Source: Bacteroidota bacterium (GTDB lineage Bacteria > Bacteroidota > Bacteroidia > NS11-12g > UBA955). Taken from it: 50,157 nt of DNA. Positions 1 through 50,157 of this stretch are shown piece after piece; positions within the stretch are counted from its first letter, which is position 1; every line of letters starts with the position of its first letter. The notes beneath the pieces are model-generated. The model did no database searches and had not been told where the DNA came from. It saw only the letters and a program-made list of their open reading frames with translations. The translations under genes and the position numbers were made by a program. Where the stretch lies: positions 1 through 50,157 of the forward strand of contig JAURIG010000003.1 of NCBI GenBank assembly GCA_030832905.1. The letters run 5' to 3'.

Positions 1-456
1 TCGACCAGGATTTAAGGCAGACAAAACCCCTAAACCTATACCTAATATTAATGCAACCCCCATTGAAAAAAAAGCCAGTACCACTGACCCTAAAAAAGCT
101 TCAGACAACATTTCTGAAACGGCACGCTTACTTTGATAACTGGTTCTTAAGTAGGGCAACTTAAGCATACAGGTGCTTTGTCCTATAGACATGCCTATGC
201 CTTGGTATTGTGGTTTAATATCGGAACTGATAATAATGGGCGACAAATCTTTGAGGTATAAAATGAATTGTTCAGACTTGGGCAAATCTAAACCCATGTC
301 TTTTCTCATAGCCGCTTTGGTGGCAGCATCTGCTCGTTGGCCTGCTGTTATTTCTTCAGCGGAAGGGAACAACATGAATAAGGTAAAAATCAAAAGCACC
401 ACACCCATTAACACAGACAAGGCACTTAAACATTTTATACCAATCAATCGCATCAT
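1..456 (-). CDS. DppB/OppB-family ABC transporter permease (5' part, runs off the window)
   Basis: Not in the ORF track. Hand translation from ATG at 456, which overlaps the DoxX stop as ATGA: MMRLIGIKCLSALSVLMGVVLLIFTLFMLFP...GQRADAATKAAMRKDMGLDLPKSEQFILYLKDL...YLRTSYQSKRAVSEML, a typical DppB N-terminus. Open to base 1. Confidence 0.8.
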   Translation of the reverse strand, partial: MMRLIGIKCLSALSVLMGVVLLIFTLFMLFPSAEEITAGQRADAATKAAMRKDMGLDLPKSEQFILYLKDLSPIIISSDIKPQYQGIGMSIGQSTCMLKLPYLRTSYQSKRAVSEMLSEAFLGSVVLAFFSMGVALILGIGLGVLSALNPGR

Positions 457-2009
457 TGGCGCTTCATCAATTGTTTGAGTTTTGAAAAGGCTGGCACACT
501 TCTACAACTCCATTTGTCTATGATCACACCTTTGTGCCAAAACATAATGCCCGGATTAGATCTTACCATTGTTTTTAACAAGGTTTCATCGGCATTATTA
601 AACTTAAATGGCAATTGGTGTTCATTCACAAAAGCATCTGCTTCATCGAGTGGAGAAGCGGTAACGGCGTATACAGCCATCCCAGACTTCAATGCCTCTT
701 GACTCATTTGTTGAATCGCCTTCCATGAAGCTTCGTGTGATTTTTCTAAATGCGTTACGACAATTAACACAGCATATCTTTGACTGTTTAGCAAAGAATC
801 TTTGATCTGAACATCGTTGTCTGGTCTTTGAATAAAATCAAAATCATGTATTTTAGATTTCCAGGCAGGAATAATCACTTTATCCACTCTGTTCACATAG
901 GTCCATGAGCTGTCTGGCATATTAGGATAAACAAAAGAATCCACTTGATTCTGTTTGGAATACACAAACACCATAACAGTTGAATCTTTAGCGCGTTCGC
1001 CTTTAGGCACTTCCATCATTTGTTTGATGTTGTTACCGATCTTGTAAGGTAAAAAATCCCAAGCTGGCAAAAACATGTTACAATAAATTGTAAAGATAAG
1101 CGAAGCCAAAGTCGCCACTATCATGGCATTGATACTGAACAAAGGCGAAAACAGAGGCACAATTTGTTTGTGCTTGAATACAATGATCAAAATAAAGAAC
1201 AAGAGTATAATGTCCTTATAAAACGAATGCCAAGGTTTAAGTTTTATAAAATCACCAAAACAACCACAGTCAGTTACCTTATTATAATAAGCACTGTACC
1301 AAGTTAAGAAGGTAAAGAATACAATGACTGCCAACAACAAGTAACTGGTCCATTTCGATTGCCAGCCAATCAACAAAGCAAAACCCAAAACCACTTCAAG
1401 CACACACATGAAAATAGATAAAGACAAAGCATAAGGCTTCATCCCTCTAAAAAAACCAACCCAGAAACTATCTTGATTGACAAATTCATAAACAGCCACG
1501 CGTTCAGAAACTTCATGTTTACTCGTATTAGAAATGGTAAAGGACCAATTTTTATTTAGGCCTTTTGCATCTTTTTGATACTGTTTTGAAGTACTTAAAA
1601 AAATCTGAATGACCGGCAAATAAGATGCAGAATCAATTGTAACACCCTTTTCTAATGGATAAAACATATTGAACAAGACTGTACCATTTTTCAGCACGAA
1701 AATTTCAGAACCATAAGTTGAATCCTCATCACCCTCAAATAATTCCATTCTTGGGGTTGACTGATTGAATTCAATGCTCACAAAACTATCTCTGCTATTG
1801 AACGTGTTTTCAAAACGTTCATCGGAACCAAAATTATCTACAACATGAATGCTCAAAGTGTCTTGTGGCGACTGAAAACTAGACGCAAACACGTCAAAAT
1901 ACTCATTAAATTTTATGCCTGTACCTTTAGGGTCATTGCTTTTAATGATCCCTGAAAAAATAAATAAGCAAGCAACTAAGATTCTTGAAATGTTGGTCAA
2001 TAGTTTCAT
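453..2009 (-). CDS. DoxX/MauE-family membrane protein (BT_3928-like) with C-terminal thioredoxin-like region
   Basis: N-terminal FIFSGIIKSNDPKG, VTDCGCFGDFIKL motif, TM helices, C-terminal KTMVRSNPG. Adjacent to DUF1599/folP as usual in Bacteroidota. Confidence 0.85.
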   Translation of the reverse strand: MKLLTNISRILVACLFIFSGIIKSNDPKGTGIKFNEYFDVFASSFQSPQDTLSIHVVDNFGSDERFENTFNSRDSFVSIEFNQSTPRMELFEGDEDSTYGSEIFVLKNGTVLFNMFYPLEKGVTIDSASYLPVIQIFLSTSKQYQKDAKGLNKNWSFTISNTSKHEVSERVAVYEFVNQDSFWVGFFRGMKPYALSLSIFMCVLEVVLGFALLIGWQSKWTSYLLLAVIVFFTFLTWYSAYYNKVTDCGCFGDFIKLKPWHSFYKDIILLFFILIIVFKHKQIVPLFSPLFSINAMIVATLASLIFTIYCNMFLPAWDFLPYKIGNNIKQMMEVPKGERAKDSTVMVFVYSKQNQVDSFVYPNMPDSSWTYVNRVDKVIIPAWKSKIHDFDFIQRPDNDVQIKDSLLNSQRYAVLIVVTHLEKSHEASWKAIQQMSQEALKSGMAVYAVTASPLDEADAFVNEHQLPFKFNNADETLLKTMVRSNPGIMFWHKGVIIDKWSCRSVPAFSKLKQLMKRQ

Positions 2010-2014
2010 AGTGT

Positions 2015-2557
2015 TTAATCTTGTTTTTGGTGAATGGTAATCAAGGCAAAAATGGCGTAATTCATCATGTCTTGGTAATTGGCGTCTATCCCTTCGCTCA
2101 CAATAGTGGCGCCGGCATTGTCTTCGATTTGTTTGGTTCTATTGATTTTCATCAATATTAAATCGGTAAAGCTGCTAATGCGCATTTCTCTCCATGCCTC
2201 GCCATAATCATGGTTCTTTTTGATCATGAGTTGTCTGGTGGCTTCGAGTTCATGGTCATACAAATCCATAATCTCTTTAACAGATTTGGTTTCTGTTTGA
2301 CCATAATACTTCAATTGCATTAGGCCTATAATGGCATAGTTGTAAATACCAATGAATTCATCTTCAATCCCCTCTCCAACTTTTGTAACGCCTTTTTCTT
2401 CAAGACTGCGAATTCTAAGCGCTTTAATCATGATTTGATCGGTCACACTTTTAGGTCTAAGTATGCGCCAAGAATCACCATAATCTGTGTTTTTTTTCTC
2501 AAACAGATCTCTGCATTGCTTGATTTCTTGATTGTATTGTTGAAGCGTTATTTCCAC
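2015..2557 (-). CDS. DUF1599 domain protein
   Basis: Two internal repeats, KKNTDYGDSWR and KKNHDYGEAWR. Confidence 0.85.
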   Translation of the reverse strand: MEITLQQYNQEIKQCRDLFEKKNTDYGDSWRILRPKSVTDQIMIKALRIRSLEEKGVTKVGEGIEDEFIGIYNYAIIGLMQLKYYGQTETKSVKEIMDLYDHELEATRQLMIKKNHDYGEAWREMRISSFTDLILMKINRTKQIEDNAGATIVSEGIDANYQDMMNYAIFALITIHQKQD

Positions 2558-2574
2558 GATTAGCCGTTAATGTT

Positions 2575-2582
2575 TACATTTG
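2575..2582 (+). promoter_or_regulatory. Bacteroidota sigma-A -7 box (TACATTTG) for folP
   Basis: Matches TAnnTTTG, 12 nt before the likely ATG at 2595. Confidence 0.55.
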
Positions 2583-2594
2583 CAAATATATCCA

Positions 2595-3446
2595 ATGTTG
2601 TCAGAATACAAACCCCTTTCAATTAAAATAAACCACAAACTACACACCATTGACCAAGCCTGGATAATGGGTATAGTGAATACGGGAATGGATTCTTTTT
2701 ACGATGGTGGCAAATACCATACCATTGATGCCGCTTTGCAATTATGCGAAAAACACATTACTGAAGGGGCTAAAATCATTGACATCGGCGGGCAAAGCAG
2801 CAAACCGGGCGTTCAATTTGCTAGCACAGAAACTGAAATCACAGCCACCGCCCCTGTGATTGAGGCCATCAAGAAGCGATTTCCAAATACGATTGTCAGC
2901 ATTGATACTTTTAGATCTGAAGTGGCCTATGCAGCGATTAATGCTGGTGTAGACATCATCAATGATATCAGTGCAGGAGACGATGATCCTCAAATGCTAG
3001 ACTTAGTAGCTCAACATCAAATGACTTACATTGCTATGCACAAAAAAGGGGTTTCTAGCACTATGCAAGAGCACCCACAATACGAGAATGTGAGCCAAGC
3101 AGTATTTGATTATTTCAAAAACAAAACCAAGCAGTTTAAAGAGAAAGGCATTGATAATTACATCTTAGACCCAGGGTTTGGCTTTGGCAAAACACTTGAG
3201 CACAATTACCAATTGTTTAATCACTGGCCTAAATTAATGGCTTTTAATGCCCCTGTTTTGATTGGGGTATCTAGAAAAAGCATGGTATACAAATTACTTG
3301 AAACCACTGCAGAACATGCCCTCAACGGCAGTTCAGTTTTGCACAGCATAGCCCTTTTACAAGGCGCACATATACTAAGGGTACACGATGTCGCCCCTGC
3401 TCAGGAATGTTTGAAACTGATTCAACAGTTGAGAAATACAGTATAA
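2595..3446 (+). CDS. folP: Dihydropteroate synthase
   Basis: IMGIVN..DSFYDGG, IDIGGQSSKPG, SIDTF, DPGFGFGK, GVSRKS and LRVHDV motifs. Start moved to ATG 2595. Confidence 0.95.
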   Translation: MLSEYKPLSIKINHKLHTIDQAWIMGIVNTGMDSFYDGGKYHTIDAALQLCEKHITEGAKIIDIGGQSSKPGVQFASTETEITATAPVIEAIKKRFPNTIVSIDTFRSEVAYAAINAGVDIINDISAGDDDPQMLDLVAQHQMTYIAMHKKGVSSTMQEHPQYENVSQAVFDYFKNKTKQFKEKGIDNYILDPGFGFGKTLEHNYQLFNHWPKLMAFNAPVLIGVSRKSMVYKLLETTAEHALNGSSVLHSIALLQGAHILRVHDVAPAQECLKLIQQLRNTV

Positions 3447-3464
3447 AAAACTTAAATTTGTTGT

Positions 3465-4298
3465 ATGAATATGAATGCGATCATAGAAGCTTTTAAACAC
3501 CTTGATCCTACCATGCAAGCACTCTTAGCCACAACCTTTACTTGGTTTTTAACGGCTTTGGGCGCCAGCGTCGTATTAGTATTCAAAGACATGAGCCGCA
3601 AATGGCTTGATTGCCTATTAGGATTTACCGGTGGTGTGATGGTGGCTGCCAGTTTTTGGAGCCTATTAACGCCAGCCATTGAAATGTCAGCTGAACAATA
3701 CTCCAAAGCTTGGTCATGGGTACCTGCTGCAGTGGGCTTTATCACTGGCGCAGGTTTTATTTACATCATTGATAAAATCATCCCCCATTTGCACATCCAT
3801 GCTGAAATGGAAGAAAAAGAGGGCTTGAAAACCACTTGGAACAGAACCATTTTGTTGGTACTGGCCATTACCATGCACAACATCCCTGAAGGTTTGGCCA
3901 TAGGCGTATCATTTGGCGCAGTGGCCATGGGAGACCCTCATTTTACTTTAGCGGCAGCAGTCGCTTTAACCATAGGTATAGGCATACAAAATTTTCCGGA
4001 AGGCATAGCTGTAGCAATGCCCTTAAGGCGCCAAGGCATTAGTCCATTAAAAAGTTTTTGGTGGGGCCAATTAAGCGCTATTGTAGAACCTGTAGCTGGC
4101 GTGATTGGTGCTGTAGCAGTTATCTATGCGCAACCGATTCTACCTTATGCGTTATCTTTTGCTGCAGGTGCAATGTTATATGTAGTGGTAGAAGAAGTGA
4201 TTCCAGAAACACAAAGAGATAAGTACGCTGACTTTGCCACTATGGGCTTTGTGCTTGGCTTTGTGATCATGATGGCCCTTGATGTGGGCCTTGGTTAA
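3465..4298 (+). CDS. ZIP/ZupT (GufA) family divalent metal transporter
   Basis: HNIPEGLAIG and IQNFPEG metal motifs, PHLH loop, about 8 TM segments. Confidence 0.9.
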   Translation: MNMNAIIEAFKHLDPTMQALLATTFTWFLTALGASVVLVFKDMSRKWLDCLLGFTGGVMVAASFWSLLTPAIEMSAEQYSKAWSWVPAAVGFITGAGFIYIIDKIIPHLHIHAEMEEKEGLKTTWNRTILLVLAITMHNIPEGLAIGVSFGAVAMGDPHFTLAAAVALTIGIGIQNFPEGIAVAMPLRRQGISPLKSFWWGQLSAIVEPVAGVIGAVAVIYAQPILPYALSFAAGAMLYVVVEEVIPETQRDKYADFATMGFVLGFVIMMALDVGLG

Positions 4299-5623
4299 GC
4301 CTCGCTTTGAGTATCTTGAAACACTATTCCCAAACTACTCAATTCTTTTAAGACTGGTTCGTATATCGATGGGCACATCGGTGCCATAACCCCTCTTTCT
4401 TGAAAGGCTTTTTCGAGGATTAATTTAACCCCAATAGCCAAAGGCAATCCGACTGTTTTAGCCATAGCCGTTCTATGAGCATCTTCTCCTTTTAACACCA
4501 AACTGCTGTAATGATGATAAGCTTTACCATGAAGAGTATATGCCACATCGTGCAGCATAACCACGAGGTCTTTATCTGTTGCTCTCAAGGCCCATTTTTG
4601 GACCAAAATGGCTTCTAAAATATCTGCTGCACTGCCTTGTAATTTAGGCAAGGGCTGATCAGACAAACAACCAATGTACAACAATTGCTTGCACATAAGC
4701 TCATCACCATGAACAAAATTCAACAAGTCCGTTTCTGTTTGTATTGACCAATTGGCCACCTGATGATAGAAATCTCGCAATTTTGAATTGGGGGCAAATG
4801 CATAAATCTTATTGGTATCAGTCAACCCTAAATCTATGAGGGTACTCCAAGCTTTGCAATAGCCCGGTTTTCTAAAAGTGCCTCTTAACAAATCAGTTAC
4901 ATCATCGAGCCCATAAAGGGTTTTATAAGAGACTGAATCCCTGTTGGCATAAGCTTCTAACAAGCCATAACCTGGCACCTCTATTAATTGTATGGTCTTA
5001 AAAACAGCCTGATAGCTTAATGCCTTTTGTTGATGATCTTGTAAGTACAGGGCCTCTCCTCCTTGAGCTGCCAATATCACATTTCTAGGATTCCATGAAA
5101 ATTTATACCGCCAAGGATTATCGCCGTCATCTTCATCTGCAACCAAGCCGCCACAATAACTTTTGAAGCCGGTAATTTTTCCACCTTTTTGTTTAATCTG
5201 ATCAAACAAATGCATGGCACTGATATGGTCTATGCCAGGATCCAAACCCATTTCATTCAAAAAAATCAAATCCTGTTGTTTGACTGCCGCATCCATGGCT
5301 TTCATTTCTGGAGAAATATAAGAGGCAGTAGCCAAATGGGTCTTGTGTTTCAAACAGAGTTTAGCCACTTGAATGTGCAAAAAGGCCGGCAACAATGACA
5401 CCACCACTTGAGCCGATTGGATATATGGCTCAATGGCTGACTCATTTTGTATAGATAACTGTAAATATTGAATCCCTGTTAAATGGCTTAAACTGTGTTC
5501 TATGGCACTGGTATTTTGATCACAGACTAAAATTTGATACGAATGACTTTGGGCATACTGGTGTAAATACTCAATCAAATACAAACTTGAGCGCCCGGCA
5601 CCTATTACAAGTATCTTGTTCAC
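4295..5623 (-). CDS. Saccharopine dehydrogenase family protein
   Basis: ILVIGAGRS Rossmann motif, EMGLDPGIDH, SYCGGL, YKFSWNP, TAMAKTVGLP. Likely GTG start at 5623. Confidence 0.9.
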   Translation of the reverse strand: MNKILVIGAGRSSLYLIEYLHQYAQSHSYQILVCDQNTSAIEHSLSHLTGIQYLQLSIQNESAIEPYIQSAQVVVSLLPAFLHIQVAKLCLKHKTHLATASYISPEMKAMDAAVKQQDLIFLNEMGLDPGIDHISAMHLFDQIKQKGGKITGFKSYCGGLVADEDDGDNPWRYKFSWNPRNVILAAQGGEALYLQDHQQKALSYQAVFKTIQLIEVPGYGLLEAYANRDSVSYKTLYGLDDVTDLLRGTFRKPGYCKAWSTLIDLGLTDTNKIYAFAPNSKLRDFYHQVANWSIQTETDLLNFVHGDELMCKQLLYIGCLSDQPLPKLQGSAADILEAILVQKWALRATDKDLVVMLHDVAYTLHGKAYHHYSSLVLKGEDAHRTAMAKTVGLPLAIGVKLILEKAFQERGVMAPMCPSIYEPVLKELSSLGIVFQDTQSEA

Positions 5624-5726
5624 ACAACGAATATACTGCCTTTCGGTTGAATTCATAAAATTCTCTGATCAATATCAGCCATGCTTGAGAACAAGTTTTG
5701 TGTTTAATTGTTAATATTGCAGACGT

Positions 5727-7061
5727 ATGAAAGAAAAAATTGCCATCATTGGGGGCGGATTAAGTGGATCATTATTGGCCATTTGCCTAGCTAAAAGAGG
5801 ATTTACTGTAGACCTTTTTGAAAGAAGAGGCGACATTAGAAAAGGACAAGCAGAAGCAGGCAGATCCATCAACTTAGCCCTTTCTACCAGAGGCATTGAC
5901 GCTTTAGAAAAAGTAGGCTTAGCAGACAAAGTACTCAACGATGCCATTCCAATGAATGGTAGAATGATGCACAGCACTCAAGGGGAATTGACTTACCAAC
6001 CATATGGCAAACAAGGCCAATACATTAATTCTGTTTCAAGGTCTTTATTGAATATTAAATTGTTAGAATTAGCTGATGCTTATGAGAATGTCAATTTGTA
6101 TTTTAAACACAAGTGCACCGATGTTAATTTAAACACCAACACAGCTGTGCTTGTAGACGAAAACAGCAACAGCAAAACCATCACAGCTGATATCATTTTT
6201 GGCTCAGATGGTGCTTGGTCAGCGGTGAGAAATGAAATGCAAAAAACCAATCGTTTCACTTATTCTCAAACCTATGAAAACTATGGTTATAAAGAATTGG
6301 AAATTGTACCAGGACCAAACAGCAGCTTTCAAATAGAAGAAAACGCTTTACACATTTGGCCAAGAGGCGAGTTCATGATGATTGCTTTGCCAAATCCTGG
6401 CGGCAACTTTACTTGCACGCTTTTCTTACCTTACGAAGGGCCTAATAGTTTTGAAACTTTAAAAACAGATGAAACAGTTGAAGCCTTCTTTAAACAGTAT
6501 TTTGCTGATGCGATTAGCTTGATGCCAAACTATATCGAAGACTTTAAAACCAATCCAACTGGCAGCTTAGCCACCATTCGCTGCAACCCATGGGTACACA
6601 AACACTTTGCCCTTATCGGCGATGCTGCTCACGGTGTCATTCCATTTTACGGACAAGGTATGAATTGCAGTTTTGAAGATGTTAAAGAGCTTGACGAAAT
6701 CATTGAAGCACATTACCCAAATTGGGATAACATCTTACAATTATACCAAGAGGCCCGCATTAAAAACGCCAATGCCATTGCTGATTTGGCTTGTAAAAAC
6801 TTTGTTGAAATGAGAGACTTGGTGGGCAGACCAGAATTCATGCGCTTCAAAAAAATAGAACATGATTTGTGTGAATACTATCCAGACTTATACAAGAGTC
6901 AATACGAGTTGGTGTCGTTTGCAAAAACGTCTTACAAATATGCTCAAGACATGGGGTATAAAAACGAAGCTTTGATTGCCCATATCATGCAAAATAATTT
7001 AGACAAAGACCTTCAAAATGCTGAACGCATCAAGCCTTTAATTCAACAATACATCGCTTAA
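5727..7061 (+). CDS. kmo: Kynurenine 3-monooxygenase
   Basis: GGGLSG FAD motif, GRSINLALSTRG, ALHIWPRG.FMMIALPN, IGDAAH.VIPFYGQGMN. Confidence 0.92.
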   Translation: MKEKIAIIGGGLSGSLLAICLAKRGFTVDLFERRGDIRKGQAEAGRSINLALSTRGIDALEKVGLADKVLNDAIPMNGRMMHSTQGELTYQPYGKQGQYINSVSRSLLNIKLLELADAYENVNLYFKHKCTDVNLNTNTAVLVDENSNSKTITADIIFGSDGAWSAVRNEMQKTNRFTYSQTYENYGYKELEIVPGPNSSFQIEENALHIWPRGEFMMIALPNPGGNFTCTLFLPYEGPNSFETLKTDETVEAFFKQYFADAISLMPNYIEDFKTNPTGSLATIRCNPWVHKHFALIGDAAHGVIPFYGQGMNCSFEDVKELDEIIEAHYPNWDNILQLYQEARIKNANAIADLACKNFVEMRDLVGRPEFMRFKKIEHDLCEYYPDLYKSQYELVSFAKTSYKYAQDMGYKNEALIAHIMQNNLDKDLQNAERIKPLIQQYIA

Positions 7062-7062
7062 A

Positions 7063-7827
7063 CTAGAGGGCCGCCATAACGCCGTCCCAAAGGGCTCTTC
7101 GGCTTTCTAACGCTCTAATAACATAGCGCTCTGCTTCCGCCCATTTTAATGGGTCATTCCCGCATAAATCTTCCGTCATAGCAATTGCTAAATGGCTGTG
7201 GTGATCGCCATCCACTTCAATATGTCTTTCTAAATAGTATTTAAAGACCGCTAATTGATTCGGTAATTTCTCTGACAAATCTTTAACCAAGGCCATGAAC
7301 ATTTCTGGAATAAGGTCTTCGCGACCAAATGTAAACACAGCTGCAATCACATGCGGTTTTTGGCTATTGACCACTTCAAACGTAAAACTCAAAAAAGACT
7401 TAACCGACTCGGGAATATTGGATTCAGACAAGGCCTGATCAAAAGATTTACCGGTTTGTATTGCTTGCATCAAGGCATGAACAGCAGAGGCATCTGCGCC
7501 CACTTGTTGCATGGCTTTAAGATACAATTCAAAATGACTCATTCTCTGACCCTGCTCATCAACATCAGATTCTTCTCCAACAACAATTTCATTGATTAAA
7601 AATCTGGTATTGGCATTGCCAACTGGCCTCCAAGGCAAGCTGGTGCAGGTTAAATGGATTTGTAAGGCTTTTAAAAGTGACATGAAATCCCAAACAGCAA
7701 ACACGTGGTGTTGCATGAGTTTTTGAATATCTTCAAGGCTTTGAACCCTATTGTACAAAGGGTGCTGAACAACGGTTTGTCTGACGGATTGTATATTGTC
7801 TTGTAAGTGTTTAATTTCTGGTGTCAT
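7063..7827 (-). CDS. DUF3050 heme-oxygenase-like protein
   Basis: HVFAVWDFMSLLK, INEIVVGEESD, SHFELY, YYLERHIEVDGDHH. Confidence 0.88.
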   Translation of the reverse strand: MTPEIKHLQDNIQSVRQTVVQHPLYNRVQSLEDIQKLMQHHVFAVWDFMSLLKALQIHLTCTSLPWRPVGNANTRFLINEIVVGEESDVDEQGQRMSHFELYLKAMQQVGADASAVHALMQAIQTGKSFDQALSESNIPESVKSFLSFTFEVVNSQKPHVIAAVFTFGREDLIPEMFMALVKDLSEKLPNQLAVFKYYLERHIEVDGDHHSHLAIAMTEDLCGNDPLKWAEAERYVIRALESRRALWDGVMAAL

Positions 7828-7860
7828 CTGAATTTTGGAACAAAAATAACCCGCATTTGT

Positions 7861-9084
7861 TCAATACAAAGTCTTGATTTTGTCAAAAAAATCTGGAAAA
7901 GATTTGGAGACATCTTCTATGGCATCTAATTGCACTTGACCAATAAAAGCCAATACACTACATGCCATGATTATGCGGTGATCATTAAACGCTTTCACTT
8001 GAAACAATGGATTAGGATTAACCCCATGCGTGACTTTCAAAGTTTGCGCATCTGCAGACAACTCATAGCTTAAACCATAGGGCGCTAAGTTGCTGAGCAT
8101 TGCCTGCAAGCGATTGCTTTCTTTGTGTATCTGATGGGCCAAACCCGAAAACACAACTTGCCTTTGACTAACTGCGCACAAGGCCAACAAGACTGGAAAA
8201 AGATCTGGCGTTGAAGTCAAATCAAAATGCAACAAAGTCGATTCGATAGCAGCGCCTTGGGTTTTGAACACTTTTAAGCCAACTGGTGAATCAGCGCAAT
8301 GTACACCCCAAGCTTTCATGTATTGAGCAATAACGGCATCCCCTTGAGCTGAACTTAAAGATAAATTTGGCAAGCTAATTTCAGCCTGCTCAGATAAGGC
8401 AGCCCAGGCTAAAACAAAAGTTGCTGAACTCCAATCAGCCTCTATGGTTTTGGGCAAGTCATCAGCAAACAGATTTCTGGCAGAGACTTGAATTTGCTCT
8501 GGCTTTATTGGTTCTATTTTGGCTACAGACTTTAAGCACTGTTGAGTTAATTTGGTATAGCTTGATGAAACCGCTTGTCCAATACAGTTAATGACAAGTC
8601 CATGCTCGAAATAAGGCGCAATCAAGAGCAAAGCACTTAAAAACTGGCTGCTCTCATGCAACTCAATTTGAGTGGTTGTGGCTTGCCGATTAACCGCCTT
8701 TTTAACCCTCAATGGCAATTGATAAGCTTGCTCCAAAAACTCAAACTCAGCGCCCAAAATTTCCAGAGATTTCAACAAGGCTTTAATTGGTCTTTCAGAC
8801 AAACGCTTACTCCCCAATATGACCCCATCAATACCTTTAAAAGCGGCATAGGCCAAAAACAACCTTAAGGGAGTGCCGGCATCTTTAAAATCGTATTCGG
8901 TTGATTGATGACTCAGGTGTTGATGCAAACATTTAACATCATTGCTCCAAGCGGCATCATAGGGATATAAAGCCTGCCCCTGCAAAGCTTGTAAAATCAA
9001 TAAACGATTGGCAATACTCTTAGATACAGGCAAGTTCAAACTTCCCTTTAATCGAATAGATGGTATTGGTCCTAAGCTGTACAT
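7861..9084 (-). CDS. aroA: 3-phosphoshikimate 1-carboxyvinyltransferase (EPSP synthase)
   Basis: SKSIANR, DAGT..R, RPI, SSQFLSALL, KESNR, DHRI.M, KSFPDF. Likely ATG at 9084, just after a TATCTTTG box at 9092-9099 (-). Confidence 0.9.
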   Translation of the reverse strand: MYSLGPIPSIRLKGSLNLPVSKSIANRLLILQALQGQALYPYDAAWSNDVKCLHQHLSHQSTEYDFKDAGTPLRLFLAYAAFKGIDGVILGSKRLSERPIKALLKSLEILGAEFEFLEQAYQLPLRVKKAVNRQATTTQIELHESSQFLSALLLIAPYFEHGLVINCIGQAVSSSYTKLTQQCLKSVAKIEPIKPEQIQVSARNLFADDLPKTIEADWSSATFVLAWAALSEQAEISLPNLSLSSAQGDAVIAQYMKAWGVHCADSPVGLKVFKTQGAAIESTLLHFDLTSTPDLFPVLLALCAVSQRQVVFSGLAHQIHKESNRLQAMLSNLAPYGLSYELSADAQTLKVTHGVNPNPLFQVKAFNDHRIIMACSVLAFIGQVQLDAIEDVSKSFPDFFDKIKTLY

Positions 9085-9167
9085 GCAATCACAAAGATAA
9101 AGCAAATCAAGACTGCAGCAGCAAGCCAAACGCATTTGTTAAAAAATATGTATTTTCGCATGTGAGC

Positions 9168-10163
9168 ATGAAGACAATAGGCATAATTGGGAATGGCAGT
9201 TGGGCAACCGCTTTAATCAAAATTCTTTGCAACAACGCGCATTCTAAATCCATCACATGGTGCATGCGATCCGATGCAGATGTTGAATTCATTCAACAAT
9301 ACGGCCACAATCCAAGGTATTTGAGCGATGTCATGATTGACCTCAAAACAGTTCAACTTTGCACTGACATTAACGCTTGCATACAAAACAATGACATCAT
9401 TTTATTGGCAGTGCCCTCAGCCTTTGTGCATGATACTTTAAAAGATTTGCCTAAAGATTGCTTCAAAAACAAAACCTTGATTTCTGCGGTGAAGGGGGTT
9501 ATTCCAGCAACCCATCAAATCATGAGTCATTATTTTGAAAGTGAATGGCAAATGGACGCTAAACAAATTGCTGCCGTGAGCGGCCCCTGCCATGCTGAAG
9601 AGGTGGCTATGGAAAAACTGAGTTATCTCACCATTGCCTCAACTGATCAGAGCACAGCAGACAACATTGCTCAATTATTTGACTGCCATTATATATTAAC
9701 CAAAACCACTAATGATATTTACGGCATTGAATACGCCGCAGTTTTGAAAAATGTATACGCTATTGCTTGTGGCATATGCCATGGCTTAGGGTATGGCGAC
9801 AACTTTCAATCGGTATTGGTCTCGGCTGCATCAAGAGAAACCGAACGCTTCATTGACGCCAGTCATGAAATCCACCGCGACGTTAAAGAGAATGCCTATT
9901 TAGGCGATTTATTAGTGACTGCTTACTCTCAATTCAGTCGCAACAGAACTTTTGGCAACATGCTGGGCAAAGGCTACACTGTAAAAAGCGCACAAATGGA
10001 GATGAACATGGTTGCTGAAGGGTATTATGCCACCAAAACCATGAAAGAAATCAATGACAGCATTCAGGCCTACACCCCTATTTTAAATGCGGTTTACAGC
10101 ATCATTTACGAAAAAGCCAATGCCAAAAACACCATGGCCAAATTGACCCAAGAATTGATATAA
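9168..10163 (+). CDS. gpsA: NAD(P)H-dependent glycerol-3-phosphate dehydrogenase
   Basis: IGNGSWATAL, SGPCHAEEV, LKNVYAI, YLGDLLVT.YS..SRNR. Start at ATG 9168. Confidence 0.93.
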   Translation: MKTIGIIGNGSWATALIKILCNNAHSKSITWCMRSDADVEFIQQYGHNPRYLSDVMIDLKTVQLCTDINACIQNNDIILLAVPSAFVHDTLKDLPKDCFKNKTLISAVKGVIPATHQIMSHYFESEWQMDAKQIAAVSGPCHAEEVAMEKLSYLTIASTDQSTADNIAQLFDCHYILTKTTNDIYGIEYAAVLKNVYAIACGICHGLGYGDNFQSVLVSAASRETERFIDASHEIHRDVKENAYLGDLLVTAYSQFSRNRTFGNMLGKGYTVKSAQMEMNMVAEGYYATKTMKEINDSIQAYTPILNAVYSIIYEKANAKNTMAKLTQELI

Positions 10164-11836
10164 TGCCCATCTTAGACAATAAAGACATTGCCAATTTACT
10201 CAACGAGTACAGCCAATTGTATGAGCTGCATAACGGCAATCCATTTAAAGTCAAATCTATTGCGGCGGCGGCCTTCAACATCAAAAAAATACATGAGCCA
10301 TTGACAGAAATGTCTTTAGAAACGCTCAGCTCTCATCCTCAGATTGGCAAATCCATGGGACCAAAAATCCATGAATTGATTCAAACTGGCCACCTCGCAG
10401 AACTAGACGAACTGATTGCACAAACCCCAGAAGGCGTTAGAGCGATCTTAAGCATCAAAGGTTTAGGCCCTAAAAAAGTTGAAACACTTTGGCGCAATTA
10501 TAATATTTGCAGCATTGCTGATTTACTCGACGCTTGTCGCGAAAACCGTTTAGTTGAAATCAAAGGTTTTGGTTATAAAACACAAGCTCAAATTCAAAGC
10601 AATATTGAATTTAAATTCAACAACGAAGGCAAATTCCACTGGGCTAAACTCCAAGGATTGGTTACCTTTTTAAACGAAGTCTTCGAACACAGCACGCTGG
10701 TTCATCAATACCAAGTTGCAGGCGATTACCGCCGATTAAACGACATTGTTGAAACGCTTGAATACGTGGTTGAATGTAAAGATGGCAAAGCGCTGCTTGA
10801 ACAAATTTGTAGCTCTGAAAACTTTAAAGCTGAATCGGAAAACTCCTCAAGCATTAGCTGTTGGTATATCGACTCTGTTAAAGTCCTCATTCACCTTTCA
10901 GACCGAACACATTTTGCTTACGATTGCATCAAGCACAGTGCCACTGAAGCCCATTTAAATCTAATCCATTTTGAGAAGGCCGAAACCGCAGAAAACGAAA
11001 CGGCCGTATATGCCTCATTAAACCTTCCCTACATTATCCCTGAATGGCGCGAAGGCATAAAGGAATTAGAAAAACTTGAGCTGCAAGACGAGTTGATAAA
11101 AGTGGCTGATTTAAAAGGTTGTATTCACAACCATAGCACCTACAGCGACGGCATTCATACTTTAGAAGAAATGGCGGTATATGCTCAGCATATGGGGCTT
11201 GAATATTTAGCCATTTGCGACCATTCTCAAACGGCTGCTTATGCAGGTGGTCTTAGACCTGAAAAGGTGCTAGAGCAATGGCAAGAAATAGATAAGCTCA
11301 ACCAAAAACTAAGCCCCTTTAGAATTCTAAGAGGGATAGAAAGTGACATCTTAAACGATGGTCAATTAGACTATAACGACGACCTATTAAAACTTTTTGA
11401 TATTGTTGTGGCCAGCGTCCACAGTCCTTTATCAATGAGCCTTGAAAAAGCCAATGCCAGATTAAGCAAAGCCATTGAAAACCCTTACACAGATATTTTA
11501 GGACATCCTACCGGAAGGCTATTGCTCTTGCGCAGTGGTTACCCAATTGATCATGCCTACATCATTGACGCCTGTGTGGCCAATCAAGTTGTAATAGAAT
11601 TGAATGCTCACCCCTACCGCCTTGATTTAGATTGGCGATGGATAGATTACGCCATAAACAAAGGGGCGTTGATCAGCATCAACCCCGATGCCCATCAAAA
11701 AGAGGGCATGAATGACATGGTATATGGGGTTCAAGTGGCGCGCAAAGGCTATCTAACACCAAAGCATTGTTTGAATGCTATGGACTTGAATCAGCTATTA
11801 ACATTTTTAAGCCAAAAAAGACAACGCAGAGCATGA
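10163..11836 (+). CDS. polX: PolX-family DNA polymerase/PHP 3'-5' exonuclease fusion (non-canonical polymerase site)
   Basis: N-terminal NPFKVKS and HhH motifs (IKGLGPKK, IKGFGYK). PHP motifs HNHSTYSDG, DHS, HPTGR, NPDAH. Confidence 0.88.
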   Translation: MPILDNKDIANLLNEYSQLYELHNGNPFKVKSIAAAAFNIKKIHEPLTEMSLETLSSHPQIGKSMGPKIHELIQTGHLAELDELIAQTPEGVRAILSIKGLGPKKVETLWRNYNICSIADLLDACRENRLVEIKGFGYKTQAQIQSNIEFKFNNEGKFHWAKLQGLVTFLNEVFEHSTLVHQYQVAGDYRRLNDIVETLEYVVECKDGKALLEQICSSENFKAESENSSSISCWYIDSVKVLIHLSDRTHFAYDCIKHSATEAHLNLIHFEKAETAENETAVYASLNLPYIIPEWREGIKELEKLELQDELIKVADLKGCIHNHSTYSDGIHTLEEMAVYAQHMGLEYLAICDHSQTAAYAGGLRPEKVLEQWQEIDKLNQKLSPFRILRGIESDILNDGQLDYNDDLLKLFDIVVASVHSPLSMSLEKANARLSKAIENPYTDILGHPTGRLLLLRSGYPIDHAYIIDACVANQVVIELNAHPYRLDLDWRWIDYAINKGALISINPDAHQKEGMNDMVYGVQVARKGYLTPKHCLNAMDLNQLLTFLSQKRQRRA

Positions 11837-12783
11837 AGATTTTGGTGTTAAGATTTAGTTCCATTGGCGACATTGTATTATGCTCTCCTGTTGTACGCTT
11901 ATTAAAAACTGCTCAGGCTGATACCATTGTTCACTTTGCCACTAAAGCCAACTACGCTGCATTACTCAACAACAGCCCCTACATTGATGCCGTTAAGTTA
12001 CTTGACAACAACGAGGCCGCATTTATACAATCGCTAAAAGCTGAAAACTATGATTTAATCATAGACCTTCACCACAATTTAAGGACCTTAAAAATCAAAT
12101 GGGCGCTGGGTGTCAAAGCTTATTCATTCAATAAAATAAACTGGGCAAAATGGCTCATGGTGAATTTCAAAATCAACCGTTTACCCCAACAACATATTGT
12201 TGATCGTTACATAGCAACGCTTAAACCTTTAGGCATTGTTAACGATGGTAAAGGCTTAGATTTTTTCATTCCTGAACAAACGGATATTAGTCAACTCCAT
12301 TTACCAAATCAGTACACCGTATATGCTTTGGGCGGCCAACACGCCACCAAACAATTGCCTTTGAACAAACAAATAGAATGGCTCAACAAACACCCTGAAC
12401 CTATTGTATTAATTGGCGGCAAAGAAGACTTAGCTGCGGCTGAAGCTTTGCGCAATACCTGCTCAACAAGCAAGACCATTGTGAATGTATGTGGTCAAGT
12501 CAATTTGATGCAAAGTGCTAAAATCATAGCAATGGCAGATTTGGTATTAAGCCATGATACCGGCATGATGCACATTGCCGCTGCCCTAAAAAAACCTATT
12601 CACAGCGTTTGGGGCAATACCATTCCAGCCTTTGGCATGACACCTTACTACCCAGAAGGTTCTGAGATTCATCAAAAACAATTTGAAGTGGCCAATTTAG
12701 CCTGCAGACCCTGTTCTAAAATCGGTTTTGCTGCTTGCCCTAAGAAACATTTCAATTGCATGAACATGCAAACTTTTGAATAA
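11833..12783 (+). CDS. Glycosyltransferase family 9 (heptosyltransferase-like)
   Basis: MKILVLRFSSIGDIVL, IIDLH, HDTGMMHIAAA, CRPCSKIG...CP. ATGA overlap with the polX stop. Confidence 0.9.
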   Translation: MKILVLRFSSIGDIVLCSPVVRLLKTAQADTIVHFATKANYAALLNNSPYIDAVKLLDNNEAAFIQSLKAENYDLIIDLHHNLRTLKIKWALGVKAYSFNKINWAKWLMVNFKINRLPQQHIVDRYIATLKPLGIVNDGKGLDFFIPEQTDISQLHLPNQYTVYALGGQHATKQLPLNKQIEWLNKHPEPIVLIGGKEDLAAAEALRNTCSTSKTIVNVCGQVNLMQSAKIIAMADLVLSHDTGMMHIAAALKKPIHSVWGNTIPAFGMTPYYPEGSEIHQKQFEVANLACRPCSKIGFAACPKKHFNCMNMQTFE

Positions 12784-12811
12784 AAAAATCCGCTCTTTTC
12801 AGAACGGATTT
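12782..12811 (-). terminator. Intrinsic terminator between the convergent GT9 gene and fumC
   Basis: Minus strand AATCCGTTCT-GAAA-AGAGCGGATT followed by a T run. Confidence 0.75.
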
Positions 12812-12833
12812 CATTATTGAATAATCAAAAAAC

Positions 12834-14249
12834 TTAAGCCAATGGTTGGATATCGCCTACCATGTCTTCAGGTTTCACCCAAGCATCAAATTGCTCATTG
12901 GTCAATAGCCCTAGATCTAGCGCAGCTTGTCTTAAACTGGTGTTTTCTTTGTGTGCTTTCTTTGCAATTTTAGCAGCGTTTTCATAACCAATATGAGTAT
13001 TTAAAGCGGTCACTAACATCAAAGAATTTTCTAATTTATTTTTGATCTCTGGCAAATTAGGTTCTATGCCTGCTGCGCAATTCACATCAAAACTCAAGGA
13101 AGCTTCACCTATTAATCTAGCAGATTGCAATACGTTGGCAGCAATCATTGGCTTGAACACATTCAATTCAAAATGACCATTAGAACCACCAATGGTAACC
13201 GCAACATCATTGCCCATAACTTGAGCGCATACCATGGTTAAAGCCTCACATTGAGTAGGATTTACTTTACCCGGCATAATGCTACTACCTGGCTCATTGT
13301 CAGGAATTAAAATTTCACCAATACCACTTCTTGGTCCTGAACTTAACATACGGATGTCATTAGCGATTTTCATCAAACTAACCGCCACACGTTTTAAGGC
13401 AGAATGCAATTCAACCATGGCATCGTGAGCAGCCAAGGCCTCAAATTTATTTTCAGCGGTAACAATTGGCAAACCAGATAATTCTGCAATGGTTTTAGCC
13501 ACCAACTCTGAATAACCTTTTGGCGTGTTGATACCAGTCCCTACTGCAGTACCTCCTAAAGCGATTTCGCTGGCAGGCACTAATGCACGGTTAATACAAT
13601 CGATACCATTTTTCAACTGTTGTACATAGCCTGAAAATTCTTGCCCTAAGGTTACAGGTGTGGCATCCATAAAGTGGGTTCTACCAATTTTAATGATGCT
13701 CATAAAGTCTCTTGACTTGTGCTTTAAAGTGGTTTTTAAAGCTTGTAAACCAGGGATGGTATAGTCTATCACTTGCTTATAAGACGCAATGCTCATAGCC
13801 GTTGGGAAAGTGTCATTACTTGATTGTGATTTATTGACATCATCATTGGGATGCAGCACCTTCACTTCGTCTAAAAGCGAACCGCCTTGCATCACATGTG
13901 CTCTATTGGCAATCACTTCATTGACGTTCATGTTACTTTGAGTACCACTACCAGTTTGCCAAATCACCAATGGAAATTGATCGTCTAATTTACCTTCTAA
14001 AATTTCATCGCAAACTGAACAAATCAAATCGCATTTGGTTAAAGACAATACCCCCAATTTGTTATTGGTAATGGCTGCAGCCTTTTTAAGGATAGCAAAT
14101 GCTCTAATGATCTCAATTGGCATTTTTTGATTGCCAATTTTAAAATTTTGAAGTGAGCGTTGGGTCTGAGCACCCCAATAAACATTGGCTGGCACTTTCA
14201 CTTCACCCATGGTGTCGCGTTCGATTCTGAATTCTTGTGCGGTTTGCAT
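12834..14249 (-). CDS. fumC: Class II fumarate hydratase
   Basis: [35 protein letters not shown] signature. Likely ATG at 14249. Confidence 0.96.
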
Positions 14250-14368
14250 AATTGAAAAATATGCTGCGAATTTATAGAATTCTAGACTAAAAACCACTGC
14301 AAACTGAGCAAGATTATAAATCATCTCTGCCTCGATTTCATCAGTTTTTTTGATTATGTTTGCGAAAG

Positions 14369-16399
14369 ATGATCGCATTCCAACAAGCTTCGGTATTATG
14401 GGCATTGTGGCTGTTGGCCATACCAATCGTCATTCATCTATTCAATTTCAGGCGTTACAAAAAAATCATCTTCACCAAGGTTGATTTTTTAACGCAAATC
14501 GAACAAAGTAGCCAAACAGGCAATGTGCTCAAAAAACGACTGATCTTATTGAGTCGCTTATTGGCTTTGTCTGCCTTAATTTTGGCCTTTGCTCAACCCT
14601 ATATCCCGCTTAAATCAGTCAATCCGCGCAAAGGACAAACAAGCGTATCAATTGTTTTAGACAACAGCTACAGCATGAACCTCCCTGGCACTGAAGGACC
14701 ATTGCTTGAAGCGGCCAAAAACAGAGCAAGAGCAATTGTAAACGCTTCTGACCGCTCAAGTCAATTCAACATTATAACCGCAGATTTGAATGCTGAGTAT
14801 TTACATTTTACCAATCAAGCGACATGCTTACAATGGATAGATGCCATTAAAATCACCGAAAACAGTTTTCCCCAAAAGCAACTGTTATCTGTTCAAGCCA
14901 ACAGTTTAAAACCTTATGGCAACAATGGTGTAGCCTATTGTATTTCTGACTTTCAAAGCGCTCAAACTCAAAACCTAATGGCTACTGAGTCGAGCATTTG
15001 GATAAAAGTAAACGGCAGTAATAGCAGCAATTTCGCCATAGACACTGTGGCTTTGAGCAATCCAATCATTCAGGCCAATCAGGCCATTGAACTGACTATA
15101 GGGGTAAGCAATTACAGCAATGAGAACAGTCAAGATTTACCTATCGAACTATGGGTAGATGGCAAACCCAAAGGCGTAGCAAGCGCCACAGTGAATCGTT
15201 TTGCCAAAGCCAATACCAACTTACAATTTGTAGTTGAAACGGGTGGTATTCACTACTGCGAACTCAGATTACCTGGCGACCAAATGCCCACAGACGACCG
15301 TTTGTATTTTACGCTAAACCTAAACCAAACCTACAGTGTAGCGAGTATAGAACAAAGCAACTCCCCTAATAATATCAGAGCCCTGTTTTCAAACAACCCT
15401 GGCTTTGATTTTAAAGTATATTCCAGCAACAGCATCCCTTATCAATCTTTTGCTGACCACGACTTGATCCTACTCAATCAATTGGACAAAATCGAAACAG
15501 GCTTTTTATCTGAATTGCTTCGATATATGGGGTCAGGGGGTTCTATTATGGTTTTTCCTCAGCCCAATCAACCTTTCGGCGGCTATAAAGCCTTATTGAA
15601 CAGCCTCGGATCAGATGTCAAAGAGGCAGCTGTCATCAATCCGCAATTGACCCTAGACATTGCTAAAGAGCATCCATTGTTTCAAGGCATATTCAATCAA
15701 AACACACAAAGTAAGCAATGGCCTCAAGTGCAACGTTATTTCGCTTTCAACAGCCAAGCTGCCAGACCAATATTACAACTCTCAGACAAGACCGTTGTAT
15801 TCGCTGATTTCAAACAAGGCAAAGGCCATTGTTATGTATCTGCTCTTCCACTAGACAATAGCTTTAGCGAGCTCCCTAACCATGCCCTCATAGTACCCAT
15901 TTGTTTGAGAGCCGCCATGTTAGCGGCCTATCAATTGCCACTATATTACCAATGCAATACTTTGTCTAATATCGAAACAGGACTGCCTTTTCAAGCCGAG
16001 CAATCTCTCATTTTACAACATCCCAATTACCAAATGATGCCTGAAGTTATTAACAACAACGGGCAATTGTGTCTGAATACCAATGGCGAAATCAAAACAG
16101 CAGGCAGCTACAATTTAAGCACCAAACAAGCCGACACCAAGCTTATGGCTTTGGCCTTTAACTTTGACCGAAGCGAAAGCGACACAAGAGCTTTGAGCGA
16201 TCAAGCCTTTGATGAGCTGACTGAGCGACTTGGTGTAAAATCTTATTTGGGCAGTGCAGAGGCTTTACAAGCTCAGCTTTCAAAACTTGAAAATGGCAAA
16301 CCATTGTGGAAATGGTTAATACTTTTTTCTTTGTTATGTCTGTTGATTGAAATACTTTTGATAAGATTTTTCAAAAACCATGTCAAGCTTTCTGCTTAA
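14369..16399 (+). CDS. BatA/vWA-domain membrane protein
   Basis: N-terminal [16 protein letters not shown]...LAFAQP (BatA double TM), vWA MIDAS-like DNSYSM, C-terminal LWKW TM. TATGTTTG box at 14355-14362. Confidence 0.85.
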
Positions 16400-17669
16400 G
16401 AATATACAAATCAACGATCTCAATTCTAGCCTTCATGGCCAACTAGGCGACTTAGGTGTTCAAGATGGCGTCATTAAAGCCTTTGGCATTGATGTTAACG
16501 AAGCTGAATACCAACACATCATTGAATTCAGTGGTTGTTATTTAAGCCCAGCTTTTGTTGACCTTAGATGCAACAGCTCAGATCCTGGCTATGAATACAG
16601 GGAAACCAATCAAACTTTAGCGTCTTCAGCATTTGCCGGAGGTTTTAGCCAAGTGGCTGTATTACCCAACAGCTTACCTTGTAGACAAAGCAAAGGCGAC
16701 ATTGAAAACTTAAAACACCAAAGTCAACATTTACCAGTTCAATTATTGCCAATAGGGGCCATCTGCACTGATCTTAAGTCAGATGATTTAACGGAGATGT
16801 ATGACATGAAACAACATGGAGCAGTTGCCTTTTCAAATGCCAACTATGCCATAGCCAATATTGGTACTATGAGCAGAGCCTTACAATACAGCAAAACCTT
16901 TGATGGCCTATTGTACAGCTTTTGCCAAGAAACCGATTTAACTCAGGGCGCTTATGTGGCTGAAGGCCCAATCGCTGTTAGCTTAGGCTTAAAGGGCATG
17001 CCTCAAATGTCTGAGTACTTAATGGTACAGCGCGACATCGAGCTTGCAGATTACCACCAATGCAAATTGCATTTTTCTAAAATCAGCACTGAAAAATCAG
17101 TTGAATTGATCAGACAAGCCAAAGCTCAAGGCATTGCCGTTACGTGTGATGTTGCGGTTATGAATTTAGCCTTAACAGACGAAACCATTATGGATTTTGA
17201 TAGCCATTTAAAACTCAACCCGCCTTTGCGTCAAGCCAATGATGTAAAAGCCTTATGGGAAGGTTTACGCGATGGCACCATTGATGCCATTTGCAGCGAT
17301 CACCATCCACAAGACATAGAACGCAAACAATTGGAATTTGAATATGCTGCGTTTGGCGCCATCAGCATTCAGATAGCCTATTCAATTGCCGTTGAAGGCC
17401 GCAACAGATTTTGCCCTCAACTCAGCGATGATGTATTGTTGAGCAAATTCAATCAAGGCCCAAGAGCAGTTTTAGGCTTAAGCCCTTGCACGATTGCAGA
17501 AGGTCAAAAAGCTGAGTTCACCATCATCAACCCTCAGCACCAAACCATTTTGACCCGCCGCAACAACCGTTCTAAATCAGAAAATACTTACTACATGGAT
17601 AAGCCACTGCCAAATTTCATTGAGGCAACGTTTAATGGGCTGCACCATGTCTTTAACAAAAACAACTAA
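16380..17669 (+). CDS. Dihydroorotase-like protein (PyrC'-type, metal ligands altered)
   Basis: PAFVDL, AFAGGF, KLNPPLR, IDAICSDHHP. The first HxH motif reads RCN. Confidence 0.8.
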   Translation: MSSFLLKNIQINDLNSSLHGQLGDLGVQDGVIKAFGIDVNEAEYQHIIEFSGCYLSPAFVDLRCNSSDPGYEYRETNQTLASSAFAGGFSQVAVLPNSLPCRQSKGDIENLKHQSQHLPVQLLPIGAICTDLKSDDLTEMYDMKQHGAVAFSNANYAIANIGTMSRALQYSKTFDGLLYSFCQETDLTQGAYVAEGPIAVSLGLKGMPQMSEYLMVQRDIELADYHQCKLHFSKISTEKSVELIRQAKAQGIAVTCDVAVMNLALTDETIMDFDSHLKLNPPLRQANDVKALWEGLRDGTIDAICSDHHPQDIERKQLEFEYAAFGAISIQIAYSIAVEGRNRFCPQLSDDVLLSKFNQGPRAVLGLSPCTIAEGQKAEFTIINPQHQTILTRRNNRSKSENTYYMDKPLPNFIEATFNGLHHVFNKNN

Positions 17670-17670
17670 C

Positions 17671-18633
17671 ATGCTTGATTTATCAATTGTCATTCCTTTA
17701 TTGAACGAAAACGAATCTTTGCCAGAATTGGAAGCATGGATTGTTAAGGTCATGAATGCCCATTCATACAGTTACGAAATCGTATTTGTAGATGACGGCA
17801 GCACAGACAACAGCTGGGAAGTGATTCAAACACTATCGGCTAAAAACCCAAACATAAGAGCCATTCGTTTTAGACGCAACTTTGGCAAATCTGCCGCCTT
17901 AAATATTGGCTTTGCAGAAGTTAAAGGCAAAGTGGTCATTACAATGGATGCCGACTTGCAAGACAGCCCTGATGAAATCCCTGGCCTTTACCAGAAAATC
18001 AAGACCGAGGGCTACGATGTGGTGTCTGGTTGGAAGAAGAAACGCTACGACCCCATCACCAAAACCTTACCGACAAAATTATTCAATTGGGCCACACGCA
18101 AAATGAGTGGCATCTATTTACACGATTTCAATTGTGGCTTAAAAGCTTATAGTCACGCAGTGGTTAAGAACATTGAAGTATATGGCGAAATGCACAGATA
18201 CATTCCGGTGATTGCCAAATCTGCGGGCTTCAAAAAAATTGGCGAACAAGTGGTTGAACACCGTGCACGCAAATACGGCACTACCAAATTTGGTCTTAAC
18301 CGTTTTGTGAATGGCTTACTGGATTTAATGTCGATATTCTTCATGGGCAAATTCGGCAAAAAACCAATGCACTTTTTCGGTTTGTACGGCCTAATTAGTT
18401 TTATCTTAGGCTTTAGCATTGCGATGTATATGTTGGTTGACAAACTCATACACATCATTCAACATGAACGCGCACCATTGGTAGCTGAATCGCCTTTGTT
18501 TTATTTGGGTTTAGTCAGTATGATCATTGGTACTCAACTTTTTTTAGCTGGCTTTTTGGGCGAATTAATCAGTCGTTCGAGTGGAGACCGCAACCAATAC
18601 GCCATAGCTGAAACCATTGGCATCGATGCATAA
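17671..18633 (+). CDS. GT2 polyprenyl-phosphate glycosyltransferase (ArnC/DPM-like)
   Basis: VDDGSTD, RNFGKSAAL, TMDADLQD, HDFNCGLKAY, YGEMHRYIP, two C-terminal TM helices. Confidence 0.9.
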   Translation: MLDLSIVIPLLNENESLPELEAWIVKVMNAHSYSYEIVFVDDGSTDNSWEVIQTLSAKNPNIRAIRFRRNFGKSAALNIGFAEVKGKVVITMDADLQDSPDEIPGLYQKIKTEGYDVVSGWKKKRYDPITKTLPTKLFNWATRKMSGIYLHDFNCGLKAYSHAVVKNIEVYGEMHRYIPVIAKSAGFKKIGEQVVEHRARKYGTTKFGLNRFVNGLLDLMSIFFMGKFGKKPMHFFGLYGLISFILGFSIAMYMLVDKLIHIIQHERAPLVAESPLFYLGLVSMIIGTQLFLAGFLGELISRSSGDRNQYAIAETIGIDA

Positions 18634-19747
18634 GAAAGTGGTTATAGTGGGCCCTGCCTACCCGCTCAGAGGAGGCTTAAGCACATACAACGAACGCTTG
18701 TGCAAAGGCTTATTAGACCAAGGCCATCAAGCCTCCATATTAAGTTTCTCTTTACAATATCCGAACATCTTGTTTCCGGGTAAAACCCAATACAGCACAG
18801 AGGCTGCCCCAGATGGTTTAGCCATTCATACCGGCATCAATTCTATTAATCCTTTGAATTGGATCAAGATTGGGCAGCACTACAAAAAGGTCAAGCCTGA
18901 TGTAATGGTCTTCAGGTATTGGATGCCTTTTATGGCGCCATGCTTGGGCACTATTGCCAGAATAGTTAAACGCAACGGCCATACAAAAGTCATGGCGATT
19001 GCAGATAACATTTACCCGCACGAAAAACATTTTTACGATCAAATTTGCACCAATTATTTCGTCAACAGCATGGATGCATTTATCACCATGAGCCAGTCTG
19101 TATTAAACGATTTAAAAACTTTGGTGCCGCAAAAACCATCTCAGTACATTGCACATCCAATGTATGATAATTTTGGGGCCTTAATGGATAAAACGGCCGC
19201 CATTAAAGCGCTTGGATTAGACCCTCAATTCAAGTACTTATTATTCTTTGGCTTCATCAGAAAATACAAAGGTTTAGACTTATTATTAAGCAGCTTTGCT
19301 GAAAGTCAATTGGCTCAGAAAGGGGTCAAATTGATCATTGCTGGTGAATACTACGAAGACCCTCAAGCAACTAAAGACCTCATAAAAACTTTGCAACTAA
19401 CGGAAGCCGTTATTGAACGCAATGACTTTATTCCCAATGCAGAAGTGGCTACTTATTTTTCAGCAGCAGACATGGTGGTGCAAACCTATTTGAGCGCGAC
19501 CCAAAGCGGCGTGACTCAAATTGCTTATCACTTTAATAAACCCATGCTGGTAACCAATGTGGGTGGGCTGGCTGAAACAGTGCCTCATAATAAAGTAGGC
19601 TATGTGTGTGAGCAAGACACCACAAGCATTGCCGCTGCCTTGAATGACTTCTACGACAACAATCGTGGCGAAGCCATGAGCCAAGCGGCCAATGATTTCA
19701 AAAAAGCATTTAGTTGGGATACCATTATCAACGCCATTACCGCCTAA
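18626..19747 (+). CDS. GT4 family glycosyltransferase
   Basis: GPAYPLRGG, LFFGFIRKYKGLD, SATQSGV, VTNVGGLAE. Confidence 0.9.
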   Translation: MHKKVVIVGPAYPLRGGLSTYNERLCKGLLDQGHQASILSFSLQYPNILFPGKTQYSTEAAPDGLAIHTGINSINPLNWIKIGQHYKKVKPDVMVFRYWMPFMAPCLGTIARIVKRNGHTKVMAIADNIYPHEKHFYDQICTNYFVNSMDAFITMSQSVLNDLKTLVPQKPSQYIAHPMYDNFGALMDKTAAIKALGLDPQFKYLLFFGFIRKYKGLDLLLSSFAESQLAQKGVKLIIAGEYYEDPQATKDLIKTLQLTEAVIERNDFIPNAEVATYFSAADMVVQTYLSATQSGVTQIAYHFNKPMLVTNVGGLAETVPHNKVGYVCEQDTTSIAAALNDFYDNNRGEAMSQAANDFKKAFSWDTIINAITA

Positions 19748-20839
19748 TTACTTTTGGGCCTTCTTGTAAAGGTATAAGGCCACTAACAAGAAAATAAGGT
19801 TGGGAATCCATACGGCTATCATCGGATAGATTTTACCAGTTGTGCCATAGGTGTTGAAATACTGGATTAAAAACAAATAGAGGAAACTAATAAATATCCC
19901 TATGCCTAAATTAAGGCCTACCCCACCCCTTGATTTTTTGCTCGACACACAAACACCAATTACGGTTAAGATAAAGGTTGAAAAAGGCGCTGAAAATCGG
20001 CGGTATTTATCTGTGATGTAATAATCTAAGTGGTCATTCCCTTTTACTTTTTCCTCAGCAATAAAGGCATTCAACTCAAACAAATCAAAGGATTGAACGT
20101 CGTCTATGCGCCTAAAGAAGTCATCAGGGTTAAAAGGGATCATTGAATCTAAGAATTTACCTCTAGTAATAACTTGACTGCCATCTGCTTTGTAGTCTCT
20201 TATCAGATAATCCTCTAAGCGCCATTTATCGGTTTTATGGTTCCAAGTAATGCGCCTAGCAAATAATTTACTTTGCAATTTGTGTTGCTTGTATTGTTCC
20301 AAAGACACCCCTTCACCTATGCTGTCTGCCTTGCCAAAATACTCCACATAAAAATACATTTCAGGTCGAATTTGGGTATGCACATTATTGGTATAATCAT
20401 CGTTGGTGTTTCGAATGTATTGGTTTTCAAATTCTAATCGCTTCTTATCTGAATGCGGAATAATGAAACCGTTTAAAAAGAAAGACAAAACCGACAAAAG
20501 ACCTGCGGTAATGACATAGGGCCTTAGAAAGCGTTTGTAACTCACACCGGCAGATAAAGTGGCCACAATCTCGCTGCGAGAAGCCAATTTAGAGGTAAAA
20601 AATATAACCGATATAAAAATAAATACCGGACTAAACAGATTTAAAAAGAAAGGCACATAATTGAAATAGTACTTGAAAATGATTTCAGACATCGGAGCTT
20701 CTTTTTGTAAGAAATCATCGAGTTTTTCTGAAATGTCAAATACAATAATGATGATGATGAATAGGCTTAAGGTCACCACAAAAGTGGTTAAAAACTTTTT
20801 GATGATATACCAATCAAATGTTTTTAAAAACCGCATCAT
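19748..20839 (-). CDS. LptF/LptG family LPS export permease
   Basis: FDWYIIKKFL start, SEIVA..SAGVS..R motif, periplasmic domain, C-terminal AVWIPN. Confidence 0.88.
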   Translation of the reverse strand: MMRFLKTFDWYIIKKFLTTFVVTLSLFIIIIIVFDISEKLDDFLQKEAPMSEIIFKYYFNYVPFFLNLFSPVFIFISVIFFTSKLASRSEIVATLSAGVSYKRFLRPYVITAGLLSVLSFFLNGFIIPHSDKKRLEFENQYIRNTNDDYTNNVHTQIRPEMYFYVEYFGKADSIGEGVSLEQYKQHKLQSKLFARRITWNHKTDKWRLEDYLIRDYKADGSQVITRGKFLDSMIPFNPDDFFRRIDDVQSFDLFELNAFIAEEKVKGNDHLDYYITDKYRRFSAPFSTFILTVIGVCVSSKKSRGGVGLNLGIGIFISFLYLFLIQYFNTYGTTGKIYPMIAVWIPNLIFLLVALYLYKKAQK

Positions 20840-21954
20840 AGCCTTTGTTTCAATTGTTGTACCATTTTAGTTTTCCAAGTCGAAAAGGTATTGACCAAGA
20901 TGTGTTCGCGAGCGGTATTTACCAACCACAAATAGAAACTCAAGTTGTGCAAACTGGCCAATTGCGGGCCTAACATTTCGCCGGCCATAAACAAATGTCT
21001 TAAATAAGCCTTTGAATGTTGAGGCAAGTGTATGGGGTCTACAGGACTAAAATCCTTTTCCCATTTTTTGTTCTTAATGTTGATGCTGCCTTCAGAGGTA
21101 AACAACATACCATTGCGACCATTGCGCGTTGGCATTACACAATCAAACATATCTACCCCAAGGGCTATACATTCGAGTAAATTCTCTGGGGTACCAACCC
21201 CCATTAAATACCTTGGTTTATCGGTTGGCAAAATCTGACAAACCACATCGGTGAGCTCATACATGATCTCTGCTGGCTCGCCTACACTTAATCCGCCAAT
21301 GGCATTGCCCACCGCCTCTTTGGAGGCAATGTATTCTGCACTTTCTTGACGCAAATCTTTAAAGGTGCTACCTTGTAAAATTGGAAACAATGCTTGTTCA
21401 TAACCATACAAAGGCTCAGTATTATTAAAGCGTTGTTGGCAACGGCCTAACCAACGGTGGGTTAAATGCATGCTTTTTTTAGCATACTCATAAGTGCTCG
21501 GATAGGGCGGGCATTCGTCAAAGGCCATAATGATATCAGCGCCAATTTGACGTTGTATATCCATCACATTTTCGGGTGTAAATAGATGCCTTGACCCATC
21601 AATATGCGATTGAAACTTAGCGCCTTCTTCAGTCAATTTGCGCCTTTCAGCCAAGGAATACACTTGGTATCCTCCGGAATCCGTTAAAATAGGTTTATCC
21701 CAATTAATGAATTTATGCAAACCACCGGCGGCATTCAAGACCTCTGTACCTGGTCTTAAATACAAATGATAGGTATTGCCTAAAATGATTTGGGCTTTGA
21801 TGTGGTGATTGAGCTGATCAAAATTGATAGCCTTCACACTGCCAATGGTACCCACCGGCATAAAGATAGGGGTTTGAATTAGACCATGATCGGTCTGAAG
21901 GGCGCCTGCCCGAGCCTTGCTATGGGTATCGGTATGTTGTAAATGAAACTTCAA
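20836..21954 (-). CDS. tgt: tRNA-guanine(34) transglycosylase
   Basis: TPIFMPVGT, GNTYHLYLRPG, LTDSGGYQV, MAFDEC, GGLSVGE, RYLMGVG, DMFDCVMPTRNGRNG. Confidence 0.96.
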   Translation of the reverse strand: MKFHLQHTDTHSKARAGALQTDHGLIQTPIFMPVGTIGSVKAINFDQLNHHIKAQIILGNTYHLYLRPGTEVLNAAGGLHKFINWDKPILTDSGGYQVYSLAERRKLTEEGAKFQSHIDGSRHLFTPENVMDIQRQIGADIIMAFDECPPYPSTYEYAKKSMHLTHRWLGRCQQRFNNTEPLYGYEQALFPILQGSTFKDLRQESAEYIASKEAVGNAIGGLSVGEPAEIMYELTDVVCQILPTDKPRYLMGVGTPENLLECIALGVDMFDCVMPTRNGRNGMLFTSEGSINIKNKKWEKDFSPVDPIHLPQHSKAYLRHLFMAGEMLGPQLASLHNLSFYLWLVNTAREHILVNTFSTWKTKMVQQLKQRL

Positions 21955-22643
21955 TTGTGGAATAAAAAGGAAATTTGAAACAATCTGGCTTGAATGCGTT
22001 CAAAAGAACTTGAAAAAATATAAGGATCTGAACTGAGCATATTGGTAATGCTGTTGCTCATTTTGAATTCAGTAGAGATCATAGACCAAATACCATAGTG
22101 GTCATAGCCAAAACCATATTCGTAATAAAACGAATTGGCTTTAAACGCCACCATCGGTAAATTAGGCCCTCTCACAGTGGTTTCGTTGCTTTGAAAATCA
22201 TGCGAGTAACGCAGCCCACCAATAACATAAAAACGGTGGTTTCTGTGTCTTACCGAGTGGTGCTTCAAAAGCAAACATTGGTTCAATGACACCGATTCAG
22301 TTTTAGCCGTTTGCGTTCGGTCTGCAAAAGTGAAGGTGAAATTCCTTTGAGAAAATTCAATTTGCGGCAGGTACCTAACCGTAAAATAACGCCCTATTCT
22401 ATAGTCTGCTATACCGCCAAAATTAAGCCCTGAAAACCCCTCAACTTTAAGGTGTCTTACAGAATCTTTGGCATAAAAATCAGTCGATAAAACATATTTG
22501 GCTTTGGCAAAATTGGGGGTTAAAGAAATCCCAAAATGCCATGGTCTTTGATCGTCATTGGGCCTATGCTCTTGAGCTTGGGCCGAAACAAAGCACATGC
22601 AGGCAAAGGTCAATATTATTTTATACCGGTGTACAAACTGCAT
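21951..22643 (-). CDS. porT: PorT-family outer-membrane beta-barrel (T9SS-associated)
   Basis: Signal peptide, DDQRPWHFG motif, amphipathic strands, C-terminal ISFLF. Downstream of ubiE as in other Bacteroidota. Start position uncertain. Confidence 0.7.
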   Translation of the reverse strand: MQFVHRYKIILTFACMCFVSAQAQEHRPNDDQRPWHFGISLTPNFAKAKYVLSTDFYAKDSVRHLKVEGFSGLNFGGIADYRIGRYFTVRYLPQIEFSQRNFTFTFADRTQTAKTESVSLNQCLLLKHHSVRHRNHRFYVIGGLRYSHDFQSNETTVRGPNLPMVAFKANSFYYEYGFGYDHYGIWSMISTEFKMSNSITNMLSSDPYIFSSSFERIQARLFQISFLFHN

Positions 22644-23341
22644 ATACCAAACGATAGCGATTTAACTTTGGTGGTTTTGAAGCCCAATTGGTTTAAGTGG
22701 TTTAAGAAATCTTGTCCGTCAGGGAAGTGTTTCACTGATTCTGGCAAATAGGTATAGGCTGATTGGCTTTTAGAAATCAACCTGCCCCATAATGGCAATA
22801 TGGCACTGAAATAAAATTGGTAAAGTTGCTTGATTGGAAAGGCTTTAGGTTTACTGAATTCTAATACCACCAACATGGCGCCTGGTTTAAGCACACGGTA
22901 AATTTCAGCTAAGCCTTTGTCAAGATTTTCAAAGTTACGCACTCCAAATCCAACGGTACAAGCATCGAAACTATTGTCTTCAAACAATAATTTCTCACTA
23001 TCTCCTTTCACCATACTGATCAAATGGTCGCAACCTTTTTTCTGCATTTTGATTCTGCCCATACTCAACATCCCTTCGCTCAAATCAACGCCCACAATGG
23101 CTGTTGGGTTTAAGCTCAAAGCTTCGAGGGCTAAATCACCCGTGCCAGTAGCCACATCAAGAATGCGTTTAGGTTGCAAGGGTTTTAATTGGGCAATGGC
23201 TTTTTTGCGCCAGCCTTTATCAATCCCTAAAGACAAAAAGTGATTCAAAAAATCATAGCGTTTAGAGATGTTATCAAACATTTCTTCTACTTGTTCTTTC
23301 TTGCTTTTGTCTGAGCTTTGTATGGGTTTTATAGCGGTCAA
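22616..23341 (-). CDS. ubiE: Demethylmenaquinone methyltransferase UbiE/MenG
   Basis: KKEQVEEMFDNIS..YDFLNH.LSLG, LDVATGTGD, GFGVRNF, AYTYLPESV. Likely TTG start at 23341. Confidence 0.93.
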   Translation of the reverse strand: MTAIKPIQSSDKSKKEQVEEMFDNISKRYDFLNHFLSLGIDKGWRKKAIAQLKPLQPKRILDVATGTGDLALEALSLNPTAIVGVDLSEGMLSMGRIKMQKKGCDHLISMVKGDSEKLLFEDNSFDACTVGFGVRNFENLDKGLAEIYRVLKPGAMLVVLEFSKPKAFPIKQLYQFYFSAILPLWGRLISKSQSAYTYLPESVKHFPDGQDFLNHLNQLGFKTTKVKSLSFGICSLYTGIK

Positions 23342-23353
23342 GGTAAATATGCT

Positions 23354-23384
23354 TATTTTTGCGGTGATTAAAAAAGCAAAGATA
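23354..23384. promoter_or_regulatory. Closely spaced -7 boxes for the divergent genes engB (+, TATTTTTG 23354-23361) and ubiE (-, TATCTTTG 23377-23384)
   Basis: Two TAnnTTTG matches on opposite strands in the 70-bp gap between the genes. Confidence 0.5.
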
Positions 23385-23411
23385 ATCATTTCAGCGCTTT
23401 TAACATACTAC

Positions 23412-24017
23412 ATGAAAGCAGAATTCAAAGGGTCCTATCCATCAACCAAAGTGCTTCCAAAAGAAGATTTTCCTGAGTTTGCCTTTATTGGCCGAAGCAA
23501 TGTGGGCAAAAGCTCCCTGATCAATATGCTTTGCAACCATAAAGACCTTGCCAAAACCTCATCAAAACCAGGCAAAACCCAACACATCGTTCGTTTTTTG
23601 GTCGACAATAGCTGGTACTTAATTGACTTACCGGGCTATGGTTATGCGAAAGTATCAAAAGCTTCGAGGGCTGAATTTGGGGAATTGATTCAAAGCTATT
23701 TACTAGAAAGAACTTTTATGCAATGTGTGTTTGTCTTGATTGACTCACGCATACCACCTCAAAAAATCGATTTGGAATTCATAGAATGGTTGGGTGTATC
23801 AGGCATTCCCTTTGCTATGGTCTTTACCAAAACAGACAAACTCAAACCTAAAGACTTAGACAGCCATTTAGCATTGTATCGTGAAACTTTATTAGCATCA
23901 TGGGAAGAACTGCCAACAATGTTTGTCAGTTCAGCCATTGACAAAAAAGGCAAAGAGGAGATTTTAAGCTTTATCTCAGAAGTCAAAACCACTTTTTACA
24001 AAAATTTTTCGGAGTAG
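23412..24017 (+). CDS. engB: Ribosome biogenesis GTPase YihA/YsxC
   Basis: GRSNVGKSS, SSKPGKT, DLPGYG, TKTDK. Start at ATG 23412. Confidence 0.94.
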   Translation: MKAEFKGSYPSTKVLPKEDFPEFAFIGRSNVGKSSLINMLCNHKDLAKTSSKPGKTQHIVRFLVDNSWYLIDLPGYGYAKVSKASRAEFGELIQSYLLERTFMQCVFVLIDSRIPPQKIDLEFIEWLGVSGIPFAMVFTKTDKLKPKDLDSHLALYRETLLASWEELPTMFVSSAIDKKGKEEILSFISEVKTTFYKNFSE

Positions 24018-24018
24018 A

Positions 24019-24047
24019 TGCAACCATTTCAAAAAAGTGCAGTCTAA
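24019..24047 (+). promoter_or_regulatory. Putative ECF-sigma promoter (TGCAACC-N16-GTCTAA)
   Basis: AAC-containing -35 and GTCTAA -10 with a 16-nt spacer, 23 nt upstream of the lipoprotein ATG. Confidence 0.5.
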
Positions 24048-24070
24048 CCCATTAAAACACCAATACATTT

Positions 24071-24727
24071 ATGATGAATTACACTAGAATCCTCCGAATT
24101 GCAACTGTAATTGCCGCTTTTATTTTATTCACAGTTAGCAGTTGCAAAAAAGAAGCAGAAGTTATTGCCACTATAGACAACTACACTGCTGAGTCATTGA
24201 TCAATCAAGCAAACGATCAGTACACTGCCTTAAATTATACCGAAGGCAATGATTCAACCCCATACTATGCAGTTAATGATGGTATGCCTGAATTGTACAC
24301 CTTAACTGAAACTGACATGGACAGTGCAGGATATAAAAGAGCCTTTGAGGAAAAACGTTTCTTCACTTGTATGAAGAAATTAACCTTAACCGATTCACAA
24401 GAACACATGTTAAGAAGAGCCATCAGAGCTTATGAATTGTGCAAACATGCAGATATGCTTGCCCATAAAGAGGCTTATGCTAAATTGTTATTGAAAACAG
24501 AAAATGCGCGTAAAGAATATATTGCACAATTAAAAAATGGCACCATTACCAAAGCGCAATTTGAAACGAAGATGAAAGACCTTAAATCCAGTTTCGAAAC
24601 CGGCCTTAAGTTGATCAAAGATACCTACGCTAAACGTTTGGCAGCCTGCTGCGAAATATTTGTCAGAAAGGTTAAAGAGATTTTAACCAATGACCAATGG
24701 AAAGCGTTTTTAGATTGTTATAAGTAG
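24071..24727 (+). CDS. Lipoprotein with helical LTxxQ (Spy/CpxP-like) domain
   Basis: Lipobox VSSC. LTDSQ and LTNDQ motifs flank a long charged helical region. Confidence 0.6.
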   Translation: MMNYTRILRIATVIAAFILFTVSSCKKEAEVIATIDNYTAESLINQANDQYTALNYTEGNDSTPYYAVNDGMPELYTLTETDMDSAGYKRAFEEKRFFTCMKKLTLTDSQEHMLRRAIRAYELCKHADMLAHKEAYAKLLLKTENARKEYIAQLKNGTITKAQFETKMKDLKSSFETGLKLIKDTYAKRLAACCEIFVRKVKEILTNDQWKAFLDCYK

Positions 24728-24746
24728 TTGTTTTTTCATAATGTAA

Positions 24747-24781
24747 ATTAAAGCCTCTGAGTAATCAGGGGCTTTTTTTAT
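24747..24781 (+). terminator. Intrinsic terminator (copy 1 of a ~34-bp repeat)
   Basis: AAAGCCTCTGA-GTAA-TCAGGGGCTTTTTTT. Confidence 0.85.
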
Positions 24782-24809
24782 TGTTAATAGCACAAAGACT
24801 TAAACTTAT

Positions 24810-24839
24810 TTTGAAAACCATTTAATTCCCTTAATTTTG
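24810..24839 (+). promoter_or_regulatory. Sigma-A promoter for the FKBP gene
   Basis: TTTG (24810-24813), N18, TAATTTTG (24832-24839). Confidence 0.6.
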
Positions 24840-24854
24840 CTCTAAGAAAACAAA

Positions 24855-25547
24855 ATGAAAAGCTTATCAATATTAGCAAGTGTTGTTATTTTATCAATGG
24901 CAGCTTGCGGCGACAAATCAGGGTCTAAACCAACCCTTAAAAACATGGACGATTCTTTTGCTTATGCCTTCGGTGGTTACAGCGGTAGCATGTTGCACAA
25001 TTTCAAAATCAAAGAAGTGAATTGGGAAATTTTCAAAGCTGCACTTGAACAAGGTTTGAAAAATGGCGATAGCTCTTTGGCTATGAACAGAGAGACCATT
25101 GGCAAAATCTTAAACGACTACACCATTGAAGCACAATTCGGTGGCAACAAAAAATTAGGCGATGATTTCATCAACAAACGCAAAAGCGATGGTTACTTTG
25201 TTAGCAAAACTGGTTTATTATTCAAACAAATTAAAGCTGGTAACGGTGTTAAACCTAATATCACAGACACAGTTGAAGTGCACTACACCGGCAAATTCAT
25301 TGATGGCAAAATCTTTGACTCAAACGAAGGTAAATCTGCATTCAAAACCGCTTTAAATGCTGGCGCTATCAAAGGTTTCTTAGAAGCATTGAGCATGATG
25401 GAAGAAGGTTCTACAGCAGAAATCATTATTCCTTGGCAATTGGCTTATGGCCAAGAAGGCAGCAGAAACCCATACACTGGTGAAATGAGCATTGAGCCAT
25501 TCACCACCTTGTGTTTCACTCTAACCCTTGACAACATCAAAAGATAA
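24855..25547 (+). CDS. FKBP-type peptidyl-prolyl cis-trans isomerase (FkpA/Mip-like lipoprotein)
   Basis: Lipobox MAAC, DSFAYAFG dimerisation region, VEVHYTGK..DG.IFDS, IIIPWQLAYG. Confidence 0.9.
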   Translation: MKSLSILASVVILSMAACGDKSGSKPTLKNMDDSFAYAFGGYSGSMLHNFKIKEVNWEIFKAALEQGLKNGDSSLAMNRETIGKILNDYTIEAQFGGNKKLGDDFINKRKSDGYFVSKTGLLFKQIKAGNGVKPNITDTVEVHYTGKFIDGKIFDSNEGKSAFKTALNAGAIKGFLEALSMMEEGSTAEIIIPWQLAYGQEGSRNPYTGEMSIEPFTTLCFTLTLDNIKR

Positions 25548-25564
25548 TCATCACTTTTAAAAGT

Positions 25565-25598
25565 ATTAAAGCCTCTGAGTTTCAGGGGCTTTTTTTAT
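25565..25598 (+). terminator. Intrinsic, probably bidirectional terminator (copy 2 of the ~34-bp repeat)
   Basis: AAAGCCTCTGA-GTT-TCAGGGGCTTTTTTT between convergent genes. Confidence 0.85.
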
Positions 25599-25600
25599 GT

Positions 25601-26089
25601 TCAATATTTAGAGATTTTTTGGACCACAGATTGTCTTCCATTGCTGAGCAATAGCACAAAGACACCTGTTGGCCAGGTGGCTACACTGAGCTGCAGATTT
25701 ACCCGATTGACTGAACTAAACAGTCTTTGTTCTATGACTTTGCCATACAAATCAATGACTTTAAAGTCCATTGACCCAGTCACTAAATCAGGATAAGACA
25801 GGTTGATGTGCAAATCGCTAAAAGGACCAACAGGCACAGGGAACACATCCATATCGAGCCCTGAACACACCCCACTGGTATAGGTTCTTACACCATACAC
25901 ATTAAAGGCTGTACATTCGTTGCGGTAGGTTATTTGGTTGCAACCACAAACAGGGTTGTATACAGGATCATTGCATTGAAACATGGCGTTGATTCTACTG
26001 GAATCTATGCAAGCCGTCCATTGGGCCTTGAGGCCAATTACATTGCCAAAACAAACAATGCTGAGTAATATGTATTTAGATGGTTTCAA
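25601..26089 (-). CDS. Kazal-domain protein with T9SS type A C-terminal sorting domain
   Basis: Signal peptide, C..YNPVCGCNQITYRNEC.A...GV....GVC Kazal pattern, CTD VFPVP...KVIDLYGK...PTGVFVL...KISKY. Confidence 0.8.
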   Translation of the reverse strand: MKPSKYILLSIVCFGNVIGLKAQWTACIDSSRINAMFQCNDPVYNPVCGCNQITYRNECTAFNVYGVRTYTSGVCSGLDMDVFPVPVGPFSDLHINLSYPDLVTGSMDFKVIDLYGKVIEQRLFSSVNRVNLQLSVATWPTGVFVLLLSNGRQSVVQKISKY

Positions 26090-27344
26090 AACCCAAATAT
26101 GGGTGTAAACAAGCCGGCATATTGATACTTGTTTCAGTTTGGTTATTCTCCAACAAACAGGCTACAATTCTTGGCAAAGCTAAAGCCGATCCGTTAAGCG
26201 TATGTACCAATTCGTTTTTACCTTCTTTGGTTTTATAACGGCACTTTAAGCGGTTAGACTGGAAGGTTTCGAAGTTAGAGGTTGAACTCACTTCTAACCA
26301 TTTTTGTTGGGCACCGCTCCAGGCTTCAAAGTCATAGGTTAAGGCACTGGCAAATCCCATATCGCCTCCGCACAAACGCAAAATTCTAAATTTCAAACCT
26401 AGTTTTTGCATAAGGCCTTTAACATGTTCCAACATGCCTTCTAAGGCTTGGTAACTGTGTTCTGGCTTTGCTATTTGAACGATTTCAACTTTATCAAATT
26501 GATGCAAACGGTTAAGGCCTCTCACATGGGCGCCGTAACTACCTGCCTCGCGTCTGAAACAAGGGGTGTATCCTACATTTTTTATCGGCAACTCTTCTTC
26601 TTTAAGAATAACGTCGCGGTAGATATTGGTAATAGGCACTTCAGCCGTTGGAATGGCGTAAAGGTTATCAAGAACAGCGTGGTACATTTGCCCTTCTTTG
26701 TCTGGCAATTGACCGGTACCATAACCACTGGCTTCGTTCACAAAAATAGGTGGTTGTACTTCGTAGTAACCTGCCTTTAAGGCTTCATCTAAAAAGAAAT
26801 TGATGAGGGCTCTTTGTAATCTGGCCCCTTTGCCTGTGTATACAGGGAAACCGGCACCAGTAATTTTATTCCCCAATTCAAAATCAACCAAACTGTATTG
26901 GGTAGTTAAGTCCCAATGTGGTTTTGGATCCGATGGCAAAACCGGTTCTTCGCCCCATTCGAATACAACTTCGTTCTCTTCTGGGGTTTTACCGTATTTC
27001 ACTTGAGCGCTTGGGGCGTTCGGAATCTCATATAACTTTTGTAACAATTGTGCTTCAATGCCAGCCAATTGCGCTTCCAACTGTTTGATGTCTTCTTTTA
27101 ATTGAAGCGATACTGCTTTTTGCGCATCTGCTTCGTCTTTTTGACCTGTTTTGTATAGGTCTCCAATGGTTTTAGCCATGGCATTGCTTTGGGCCAACAA
27201 CTGTTCCACTTGGGTTTGAACCGAACGTTTTTCTTCGTCGGTTTTAAGAATATCCTGAATGGCTTCAGACCTGTCAACGCCTCTTTTTGAGAGCCTTTCT
27301 ATGATCTCTTGCGTATTGTTTCTGATGGCTTGTAGTGTCAGCAT
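26076..27344 (-). CDS. serS: Serine--tRNA ligase
   Basis: N-terminal coiled coil, IPTAEVP, FRREAGSYG..VRGLNRLHQFDKVE, HTLNGSALA.PR. Confidence 0.97.
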   Translation of the reverse strand: MLTLQAIRNNTQEIIERLSKRGVDRSEAIQDILKTDEEKRSVQTQVEQLLAQSNAMAKTIGDLYKTGQKDEADAQKAVSLQLKEDIKQLEAQLAGIEAQLLQKLYEIPNAPSAQVKYGKTPEENEVVFEWGEEPVLPSDPKPHWDLTTQYSLVDFELGNKITGAGFPVYTGKGARLQRALINFFLDEALKAGYYEVQPPIFVNEASGYGTGQLPDKEGQMYHAVLDNLYAIPTAEVPITNIYRDVILKEEELPIKNVGYTPCFRREAGSYGAHVRGLNRLHQFDKVEIVQIAKPEHSYQALEGMLEHVKGLMQKLGLKFRILRLCGGDMGFASALTYDFEAWSGAQQKWLEVSSTSNFETFQSNRLKCRYKTKEGKNELVHTLNGSALALPRIVACLLENNQTETSINMPACLHPYLGFETI

Positions 27345-27353
27345 GCTTATTGA

Positions 27354-28625
27354 TTACCCTTGTTTATCTTTATTTCTATTTTGTTGTTGGTTATTGTTCG
27401 GATGAGGTCGTCTGTGCTGATTTGGCTTTGGCCCTGAGCCTTGTGGGCCTTTGCCATCGTTAGGTCGGTTAGACGGTCCTTTGTGTTTCTGATACGGTTT
27501 CTTCTTACCGTTGTTATTGGCTTTTTTGTCAAGACGCGTAATGTCGTCACTGGCTAAATCAGCAGCAATGTATGGGGCGGTAAACCCATCTGCATCAATT
27601 TTAGGTTCAACTTGTTCACCCACCAATTCTGGCGCTTTCTGCCCTTTGGCGTTCATTTCTATGTAGCTGTTTATGGTATCAAGCGGCATACAAATCCAAC
27701 TGTGTTTGTCTTCGTACACAAACCAAGTTAAACGTTTCAATATGTCGGTTTTGACCATAATGGCTGTACCCACTTCTGTATCTACCTTAACCGTTTTACC
27801 TTTAGGGAAAGCGTCTAATGCTTCCATATAGGTATCAAGTTCATAGTTTAAACAACATTTGAGTTTGCCACATTGGCCAGACAACTTCAACATGTTGATG
27901 GATAAATTTTGATAACGCGCCGCAGAGGTATTAACCAATTTATAATCGGTTAACCAAGTAGAGCAACACAATTCACGACCACATGAGCCTATGCCGCCTA
28001 ATCTTGAGGCTTCCTCGCGGTAGCCGATCTGGCGCATTTCAATTCTGAGCTTGAATTCTTCAGCAAAGCGTTTGATGAGCTCTCTAAAATCCACACGGCT
28101 TTCTGCAGTGTAAAAGAAAATCACTTTCTTGTTATCGCCTTGGATTTCAATGTCACTGAGTTTCATTTCAAGCTTCATCATGAGGGCAATGGTTCTGGCT
28201 CTTTCAAGCACCTTAACCTCTCTTGATTTGGCTTCTAAATATTTTTCGTAGTCTTTATCAGTAGCTTTTCTAACAATGTTCTTAATGCTATCTGAATTTT
28301 CCTTGATGCCTTTTTTCTTGAGTTGCAAGCGCACCAATTCGCCAGCTATAGAGACTTGACCTACATCGTAGCCCATTTCGGATTCTAACACAACGGTGTC
28401 TCCTGTGTATAATTCCAATCCGTTGGCGTTTCTGAAAAATTCTTTACGACTGCCTTTGAAGCGGATTTCAACCACATCAAAAGGCACATAATGATCTGGC
28501 ATAACCGTATGGCTTAGCCAATTGTATACATTTAATTTATTGCACCCACCACTGCTGCATCCGCCGTTGCTTTTACAACCAGCTGGAGAGCAACCGCCCT
28601 GAGTACCGCAACTTCCACATCCCAT
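27354..28625 (-). CDS. PSP1/RicT (YaaT) family Fe-S protein
   Basis: RVDFRELI, GGIGSCGRELCCS, KLSGQCGKLKCCLNYE, Cys-rich N-terminus, low-complexity C-terminal tail. Downstream of holB. Confidence 0.9.
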   Translation of the reverse strand: MGCGSCGTQGGCSPAGCKSNGGCSSGGCNKLNVYNWLSHTVMPDHYVPFDVVEIRFKGSRKEFFRNANGLELYTGDTVVLESEMGYDVGQVSIAGELVRLQLKKKGIKENSDSIKNIVRKATDKDYEKYLEAKSREVKVLERARTIALMMKLEMKLSDIEIQGDNKKVIFFYTAESRVDFRELIKRFAEEFKLRIEMRQIGYREEASRLGGIGSCGRELCCSTWLTDYKLVNTSAARYQNLSINMLKLSGQCGKLKCCLNYELDTYMEALDAFPKGKTVKVDTEVGTAIMVKTDILKRLTWFVYEDKHSWICMPLDTINSYIEMNAKGQKAPELVGEQVEPKIDADGFTAPYIAADLASDDITRLDKKANNNGKKKPYQKHKGPSNRPNDGKGPQGSGPKPNQHRRPHPNNNQQQNRNKDKQG

Positions 28626-28638
28626 TTTTGAGTTTTAT

Positions 28639-29763
28639 TTAAGGTTTGTTTGCATGAGCCATGGCTGTTTGCAAACAATTTTTGAGCCTCAAAGATACGT
28701 TAATTAAGATTAATTTTACACTGCCATTGCGGTCTATTTCAAAGATGGCTTTATTAAAGGTTTCGTAAAGGGCTTGAATATTGCTTTGATTGACCCATTT
28801 TGATAGCTTTGACACAAATTCTTTTTCGGCTGAATTGAGTTGTAGTTTATCTGAATTTTGTGCCATTAACAAACAGGCTCTGAAAAGTTGAATGCCATAC
28901 AATAAAAAGAGCTTTATGCCCTCTTTGCCTTTTTCCGAGAATTTGTCCATATCGCCAATCACTTTAGTCATATTGCCTTGATAGCAATCCAAGACCCATT
29001 GTCTGAAGTCTTCAAACTGAGGGTTGTCTAATTCTGAGGCGAGTTCTATGGCTTTACTGAGGTTGCCTTCTGCCATGAGCGCAGCATTCTTTGCAATGTC
29101 TGAGGCTATGGCTTTTTGCTCTACTAAAAACCTTTCGATTTCTGGGTAAGTATAGCTTGGAATTCTGGTGTATTGAGTTCTCGAAATAATGGTACTCAAT
29201 ATGGCTTCTTGATTGTCTGTTACCAACAAGAACAAGGTGTTTTGAGGGGGTTCCTCTAATAATTTTAACAGTACATTCCCTTCTTTGCCTAAGTATTCTG
29301 GCAACCACATGACCAACACTTTGTAGCTTGACTCATAAGGCCTCAAGGCTAATTTCTTGATGATGTTTCGACACTCCTTGATGGGAATATTGGGCTTTTT
29401 ATTGTCTGCTTTCAAATAAGCAAACCATTGCCCTAAAGACAACTGTGGGTTGGCAATAAAGGCGGCTCTGAAGTCTTGTATAAAGTCATCGCAAATGGCG
29501 TCTGCTCCAAAGATGGGAAACGAAAAATGCAAATCAGGGTGAATGAGTTGTTGGTATTTTATACAAGATGGACATTGACCACAACTGTCTGAATCAGTAG
29601 GCTGAGCACAAGACAAATACTGAGCATAGGCTGTTGCCATTGCCAAGGCGGAATTACCCTCCTTTCCCACTAAGAGCTGTGCATGTGGCACCCGCCCTTG
29701 TCGAATAGAGGAAGTCCAATTGGCTTTTATGGCACTGTGACCTAAAATCTCCGAAAATTTCAC
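28639..29763 (-). CDS. holB: DNA polymerase III subunit delta'
   Basis: GRVPHAQL, DSCGQCPSC zinc motif, HPDLHF, LLKLLEEPP, TIISRTQ. TACTTTTG box at 29769-29776 (-). Confidence 0.9.
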   Translation of the reverse strand: MKFSEILGHSAIKANWTSSIRQGRVPHAQLLVGKEGNSALAMATAYAQYLSCAQPTDSDSCGQCPSCIKYQQLIHPDLHFSFPIFGADAICDDFIQDFRAAFIANPQLSLGQWFAYLKADNKKPNIPIKECRNIIKKLALRPYESSYKVLVMWLPEYLGKEGNVLLKLLEEPPQNTLFLLVTDNQEAILSTIISRTQYTRIPSYTYPEIERFLVEQKAIASDIAKNAALMAEGNLSKAIELASELDNPQFEDFRQWVLDCYQGNMTKVIGDMDKFSEKGKEGIKLFLLYGIQLFRACLLMAQNSDKLQLNSAEKEFVSKLSKWVNQSNIQALYETFNKAIFEIDRNGSVKLILINVSLRLKNCLQTAMAHANKP

Positions 29764-29827
29764 AGTTACAAAAGTATTTAATTTTAACTCACTTCTAACA
29801 GTTGTGACTAACTTATTAAAAAGTTCA

Positions 29828-31627
29828 TCACCAATCTGTGGGGTCTTTGAGTGACAAGACCATTTGAGTGAGCGGACATTGTTCCGCTGTTGAGTTTAAA
29901 TACTTGTCGAAAGGACATTTCACAATGGCTTTCACATAGACTGCTTGACCTTGAATATTGAGTCCATTCATAAAGAATTGATACTCCGTAACGTCTGTAT
30001 AAACGGGCTTATTTTTCGAATTGAATTTGGTTTCAGAATAGGAATAGAGGTTGGTGGCGGGCAATCGACCTTTGTATTGTTTTAAGACAGGTAGCCAGAG
30101 GTCTTTGTTTTGAAATTCGGCTGGCAATGTTTTGTCAATTGTCAAAGTAGCTGCACTTAATTGCTTTTGTATGAATTGGTAAAATTGTTTGGTATAGGGC
30201 GAGTTGTCTTCTATCAAAGCTTCACGGAAAAGTTGACTGGGTTGAGGGTCTGCAAAGAGTTTGAATCTGAAGGTTAATTCTGGATGAGTAAAATAGAGTT
30301 GTCGGCAATTTTTAGGCACTTTAACTGTGACTTTATTAACCCCCATTCCGAGAGGAATATCTGTGGGATTATACCAGGCATCAGAGTCATTGAATTCACA
30401 TTTTAGACTGATAGGTTTTTTACTGTAGACGTAAAACGTCATAATGCTGTCAGATAAATAATGAACTGTTGATTTAGGCCCTAAATATTGCAATTGTTGT
30501 GAGCTTTGAACCCTAATAGGTGAATTGACATAATCTAAAATGGATGCCTCTCTTAAATTGGTAAATTTGAAGGCAGGATCATAGGGCATATGGTCAAACA
30601 AAAAATCAAGGGGGTGGCTTAAAAAATAATCAGATTGACCATTCACAGAGTTCCCCACACCTCCAACAGGATCGAGCCAAGTAACATCGAGTAAACGCCA
30701 CTGGCCTTTGACTTTAACAATGTTCCATGCGTGGTTGGTTTTAACCTGATCATAAACCCTGTTTCCCATAAAGTTATCAGCGTAACCACTGATGGTCAAG
30801 CAAGGCAAATTGATGCCCAAGCACATTTCAGTCATAAAATCAGCATACCCTTGACAACGCGTTGCCTTAGCCGTTAATAAAGATTCTGGATCAACAGGCC
30901 CATTTAAATCATAATGAAAGTTCCTGACTATCCAGTTGGCTAATGCCATTACTTTTAAAGAATCGGAATTGAAGTTTTGGGTTAAAGATTTAGCGAGTTG
31001 ATAGATTTTTATTTTACCGGGCGTAGTGGTATTGTATTCCTTTCTGCTGGCTAATTCTTGACGGTACATTGTATCCGCCTGAGCATTGGCTTTTTTGACA
31101 TAAACAGGGTCATAGTGTTGTACCTTATTGTACCAAGAATCATTTCTGGGCAATAATTGAACAGTATAAGTATTTGTTTGTACTAGTGTAGCTTGGATTG
31201 AAGTCACTGAAGTTTTTGTCGATGATGGTTTTGCTTTTTGTTGACGTAAGGAATTAAGCAAAGAGTCATTACTGGGTAGCGTCTTTAGGAGGACAGTGCC
31301 CATATCATCCGTAATGGTTTGACCTTGCAGATAGCAATTGAGCCCAGATAAATCGTGCGCACAACCTATAACAGCATCTGATTGCAACTTTAAAGCTTGG
31401 TGTCGTTTGGAACAGGTATAAGTGCCACTGTCTTTTTTATAACCTTGAGGTTTTTGAATAAAGTAGGCATACGTTTGATTAGGGTACAAAACCAACACAC
31501 TGGCATTGTTCTTTTTGTTGCGAATGAAATACTGAACTGACTGCGCTGAGGCCATAACAGCCCCCATAGTCAAAACCAATAAAATTAAAACCCGCTTGAT
31601 TAACATTTTACCTTCCCTCCTTATCAT
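29828..31627 (-). CDS. Secreted transglutaminase-like (KY/CYK3-type) cysteine protease domain protein
   Basis: Signal peptide. RCQGYA, NHAWNIVKVKGQW.LLDVTW provide a Cys-His-Asp triad, followed by YFLSHP..F..DH.P. Confidence 0.8.
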   Translation of the reverse strand: MIRREGKMLIKRVLILLVLTMGAVMASAQSVQYFIRNKKNNASVLVLYPNQTYAYFIQKPQGYKKDSGTYTCSKRHQALKLQSDAVIGCAHDLSGLNCYLQGQTITDDMGTVLLKTLPSNDSLLNSLRQQKAKPSSTKTSVTSIQATLVQTNTYTVQLLPRNDSWYNKVQHYDPVYVKKANAQADTMYRQELASRKEYNTTTPGKIKIYQLAKSLTQNFNSDSLKVMALANWIVRNFHYDLNGPVDPESLLTAKATRCQGYADFMTEMCLGINLPCLTISGYADNFMGNRVYDQVKTNHAWNIVKVKGQWRLLDVTWLDPVGGVGNSVNGQSDYFLSHPLDFLFDHMPYDPAFKFTNLREASILDYVNSPIRVQSSQQLQYLGPKSTVHYLSDSIMTFYVYSKKPISLKCEFNDSDAWYNPTDIPLGMGVNKVTVKVPKNCRQLYFTHPELTFRFKLFADPQPSQLFREALIEDNSPYTKQFYQFIQKQLSAATLTIDKTLPAEFQNKDLWLPVLKQYKGRLPATNLYSYSETKFNSKNKPVYTDVTEYQFFMNGLNIQGQAVYVKAIVKCPFDKYLNSTAEQCPLTQMVLSLKDPTDW

Positions 31628-31715
31628 GCAACGCTGAATAGTTTAATTTTATTATCTGACATTAATTCCAAAATCTATTCAAAGATGAACAAAAAAACTT
31701 GTTAGATTTGTAACT

Positions 31716-32357
31716 ATGTGTAATAAGCTTTTCCACTTTATTGTTTTTTGCTTCCTAACTGGGTTGAGCATCCAAGATATTCAGGCCAAAAAGAAGCCAA
31801 TAAAAACACCTGAGCCCAAAACAATTGAATGGGCAGAATCTAATGCAACGGTTATTAAATTCAGAAATGGAGACACTCTAATTTTCGCAGCAAGTGAAGC
31901 CGCATGGGTTCAAGCTTGCTCAAATAAACAAGCTGCCTATTGCATTTACGAGAACAATGATAGCATTGGCAGAACGATAGGTTATCTGTACAATTGGTAT
32001 GCGATTACTGATACTAGATCTTTAGCTCCTAAAGGTTGGAAAATACCCAATGAGCAAGATTGGAAAACATTTAAGAATCAAATCTACAACTCTGACAGCA
32101 CAATAGTCATTGATTCGCTAATAGGTGAAATTGATGAAATTTACGCTAAAAACGGGTTAACAATTCAATACGGAGGCGACAGATCACATACAGGTGAGTT
32201 TAAAAACTTAGGCAGCCATATGGCTTGGTGGTCAATAGATGCCCCAACATACAACTCTTGGACAAATCATGGATTTGGCGGATATTCTGGTGTAGACACA
32301 GACGAAAACCAAGGTAAATGTGTTGGTCTTTACGTCCGCTTTATAAAAGACAAATAA
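31716..32357 (+). CDS. Fibrobacter succinogenes major paralogous (FISUMP) domain protein
   Basis: Signal peptide, FRNGD, AAYC.Y, GYLYNWYAITDTR.LAPKGWKIP...DW, G.R...G.F, WWS, GLYVRFIKD. Confidence 0.8.
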   Translation: MCNKLFHFIVFCFLTGLSIQDIQAKKKPIKTPEPKTIEWAESNATVIKFRNGDTLIFAASEAAWVQACSNKQAAYCIYENNDSIGRTIGYLYNWYAITDTRSLAPKGWKIPNEQDWKTFKNQIYNSDSTIVIDSLIGEIDEIYAKNGLTIQYGGDRSHTGEFKNLGSHMAWWSIDAPTYNSWTNHGFGGYSGVDTDENQGKCVGLYVRFIKDK

Positions 32358-32396
32358 ACTCCGTAAACAAGATCGAAATAAATGTTTATTAGTGAT

Positions 32397-32535
32397 GGGA
32401 TTACTGCGTGATCCCAGAAAAAGGTCCTGCAAAAAAACCAAAGCAAAGCACTTGCTTTGCTAACTTTTTACGCCCTTTATAAAACACTCAATGTCTACGA
32501 CAATGGAAGAAAAAACAGGGATTACTGCGTGATCC
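32397..32535. repeat. Two identical 18-bp hairpin-forming repeats GGGATTACTGCGTGATCC (32397-32414, 32518-32535)
   Basis: Direct repeat 121 bp apart. Each copy is followed about 25-30 nt later by a hairpin and a T-run+AYGCC. Confidence 0.8.
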
Positions 32536-32688
32536 ACAATGGTGGGCGTCTACTAGCTAAGTAAAGGTTTGCTTGGGCGCAAACCGCTTTTTTTATGCCT
32601 TCAAAAACTTAAGTAAGAAGACTAAAAAATGAATAGAGACTATACAATTTAAAAAACAACTTAAATATTACTTGGTTTTTTCTTGCAT

Positions 32689-32720
32689 AAAAAAAGGTTC
32701 TCTGAGAACAGAGAACCTTT
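32689..32720 (-). terminator. Intrinsic terminator of the tRNA-Pro/tRNA-Arg unit
   Basis: Minus strand AAAGGTTCTCTG-TTCT-CAGAGAACCTTTTTTT. Confidence 0.85.
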
Positions 32721-32730
32721 ACTTTGCTAG

Positions 32731-32804
32731 TGATCCCGAAGGGATTCGAACCCCTGACCCACAGATTAGAAATCTGTTGCTCTATCCAGCTGAGCTACGA
32801 GACC
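32731..32804 (-). tRNA. tRNA-Arg(TCT)
   Basis: GGTCTCG/CGGGATC acceptor stem, TAGCTCAGCTGGATAGAGC D arm, ACAGA-TT TCT AA-TCTGT anticodon arm, GGTTCGAATCC T loop. No encoded CCA. Confidence 0.96.
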
Positions 32805-32870
32805 TTGTTTAAAAAAAAAGGCAGTCACAATTGATGCAAATTTGCAAACTGTCTACTGCCAATTGTTTAG

Positions 32871-32944
32871 TCGGGGTGGCAGGATTTGAACCTACGACCT
32901 TCTGCTCCCAAAGCAGACGCGATACCGGGCTACGCTACACCCCG
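32871..32944 (-). tRNA. tRNA-Pro(TGG)
   Basis: CGGGGTG/CACCCCG acceptor stem, TCTGC-TT TGG GA-GCAGA anticodon arm, GGTTCAAATCC T loop. Confidence 0.96.
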
Positions 32945-32975
32945 AAAAAGGTTTTGTTTTTTAAGAACTGGGCTG

Positions 32976-33006
32976 CAAAGGTAAGATTATTTTTTTCTTT
33001 TGCAAA
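32976..33006 (-). promoter_or_regulatory. Sigma-A promoter of tRNA-Pro/tRNA-Arg
   Basis: Minus strand TTTG-N19-TACCTTTG, the Bacteroidota -33/-7 consensus. Confidence 0.75.
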
Positions 33007-33017
33007 CTTTTTTGCAA

Positions 33018-33773
33018 CTAAACCACTGGCTGAGCATTGAAACGTTTGAATAAATACCTGTGCAATAAATAAAATGCATAGAAATGAACAAGGATCGCTA
33101 ATTCTAAACCCACAATATACCATGGCCATTCACCGATTACAAATGGATTGTCAGCATTAGGCTTTTGACATAGAAACATATAATTACCATCGCTTAAATG
33201 GTTAATTAGCCCTATAATTGGAATACACAATTGAGTCAATAAAAACACTTTCCACCAGGCGTGTTTGGGCAATTCAATTTTTAAAACCAGTGTGCCATAA
33301 AAAGCAGCCAATATTACTGCTCCATGTGATAAACCATATGTAATTAACTCATAAGTTCCTTGGCCATGTGTTAATTCAGGCGTTATAAAAGCATGAACAG
33401 CGCCTGCACTCCAAAAAACAAGTAATTCAAACAGCAATTGAGAACGTGTTAACAACATACCAATCGCTATGATTTCAGACATCGAACACAAATGAAAAGG
33501 CAGATTGTTTTGAATGTCCCATGTGCCTTTCTGCAAATAATAAATATGGCTATACACACAATTTACAGCAACAATAACAGCCATAATTTTTGCTATTAGC
33601 ATTCGTTTTTCAGGGTGTTTGAAAGCATAGGTAGCTATGATTAATACTATCGCTGCCGCTAATAAGCCTAAATTTAAGGTGAACCAATCTGCAGATCCTG
33701 GTTCTATTGCAAAGTGTAGATGATTTCTGTCCAAAATATTTTGGCAAAATAGCGATAAGTAGAATAAATCCAA
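33018..33773 (-). CDS. YwaF/TIGR02206 (TMEM164-like) integral membrane protein
   Basis: LPFHLC, A.ITPEL, H..(V)I, GNYMFL..KP, WPWYI motifs and multiple TM helices. Start uncertain. Confidence 0.82.
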   Translation of the reverse strand: MDLFYLSLFCQNILDRNHLHFAIEPGSADWFTLNLGLLAAAIVLIIATYAFKHPEKRMLIAKIMAVIVAVNCVYSHIYYLQKGTWDIQNNLPFHLCSMSEIIAIGMLLTRSQLLFELLVFWSAGAVHAFITPELTHGQGTYELITYGLSHGAVILAAFYGTLVLKIELPKHAWWKVFLLTQLCIPIIGLINHLSDGNYMFLCQKPNADNPFVIGEWPWYIVGLELAILVHFYAFYLLHRYLFKRFNAQPVV

Positions 33774-33817
33774 GTTTTATTCTCCAACATTGTCGTTTAA
33801 AATCTCTGAATTTTAAT

Positions 33818-33847
33818 TTTGTTTTCTTGAATAAACGATTAATTTTG
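33818..33847 (+). promoter_or_regulatory. Sigma-A promoter of tRNA-Ser
   Basis: TTTG-N18-TAATTTTG, 14 nt before the tRNA. Confidence 0.7.
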
Positions 33848-33861
33848 CATCCCCATAATTC

Positions 33862-33948
33862 GGTGAGGTGACTGAGAGGCCGAAAGTAGCAGTTTGCTAA
33901 ACTGCCGTACGGGAAACTGTACCGAGGGTTCGAATCCCTCCCTCACCG
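33862..33948 (+). tRNA. tRNA-Ser(GCT)
   Basis: GGTGAGG/CCTCACC acceptor stem, GCAGT-TT GCT AA-ACTGC anticodon arm, long variable arm GTACGG-GAAA-CTGTAC, GAGGG-TTCGAAT-CCCTC T arm. Confidence 0.97.
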
Positions 33949-34333
33949 CTTTAAAACATAAAAAAAAGCCCGCCAAGGGCTTTTTTTTATGCAACAAATT
34001 TTCCTAGGAGGGATAAGAACCCGAGCAGAGGGTTCGAGCCGAGCTTGCGAGACCACGAAGTAATCCCTCCCTCACCGCAATTAAAATTAAAATAAAACCC
34101 GCTAAGGGTTTTTTTTATGCCCATTTCCTTTGGAGGGATAAGAACCCGAGCAGAGGGTTCGAGCCGAGCTTGCGAGACCACGAAGTAATCCCTCCCTCAC
34201 CGCTTTAAGACATAAAAAACAGCCCGCCAAGGGCTTTTTTTATGCAACAAATTTCCCTAGGAGGGATAAGAACCCGAGTAGAGGGTTCGAGCCGAACGAA
34301 ATGAAACAACATTAGCAATCCCCTTGGTTCACT
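33933..34333 (+). repeat. tRNA-3'-end tandem array with ~125-130 bp period (two complete units, one divergent unit)
   Basis: The 72-bp core GGAGGGATAAGAACCCGAGCAGAGGGTTCGAGCCGAGCTTGCGAGACCACGAAGTAATCCCTCCCTCACCGC is identical at 34007-34078 and 34132-34203. Its first 36 bp recur at 34260-34295 with one mismatch. Each core is preceded by a terminator hairpin. Confidence 0.95.
33957..33991 (+). terminator. tRNA-Ser terminator (symmetric), repeated in each array unit
   Basis: CAT-A run-GCCC-GCCAA-GGGC-T run-ATG. Confidence 0.8.
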
Positions 34334-34496
34334 TTGTGATTTATTATAAATCTTATAAATATAAGCTTTAAATTATTTAAAATTCATTTTTTACAATAAT
34401 GTAAATTAATTATGAATATGAATTAAAATAAAAAATAAATTACTTTTGTTGTTTGTTTATGTAAAATTATTATTTTTGCATAAAATATATTAAAAC

Positions 34497-34953
34497 ATGA
34501 TTAAACAAATTACATTAACTTTATTACTAGTTTTAACGTTTAAAACTTCTCATGCAAGGCCTATTATCAATAAAACAGTTAATGATTGTGGTAAAAACCT
34601 GTTAGGCCAAGTAATGTGTGGTCATGTAAAACAAGAATTAGTTATTTATCAATGTGGAACAGTTGCTGAGCCCAAAAACTGTGAAGGGTGGGTACTAACA
34701 TGTTCTGGCTCAGGAACAACAGCCTATTGATGCAAATTCTCAATCTATAAATGATGCTATTGATGATTATTGGGGTAATTTTCTATTGGACTTAGCCAAT
34801 AATTATATAGACAATAATGTCCTAACTGGAACACATTCGGAAACTGTTGTGATTTCTGATCAAACAGTTAGAATTTATACCGTTGTTTGGAGTATTACTA
34901 TTGATGTGAACGGTAATGCAAACGGTTATGTAAGTGTTTCATGTAATGTCTAA
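34497..34953 (+). pseudogene. Secreted Cys-containing small protein split by a +1 frameshift
   Basis: The signal-peptide ORF stops at 34730. The +1 frame is open 34699-34953 (PIDANSQSINDAIDDYWGNFLLDLANNYIDNNVLTGTHSETVVISDQTVRIYTVVWS...CNV*), and its stop overlaps the next ATG at 34946. Confidence 0.7.
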
Positions 34954-36049
34954 ATCATACAATTTTAAATATTGTGTTCTGTTATTGCTTTTTATTGCTT
35001 TTAAAGCAATTGAAAGTCATGCTACACAGAATTTGAAGTTTAAATACAATAAAGAAGATTTATTATACACATTTAAAAATAAGGCGGCTTCATTGACAAA
35101 ATGTATTGATAATAACTTATACATTTTAGAAAGCCAAGAAACGTTAATAGTTAAGGTTTCAAAATTTAACTTTGAAACAACTAAGTTGTCAGAATGGACA
35201 ATTGATTTGAGTCATTTAGAGTATGAAGGTATTATTGATTTTTTTATTGAAGACTCTAAATTCTATTTTCTATGTGACAATGGTACACGAATTTGTTGTT
35301 TTGATTTTGTTCAAAATAAAGAAGTTTTTAATTTTCAAATAGATAATCCTAGTTCAGTGCTTTTTGAATATACGAATATCCATGTTTATGATAAATGCAT
35401 TTACTTAGTCTTCTCGATTGATATTTCAAGTAAATCAACCGATAAACGAAATTTATTTATAGACAAATACGACTTTAAATCAAATCAAATCATTCCCTTA
35501 ATTAAACGTAAATTGAATGCCAATGTTTTTTCTATTACAAATTATTTGAATTATACGTTTAATAAAAACTTACTTTATTGTAATGATGTCTTAACTGGCG
35601 AATTAAACAACTATAATTTATTAGATTCCTTTCCTTGCCCAACAAAGCTATTTGTCAATGAATTTGATTTGAGTTTATATAAAACAAACAGAATTTCTGT
35701 TTTAGAAAATAGTTTTTCAAAAACGAATTCTAATTTATTATTAGATAGTTTAAGGTATTTTTTTGACAATGAAATAACTTCTACTTGGATAAGTACCAAT
35801 AATGGATTTGTTTGCACTCTTGACAAGCATCCATCGGATTCCTGTGTGGCAAGAATTAGAGCTATGGATATCGCAAACAATCAAAAATATTCTGTTATTT
35901 TGAGCGACAGTAATTCGAACTGTATACAACAAAAAGTTTATTTAAATTATCAGTATTTTGATGGAAAGACTTTCATTCAAGTTTATAATTATTTCGATCC
36001 TAAAACTAGTCAATCAAGTTTAAGGTACAAAGTTTTTGCCTCTGATTAA
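34946..36049 (+). CDS. Secreted hypothetical protein, possibly a beta-propeller
   Basis: Signal peptide ending ..IESHA and repeated short strands (NNLYIL, SKFYFL, KCIYLV, NLLYC). Start moved to ATG 34946. Confidence 0.65.
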   Translation: MSKSYNFKYCVLLLLFIAFKAIESHATQNLKFKYNKEDLLYTFKNKAASLTKCIDNNLYILESQETLIVKVSKFNFETTKLSEWTIDLSHLEYEGIIDFFIEDSKFYFLCDNGTRICCFDFVQNKEVFNFQIDNPSSVLFEYTNIHVYDKCIYLVFSIDISSKSTDKRNLFIDKYDFKSNQIIPLIKRKLNANVFSITNYLNYTFNKNLLYCNDVLTGELNNYNLLDSFPCPTKLFVNEFDLSLYKTNRISVLENSFSKTNSNLLLDSLRYFFDNEITSTWISTNNGFVCTLDKHPSDSCVARIRAMDIANNQKYSVILSDSNSNCIQQKVYLNYQYFDGKTFIQVYNYFDPKTSQSSLRYKVFASD

Positions 36050-36079
36050 ATTTAAATATTGATTAAAGATAAAACAGAA

Positions 36080-36156
36080 CCCGCCAAGGGCTTTTTTTAT
36101 GCAACAAATTTTCCTAGGAGGGATAAGAACCCGAGCAGAGGGTTCGAGCCGAGCTT
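36080..36156 (+). repeat. Truncated distal copy of the tRNA-Ser array unit
   Basis: 77 bp matching 33969-34046 except for one T in the T-run. It ends after GCCGAGCTT. Confidence 0.95.
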
Positions 36157-36289
36157 AACACTTTCTAATTGAAAAATCCATAAAAACCATTCGTATTAGG
36201 GGATTAGTTATACCCCTAAAACTTGTCGATAAATTCAACTGCGAGGGTTTCTTTTAGGGCATTAAAAGCTGTAATATTGTTCATCGATT

Positions 36290-38932
36290 ATGAACATCAA
36301 AGATTGTTTCAAATTCAGAGACATTAAAATTTATGGCAGCACCGAGTGGTTGGCCAACAATGCCAAGCGTTACCGTTCAGTTTTTGACGAACAAGAAGCC
36401 GCATTCATCTATTGCGAATTCTCCTTTTTCAACAAAAAATACGACGAGGAAAATTGGGATATCAGACTGCATTTAAAATGTTTGAATGAACAGGACGAAG
36501 AAATTTGCGATCTAAACTGTGACAGACCAATAGACAAACGCGACAACATCGTATACATACGCGAAGGCTGGGGCGTTAAAACACCCTCTACCTACTGGAA
36601 AGCCGGCACCTACCGTTGGGAGGCCTATCTAAACGAGGAACTCATTGCCACAAAAAGCTTCTACGTAGAACGCCAAGGCTTGGTAAAGAACGGCATCAAC
36701 CCCTACTTCAAAATCGACACCCTCAAATTGTACGAAGGCCCAGACGCCAACCTACAAGAGATCGATAGAAAATATTATATCGGCTTCAATGCCCTCAGTA
36801 CCCGTTACATTTGGATAGAATTCAATGCCAAAAACCTAACGCGTAAAAGCACTGACTGGGCCTGCGAACTCAGCTTCAACTTCAAAACCGCTTCAGGACA
36901 TTTAAAAGGTGCTGCTACAAAACTCTTCTTCATCAAACCTGACGAAGACCAATTCACAACCAGCGTAGGTTGGGGCAGCGACATGCTAGGCACCTGGGCA
37001 AGAGGTCGCTATTACATTGAAATCATTTTCATGGATGAACTCATTGCCAGCGTACCATTCGAAGTAGGCGACGACTATGTTGATGCCATAGAAGAAGACT
37101 TTATGCCACTAGTTCAATCAGGCTTCTACTTTGATGCAGACATGAGCCTTGAGGAAGATGAATTAGACAACATCGCTGCAGAAACCAAAGACTTCAACCC
37201 ACCAGCCAAAGACTCCATAGACAATGTCATGAAAGACCTTGACGATATGATTGGACTTGGCAGCATCAAAGAAAAGGTAAGAGAATACAGCAATTACTTA
37301 AAATTCATAGCCCTCAGAAAAGAGAAAGGGGTATCAGACAACGAACACATCAACCTACACGCCGTATTCAAAGGCAACCCTGGAACAGGTAAAACCACTG
37401 TAGCCAGAATGCTAGGCCGCATATACAAAGAACTAGGCCTCTTAAAGAAAGGCCATGTACATGAAGTAGACAGAGGCGACTTGGTAGCAGAATTCATAGG
37501 TCAAACCGCGCCTAAAACCAAAGAAGCCATTAAAAAAGCAAAAGACGGCATACTCTTTATTGACGAAGCCTACTCGCTTGCAAGAAAAGACGATGACAGC
37601 AAAGACTTTGGCAAAGAAGCCATCGAGATCCTCTTAAAAGAACTCAGTGACGCGCAAGACATTGCCATCATTGTAGCTGGTTACCCAACAGAAATGAACA
37701 CCTTCTTGGAATCTAATCCAGGTTTAAAATCAAGGTTTAACATGACCTATGACTTCCCAGATTATTTACCACAAGAACTCATTAAAATTGCTGAATATGC
37801 TTGCGACAAACGCGGCGTTAAACTCAGCAAAGACGCCAGCGAAGACTTATACAAACACCTCGTTGACGCCTACAGAGACCGCGACAAATTCTTTGGCAAT
37901 GCGCGTATGGTCAATTCCCTAATCGATGAATTCAAAATGAATTTAGGTTTGAGGGTCATGAAAACCAAAGACCCAAAACAACTCACCGTTGAATCACTCA
38001 GCACCATTGAGAAAGACGATATCGAAAAGGCCTACTTGAAACACAAAGGTGACGTTGCAGACATTCCAATTGATGAAGAACTCCTTAAAGAATCAGTTCA
38101 AAAACTTAAAAAGCTTACTGGTTTAGCCCAAGTAAAAGCAGACATAGACGAACTCATCAAACTGGTAAGGTATTACAAAGAAACAGGTAAAAACCCAAGA
38201 GAAATCTTCTCTTTGCACTCTGTATTTACAGGTAACCCAGGTACAGGTAAAACCACTGTTGCCCGCATATTGGCTCAAATCTACAAAGCCCTTGGCATAT
38301 TAGAAAGAGGCCACTTAGTAGAATGCGACCGTCAATCATTGGTGGGAGGATACATTGGGCAAACCGCCATCAAAACAGCTGAGTTAGTTGACAAAGCAAT
38401 GGGTGGTGTATTGTTCATTGACGAAGCCTACGCCCTCACTGAAGGTGGAGGCAACGACTATGGCAAAGAAGCGGTTGAAACCTTACTCAAACGCATGGAA
38501 GATCAACGCGGCAAATTCATTGTTATAGCAGCAGGTTACACCCAAAACATGGAACGCTTCTTAGAAGCCAACCCTGGTTTAAAATCAAGATTCGACAGAA
38601 CCTTCAAGTTTGAAGACTTCAACCCTGAAGAATTATTAGGCATAGCCATACAACAACTCGCTGACCACAACATCACACCAGACGACGCTGCGAAAAACCA
38701 ACTTAAAGCCTACATAGAATACTTGTACAAGAAACGCGACAAGTACTTTGGCAATGGTAGAGCCGTTAGAAAAGTGATTGAGGAAGCTGTAAGAAATCAA
38801 CACTTGCGCCTCAGCGAAATGGCCAAAAGCAAGCGCAGTGCTAAAACCATTGGCACGCTATTGTTTGAAGACGTAAAAGAATTTACCCCAGACAACATCC
38901 CAACTCAAAAAACAGGCATCGGATTTAAATAA
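36290..38932 (+). CDS. Double AAA+ ATPase of the CbbX/SpoVK/EccA family with a tandem N-terminal beta domain
   Basis: Two copies each of H.VF.GNPGTGKTTVAR, LFIDEAY.L, AGY and NPGLKSRF, and FGNAR/FGNGR. Confidence 0.9.
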   Translation: MNIKDCFKFRDIKIYGSTEWLANNAKRYRSVFDEQEAAFIYCEFSFFNKKYDEENWDIRLHLKCLNEQDEEICDLNCDRPIDKRDNIVYIREGWGVKTPSTYWKAGTYRWEAYLNEELIATKSFYVERQGLVKNGINPYFKIDTLKLYEGPDANLQEIDRKYYIGFNALSTRYIWIEFNAKNLTRKSTDWACELSFNFKTASGHLKGAATKLFFIKPDEDQFTTSVGWGSDMLGTWARGRYYIEIIFMDELIASVPFEVGDDYVDAIEEDFMPLVQSGFYFDADMSLEEDELDNIAAETKDFNPPAKDSIDNVMKDLDDMIGLGSIKEKVREYSNYLKFIALRKEKGVSDNEHINLHAVFKGNPGTGKTTVARMLGRIYKELGLLKKGHVHEVDRGDLVAEFIGQTAPKTKEAIKKAKDGILFIDEAYSLARKDDDSKDFGKEAIEILLKELSDAQDIAIIVAGYPTEMNTFLESNPGLKSRFNMTYDFPDYLPQELIKIAEYACDKRGVKLSKDASEDLYKHLVDAYRDRDKFFGNARMVNSLIDEFKMNLGLRVMKTKDPKQLTVESLSTIEKDDIEKAYLKHKGDVADIPIDEELLKESVQKLKKLTGLAQVKADIDELIKLVRYYKETGKNPREIFSLHSVFTGNPGTGKTTVARILAQIYKALGILERGHLVECDRQSLVGGYIGQTAIKTAELVDKAMGGVLFIDEAYALTEGGGNDYGKEAVETLLKRMEDQRGKFIVIAAGYTQNMERFLEANPGLKSRFDRTFKFEDFNPEELLGIAIQQLADHNITPDDAAKNQLKAYIEYLYKKRDKYFGNGRAVRKVIEEAVRNQHLRLSEMAKSKRSAKTIGTLLFEDVKEFTPDNIPTQKTGIGFK

Positions 38933-38933
38933 T

Positions 38934-40070
38934 ATGTTATTCACCTTCCCCTCTATTGTTTCGCTCATTATACTCTCTGTATTGGCATTGCTCATTGGCA
39001 TTCAAGTTTACTTGCATTTCAGATACTATTGGCGCATCATAAAGCATAAAAACCCTAAGATTGATTCCGAACAATGGCCAAGTGTGAGCATTATTATTTG
39101 CGCCCGAAGTGAATATGAAAACCTGCAAGAATTGGTCCCTCAACTCTTGCAAATGGATTATCCCAATTTTGAAATCATACTCATAGATGACGCCTCTTGG
39201 GACGGTTCAACTGATTACATAGAACAACTTCAAAAAACCGAAAGTAAAATCAAAGGTGTCTTTGTAACTGAAGACATTAAGAAAAACCATTTAGGCAAAA
39301 AACTAGCCTTATCATTGGGCATCAAAGCGGCTAAAAACGAAGTCTTGTTACTAACAGATGCTGATTGCAGACCTCAAAGCCAATCATGGATTAAAGCCAT
39401 GGTATACCATTACACTCAAAACCCAAAAATTGAAGTGGTACTGGGGTATTCTCCCTTTTTCAAGCAAAGCAAATTGGTCAACTTAGTTGCCCGTATGGAA
39501 AACATCTACACCGGCTTAAACTACCTCGGATTTGCGCTCAGACAAAACCCCTATATGGGCGTTGGCAGAAACCTCAGTTATAAAAGAGATTTATTCTTTG
39601 CTCACAAAGGCTTTGCCAGTCATTTGCACATTGCCTCAGGAGACGACGACCTCTTCATTAACCAAGTTAGCACTGCTCAAAACACAGCAGTATGCTTGAA
39701 CCCAGAAGGCTTTGTATACAGCTATTCAAAAAACAGTTTCTCTGAGTGGTTCAAACAAAAGAAAAGACATATTGCAGCTGGTAAATACTACAAAAGCCAG
39801 CACAAACGCGCCTTGGCATTCTATGCCTTCACCCATCATTTTTTGTGGATCAGTTTTGCACTCAGCATGTGCTTTGCCGATGCAAGACCTTATGGTTTAA
39901 TAGCGCTGGGCATTTATTGGCTATTCAAATGGCCTATTATGACCACAGCATTTAAGCGCCTTAAACAAGGTGGCTCAGCCTTTTGGATTCCATTCTTTGA
40001 TATCTTGTATTGGCCATATTGTATTTTCATTGCCTTGATTAGCTATTCAAAAAAACAAAGATCATGGTAG
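38934..40070 (+). CDS. GT2 membrane glycosyltransferase (processive PgaC-like)
   Basis: N-terminal TM, DDAS.D, GKKLAL, TDADC, SGDDDL, QKKRH (QxxRW-like), C-terminal TM helices. Confidence 0.88.
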   Translation: MLFTFPSIVSLIILSVLALLIGIQVYLHFRYYWRIIKHKNPKIDSEQWPSVSIIICARSEYENLQELVPQLLQMDYPNFEIILIDDASWDGSTDYIEQLQKTESKIKGVFVTEDIKKNHLGKKLALSLGIKAAKNEVLLLTDADCRPQSQSWIKAMVYHYTQNPKIEVVLGYSPFFKQSKLVNLVARMENIYTGLNYLGFALRQNPYMGVGRNLSYKRDLFFAHKGFASHLHIASGDDDLFINQVSTAQNTAVCLNPEGFVYSYSKNSFSEWFKQKKRHIAAGKYYKSQHKRALAFYAFTHHFLWISFALSMCFADARPYGLIALGIYWLFKWPIMTTAFKRLKQGGSAFWIPFFDILYWPYCIFIALISYSKKQRSW

Positions 40071-40690
40071 ATTCTAGCATCATACAAACGTATTTTCCTA
40101 ATCTCACTGCCCATCAAATTCAACAGTTTGACCAACTCTATCCCTTGTATGCTGAATGGAATGAAAAAATCAATGTGATCTCCAGAAAAGACATTGATGA
40201 ACTCTATACCAGACATGTTTTGCACGCTTTAGCATTGGCCAAGTGCATTGACTTCAAGCCCATCAAAACCGTTTTAGACATTGGTACAGGGGGCGGATTT
40301 CCGGGTATACCCCTCGCCATATTGTTCCCAGAAATACAATTTCATTTGGTGGATTCTATTGGCAAAAAAATCCAAGTGGTTCAAGCCGTTGCAGAAGCAT
40401 TAGGTTTAAAGAATGTTAAGGCAGAACAAGCCCGAGCAGAGAGCATTACTGGTAAATATGATTTAGTGACTTGCAGAGCGGTTACCCAACTGGTAGACTT
40501 CTATACTTGGATTGTTAAAAACCTAAAACCAGACGCTGAAGTTGCCTGTTTAAAAGGCGGCGACTTAGTGCAAGAAATCATTGATTTCAAAGCCAAATTC
40601 ATCAGAAGAAAGGTCAAGACATTTGAGTTGCATAGCATCTTCCCGCTCCCCTTCTTCGAAACTAAAAAAGTATTGAGAATTACCCATTAA
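40064..40690 (+). CDS. rsmG: 16S rRNA m7G527 methyltransferase
   Basis: WNEKINVISR, RHVLH, DIGTGGGFPGIPLAI, RAE, RAV, LKGGDL. Confidence 0.95.
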   Translation: MVDSSIIQTYFPNLTAHQIQQFDQLYPLYAEWNEKINVISRKDIDELYTRHVLHALALAKCIDFKPIKTVLDIGTGGGFPGIPLAILFPEIQFHLVDSIGKKIQVVQAVAEALGLKNVKAEQARAESITGKYDLVTCRAVTQLVDFYTWIVKNLKPDAEVACLKGGDLVQEIIDFKAKFIRRKVKTFELHSIFPLPFFETKKVLRITH

Positions 40691-42006
40691 TGGGTTTGTT
40701 CCGTTTTGGCAGTAGCCGCTGGAATATGCACTGTATCAGGTGTCCATTTGGCGACGCCTATCATGATCATAAAGCCAATCACGTAGGCTAAGATCACATG
40801 CCAACCATTTTTTACCCAAGCCCCTACCGACTTAGCTTCAGGAAAGATATTTGACAACGCCACACCGGCAGATGACCCAAACCAAATCATACTACCTCCG
40901 AAACCAACAGCAAAGGCTAATACGCCCCAGTCATAGCCCCCTTGCGTTAAGGCCAATTTGGTTAAAGGAATATTATCAAACACTGCAGACACAAAGCCTA
41001 AAGACATTGCTATTGGCCATGAAGCAGCTGGCAATGAGTCCACTGGCATCATACTTGCCGCAATCACCAAACTCAATAAAAACACTGACCCACTAATGGC
41101 ATGTTTTGATTCTGCCCATGGCGTTTTGGTAAAACTGGCCGCTAATAATATGGCTACCCAAACCCCTAAGGCCGGAAAATCAAACAAGAAATTGGTGACA
41201 ATTGTGCCCACTAAAATCAGCAAAACCGCTAACAAACGTTTGTAATCCACTTTTGCATTAGCAGGCGCATCTTTAGTAATGGCTTGGTAGGCGTGTTGTT
41301 GTTTAGCTGCAATGATACCAAAAACAATAATTGCAGGAACAGCCGCTATGAAAGACTTCAATACTTCAGTGGCTGGCACACCGGCAATCCATATCATGGT
41401 AGTAGTAGTATCTCCCACCACAGAGCCAGAGCCACCTGCGTTACTCGCTGCTACTATGGCCGCTAAATACCCAATATGCACTTTGCCTCTGAACACAGTG
41501 GCAGCAACTGTACCACCAATCATGGCAGCAGCAATATTATCTAAGAAAGAAGAAATGATTGCGATTAAAACCAATAACACAAAACCACCAACCCAATTGT
41601 CTGGCAAATATTTAGGCAAAATTTGAGGGATACCACTCTCTTCAAAATGTTTAGCTAAGATGGCAAAGCCCAATAGCAATCCAATCAAATTAAGGATAAC
41701 AGCCCATTCACCTTGACGCATGTCTTTGTGAATGATTTGGTCCATGATGGCATTCGTACCGAAAAAATGTTCACCTATTAAAAATCCTTTTGCAACAAAC
41801 AATTCCCAAATCAAAATGACCCCCAAACCAGCGAGTGCAACCTGCATGGTATGGTTATGGAAAATAGCTACCGCGACTAAAGTCAAGGCAAACAAAATAA
41901 ACTCCATGCGAACAGGACCAATAGAAGGGCCATCTGTATGACCATGTGCCATTGCCATGAACGGCAACACAAAAACCAAAGCCAATAATGCTATTTTCTT
42001 CAACAT
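40687..42006 (-). CDS. NhaD/CitMHS-like ion transporter (IT superfamily)
   Basis: SSFLDNI, ASNAGGSGSVVGDTTTTM, SAVFDNIPL, GFGGSMIWFGSSAGVA, about 12 TM helices. Confidence 0.82.
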   Translation of the reverse strand: MLKKIALLALVFVLPFMAMAHGHTDGPSIGPVRMEFILFALTLVAVAIFHNHTMQVALAGLGVILIWELFVAKGFLIGEHFFGTNAIMDQIIHKDMRQGEWAVILNLIGLLLGFAILAKHFEESGIPQILPKYLPDNWVGGFVLLVLIAIISSFLDNIAAAMIGGTVAATVFRGKVHIGYLAAIVAASNAGGSGSVVGDTTTTMIWIAGVPATEVLKSFIAAVPAIIVFGIIAAKQQHAYQAITKDAPANAKVDYKRLLAVLLILVGTIVTNFLFDFPALGVWVAILLAASFTKTPWAESKHAISGSVFLLSLVIAASMMPVDSLPAASWPIAMSLGFVSAVFDNIPLTKLALTQGGYDWGVLAFAVGFGGSMIWFGSSAGVALSNIFPEAKSVGAWVKNGWHVILAYVIGFMIMIGVAKWTPDTVHIPAATAKTEQTH

Positions 42007-42073
42007 ACTTTTATGAATTTTAAAACGAAATTAAGGCCTCAGCACTTGAATCACCTCATTGCCTTTTCCACAA

Positions 42074-42577
42074 TTACTTGCGTTTGTACAGTGGCACAGT
42101 ACTGCAGGGTTCTCCAAACATTAATGATTGTACCAAAGGCGTTAATTTTTCAGTCAAGTAAACATAAGCACTTACAGGAACTGGAACATGGCTACAACCT
42201 TTTACCACTATTTTTTGATCAGCGTATTGGCTCAAATCTAATGCATCAATTTGTTTGACAAACCAAACATCTTCTAAAACAGACAAGGATCCAAAAACCA
42301 CCAACTTGGCTATCCCGCTCAGTTTATTGGCCATTAACATATAGGCCCAAGTTGGCACTATGGCATCGTTAGAACAACCAATGGCTAGCAATTGACCTTG
42401 GTATTGCGTCCAATCATGGTCTTTTATAAAGGCTCTAAACTCTTTTTCTTTCAACATCAAGCCCATGTACAATTGGTCCTTAATATCAATAAAACAGCGC
42501 TTTTCAGTACCATACAGCTGTTCTAAATCTATTTGAACCAACCCACTTTGATCGACTTTGTTGATGATCTCTTCCAT
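42074..42577 (-). CDS. DUF2480 family protein
   Basis: MEEIINKV..SGL..IDLE, LKEKEFR, CSNDAIVPTWAYML, VKGCS, SLMFGEPCSTVPLYK. Confidence 0.88.
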   Translation of the reverse strand: MEEIINKVDQSGLVQIDLEQLYGTEKRCFIDIKDQLYMGLMLKEKEFRAFIKDHDWTQYQGQLLAIGCSNDAIVPTWAYMLMANKLSGIAKLVVFGSLSVLEDVWFVKQIDALDLSQYADQKIVVKGCSHVPVPVSAYVYLTEKLTPLVQSLMFGEPCSTVPLYKRK

Positions 42578-42659
42578 ACCTTGAGCAAATTTAAACAAAC
42601 CTTTGAAAACGCGTTAATTAATTTTTCTGATGCCATCATAAAGCACTTTTATTTTTCGT

Positions 42660-42667
42660 TACTTTTG
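42660..42667 (+). promoter_or_regulatory. -7 box (TACTTTTG) for the O-acylation operon
   Basis: TAnnTTTG 20 nt before ATG 42688. Confidence 0.55.
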
Positions 42668-42687
42668 CACACATAGCTAAAAAAGCA

Positions 42688-44127
42688 ATGAAACCACAAA
42701 AGGTCCTTCTGTTTTTAATCATTACACTTTGCAGCCTGGGCATTGCCTCTAAACTATTGCCTTTATTGCACATTCAAATCGGTGATACCAAGATAGAAGC
42801 ATTGCCAGATTTCACTGAAAAATTTGATACTAAGATCGACTCTAGTGCATACTTTGCTGAGATAAAAGCTCAGGAAGCCAAAATGAGTTTACAAGAAAAA
42901 AAAGAAGCCATCTTAAAAAAACCACATAAATCAACCCAAGACACCCTCATTTTAATGCAAGTGGAGGCCATGGAAAGTCCGGCTAAATTTTATTTCGCCA
43001 ATGACGACCATTCTGCCATGGATAAATTCTTTGCCGCATTAGAACAAGCTCAAGCAGATAACACCACCTTTAGAATGATACACTACGGTGACTCTCAAAT
43101 TGAAATGGACAGAATCAGTTCCTTCATCAGAGAGCAGTTGCAAAAGCAATACGGTGGCAGCGGTATGGGCTTGTTGCCGGCTTTAGAAGTCACTCCTAAA
43201 TACACGGTGGCCGTTCAATCACAGGGCTCATGGAACCGCAGACTAACCTTTGGCGGCAATGAAAATCGCGCTAAACACAACCGTTATGGACCAATGGCCT
43301 ATTTCTGCAAAAAAGAATCATCAGAGGCCAGTGTGACCATTACCGCTCGCGAGAACACCTCCTTTAAAAACAGACATTTTACACAATGTCGCTTATTAAT
43401 AGGCGCAATAGACCAAGCCCTGACTGTGCAATGTGAATACGTTGGCAAAACCATAAGCAACACAATTAATCCATCGAGCACAGAGCAATTAATCGTCTTC
43501 AAAACTGATAGCGCTCAAGGCAAAATCACTTTGAAGTTCAGCGGTGCCAATGCCGATGTATTGGGCATAGCATTGGATGGTCCTAATGGTGTAAGTGTAG
43601 ACAACATTCCTATGCGTGGTTGCTCAGGCACAGTGTTCAGAAGAATCAATGCAGAAACCTTAAAACGCAGTTATCAATTGCTTGGGGTGAAAGCTTTGAT
43701 TTTACAATTTGGCGGCAATGCTTTACCCGGCATGACCAAACCAAGCAGCGCTGAAGCTTACGGCAAAAAATTCTACGAAGAAATTCGCTACCTAAAATCC
43801 ATAGACCCGAATTTATTTGTATTTGTGATTGGCCCCGCGGATATGAGCATCCGTCAAAATGGGCAATGGGTAACCCATCCTCAACTTGAAAATGTTAGAA
43901 ATGCGCTTAGAAAAGCGACGCTTGATAATGGCGGTGTATTTTGGGACATGTACGAAGCCATGGGTGGCAATGGCAGTATGGTAGAATGGGTGAACAATAA
44001 ACCAGCCTTGGGCTCTCCAGATTACATCCATTTTAGTCAAAGAGGTGCCGATAAAATTGCTCAAATCTTTTATCAATCCTTGTTGAAGGAACAAGACATG
44101 TATCAACTGCGCAAAAAAATCCAATAA
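42688..44127 (+). CDS. Membrane-anchored SGNH/GDSL hydrolase-family protein (O-acetyltransferase/esterase)
   Basis: HYGDSQIE block I, NIPMRGCSG, QFGGN block III, DYIHF block V. Confidence 0.85.
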   Translation: MKPQKVLLFLIITLCSLGIASKLLPLLHIQIGDTKIEALPDFTEKFDTKIDSSAYFAEIKAQEAKMSLQEKKEAILKKPHKSTQDTLILMQVEAMESPAKFYFANDDHSAMDKFFAALEQAQADNTTFRMIHYGDSQIEMDRISSFIREQLQKQYGGSGMGLLPALEVTPKYTVAVQSQGSWNRRLTFGGNENRAKHNRYGPMAYFCKKESSEASVTITARENTSFKNRHFTQCRLLIGAIDQALTVQCEYVGKTISNTINPSSTEQLIVFKTDSAQGKITLKFSGANADVLGIALDGPNGVSVDNIPMRGCSGTVFRRINAETLKRSYQLLGVKALILQFGGNALPGMTKPSSAEAYGKKFYEEIRYLKSIDPNLFVFVIGPADMSIRQNGQWVTHPQLENVRNALRKATLDNGGVFWDMYEAMGGNGSMVEWVNNKPALGSPDYIHFSQRGADKIAQIFYQSLLKEQDMYQLRKKIQ

Positions 44128-44132
44128 GCCGA

Positions 44133-45416
44133 TTGACCTTTAAACCCTTGACATATCTCCTTTTGTTGTTTTGCTATTTTGCGACTCAATCAGCTGCTTA
44201 TGCTCAAGAAGGTGCTGTTGACATTAAGCCCTACCCTTTTGTGAACTACAGTTTAAACCAAGTGGAGTTTTACAAAGACAGCATGGATTTTTATGGCTTT
44301 TATAGAAAGCTCGACGCGTTGATCACTACTGGCAAAGGCAAAATCAATATTGTGCATTTTGGAGGCTCTCACATTCAAGCGGATATTTGGTCTGGTAGAA
44401 TGCGTGAGAACTTCAATCAGTTTATCAATCAAAAACAAGCCGCCAGAGGTTGGGTATACCCGTTCAAAATGGGATTCAGTAAAAACAATAACCCTTATAA
44501 TTACACCTTCACCTACACGGGAAAATGGGATGGTTGCAAGGCCTTAAGCAGTTCATGCACTGGCAATATTGGCATGAATGCCTACAAAACCAGCACAACA
44601 GATAGCAATAGCAAATTTGTAATCACCATGCTCAACAACAACAAAACAGAGTACGCCTTTGACCGCGTTAAAGTGTTTTATGAGCCATCTCAAAACAGTT
44701 ATGAAATCGCTTTGGATTCTCCTTATACAGCCAAGCAAGTCATAGACAACAAAGCTGGCGGTTACAGAGAATTTGTTTTTGAGCAAGCTATGGTGCAAGT
44801 TGGTTTCCGCTGCGTCAAAACCGATTCACTTCAAAATACGTTTACCTTATTTGGACTGTATTGCGACCTAGATGCGCCAGGTATCAATTACAATGCCATT
44901 GGCGCCAATGGGGCCTCTGTTCCCACCTACTTAAAGGTCAATTTAATGGAACAACAATTGGCGGCCATCAAACCAGATTTGATCATATTCTCTGTTGGCA
45001 TTAATGATGCCTTTGATCCTCATTTTTGTCAGAGTTGTTATGAAAACAATTACCGCTCATGGCTTGCTACAGTTAAAAAAGTGGCGCCCAATGCGGCCAT
45101 ATTATTTACCACCAATACGGACAGTTACAAACGCGGACGCAAAGGCAAATATTACCAAAACCCAACAGGGCTAGAAGTCAAATCTGCCATGCGCAATTTA
45201 TCTTATGATTACAACACAGGCGTTTGGGACTTATTTTCTATCATGGGTGGCTTGGGCAGTATTGAATTCTGGATCAGGAATCAAATGGCGGCCAAAGACC
45301 ATGTCCATTTATCAAGCACCGGTTATAAATTAGTAGGCGACTTAATGTTCAACGCCTTTATTCACAAGTACGAAGATTATTTAAAACACCCTATCGCAAA
45401 ACTGAAACATGATTGA
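44133..45416 (+). CDS. Periplasmic SGNH/GDSL protein (Ape/PatB-like)
   Basis: Signal peptide, HFGGSHIQAD, IGANGA, GINDA, KDHVH...GY. Confidence 0.85.
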   Translation: MTFKPLTYLLLLFCYFATQSAAYAQEGAVDIKPYPFVNYSLNQVEFYKDSMDFYGFYRKLDALITTGKGKINIVHFGGSHIQADIWSGRMRENFNQFINQKQAARGWVYPFKMGFSKNNNPYNYTFTYTGKWDGCKALSSSCTGNIGMNAYKTSTTDSNSKFVITMLNNNKTEYAFDRVKVFYEPSQNSYEIALDSPYTAKQVIDNKAGGYREFVFEQAMVQVGFRCVKTDSLQNTFTLFGLYCDLDAPGINYNAIGANGASVPTYLKVNLMEQQLAAIKPDLIIFSVGINDAFDPHFCQSCYENNYRSWLATVKKVAPNAAILFTTNTDSYKRGRKGKYYQNPTGLEVKSAMRNLSYDYNTGVWDLFSIMGGLGSIEFWIRNQMAAKDHVHLSSTGYKLVGDLMFNAFIHKYEDYLKHPIAKLKHD

Positions 45417-47079
45417 TCAACTGAGCCATATGGTCGCTGAGTTTTTTGTGTTCAACGCAAAACACCCCGTTATTTTTACTGAAATTTCTTTCTGGATATT
45501 CTTCACGTTTGTTTACGCCATTTTTACGGTTATTCATAAACAATACACCCTCAGAAATTTGTTTTTGTTTTTGATATCGGTCTTCTTTTACTACAAAACC
45601 AGTGGTTTCTTTTTTGGCCTTTTATTGTTTACCATAGCCAACGAATATTGGGTTGCTATTGTCCTTGAACGCTCTCAAAAAAACCTGAAACGAAAACTCT
45701 TGGTCTTATACAGCATACTCATTAACATTGGGCTATTGTGTTACTTTAAGTACGCTTATTTTTTTACAGATAGTTACAATCAGATTTTCCATACCCAACA
45801 CCAAGTCATTAATCACTTCGCACATTGGAGCAACGGCTTTTTCAATACCCGTTTCAATGTCGACAAGATCTTGTTACCAGTTGGGATTTCCTTTTATACT
45901 TTTCACACACTGAGTTATACCATAGAAGTATACAGACGCAAAATGTCTGCAGTGAACAATTTCTTTGACTTTGGTTTTTATGTGGCCTTTTTTCCTGTCT
46001 TATTAGCCGGCCCTATTGTAAAGGCAAAAGACTTTATTCCCCAATTAAGACAACCCTTTAAACTCAATCAATATCAATTTGGTTTGGCTTGGTTCATGAT
46101 CATTAATGGCTTAATCAAAAAATTAGTCATAGGCGACTACATTGCCATCAATTTCATTGACCGTGTGTTTGGCAATCCGATGTTGTTTTCAGGGGTTGAA
46201 AATGTGTTGGCGGTTATTGGTTACTCTCTTCAAGTTTACCTTGATTTTTCTGGATATACAGACATCGCCATTGGTGTTGCCCTTTTGATGGGTTATAAAA
46301 TTAAAACGAATTTTAATTCCCCTTACAAAGCGCAAAGTGTGGCTGAATTTTGGAAGCGCTGGCACATCTCCTTATCTACTTGGCTTCAAGAATACCTTTA
46401 CATTCCGCTTGGAGGCAACAGACAAGGCACGTTTGCCTCATACTTAATCATTGCTGTTTTAACAGCCTTTATCGCCCTCTTGCTCGACGCTAGCTTCATC
46501 TTATGGATAGTGGGTGCCATTGCCTTAATTTTAGCAATTTTAGCTAAGCTATCTGAAAAAGTCAAACACGCTGTCAACACTAATATCAACCTCATGGTAA
46601 CCATGTTATTAGGCGGATTGTGGCATGGCGCAACTTTGAATTTTATTATTTGGGGCGGGCTGAATGGTCTAGGTTTGGTCATTTATAAATTCTGGAAGAA
46701 AATTAGTCCTTACCAAAGTCTTAAATCTTTACCAGTTAGGTTTTGGAAAATCACCATTACATTTTTATTCATCTCCTTTACTAGAATTTATTTTAGAGCA
46801 GAAGATATGAACCAAGCCAACGAAGTCATTTTTAAAATGTTTGGCGACACCCATTGGGGTATATTGCCAGACATTCTATACAACTTCAGAGAGGTCTTTA
46901 TTTTGATGGGCATTGCCTTTATTGTGCATTGGTTACCTATCGAGATCAAATGGTCCTATAAGAAAGCCTTTATCAAGCTCCCTGCATGGGGTAAAGTGCT
47001 AGTCTTAATTGCCACTTGTATCTGCATCTACCAAACCATGTCAAGTGAAATGAAACCCTTCATTTATTTTCAGTTCTAA
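45409..47079 (+). CDS. MBOAT family O-acyltransferase (AlgI/PatA/DltB-like)
   Basis: LPVGISFYTFH, FFPVLLAGPI, DFSGYTDIAIG, FWKRWHISLSTWL..YLYIPLGGN, GLWHGA. Confidence 0.93.
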   Translation: MIDQLSHMVAEFFVFNAKHPVIFTEISFWIFFTFVYAIFTVIHKQYTLRNLFLFLISVFFYYKTSGFFFGLLLFTIANEYWVAIVLERSQKNLKRKLLVLYSILINIGLLCYFKYAYFFTDSYNQIFHTQHQVINHFAHWSNGFFNTRFNVDKILLPVGISFYTFHTLSYTIEVYRRKMSAVNNFFDFGFYVAFFPVLLAGPIVKAKDFIPQLRQPFKLNQYQFGLAWFMIINGLIKKLVIGDYIAINFIDRVFGNPMLFSGVENVLAVIGYSLQVYLDFSGYTDIAIGVALLMGYKIKTNFNSPYKAQSVAEFWKRWHISLSTWLQEYLYIPLGGNRQGTFASYLIIAVLTAFIALLLDASFILWIVGAIALILAILAKLSEKVKHAVNTNINLMVTMLLGGLWHGATLNFIIWGGLNGLGLVIYKFWKKISPYQSLKSLPVRFWKITITFLFISFTRIYFRAEDMNQANEVIFKMFGDTHWGILPDILYNFREVFILMGIAFIVHWLPIEIKWSYKKAFIKLPAWGKVLVLIATCICIYQTMSSEMKPFIYFQF

Positions 47080-47082
47080 GCC

Positions 47083-48051
47083 ATGCGCATTCGATACATC
47101 AGTTACGGCGTTCATGAAACAGGTGGATCAAGACATGAAAAATTTTTATTTGACCAAGCGGTAGAATTTTATGCTCAAACCCAGGCGGTTAAGCCAGAAC
47201 AGATTCGCAAAAACAAATATTTCCAAACGCCTTTGGCCCATTTAGAATTGCTTATTTGGAGCTTTTTTAAAAGCCAAGCTGAATTGAATATCGTTACAGC
47301 CAAAACTGCTTTAATGGCGCTACTGCGCAATTGGTTTAACCAAAAAAAAGTTTGGATTGTGATGCACAACTTTAACGAAAACGATTGGTCAAGTCCAAGG
47401 TTGAGTTGGTATTACAAAACCTTATTCAAATTACTGCGCAAAAAAAATGACAACAAGTTTAAGGTCATTGTAGTGGCCCCTTTTTGGTCTCATTACTTTA
47501 AACAAACTTTGCAATTGCCCAATGTGCATTTATTCCCTAATTTTTTCAAAACCAATTGGTACCAAAGCTATTGTAATGAACCTAAAACCAAGCTTATCCA
47601 TTTGGGCCAATGGAGCAGTAAAAACGACCCTGCTATTTTTAAATTAGCAAAACACTTGAGTCAAAAAGGTTGGCAGTGTTATTTCACTACCCTTCAGCCA
47701 AAGCAAACACAATTAAGCAGTGCCCACTACCAAATCAAATACTTCGAACACTTCAAGGATTATATTGACGCCATGGCAAAATCTGAGTACACACTGGCCT
47801 TAAGTGGCATTCCCGAAGGCTGGAACCGAATAGCCCATGAAAGCTTATTGGTTTGCACGACAGTGATAGGATATAACAAGGGCGGTTTGGGAGACTTACT
47901 AAAAGAAAGTAAAAGTTATATTGTGAACTCCACAGAGGAAGCCATTCATTTGATAGAAACCAATCAAAAAGCTTGTGCCAGTTCTGAATTCATTCACAAA
48001 TACGATCTTAGTCAAGCCGAAAAATACATGATTAAACTATGCATGGATTAG
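47083..48051 (+). CDS. GT-B fold glycosyltransferase (GT4-like)
   Basis: TGG..H at the N-terminus, EGWNRIAHESLL..T.VIG...GGL.DLL nucleotide-sugar-binding region. Confidence 0.7.
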   Translation: MRIRYISYGVHETGGSRHEKFLFDQAVEFYAQTQAVKPEQIRKNKYFQTPLAHLELLIWSFFKSQAELNIVTAKTALMALLRNWFNQKKVWIVMHNFNENDWSSPRLSWYYKTLFKLLRKKNDNKFKVIVVAPFWSHYFKQTLQLPNVHLFPNFFKTNWYQSYCNEPKTKLIHLGQWSSKNDPAIFKLAKHLSQKGWQCYFTTLQPKQTQLSSAHYQIKYFEHFKDYIDAMAKSEYTLALSGIPEGWNRIAHESLLVCTTVIGYNKGGLGDLLKESKSYIVNSTEEAIHLIETNQKACASSEFIHKYDLSQAEKYMIKLCMD

Positions 48052-48992
48052 TCTCTATATTAATTCCTGTATACAATTCAGCAAAATCCTTAGAACGCTG
48101 TATTGCCTCTTGTTTGGCGCAAGACTATTCGCCCATCGAAATCATCATTATCAATGATGGTTCTACCGAAGGCGACTATCGTTTTTTAGCGCAATACGAC
48201 ACTTCTATTGTTCACTATTATTCAGAAGCTGAGCATCGAGGCATAGCGGCCACGAGAAACCAATTATTACAATTGGCTAAAGGGGAATTCATAGCCTGGA
48301 TTGATGCAGACGACTTCATGTTACCATCACGCATCAAAACCCAAGTGTCGTTTTTAACCACTCACCCTAATATCGATATTGTGGGATCTTATCTTACTGA
48401 TACCAAAGCGCCTTATCAAACTTATACCTGTCCACAAAAACATGCCGCCATAAAAGCCTGCTTGAAATACAAAAACTGCTTATTTCAACCCAGTATTTTA
48501 AGCCGACATTTTTACACAAAAGAAGGTATTCAATACGATGAGTCTTATGGCAACATTGCCGAAGATTATGCGCTTTGGCAAGTTTGTGTTGCGCGTAAAA
48601 CATTGGCCAATCTACCAATACCACTCACCGCTTATGACCACCCTAGCAATGAACGATTAGACAGCAAACGAACCGCTAATCAATTTGAAGAAAAGTCTTT
48701 GAGATTGCATGCTAGCCTTTGGGCGGAGAGTCAATTAAGTGGAGAGGAAACCAAGGCCTTGCATCATTTTTTATATCCAACATTAGACAATACTGCGATA
48801 GATTTTGAAAGCACTTTGAGTGCCCTTGAAAAACTAAATCGCGATGCGCAGTCAGATGATGAGCGCATTGTGAATGCTTATTACACCTTTTTACTTTGGG
48901 TAAAAGCACCACTTACTTATCAGTTAAATCATATATCTCACATGTTGAAGATAATAGCCTATAGGCAATACAAACAATGGTTTAAAGCTTAG
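48039..48992 (+). CDS. GT2 family glycosyltransferase
   Basis: VSILIPVYN, INDGST, RGIAATRN, WIDADD, AEDY. Confidence 0.88.
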   Translation: MHGLVSILIPVYNSAKSLERCIASCLAQDYSPIEIIIINDGSTEGDYRFLAQYDTSIVHYYSEAEHRGIAATRNQLLQLAKGEFIAWIDADDFMLPSRIKTQVSFLTTHPNIDIVGSYLTDTKAPYQTYTCPQKHAAIKACLKYKNCLFQPSILSRHFYTKEGIQYDESYGNIAEDYALWQVCVARKTLANLPIPLTAYDHPSNERLDSKRTANQFEEKSLRLHASLWAESQLSGEETKALHHFLYPTLDNTAIDFESTLSALEKLNRDAQSDDERIVNAYYTFLLWVKAPLTYQLNHISHMLKIIAYRQYKQWFKA

Positions 48993-50038
48993 TCTAATTG
49001 CTTAAAAGCCAATGCCGCAATACTTTTACCTATCGCTAAAGAGCTTGTAGCTGCTGGGCTTGGCGCATTCAATACATGGATTTGACCAGGCAATTCTCTG
49101 ATGGCAAAATCATCAATTAAGCCCCCAGTTTTATCGCAAGCTTGAGCCCTTACACCAGCACCTCCAACAACTAAATCACTGGCTTTGATATTGGGCATCA
49201 ATTTTTGTAAAGCTTTGGTAAAAGCCGCCTTACTGAAAGATCTGTACATTTCACCAAAACCTGTGCGCCAGTATTTTTTGAATACGGCAATGAATCCTGA
49301 CCAAGTCAAAGACTCTATCAATTCTTTTAAATTGATTTGAGATTTCTTATACCCTTCTCTTTTAAAGGCTAAAACAGCATTTGGGCCAGCTTCAATTTCA
49401 CCGTCTATGCGGCGGGTAAAATGCACCCCTAAAAATGGGAAGTTGGGATCTGGAACAGGGTAAATCAAATGCTTAACCATTTGTCTTTTCTCATGCTTCA
49501 AGGCATAATACTCGCCTCTGAATGGAATGATTTTAATATCGAGATCTGGGATGGTCATGGCGGCCACCTTATCGGAGTATAGTCCTGCGCAGTTCACCAT
49601 CAAACGCGTTGTAAAACTTTGTTGATTGGTTTTAACTTGTATTTCATGAGCTTGAGCATTTACCGCCACTACTTTTTGATTGTACATCAATTCGCCGCCT
49701 AAGGATTGATATACTTCAGCATACTTATTGGCCACAACTTTGTAATCGACTATACCTGTTTGAGGCACTACCAATCCTTTAACCCCATAGGTTTCAGGTT
49801 CAATGGCTTTGATCTCTTCAGAATTGATATAGCGCAAACCTGTTAAACCATTTTCAACCCCGCGCTTATAGATATTATCAAGCGCCGTTAATTCAGACTC
49901 AGAGGTCGCTACAATGATTTTACCACACAATTCAAATGGAATTTGATGCACTTTACAAAACTCAATCAACAGATGATAGCCTTCAATGCAATTCAGGGCT
50001 TTTAAACTCCCCGGTTTGTAATAAATACCACTGTGAAT
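48989..50038 (-). CDS. lhgO: L-2-hydroxyglutarate oxidase (N-terminus missing or replaced beyond 50038)
   Basis: IHSGIYYKPGSLKA, NCAGLYSD, FRGEYY, IYPVPDPNFPFLGVHFT, GVRAQA, NAPSPAATSSL. Confidence 0.9.
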   Translation of the reverse strand: MHSGIYYKPGSLKALNCIEGYHLLIEFCKVHQIPFELCGKIIVATSESELTALDNIYKRGVENGLTGLRYINSEEIKAIEPETYGVKGLVVPQTGIVDYKVVANKYAEVYQSLGGELMYNQKVVAVNAQAHEIQVKTNQQSFTTRLMVNCAGLYSDKVAAMTIPDLDIKIIPFRGEYYALKHEKRQMVKHLIYPVPDPNFPFLGVHFTRRIDGEIEAGPNAVLAFKREGYKKSQINLKELIESLTWSGFIAVFKKYWRTGFGEMYRSFSKAAFTKALQKLMPNIKASDLVVGGAGVRAQACDKTGGLIDDFAIRELPGQIHVLNAPSPAATSSLAIGKSIAALAFKQLD

Positions 50039-50157
50039 CGTGCGGTCATGGTTGGCGTGACGGGCCACCAGGTCCGGGTGATTATCAGCCTCGTATTTGG
50101 TTTTGGCCCCCACCTGGGTCTTGTCCTGTGTGTCACGAACCTGATATGTGTCAAAGG

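What the first reader, a model, noticed from the sequence alone, without database searches (positions are those of the whole stretch)
33933..34333. tRNA-Ser is followed by an array of structured units built from its own T-arm and 3' end
Seen: each 72-bp core has three parts. (i) GGAGGGATaaGAACCC, the reverse complement of the tRNA T-arm (GGAGGGATtcGAACCC) with a TC>AA change. (ii) GAGGGTTCGA, the 5' half of the T-arm. (iii) A ~25-nt insert in the T-loop, then ATCCCTCCCTCACCGC, the exact tRNA 3' end. The core self-pairs (GGAGGGAT/ATCCCTCC and GAACCC/GGGTTC). Cores 1 and 2 are identical while the linkers differ. The linker hairpin shows a compensatory change (GCCC..GGGC versus ACCC..GGGT). Established: tandem repeats carrying tRNA 3' ends exist (e.g. 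E. coli tyrT), and integrative elements duplicate tRNA 3' ends. Neither, as far as I know, explains an inverted T-arm plus a T-loop insert. Inference: a small non-autonomous element or recombination site that targets the tRNA T-loop and expands in tandem.
Basis: partly seen in the sequence, partly recalled or inferred. Interest (0 to 1): 0.85.

Follow-up and report, generated by a model that had tools for sequence, protein, structure and literature searches.

The report
RtT-like repeat array behind tRNA-Ser
The repeats behind this serine tRNA gene are a compact relative of the RtT element long known behind the tyrosine tRNA genes of E. coli, and units of the same build follow many different tRNA genes in at least seven bacterial phyla.

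Summary
I also found a fourth, cut-off copy 1.75 kb downstream. They do. Annotated E. coli RtT sRNAs have the same build: a 5' arm complementary to the tRNA 3' strand, GA, a GAACC/GGUUC hairpin, GA, an insert, then the tRNA 3' end. A 21-base pattern taken from this genus retrieved at least 119 stretches in public genomes. The gammaproteobacterial ones score as Rfam RtT (61-131 bits; cut-off 45). A covariance model built without the window or its genus hits the window units (43.3 and 42.1 bits) and E. coli RtT (52-71 bits). Rfam's own model gives the window only 26.2 and 21.9 bits. Units follow 12 tRNA amino-acid types and, in one relative, tmRNA. The closing helix always matches the local tRNA. 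No recombinase tracks the units, and the pattern is absent from 2.9 million viral contigs. Contigs from four metatranscriptomes bridge the tRNA, the terminator and unit 1. Verdict: a new short variant of a known but functionally unexplained family. Interest is moderate; the wide spread may be undescribed.

The parts
33862..33949 (+). tRNA-Ser(GCT). CCA is not encoded. The last 17 nt (33933-33949) are the repeated tRNA 3' end.
   Evidence: ARAGORN; Rfam tRNA 55.6 bits
33950..34006 (+). Linker 1 with a two-way terminator-like hairpin (arms 33957-33971 and 33977-33991).
   Evidence: I3
34007..34078 (+). Unit 1 core (72 nt). P1 pairs 34007-34014 with 34063-34070. AA at 34015-34016 stands where relatives have GA. 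P2 pairs 34017-34022 with 34030-34035. GA at 34036-34037. P3a pairs C34040-G34051, G34041.A34050, A34042.G34049 and G34043-C34048, closing a CUUG loop. The tRNA 3' end copy is 34063-34078.
   Evidence: (R1 43.3 bits, E 7.3e-8)
34079..34131 (+). Linker 2, a second linker type, with hairpin ACCC..GGGT (34094-34112).
34132..34203 (+). Unit 2 core, identical to core 1.
   Evidence: 100%; R1 42.1 bits, E 1.4e-7
34204..34259 (+). Linker 3, same type as linker 1, with hairpin at 34221-34235.
34260..34332 (+). Unit 3. It diverges after GAGCCGA (34295) and its tRNA-end copy is decayed (AATCCCCTTGGTTCAC).
   Evidence: (R1 32.8 bits, E 2.1e-5, full model length)
34333..36064 (+). A 1.75-kb segment present in this genome but not in sister genome G015. 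It lies between unit 3 and the cut-off unit 4. ORFs at 34497-34730 (77 aa) and 34934-36049 (371 aa) have no Pfam family.
36065..36156 (+). Linker 4 (terminator-like hairpin) plus cut-off unit 4. The half-core 36117-36156 ends at GAGCTT. G015 has the same junction to the downstream AAA-ATPase gene.
   Evidence: 95% to linker 1 + core; R1 21.9 bits, E 0.0074

Best explanation
The array consists of short (72-nt core) members of the RtT family, the tRNA-trailer module first known from the E. coli tyrT operon.

Build of each unit:
- It ends in a copy of the last 16-17 nt of the tRNA it follows.
- A 5' arm pairs with that copy (P1).
- Next comes a two-base junction: GA in most relatives, AA here.
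- Then a GAACC/GGUUC hairpin (P2), a GA, and a small hairpin carrying a second tandem G.A motif (P3a, capped here by a CUUG loop).

How it most likely works:
1. The units are transcribed from the tRNA promoter by read-through of the leaky terminator hairpins. This is inferred. It is known for E. coli RtT and hinted at here by RNA-library contigs.
2. Because each unit ends like the tRNA, the same 3'-end machinery probably trims it. In this organism, which does not encode CCA, that would be RNase Z-type cleavage and CCA addition. The product would be a small stable RNA that presents a tRNA-like 3' strand on a P1-GA-P2 rod. This is inference; I put it at about 0.35. As such it could engage a factor that reads tRNA 3' ends.
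3. At the DNA level the 17-nt tRNA-end repeats and the roughly 90-nt linker-plus-half-core repeats are substrates for unequal recombination or slippage. That expands and contracts the array, and it can gain or lose what lies between copies. This is inferred from the comparison with the sister genome; about 0.7.

Confidence by step: family identity about 0.85; RNA expression about 0.6. The physiological role is unknown, as it is for E. coli RtT.
For: Family identity:
- RtT is the only Rfam family besides tRNA that covers both intact units: 26.2 bits (E 0.031) and 21.9 bits (E 0.35).
- In the 6 gammaproteobacterial loci tested, 11 places score as Rfam RtT at 61.2-130.8 bits, above the cut-off of 45.
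- The printed Rfam consensus has the same order of parts.
- E. coli RefSeq annotates the matching places as 'RtT sRNA, processed from tyrT transcript' next to tRNA-Tyr. 4741 of 5426 genomes have a match, and the sequence shows the same architecture.
- Model R1 was built from 35 units, none from the window or from the genus's G-handle loci. It hits window units at 43.3, 42.1, 32.8 and 21.9 bits and annotated E. coli RtT at 52.7-71.1 bits.

Structure:
- P1 and P2 on 35 units: 82.3% of cells paired against 70.2% in shuffles (0 of 500 reach it) and 27-51% when the partner is slid. 8 of 12 P1 pairs change on both sides.
- On 15 Bacteroidota units, P3a pair 48-55 reads G-C in 9 and A-U in 4; one P2 pair shows C-G to U-A once.
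- A Serratia variant has Watson-Crick UC where the others have the tandem GA.
- A preprint passage reports a tandem GA motif in RtT.
- Plus-strand folds have z = -2.48 (window), -4.35 (L061) and -3.70 (E. coli), against -0.54, -2.65 and -1.75 for the minus strand.

Tie to tRNAs:
- 53 of 80 scan loci pass a strict test: a same-strand tRNA upstream and a copy of its 3' 13-mer after the motif. They cover 12 amino-acid types.
- In the genus, units follow Ser-GCT, Ser-TGA, Ser-GGA and tmRNA, each with the matching arm.

Expression:
- One contig from each of 4 metatranscriptome runs (4 studies), 150-196 nt with 1-5 differing letters, spans 33874/33914 to 34044/34078. That is tRNA 3' half, terminator and unit 1.

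Array dynamics:
- G015 has the units in a different order and number, and lacks the 1.75-kb segment.
Against: - Rfam's curated cut-off for RtT is not reached by the window units (26.2 and 21.9 bits against 45). It is also not reached by the units in the one other Bacteroidota locus and the one Gemmatimonadota locus tested.
- The seeds of R1 were collected with a pattern derived from this genus, so part of R1's score on the window is built in.
- Strand tests are inconclusive. Inside P1, G.U and A.C mismatches are equal (7 and 7). Inserts fold better in sense in 50 of 75, but whole units fold better in sense in only 27 of 79.
- RNAalifold on 15 units recovered P2 but not P1.
- Each unit here is preceded by a terminator-like hairpin with a U run, which should limit read-through.
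- The RNA evidence consists of contigs from RNA libraries. These can contain DNA and cannot show RNA ends or strand.
- P1 in the window is only 8 bp and leaves an 8-nt 3' tail. E. coli P1 also stops inside the acceptor strand. A full acceptor/T-arm mimic is therefore not a conserved feature.
- The first junction is AA, not GA, in the window.
- Cut-off copies are common (36117-36156; G000:C195; L133). The distribution is patchy: 8 of 33 genomes of the genus and 5 of 150 others of the phylum. Both would suit a dispensable or selfish repeat as well.
Confidence: 0.7

Rival explanations
1. A small non-autonomous mobile DNA element, or a recombination site, that targets the tRNA T-loop or 3' end, copies target sequence into both of its arms and multiplies in tandem. 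Any RNA would be incidental.
For: - Every unit is bounded by direct repeats of the tRNA 3' end, like attL and attR.
- Units occur behind 12 tRNA amino-acid types and tmRNA in at least 7 phyla, but patchily: 8 of 33 genomes of the genus and 5 of 150 others of the phylum.
- Both arms match the local tRNA in this genus and in E. coli.
- Cut-off and decayed copies are frequent.
- G.U does not exceed A.C in P1, as expected if the complementarity stems from how the unit arose and not from selection on RNA.
- The same tRNA genes carry other inserted DNA: a 43-kb island with an integrase in G051, and a second unit type.
Against: - No enzyme tracks the units. G000 and G002 each hold one PF00589 match (about 312-315 aa) and G015 holds two. 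Y1_Tnp was not found in 4 of the 8 unit-bearing genomes, but was found in 20 of the 25 without units.
- No real tRNA has an interrupted T-loop.
- The pattern gave 0 matches in viral contigs. In E. coli, 15056 places are chromosomal and 18 are on plasmids.
- Outside this genus and Enterobacterales the GGUUCGA strand is often not a copy of the local T-stem.
- Non-tRNA parts are conserved across phyla and carry compensatory changes in P3a. That points to a constrained single-strand fold.
- E. coli RtT is annotated as a processed RNA.
Confidence: 0.17
2. The units are scars or miniaturised remains of integrase-borne genomic islands that integrated one after another into the tRNA 3' end. Each left its arm of attP plus a displaced tRNA 3' fragment.
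For: - Islands restore the tRNA and leave a displaced fragment (Islander paper; only the start of its abstract was seen in the listing).
- In G051:C11 a 43-kb stretch lies between tRNA-Ser(TGA) and a tyrosine integrase gene that abuts a displaced 3' end. An RtT-like unit and a B-type unit follow directly.
- The last tRNA-end copy of several arrays is the most decayed.
Against: - The junction next to the G051 integrase has a different sequence from the unit.
- In 53 of 80 loci the unit sits within 8-95 nt of the tRNA in most cases, with nothing else inserted.
- Clean excision would leave no arm behind.
- The same 5' domain is conserved from Enterobacterales to Bacteroidota. That is not expected of the arm sites of unrelated integrases.
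- The pattern gave 0 matches in viral contigs.
Confidence: 0.07
3. A one-off local duplication or an assembly artefact with no wider meaning.
For: The window comes from a fragmented genome (242 contigs, 85.5% complete). Identical 72-nt cores are hard to assemble from short reads.
Against: - An independent assembly, G015, has the same array.
- RNA-library contigs from 4 studies cover the tRNA-to-unit-1 junction.
- Homologous units exist in many genomes.
Confidence: 0.01

Closest known systems
RtT RNA (Rfam RF00391; rtT/rttR repeats of the E. coli tyrT operon)
   Same: - It lies directly behind a tRNA gene on the same strand, often in tandem.
- Each unit ends in a copy of the tRNA 3' end.
- The order of parts is the same: 5' arm complementary to the T-stem 3' strand and acceptor 3' strand, GA, GAACC..GGUUC hairpin, GA, then GCCGAG..CGAGAC with a second tandem G.A.
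- One covariance model hits both.
   Different: - The core here is 72 nt against about 126-132 nt. The later hairpins of the E. coli form are missing or reduced to 2 bp.
- Rfam's cut-off is not reached.
- The unit follows tRNA-Ser, not tRNA-Tyr or tRNA-Lys.
- Every unit has its own terminator-like hairpin.
- CCA is not encoded.
- The first junction is AA.
Displaced tRNA 3' fragments (attR) of tRNA-integrating genomic islands, and integrase-less att-flanked elements such as the CIMEs of Streptococcus (names recalled)
   Same: Direct repeats of the tRNA 3' end bound each unit. True islands use the same tRNA genes in this genus.
   Different: - There is no integrase.
- The units are only 115-180 bp.
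- The interior is conserved and structured across phyla.
- They are not found in viral contigs.
Small RNAs cut from tRNA operon spacers and trailers, for example 3'ETS-leuZ of E. coli (recalled, not checked here)
   Same: It would be a by-product of tRNA transcript processing that gains a life of its own.
   Different: No pairing target is known. The defining trait here is the copy of the tRNA's own 3' end.
REP/REPIN-RAYT systems and IS200/IS605-type hairpin elements
   Same: Short palindromic repeats in intergenic DNA.
   Different: Y1 transposase presence does not follow the units. The units are tied to tRNA 3' ends and are not dispersed.

Membership tests
RtT RNA (RF00391) | Score at or above Rfam's gathering cut-off (45 bits) | tested here: not met
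   The window units score 26.2 and 21.9 bits. Gammaproteobacterial relatives found with the same pattern score 61.2-130.8 bits.
RtT RNA (RF00391) | Lies directly downstream of a tRNA gene on the same strand and ends in a copy of that tRNA's 3' end | tested here: met
   The same holds in E. coli.
RtT RNA (RF00391) | Shared fold and sequence blocks: P1 with the tRNA 3' strand, tandem GA, P2 GAACC/GGUUC, GCCGAG..CGAGAC | tested here: met
   R1 gives 43.3 and 42.1 bits on the window and 52.7-71.1 bits on annotated E. coli RtT. The window has AA in place of the first GA.
RtT RNA (RF00391) | Released as an RNA from the tRNA primary transcript | tested here: inconclusive
   Four RNA-library contigs bridge the tRNA, the terminator and unit 1. 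Contigs cannot show RNA ends, strand or the absence of DNA.
Integrase-mobilised att-flanked element | A tyrosine or serine recombinase at or near the element, or one that tracks it across genomes | tested here: not met
   None in the window. There is one PF00589 match in G000, on another contig. Unit-bearing genomes G002, G004 and G015 have 1-2 matches. Serine recombinases were not searched.
Integrase-mobilised att-flanked element | Full-size relatives (phage or island) that carry the same arm next to attP | tested here: not met
   0 pattern matches in viral contigs. The island end in G051 has a different junction. Only an exact pattern was used.
REP/RAYT or IS200/IS605-type hairpin element | A Y1 (HUH) transposase present wherever the repeat is present | tested here: not met
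   PF01797 was not found in G000, G002, G004 and G005, which is 4 of the 8 unit-bearing genomes. It was found in 20 of the 25 genomes without units. G000, G002 and G005 are 82-86% complete.
Hammerhead ribozyme | Conserved core CUGANGA ... GAAA around three stems (recalled) | tested here: not met
   The units read GAUGA-[P2]-GAG; the window reads GAUAA-[P2]-GAG. No ribozyme family appears among Rfam matches up to E = 10.

The most novel reading that the evidence does not exclude
RtT-type modules are one family of tRNA-matched trailer elements that spreads among tRNA genes and between phyla. Each copy re-derives its closing helix from whichever tRNA or tmRNA it lands behind. That implies an undescribed copying or recombination step at the tRNA T-loop or 3' end. 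Alternatively, it implies a conserved RNA role as a mimic of the tRNA 3' strand that forces the match. Either way the class is far wider than the enterobacterial RtT entry suggests.
Probability: 0.3. Interest if true: 0.75.

Novelty: new variant of a known kind. Interest (0 to 1): 0.5.

Why it matters
RtT has been an orphan since its description in E. coli: it is annotated in thousands of genomes with no agreed function. This window shows a stripped-down 72-nt version in Bacteroidota. Following it up shows the same 5' domain behind 12 kinds of tRNA and tmRNA, in Gemmatimonadota, Verrucomicrobiota, Lentisphaerota, Omnitrophota, Marinimicrobia, Bacteroidota, and Alpha-, Gamma- and Zetaproteobacteria.

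This has three uses:
- It defines a minimal conserved core (P1, two tandem G.A motifs, P2, P3a) for experiments.
- It shows that Rfam's model misses most of the family.
- It poses a clear question: how does each copy come to match its own tRNA?

The arrays are also likely hot spots for changes in tRNA-gene copy number and for gain or loss of neighbouring DNA.

My searches found no paper describing this spread. The library lacks most subscription journals, so this is not proof that none exists.

Tried and rejected
Tools and searches that gave nothing:
- Literature. Searches found only passing mentions of RtT: passages read. The search listings show RtT in version 1 of the CoCoNuT preprint, but the versions I could read hold no such word. 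Supplements are closed, so Fig. S7 of the CaCoFold preprint, which is said to show the RtT tandem GA, was not seen. Boesl & Kersten 1991, Egan & Landy 1978 and work on tRNA integration sites are recalled only.

Ideas considered and dropped:
- Hammerhead-like core: dropped (see membership test).
- Kink-turn: the order helix-GA-bulge-helix is the reverse of a k-turn. This is reasoning from recalled consensus only.
- IS110 bridge RNA or guide idea: no DEDD transposase is nearby, and the 371-aa ORF has no Pfam family. The family itself was not searched.
- Integron-like cassette idea for the 1.75-kb segment: only one such case exists. G015 lacks the 371-aa gene with this query. Deletion or insertion between the 92-nt direct repeats explains it.

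Tests that were inconclusive or weak:
- Strand-of-function tests by G.U versus A.C counts and by sense versus antisense folding energy were inconclusive.
- RNAalifold on 15 Bacteroidota units found only P2, because bulges shift the 5' arm in the MAFFT alignment.
- Shuffle z-scores for the GCCG..GAGAC segment were weak (median 0.6; 11 of 58 below -1.5). The energy model gives little credit to tandem G.A.
- RNA contigs: no contig of runs X1-X4 lay on 34105-34500. This is no evidence of absence.
- The 12-mer GGTTCGAGCCGA in 125 genomes of the family gave 33 places. 19 are units, all in the window's genus. 14 lie in sequence without the unit architecture. The reversed-pattern control gave 13.
- Of the 80 scan loci, 27 failed my strict test. 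Two are chance hits in coding-like sequence (L089, L126). Most of the rest are cut by the locus end or have decayed ends.
- Rows dropped before counts: 6 of 88 units were dropped for N or length above 135 nt. The 82 kept were thinned to 39 at 80% identity or less. 35 of those 39 were used for A1; the window and three genus loci were left out on purpose.
Full report
WHAT IS THERE

tRNA-Ser(GCT) lies at 33862-33949 on the plus strand. It does not encode CCA. Behind it comes a repeat of period about 125 bp (33933-34295, 2.8 copies, score 567). Each period has four parts:
- the last 17 nt of the tRNA;
- a perfectly palindromic hairpin flanked by an A run and a T run, which looks like a terminator on both strands;
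- a short linker;
- a 72-nt core.

Cores 1 (34007-34078) and 2 (34132-34203) are identical. Their linkers belong to two clearly different types. Core 3 (34260-34332) diverges after GAGCCGA and ends in a decayed tRNA-end copy.

A fourth copy of terminator + linker + first 40 nt of the core lies at 36065-36156. It sits behind a 1.75-kb segment with two ORFs that have no Pfam family.

SISTER GENOME

G015:C25 has the same locus with two full units and the same cut-off last unit. That unit is joined to the same downstream AAA-ATPase gene. The linker types stand in a different order and the 1.75-kb segment is missing. The 371-aa protein is not found in G015 with this query.

So the array is real in two assemblies. 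It changes by gain or loss of whole units and of DNA between repeated parts.

THE SAME BUILD AT OTHER tRNAs OF THE GENUS

Units follow four kinds of gene in the genus:
- tRNA-Ser(TGA): G000:C195 (cut off), G015:C6, G002:C172, G004:C102 and G051:C11;
- tRNA-Ser(GGA): G005, G022, G051:C1 and G004:C92;
- tRNA-Ser(GCT): G051:C17;
- tmRNA: G003:C21.

In each case the 3' end of the unit is the 3' end of the local gene, and the 5' arm is its complement. In G004:C92 the tRNA has an unusual T-stem (AAGAG/CUCUU), and both P1 and P2 of the unit follow it. The insert varies from 25 to about 80 nt. The extra length is a hairpin placed between GCCGAG and CGAGAC.

Model R1 finds units in 8 of 33 genomes of the genus, 20 places in all. 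It finds them in 5 of 150 other sampled genomes of the phylum, all in one family and behind tRNA-Ser in the loci I read.

THE LINK TO RtT

Rfam gave only weak RtT matches in the window (26.2 and 21.9 bits; cut-off 45). I took a 21-base pattern from the genus units and scanned the species-representative genomes.
- By a strict test, 53 of the 80 loci have a same-strand tRNA just upstream and a copy of its 3' 13-mer after the motif.
- Two loci are chance hits in coding-like sequence.
- Most of the rest are cut by the locus end or are decayed.

The 53 loci cover Lys, Ser, Pro, Tyr, Arg, Glu, Cys, Gln, Gly, His, Asn and Val tRNAs. By their record titles they come from Enterobacterales and other Gammaproteobacteria, Alpha- and Zetaproteobacteria, Gemmatimonadota, Bacteroidota, Verrucomicrobiota (including Kiritimatiellales), Lentisphaerota, Omnitrophota and Marinimicrobia.

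In 6 gammaproteobacterial loci, 11 places reach Rfam's RtT cut-off (61.2-130.8 bits). The two units each in one Bacteroidota locus and one Gemmatimonadota locus do not.

E. coli genomes annotate the matching places as 'RtT sRNA, processed from tyrT transcript'. Reading the E. coli sequence shows the same order of parts:
- an arm complementary to the T-stem 3' strand and part of the acceptor 3' strand;
- GA, then a GAACCUU..AAGGUUC hairpin, then GA;
- an insert;
- the tRNA-Tyr 3' end.

A covariance model was built from 35 units. None came from the window or from the genus's G-handle loci. It scores the window units at 43.3, 42.1, 32.8 and 21.9 bits (E 7e-8 to 7e-3). It scores annotated E. coli RtT at 52.7-71.1 bits.

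One caveat applies. The seeds were gathered with a pattern taken from this genus, so the shared 21 bases are partly built into that score. The independent leg of the argument is that Rfam's own model accepts the gammaproteobacterial members of the same set.

STRUCTURE

On the 35-unit alignment, P1 plus P2 are paired in 82.3% of cells. Column shuffles give 70.2% (0 of 500 as high) and slid partners give 27-51%. 8 of 12 P1 pairs change on both sides.

P1 is thus rebuilt for each tRNA. It usually covers positions 59 to about 66-68 of the tRNA numbering and sometimes reaches the end of the acceptor strand.

The segment GCCGAG..CGAGAC reads as C-G, G.A, A.G, G-C around a variable hairpin. In the window the hairpin is just a CUUG loop. 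A Serratia variant has Watson-Crick UC in place of the GA. Among 15 Bacteroidota units the first hairpin pair is G-C in 9 and A-U in 4. A preprint passage also notes a tandem GA motif in RtT.

The plus strand of single units folds with better z-scores than the minus strand. Broader strand tests were inconclusive.

The 'T-loop insert' picture fits this genus and E. coli. In several phyla, however, the bases before GGUUCGA are not those of the local T-stem. P2 is therefore better seen as the family's own hairpin, of T-arm-like origin.

EXPRESSION

Twenty RNA or possibly RNA runs hold small shares of the stretch's sampled words. I laid four metatranscriptomes from four studies. Each has one contig of 150-196 nt with 1-5 differing letters that runs from inside the tRNA, across the terminator hairpin, into unit 1. 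These contigs end between 34044 and 34078.

This is a hint of read-through transcripts in close relatives and no more. Contigs cannot show RNA ends or strand, and RNA libraries can contain DNA.

MOBILITY AND ENZYMES
- The window has no recombinase.
- G000 and G002 have one PF00589 match each. G004 and G015 have two each.
- Y1_Tnp was not found in 4 of the 8 unit-bearing genomes and was found in 20 of the 25 others. Three of those four genomes are only 82-86% complete.
- The pattern is absent from 2.9 million viral contigs.
- E. coli places are chromosomal 15056 to 18.
- In G051, a 43-kb stretch with an integrase at its far end separates tRNA-Ser(TGA) from a displaced 3' end. An RtT-like unit and then a B-type unit follow. 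The same tRNA ends are thus used by true islands, but the island's junction differs from the unit.

READING

The units are compact RtT-family modules. The best-supported mechanism has four steps:
1. Co-transcription with the tRNA.
2. Folding into P1/P2/P3a with two tandem G.A motifs.
3. Maturation at the tRNA-like 3' end.
4. DNA-level expansion and contraction by unequal recombination between the tRNA-end repeats and the linker-core repeats.

How a unit comes to match a new tRNA is open, and so is what the RNA does. The patchy spread, the frequent decayed copies and the lack of a G.U excess keep a selfish-DNA reading alive (about 0.17).

NOVELTY

The kind is known: RtT, in Rfam and in RefSeq annotation. 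The following appear not to be described in the papers I could search:
- the short Bacteroidota form;
- the units behind tRNA-Ser and tmRNA;
- the spread over at least seven phyla and 12 tRNA amino-acid types.

That library is incomplete, and supplements were closed.

Noticed in passing
L013, L018, L021, L024, L032 (tRNA-Ser(GCT) loci of other genomes of the genus); also L061, L063, L066, L069, L191: A second kind of tandem unit ('B type', about 165-185 bp) follows tRNA-Ser genes in this genus. Each unit has the tRNA 3' end, a terminator hairpin, about 100 nt with a long-range inverted repeat, then ..GGGATCATGnAATA directly before the next tRNA 3' end copy. In G004:C92 the GGGAT part changes along with the local T-stem. 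It has no Rfam match at E up to 1.
   Followed up: partly
L062 (G051:C11), about 6600-8210; the tRNA is at G051:C11:82102-82187: A 43-kb stretch lies between tRNA-Ser(TGA) and a 377-aa tyrosine integrase (Pfam PF00589, E 7e-17). The integrase gene abuts a displaced tRNA 3' end. This is a genomic island stacked in front of an RtT-like unit and a B-type unit.
   Followed up: partly
L040/L067 (G003:C21), just after the tmRNA gene: An RtT-like unit (R1 47.3 bits) follows tmRNA with no terminator between them. It ends in a copy of the tmRNA 3' end.
   Followed up: partly
window 34333-36064: A segment specific to this genome holds a 77-aa ORF and a 371-aa ORF with no Pfam family. The 371-aa protein has only 32-35% identical relatives, in 3 of 32 other genomes of the genus, at other places.
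   Followed up: partly
window 36290-38932: An 880-aa protein with two AAA ATPase modules and AAA_lid_6 lies directly behind the cut-off unit. Sister genome G015 has the same junction.
   Followed up: no
window 32730-32944 (-) versus L023 and L027: tRNA-Arg(TCT) and tRNA-Pro(TGG) lie upstream on the opposite strand. In two genomes of a neighbouring family, tRNA-Ser(GCT), tRNA-Pro and tRNA-Arg form one co-oriented cluster with nothing behind tRNA-Ser. This suggests an inversion in the window's lineage.
   Followed up: no
window 33897-33948 (-): The Rfam family 'Plastid-psbl-rps4' matches the antisense of the tRNA-Ser 3' half (48.9 bits, below its cut-off of 68). The same match appears at tRNA-Ser in L013 and L032. 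It looks like a tRNA-antisense artefact of that model.
   Followed up: no
L189 (E. coli NZ_CP063473.1, tyrT region): In this strain two tRNA-Tyr genes are interleaved with five annotated RtT sRNAs. E. coli genomes hold 1-14 matching places, median 3. RtT copy number is therefore quite variable within one species.
   Followed up: no

Follow-up and report, generated by a model that had tools for sequence, protein, structure and literature searches.

An AT-rich segment with two genes (the cargo), lying among tandem repeats behind a tRNA-Ser(GCT) gene of a Bacteroidota bacterium, is together with one copy of the repeat unit a true presence/absence polymorphism of 1,857 bp between direct repeats of 84-92 nt. 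The repeat units resemble the tyrT repeats of E. coli in architecture. In our moderately held view, recombination between units, most likely of the homologous RecA type and without dedicated cassette machinery, brought the cargo in or removed it.

Organization of the tRNA-Ser locus

The window analyzed here comprises 50,157 nucleotides of contig JAURIG010000003.1, which belongs to a MAG of 242 contigs, 85.5% complete and with 6.3% contamination. Units were scored with the Rfam model RF00391, whose gathering score is 45 bits, and with R1, a model built from nine Bacteroidia units. The array consists of the following features:

33862 to 33949, forward strand: tRNA-Ser(GCT), the anchor of the array (ARAGORN; Rfam tRNA model, 55.6 bits)
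33950 to 34080, forward strand: unit 1 (R1, 115.2 bits; RF00391, 26.2 bits)
34081 to 34204, forward strand: unit 2, complete, its spacer of another type (R1, 114.1 bits; RF00391, 21.9 bits)
34205 to 34334, forward strand: unit 3, a full-length mosaic (R1, 57.3 bits; RF00391, 19.6 bits)
36062 to 36156, forward strand: unit 4, truncated to spacer, terminator and 5' portion of the core; its final sequence is GAGCCGAGCTT

The tandem units behind the tRNA gene are 125 nt each, and the window array amounts to two full units, one mosaic and one truncated. As read from its sequence, each unit has an intrinsic terminator followed by a hairpin whose 3' end copies that of the tRNA. Unit 1 runs from an AT spacer through a bidirectional terminator hairpin to the RtT-like hairpin, and its final 17 nt are a copy of the tRNA 3' end; in unit 2 a terminator-like hairpin lies at 34094-34112. 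Unit 3 is not truncated, and R1 covers it end to end at 34245-34334 (model positions 1-89). Its 5' two-thirds (34205-34295) are of the local type and its 3' third (34296-34334) is diverged, with the AATCCC motif kept. Unit 4 is also a mosaic, its spacer being of one unit type and its body of a second. An earlier, sequence-only reading of this DNA had described this distal copy as nearly identical to unit 1, with the terminator and the 5' core and no tRNA 3' end, and the alignments agree: to unit 1, BLAST gives 95% identity for the stretch 34204-34295 and likewise for 36065-36156 (E 8.9e-35).

Within the units, an 84-nt direct repeat occurs in four copies (33959-34042, 34084-34167, 34212-34295 and 36069-36152), and those of units 3 and 4 are identical at 79 of 84 nt. 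A BLAST search of the whole 1.95-Mb assembly found no further unit-like sequence outside the locus. R1, run as a covariance model on the assembly, gave four matches, all at the locus, and one extra match of 16.5 bits (E 0.55).

The array is flanked on either side as follows:

32730 to 33773, reverse strand: tRNA-Arg, tRNA-Pro and a TMEM164-family gene, on the strand opposite to tRNA-Ser
36290 to 38932, forward strand: double AAA+ ATPase gene (Pfam AAA and AAA_lid_6; synteny)

The tRNA-Arg, tRNA-Pro and TMEM164-family genes belong to an ancestral Ser-Pro-Arg cluster. In the other relatives, 19 of 19, the AAA+ ATPase gene has an upstream position and a divergent orientation with respect to tRNA-Ser. 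Unit 4 has the same end and flank as the terminal partial unit of four related contigs (G015, L038, L039 and L040). The truncated distal unit is an older rearrangement breakpoint, the ancestral array end in all close relatives, and marks where the block of tRNA and array was rearranged relative to the AAA-ATPase gene; it is no analogue of an attR. A 21-nt inverted repeat (33796-33816 and 36308-36328, 86%) was considered as a relic of rearrangement and discarded, being no better than other listed chance pairs.

Relationship of the units to the E. coli tyrT repeats

By sequence and predicted structure, the units are RtT-like and fall into one class with the tyrT repeats of E. coli. Like the rtT units of tyrT-tyrV, they stand in tandem directly behind a class-II tRNA gene, each ending in a copy of the tRNA 3' end, and their outer stem is formed by a 5' strand paired with the T-stem 3' strand. 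Outside the tRNA copy, the blocks GAGAACC, GGTTCGAnnCGAGC, GCGAGA and GTAATCC are common to both. The unit end matched the 3' end of the local tRNA in all nine tRNA/unit pairs compared (seven from Bacteroidia and two from E. coli), eight of them exactly across the last 16-17 nt and one with a single mismatch. In cmscan the window units aligned across the whole RF00391 model, with the scores of units 1, 2 and 3 below the gathering score; a related unit in genome G002 reached 23.5 bits, and RF00391 gave nothing at E<=0.5 in eight further loci. R1 detected all four E. coli units (26.3, 19.1, 17.7 and 15.4 bits; best E 2.5e-5 in 59 kb) and scored 12-13 bits on tRNA genes alone. Tandem repetition, which characterizes RtT, is present in the window array, and in four loci of another genus single-copy units stand behind tRNA-Ser(GGA).

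The two arrays differ in several respects. The host tRNA is Ser here and not Tyr, and the phylum is Bacteroidota; the units measure 125 nt instead of 178, lack the long central hairpin and have a terminator of their own. According to its annotation, the E. coli array holds no known gene cargo apart from the tiny tpr ORF, whereas the window array does hold cargo. In E. coli, the RNA rttR is encoded by one tyrT repeat unit, as stated in PMC3318445. For the window units, release of a stable RNA from the tRNA transcript would be the counterpart; the sequencing runs found were all DNA runs. Matches of the units to Thr_leader, MicC and other Rfam models fell below threshold and were dismissed as terminator look-alikes.

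Composition and coding content of the cargo

Between units 3 and 4 lie 1,769 bp (34296-36064) with a GC content of 0.263, the lowest among all windows of that size in the 50 kb (median 0.401, 5th percentile 0.357). GC3 is 0.19-0.22 in the cargo versus 0.47 and 0.30 in the flanking genes. The AT-rich segment of about 1.75 kb that had been noticed inside the tRNA repeat array is therefore the compositional minimum of the window. It contains:

34335 to 34496, forward strand: leader, very AT-rich (GC about 0.19), defined by composition
34497 to 34953, forward strand: gene 1, frameshifted, for a secreted, Cys-rich protein of about 155-164 aa
34946 to 36049, forward strand: gene 2, for a secreted, predicted beta-propeller of 367 aa (ORF; AlphaFold2 and Foldseek)

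Concerning the two secreted proteins claimed from the sequence, gene 2 is indeed a whole ORF, but gene 1 is split into two half ORFs by a frameshift near 34725-34730 (N half 34497-34730, C half 34729-34953). The halves are 54% (N) and 50% (C) identical to the corresponding halves of an intact 164-aa protein of the congener G043, and in contigs of two metagenome runs (X2 and X5) a 5-nt insertion behind 34725 restores a single gene 1 frame. Genes 1 and 2 share 8 nt, the stop of the one overlapping with the start of the other, and form a foreign-looking, AT-rich two-gene operon. The leader is presumed to be its promoter region, a sigma-70 scan being uninformative for the host phylum. Signal peptides were called by eye, with the additional indication of an N-terminal helix in the predicted model. 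The AlphaFold2 model of gene 2 (pLDDT 81, pTM 0.80) had beta-propellers as its top Foldseek matches (TM 0.41-0.50), and its product is by this modelling a beta-propeller.

No Pfam or PHROG match was found for the three cargo ORFs, and gene 1 had no usable match in the ESM Atlas. A word-based protein search led from gene 2 to its own cluster only and from gene 1 to two clusters. A 376-aa secreted protein of genome G046, in a radical-SAM/M48 slot, was rejected as a distant homolog of gene 2 (hhalign probability 0.4%). In the congener G043 the same operon is intact and lies between two housekeeping genes, with no tRNA, no unit and no att-like flanks. The gene 2 homologs of G004 and G045 likewise lack a neighbouring tRNA and unit; the motif that was to be looked for around cargo homologs is thus missing from all three loci. 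Since the operon is intact at a locus free of repeats and tRNA genes, it is independent of the repeats. The cassette itself is an ordinary strain-variable islet with two secreted proteins.

Distribution of the cargo among related strains

Empty sites, whose search in relatives had been suggested, were found in four of the four related contigs: G015, L038, L039 and L040 have the same tRNA, array and flank and one terminal partial unit, and the cargo is absent. The flanks of G015 are 95.3% and 97.9% identical to those of the window, both alignments overlap on one partial unit, and gene 2 was not found in this 97% complete genome. The three metagenome contigs (L038, L039 and L040) run from one to three full units through a partial unit into the flank. 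It is this cargo-free state that makes the cargo and its unit copy a real polymorphism. Arrays of relatives have one to three full units plus one truncated. Strains differ in how many units they have and in the order of these, and this shows that unit-unit recombination is active.

The cargo was present, at 97-100% identity, in contigs of four of four metagenome runs from four studies. Its depth was below that of the flank contigs (5-9 versus 17-27 in X4; 10-14 versus 28-33 in X5). Contigs of X1, X2 and X4 bridge the junction of cargo and unit 4. X1, possibly the source sample, is the only run with contigs over the left junction, and the bin 34292-34415 is uncovered in the contigs of X2, X4 and X5. 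The contigs of the four runs, as distinct from raw reads, contained neither a join of 34295 to 36153 nor a circle junction.

All assemblies compared are short-read assemblies that run through 125-nt tandem repeats, and the number and order of the units, as well as which units touch the cargo, could be mis-assembled. The cargo might be real and adjacent to a unit and yet be joined to the wrong units, or it might belong to another array variant or a co-assembled strain, in which case the picture of a cargo bracketed by two truncated units would be wrong. The fragmentation and contamination of the MAG speak for such a misplacement, as do the more than 60 nt of identical sequence that the units have in common, the confinement of the left junction to X1 and the fact that no listed contig includes cargo, unit 4 and flank together. 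We nevertheless regard it as improbable, because contigs from three independent runs connect the cargo with unit 4, whose spacer is distinctive, units of the local type are restricted to the locus in this lineage, and the SNP density of the cargo among runs is about that of the flanks.

A further point in favour of misplacement is contig L038, which shows that odd joins do occur at the locus. There, a different AT-rich gene, encoding a 161-aa lipoprotein, directly follows another truncated RtT-like unit, which breaks at the end of GAGCTGAG, the same position as in the window unit; past the break, the two cargos have no sequence in common. L038 may be a chimeric contig.

Recombinases and islands at tRNA-Ser

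As the sequence-only reading had noted, there is no integrase at the locus: the tyrosine recombinase family PF00589 had a single match in the whole assembly, a 312-aa, Xer-sized protein on another contig (C55), and none in the window, while PF00239 had no match in the 85.5% complete assembly. In other species the same tRNA-Ser flank holds other variable DNA. In G022, a 3.0-kb AT-rich island begins immediately behind a unit that ends in GTAATCCC and extends to the point where CCATAATCCC meets CCCTCTCACTCC; it encodes a C-terminal integrase fragment (PF00589, 31.6 bits). In G013, an intact 428-aa integrase gene lies about 170 nt downstream of tRNA-Ser, with about 11.5 kb of low-GC DNA behind it; for this island we found no attR, neither a copy of the tRNA 3' end at <=3 mismatches nor a 10-mer in common. 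tRNA-Ser is most likely a genus-wide hot spot for insertions. A low-GC island of G008, first placed inside a tRNA-Ser array, was rejected after the tRNA scan located it behind tRNA-Arg.

These islands suggest another origin of the cargo, as the decayed remnant of an integrase-borne island inserted by a tRNA-Ser-specific tyrosine integrase, for which unit 3's copy of the tRNA 3' end would have been a pseudo-attB. The integrase and the right att site would have been lost later, and a related integrase might still mobilize the remnant in trans. Elements of this kind without an integrase, lying between att repeats, are on record as CIMEs and tandem accretion in PMC5704250 and PMC3146451. The cargo resembles ICESt1-type elements and the ssrA islands of Dehalococcoides in being a small integrase-less segment downstream of a tRNA gene, among copies of its 3' end. 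As in tRNA islands, it lies 3' of the tRNA gene, relatives whose site is intact do not have it, and neighbour species have integrase-bearing or decayed islands at tRNA-Ser. Its left junction reads GCAATCCC followed by CTTGG. The G022 island, bounded by a unit end, and the G013 integrase with its low-GC DNA agree with such an origin.

We consider this origin unlikely all the same. CIMEs lie between an attL and an attR, but the left side here has only a diverged AATCCC...TCAC and the right edge of the cargo has neither a tRNA 3' end nor a copy of AATCCC. The bracketing repeats consist of terminator and 5' core instead of an att core; they are whole RtT-like units, which are also found without any island. 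The window contains no integrase fragment, the G043 operon lacks att-like flanks, and the G013 island also lacks a detectable attR.

A dedicated cassette platform, integron-like or dif-module-like, had been proposed from the sequence. In such a platform the units would be specific recombination sites where many different cassettes enter and leave, with the recombinase encoded elsewhere or supplied by the host Xer system. CALINs are cassette arrays without an adjacent integrase, and pdif modules are integrase-less, host-recombinase-dependent modules on plasmids, flanked by 28-bp XerC/XerD sites. Like integron arrays and CALINs, the locus has, in one place, a promoter-proximal ORF module that alternates with repeats of about 125 nt, and no adjacent integrase; like pdif and other Xer-dependent elements, it holds an integrase-less module in a genome whose only tyrosine recombinase found is Xer-sized. 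The position of the cargo between units and the second AT-rich gene behind a truncated unit in L038 would also fit. Yet integrons have an IntI-type recombinase beside a series of different cassettes, and in the window there is no intI and a single cargo, the other units being direct tandems without ORFs. The four related contigs are empty, the window and L038 cargos are unrelated past the break, and L038 itself may be chimeric. Cargo homologs occur at three other loci without units, and units occur singly behind tRNA-Ser(GGA) in another genus. The units are long direct repeats with a terminator and a tRNA-like hairpin, and their location is a tRNA gene instead of a plasmid or the terminus; by eye they are unlike attC or 28-bp dif sites, and no dif-like sites were recognized flanking the cargo. 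Such a platform is thus very improbable.

Recombination between units as the proposed mechanism

Of the earlier idea that the repeats are entry or exit points, what stands is that they bracket a real indel, for which recombination between units, homologous or in trans, is the best mechanism. We favour homologous recombination and give a lower probability to an integrase that acts in trans. The units would serve as portable homology, and the cargo would enter or leave, or both, by recombination between them. DNA of a related array could bring the cargo in by a double crossover, or entry could be a Campbell-type insertion of a unit-bearing circle; loss would be by deletion between direct repeats. 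Both bracketing units are mosaic, which is the expected trace of crossovers inside units, and no recombinase gene lies nearby. Gain and loss may both be compatible with the data.

Several features do not fit homologous recombination well. The repeats are short and 94-95% identical. The cargo starts a few bases past the AATCCC motif, and the G022 island and the G011 units also break right after TAATCCC; this is the signature of an integrase acting on the tRNA T-loop, whereas homologous recombination would not leave it. At its right edge the cargo comes within 1-2 nt of a unit start. Homologous recombination alone leaves the first arrival of the operon between units unexplained. A further reading, which we hold to be doubtful, is that RtT-like units mimic the 3' end of class-II tRNAs and are docking sites, as pseudo-attB cores or homology arms, for small integrase-less modules.

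The repeat type known from E. coli tyrT/rtT has architectural relatives behind tRNA-Ser genes in Bacteroidia, and their ends track the local tRNA. RtT-like arrays coincide here with a genus-wide insertion hot spot and bracket a gene module for which natural populations are polymorphic. If the units are indeed recombination substrates, the RtT repeat class would gain a testable function, and if the docking-site reading were true, RtT repeats would have a role in genome plasticity across phyla.

Repeat units behind tRNA-Ser(GCT)

Four related stretches, units 1 to 4, lie downstream of the tRNA-Ser gene, in the following setting:

32730-32804, minus strand: tRNA-Arg (ARAGORN)
32870-32944, minus strand: tRNA-Pro (ARAGORN)
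33862-33949, plus strand: tRNA-Ser(GCT) (ARAGORN)
33950-34080: unit 1, complete
34081-34204: unit 2, complete
34946-36049: gene 2 of the AT-rich cargo between units 3 and 4, 367 aa, overlapping the gene 1 stop by 8 nt, likewise in the congener G043
36290-38932: 880-aa protein; two AAA+ modules, AAA-lid domains and a long N-terminal region without Pfam match

Units 1 and 2 run from a short AT spacer through a palindromic terminator-like hairpin with A and T runs to a core, GGAGGGAT AAGAACCCGAGCAGAGGGTTCGA GCCGAGCTTGCGAGACCACGAAGTA ATCCCTCCCTCACCGC, whose final 17 nt are identical to the tRNA-Ser 3' end. Inside the core is a copy of the tRNA variable-arm/T-arm segment (76% identical; repeat family D3), and its predicted fold is a 6-bp hairpin within an outer 8-bp stem. 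Units 3 and 4 have the terminator and the 5' part of the core in common (79 of 84 positions identical). Neither BLAST nor R1, a covariance model built from nine units, found further such units outside the array in the 1.95-Mb assembly.

In Rfam, only RtT (RF00391), which is the repeat found in the tyrT operon of E. coli, gave a suggestive match to the units. Units 1 to 3 scored 26.2, 21.9 and 19.6 bits and did not reach the gathering score of 45; the alignment covered the whole model and included shared blocks that are not tRNA-derived. In the reverse test R1, which holds Bacteroidia units only, was run against the E. coli K-12 tyrT-tyrV-rttR locus (L080) and recognised all four tyrT/tyrV units, at 26.3 bits (E 2.5e-5 in 59 kb), 19.1, 17.7 and 15.4 bits; tRNA genes themselves scored 12-13 bits. 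The E. coli repeats resemble the window units in architecture and in part of the sequence, and we conclude that the array is an RtT-like tRNA-linked repeat, though no member of the family by the Rfam threshold. One tyrT repeat unit encodes rttR, according to a passage in PMC3318445, and a passage in a 2024 preprint calls the mode of action of rttR unknown. R1 also located units in a different genus of the family (g21; L084, L086, L089, L090; 7/27 genomes), where they follow tRNA-Ser(GGA) at a distance of 30-46 nt, and one behind tRNA-Ser(TGA) in genome G002 (L088). Though unit ends vary between loci, they matched the 3' end of their own tRNA in nine of nine tRNA/unit pairs. The host tRNAs of RtT-like units are all class II (Ser, Tyr). 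In genome G046 a single window-type unit has a 13-bp outer stem and an extra 41-nt hairpin, inserted exactly where truncated units end.

The cargo and its homologs

The DNA between units 3 and 4 (1,769 bp) has a GC content of 0.263, the minimum among all 1,769-bp windows of the 50 kb (median 0.401), and its GC3 is 0.19-0.22 compared with 0.47 and 0.30 in the neighbouring genes. Because of this composition, the AT-rich cassette that the sequence-only reading had placed inside the tRNA repeat array is real and far beyond chance. The same reading had assigned two secreted proteins to it. This stood in part: the cargo is a two-gene operon and, from their N-terminal sequences, we read both products as probably secreted, but gene 1 is frameshifted in the window. 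Its halves are ORFs in different frames (34497-34730 and 34729-34953), 54% (N half) and 50% (C half) identical to the intact 164-aa G043 protein. Contigs of the metagenome runs X2 and X5 carry a 5-nt insertion (GTAAA) behind 34725 that joins the halves in one frame, while the broken form is that of the window and run X1, so that this 5-nt indel polymorphism determines intactness.

Pfam and PHROGs gave no match for either cargo protein. The gene 1 protein is Cys-rich with a hydrophobic N-terminus, and its family comprises two clusters in a collection of 5.8 billion proteins. Gene 2 has four full-length homologs in 1.84 billion representative proteins and occurs in five of the 191 genomes of the order, all from a single genus (G000, G004, G045, G043 and, as a fragment, G001). 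AlphaFold2 modelling from five sequences (pLDDT 81, pTM 0.80) predicted a helix at the N-terminus ahead of an all-beta fold, whose top Foldseek matches in the PDB were beta-propellers (YncE, a Bacteroides exported protein, BamB, BtuG and XusB; TM 0.4-0.5).

The check proposed by the sequence-only reading, whether homologs of the cargo genes elsewhere have the unit motif at their flanks, was negative at all three loci (G043, G004, G045). In G043 the intact gene pair has a radical-SAM-like gene on one side and an M48 peptidase gene on the other; the patch, of 24-27% GC, has no tRNA and no similarity to the units, and the sole part aligning with the window is 34464-36028, at 58%. This intergenic slot is variable among L064 (G043), L068 (G046) and L067 (G006), and in G046 it holds an unrelated 376-aa secreted protein. 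In G004 and G045, gene 2 occurs alone, next to genes for XRE-type regulators; the 3.5-kb patch that holds them has 20-28% GC, separates sdhB from another core gene and contains neither tRNA nor unit. In this islet (L041 17274-20000 / L026 (G004:C106); L063 (G045)) there are two near-identical XRE-type genes, and behind each come genes that encode secreted proteins or lipoproteins, the gene 2 homolog among them.

Empty and filled alleles

Empty sites, which the sequence-only reading had proposed to look for, were found in four of four related contigs, all with the flank of the window. In G015, the closest genome, 32725-34295 aligns at 95.3% and 36065-42000 at 97.9%, the two alignments overlapping on one partial unit, and the order is tRNA, two full units and a partial unit ending GAGCCGAGCTT; gene 2 was not found anywhere in this genome (97% complete). 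The other three contigs of the lineage were found by scanning the metagenome collection for an exact pattern. The array of L040 comprises three full units and a partial one, that of L038 one full and a partial one, and L039 begins within the array; in each the array continues into the flank without cargo. The filled and empty alleles differ by the cargo and one unit copy, 1,857 bp start to start. Since unit number and order vary among strains, the units recombine with each other.

Part of the window stretch is present in twenty public runs from 12 studies. Four of these runs (X1, X2, X4, X5), from four studies, were examined, all as contigs, and all carried the cargo at 97-100% identity. That the cargo was placed here by mis-assembly is improbable. 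Contigs bridge gene 2 and unit 4 in X1 (35206-36109), X2 (35596-36137) and X4 (35391-36109); for the left junction, coverage comes from X1 alone, possibly the source sample. Cargo contigs were shallower than flank contigs in X4 (5-9 vs 17-27) and X5 (10-14 vs 28-33), which, crude as contig depths are, fits a mixed population. No joint across the cargo was reported among the four runs, as contigs rather than raw reads. Several contigs depart from the cargo at internal positions into other sequence; therefore gene-2-like DNA exists in other contexts too.

Mosaic units and a rearranged flank

R1 aligned end to end with unit 3 over 34245-34334 (57.3 bits). Because its 5' two-thirds are of the local type, near-identical to the other units, and its last 39 nt form a diverged 3' third that retains AATCCC, unit 3 is a mosaic and not a cut-off unit. 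The fourth unit, by contrast, was rightly described as truncated: it ends in ...GAGCCGAGCTT and passes directly into DNA upstream of the AAA-ATPase gene. It combines the spacer of one unit type (ATTAAAGATAAAACA) with the body of another and is likewise a mosaic.

The AAA-ATPase gene is upstream of and divergent from tRNA-Ser in all 19 loci of other relatives (among L006-L024, L032), whereas TMEM164 upstream with a same-strand AAA gene downstream is found only in the lineage of the window. The simplest reading is an inversion of the tRNA-Ser and array block in this lineage, one of its breakpoints falling within a unit, which would explain the identical truncated terminal unit in all close relatives, filled or empty. 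The truncated distal unit is no special att site. The ancestral order would have been AAA<- ->Ser(array) ... ->Pro ->Arg; the 880-aa AAA+ gene is a tRNA-Ser neighbour conserved across two families.

The tRNA-Ser hot spot and the origin of the cargo

tRNA-Ser and tRNA-Pro are separated by as little as 13 nt and as much as 10.4 kb. In other species of the genus a second unit type of about 150-160 nt lies behind tRNA-Ser (L019, L020, L021, L022, L009/L046, L010/L043, L016, L018, L032), with a long-range inverted repeat around a terminator and then ...GGGATCAYGCARTAATCCC, often with the tRNA-Ser 3' end. The inverted repeat varies in sequence between species with pairing kept, and further hairpins are also enclosed. 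The GGGATCA part of GGGATCAYGCARTAATCCC is the 3' end of tRNA-Arg, and in the window two second-type units, each ending GGATCACGCAGTAATCCC, follow tRNA-Arg (32385-32730, minus strand).

In genome G022 (L043, G022:C19, 1070-4100) a 3.0-kb island with a GC content of 20-28% lies behind a unit ending GTAATCCC; it carries a C-terminal tyrosine-integrase fragment (PF00589, 31.6 bits) and ends ...TAATCCC before a diverged tRNA 3' end. The island is bounded by TAATCCC repeats, is inserted into the tRNA-like end of a unit, and also has a DUF4238-like gene (identified by eye) and small ORFs. In genome G013 (L059/L060, G013:C11) an intact gene for a 428-aa integrase begins about 170 nt behind tRNA-Ser, and about 11.5 kb of lower-GC DNA comes after it; an attR repeat of this island was searched for and not found. 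Genome G011 has at least three units of 121 nt, each ending TAATCCC. The tRNA-like unit cores therefore look like places where tRNA-Ser-specific integrases have acted. The window cargo starts a few bases past AATCCC, and a decayed integrase-borne island could have entered a pseudo-attB of unit 3, which we hold to be unlikely. The sequence-only reading had noted the lack of an integrase, and no recombinase of any kind lies near the cargo; the assembly (85.5% complete) has one Xer-sized PF00589 match, on another contig, and no resolvase.

We favour, with a little better than even confidence, homologous recombination between units as the cause of cargo gain and loss, because one repeat-bracketed segment distinguishes the alleles, the bracketing units are mosaic, units reshuffle and no recombinase is nearby. 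The cargo would have entered through crossovers involving the DNA of a related array or, alternatively, by Campbell insertion of a circle bearing one unit, and would be lost by deletion between direct repeats. A decayed island is compatible with homologous recombination and could explain the first arrival of the operon in an array. The integron-like or dif-like cassette system first proposed, a dedicated platform, is very improbable. The one additional pointer to it comes from L038, in which a further truncated RtT-like unit has a different AT-rich gene, coding for a lipoprotein, behind it, but the gene order is odd and the contig may be chimeric. Positions 1-2460 of L038 hold the Ser array (reverse), TMEM164, tRNA-Pro, tRNA-Arg, two Arg-linked units and a diverged truncated RtT-like unit ending GAGCTGAG, then the gene for the 161-aa lipoprotein (1868-2353, minus strand) and the AAA gene; this is either an alternative arrangement or a chimera.

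The feature was thus real and largely correctly described. Located within an RtT-like array, at a hot spot behind tRNA-Ser, the cassette is a segregating islet that codes for two secreted proteins. Its parts belong to kinds already known (tRNA-linked repeats; islets associated with tRNA genes, or CIME-like remnants, integrase-less islands between att repeats), and it is not a new cassette system. Worth following are the link between RtT-like units of Bacteroidia and the E. coli tyrT repeats and the possible use of such units as recombination substrates.
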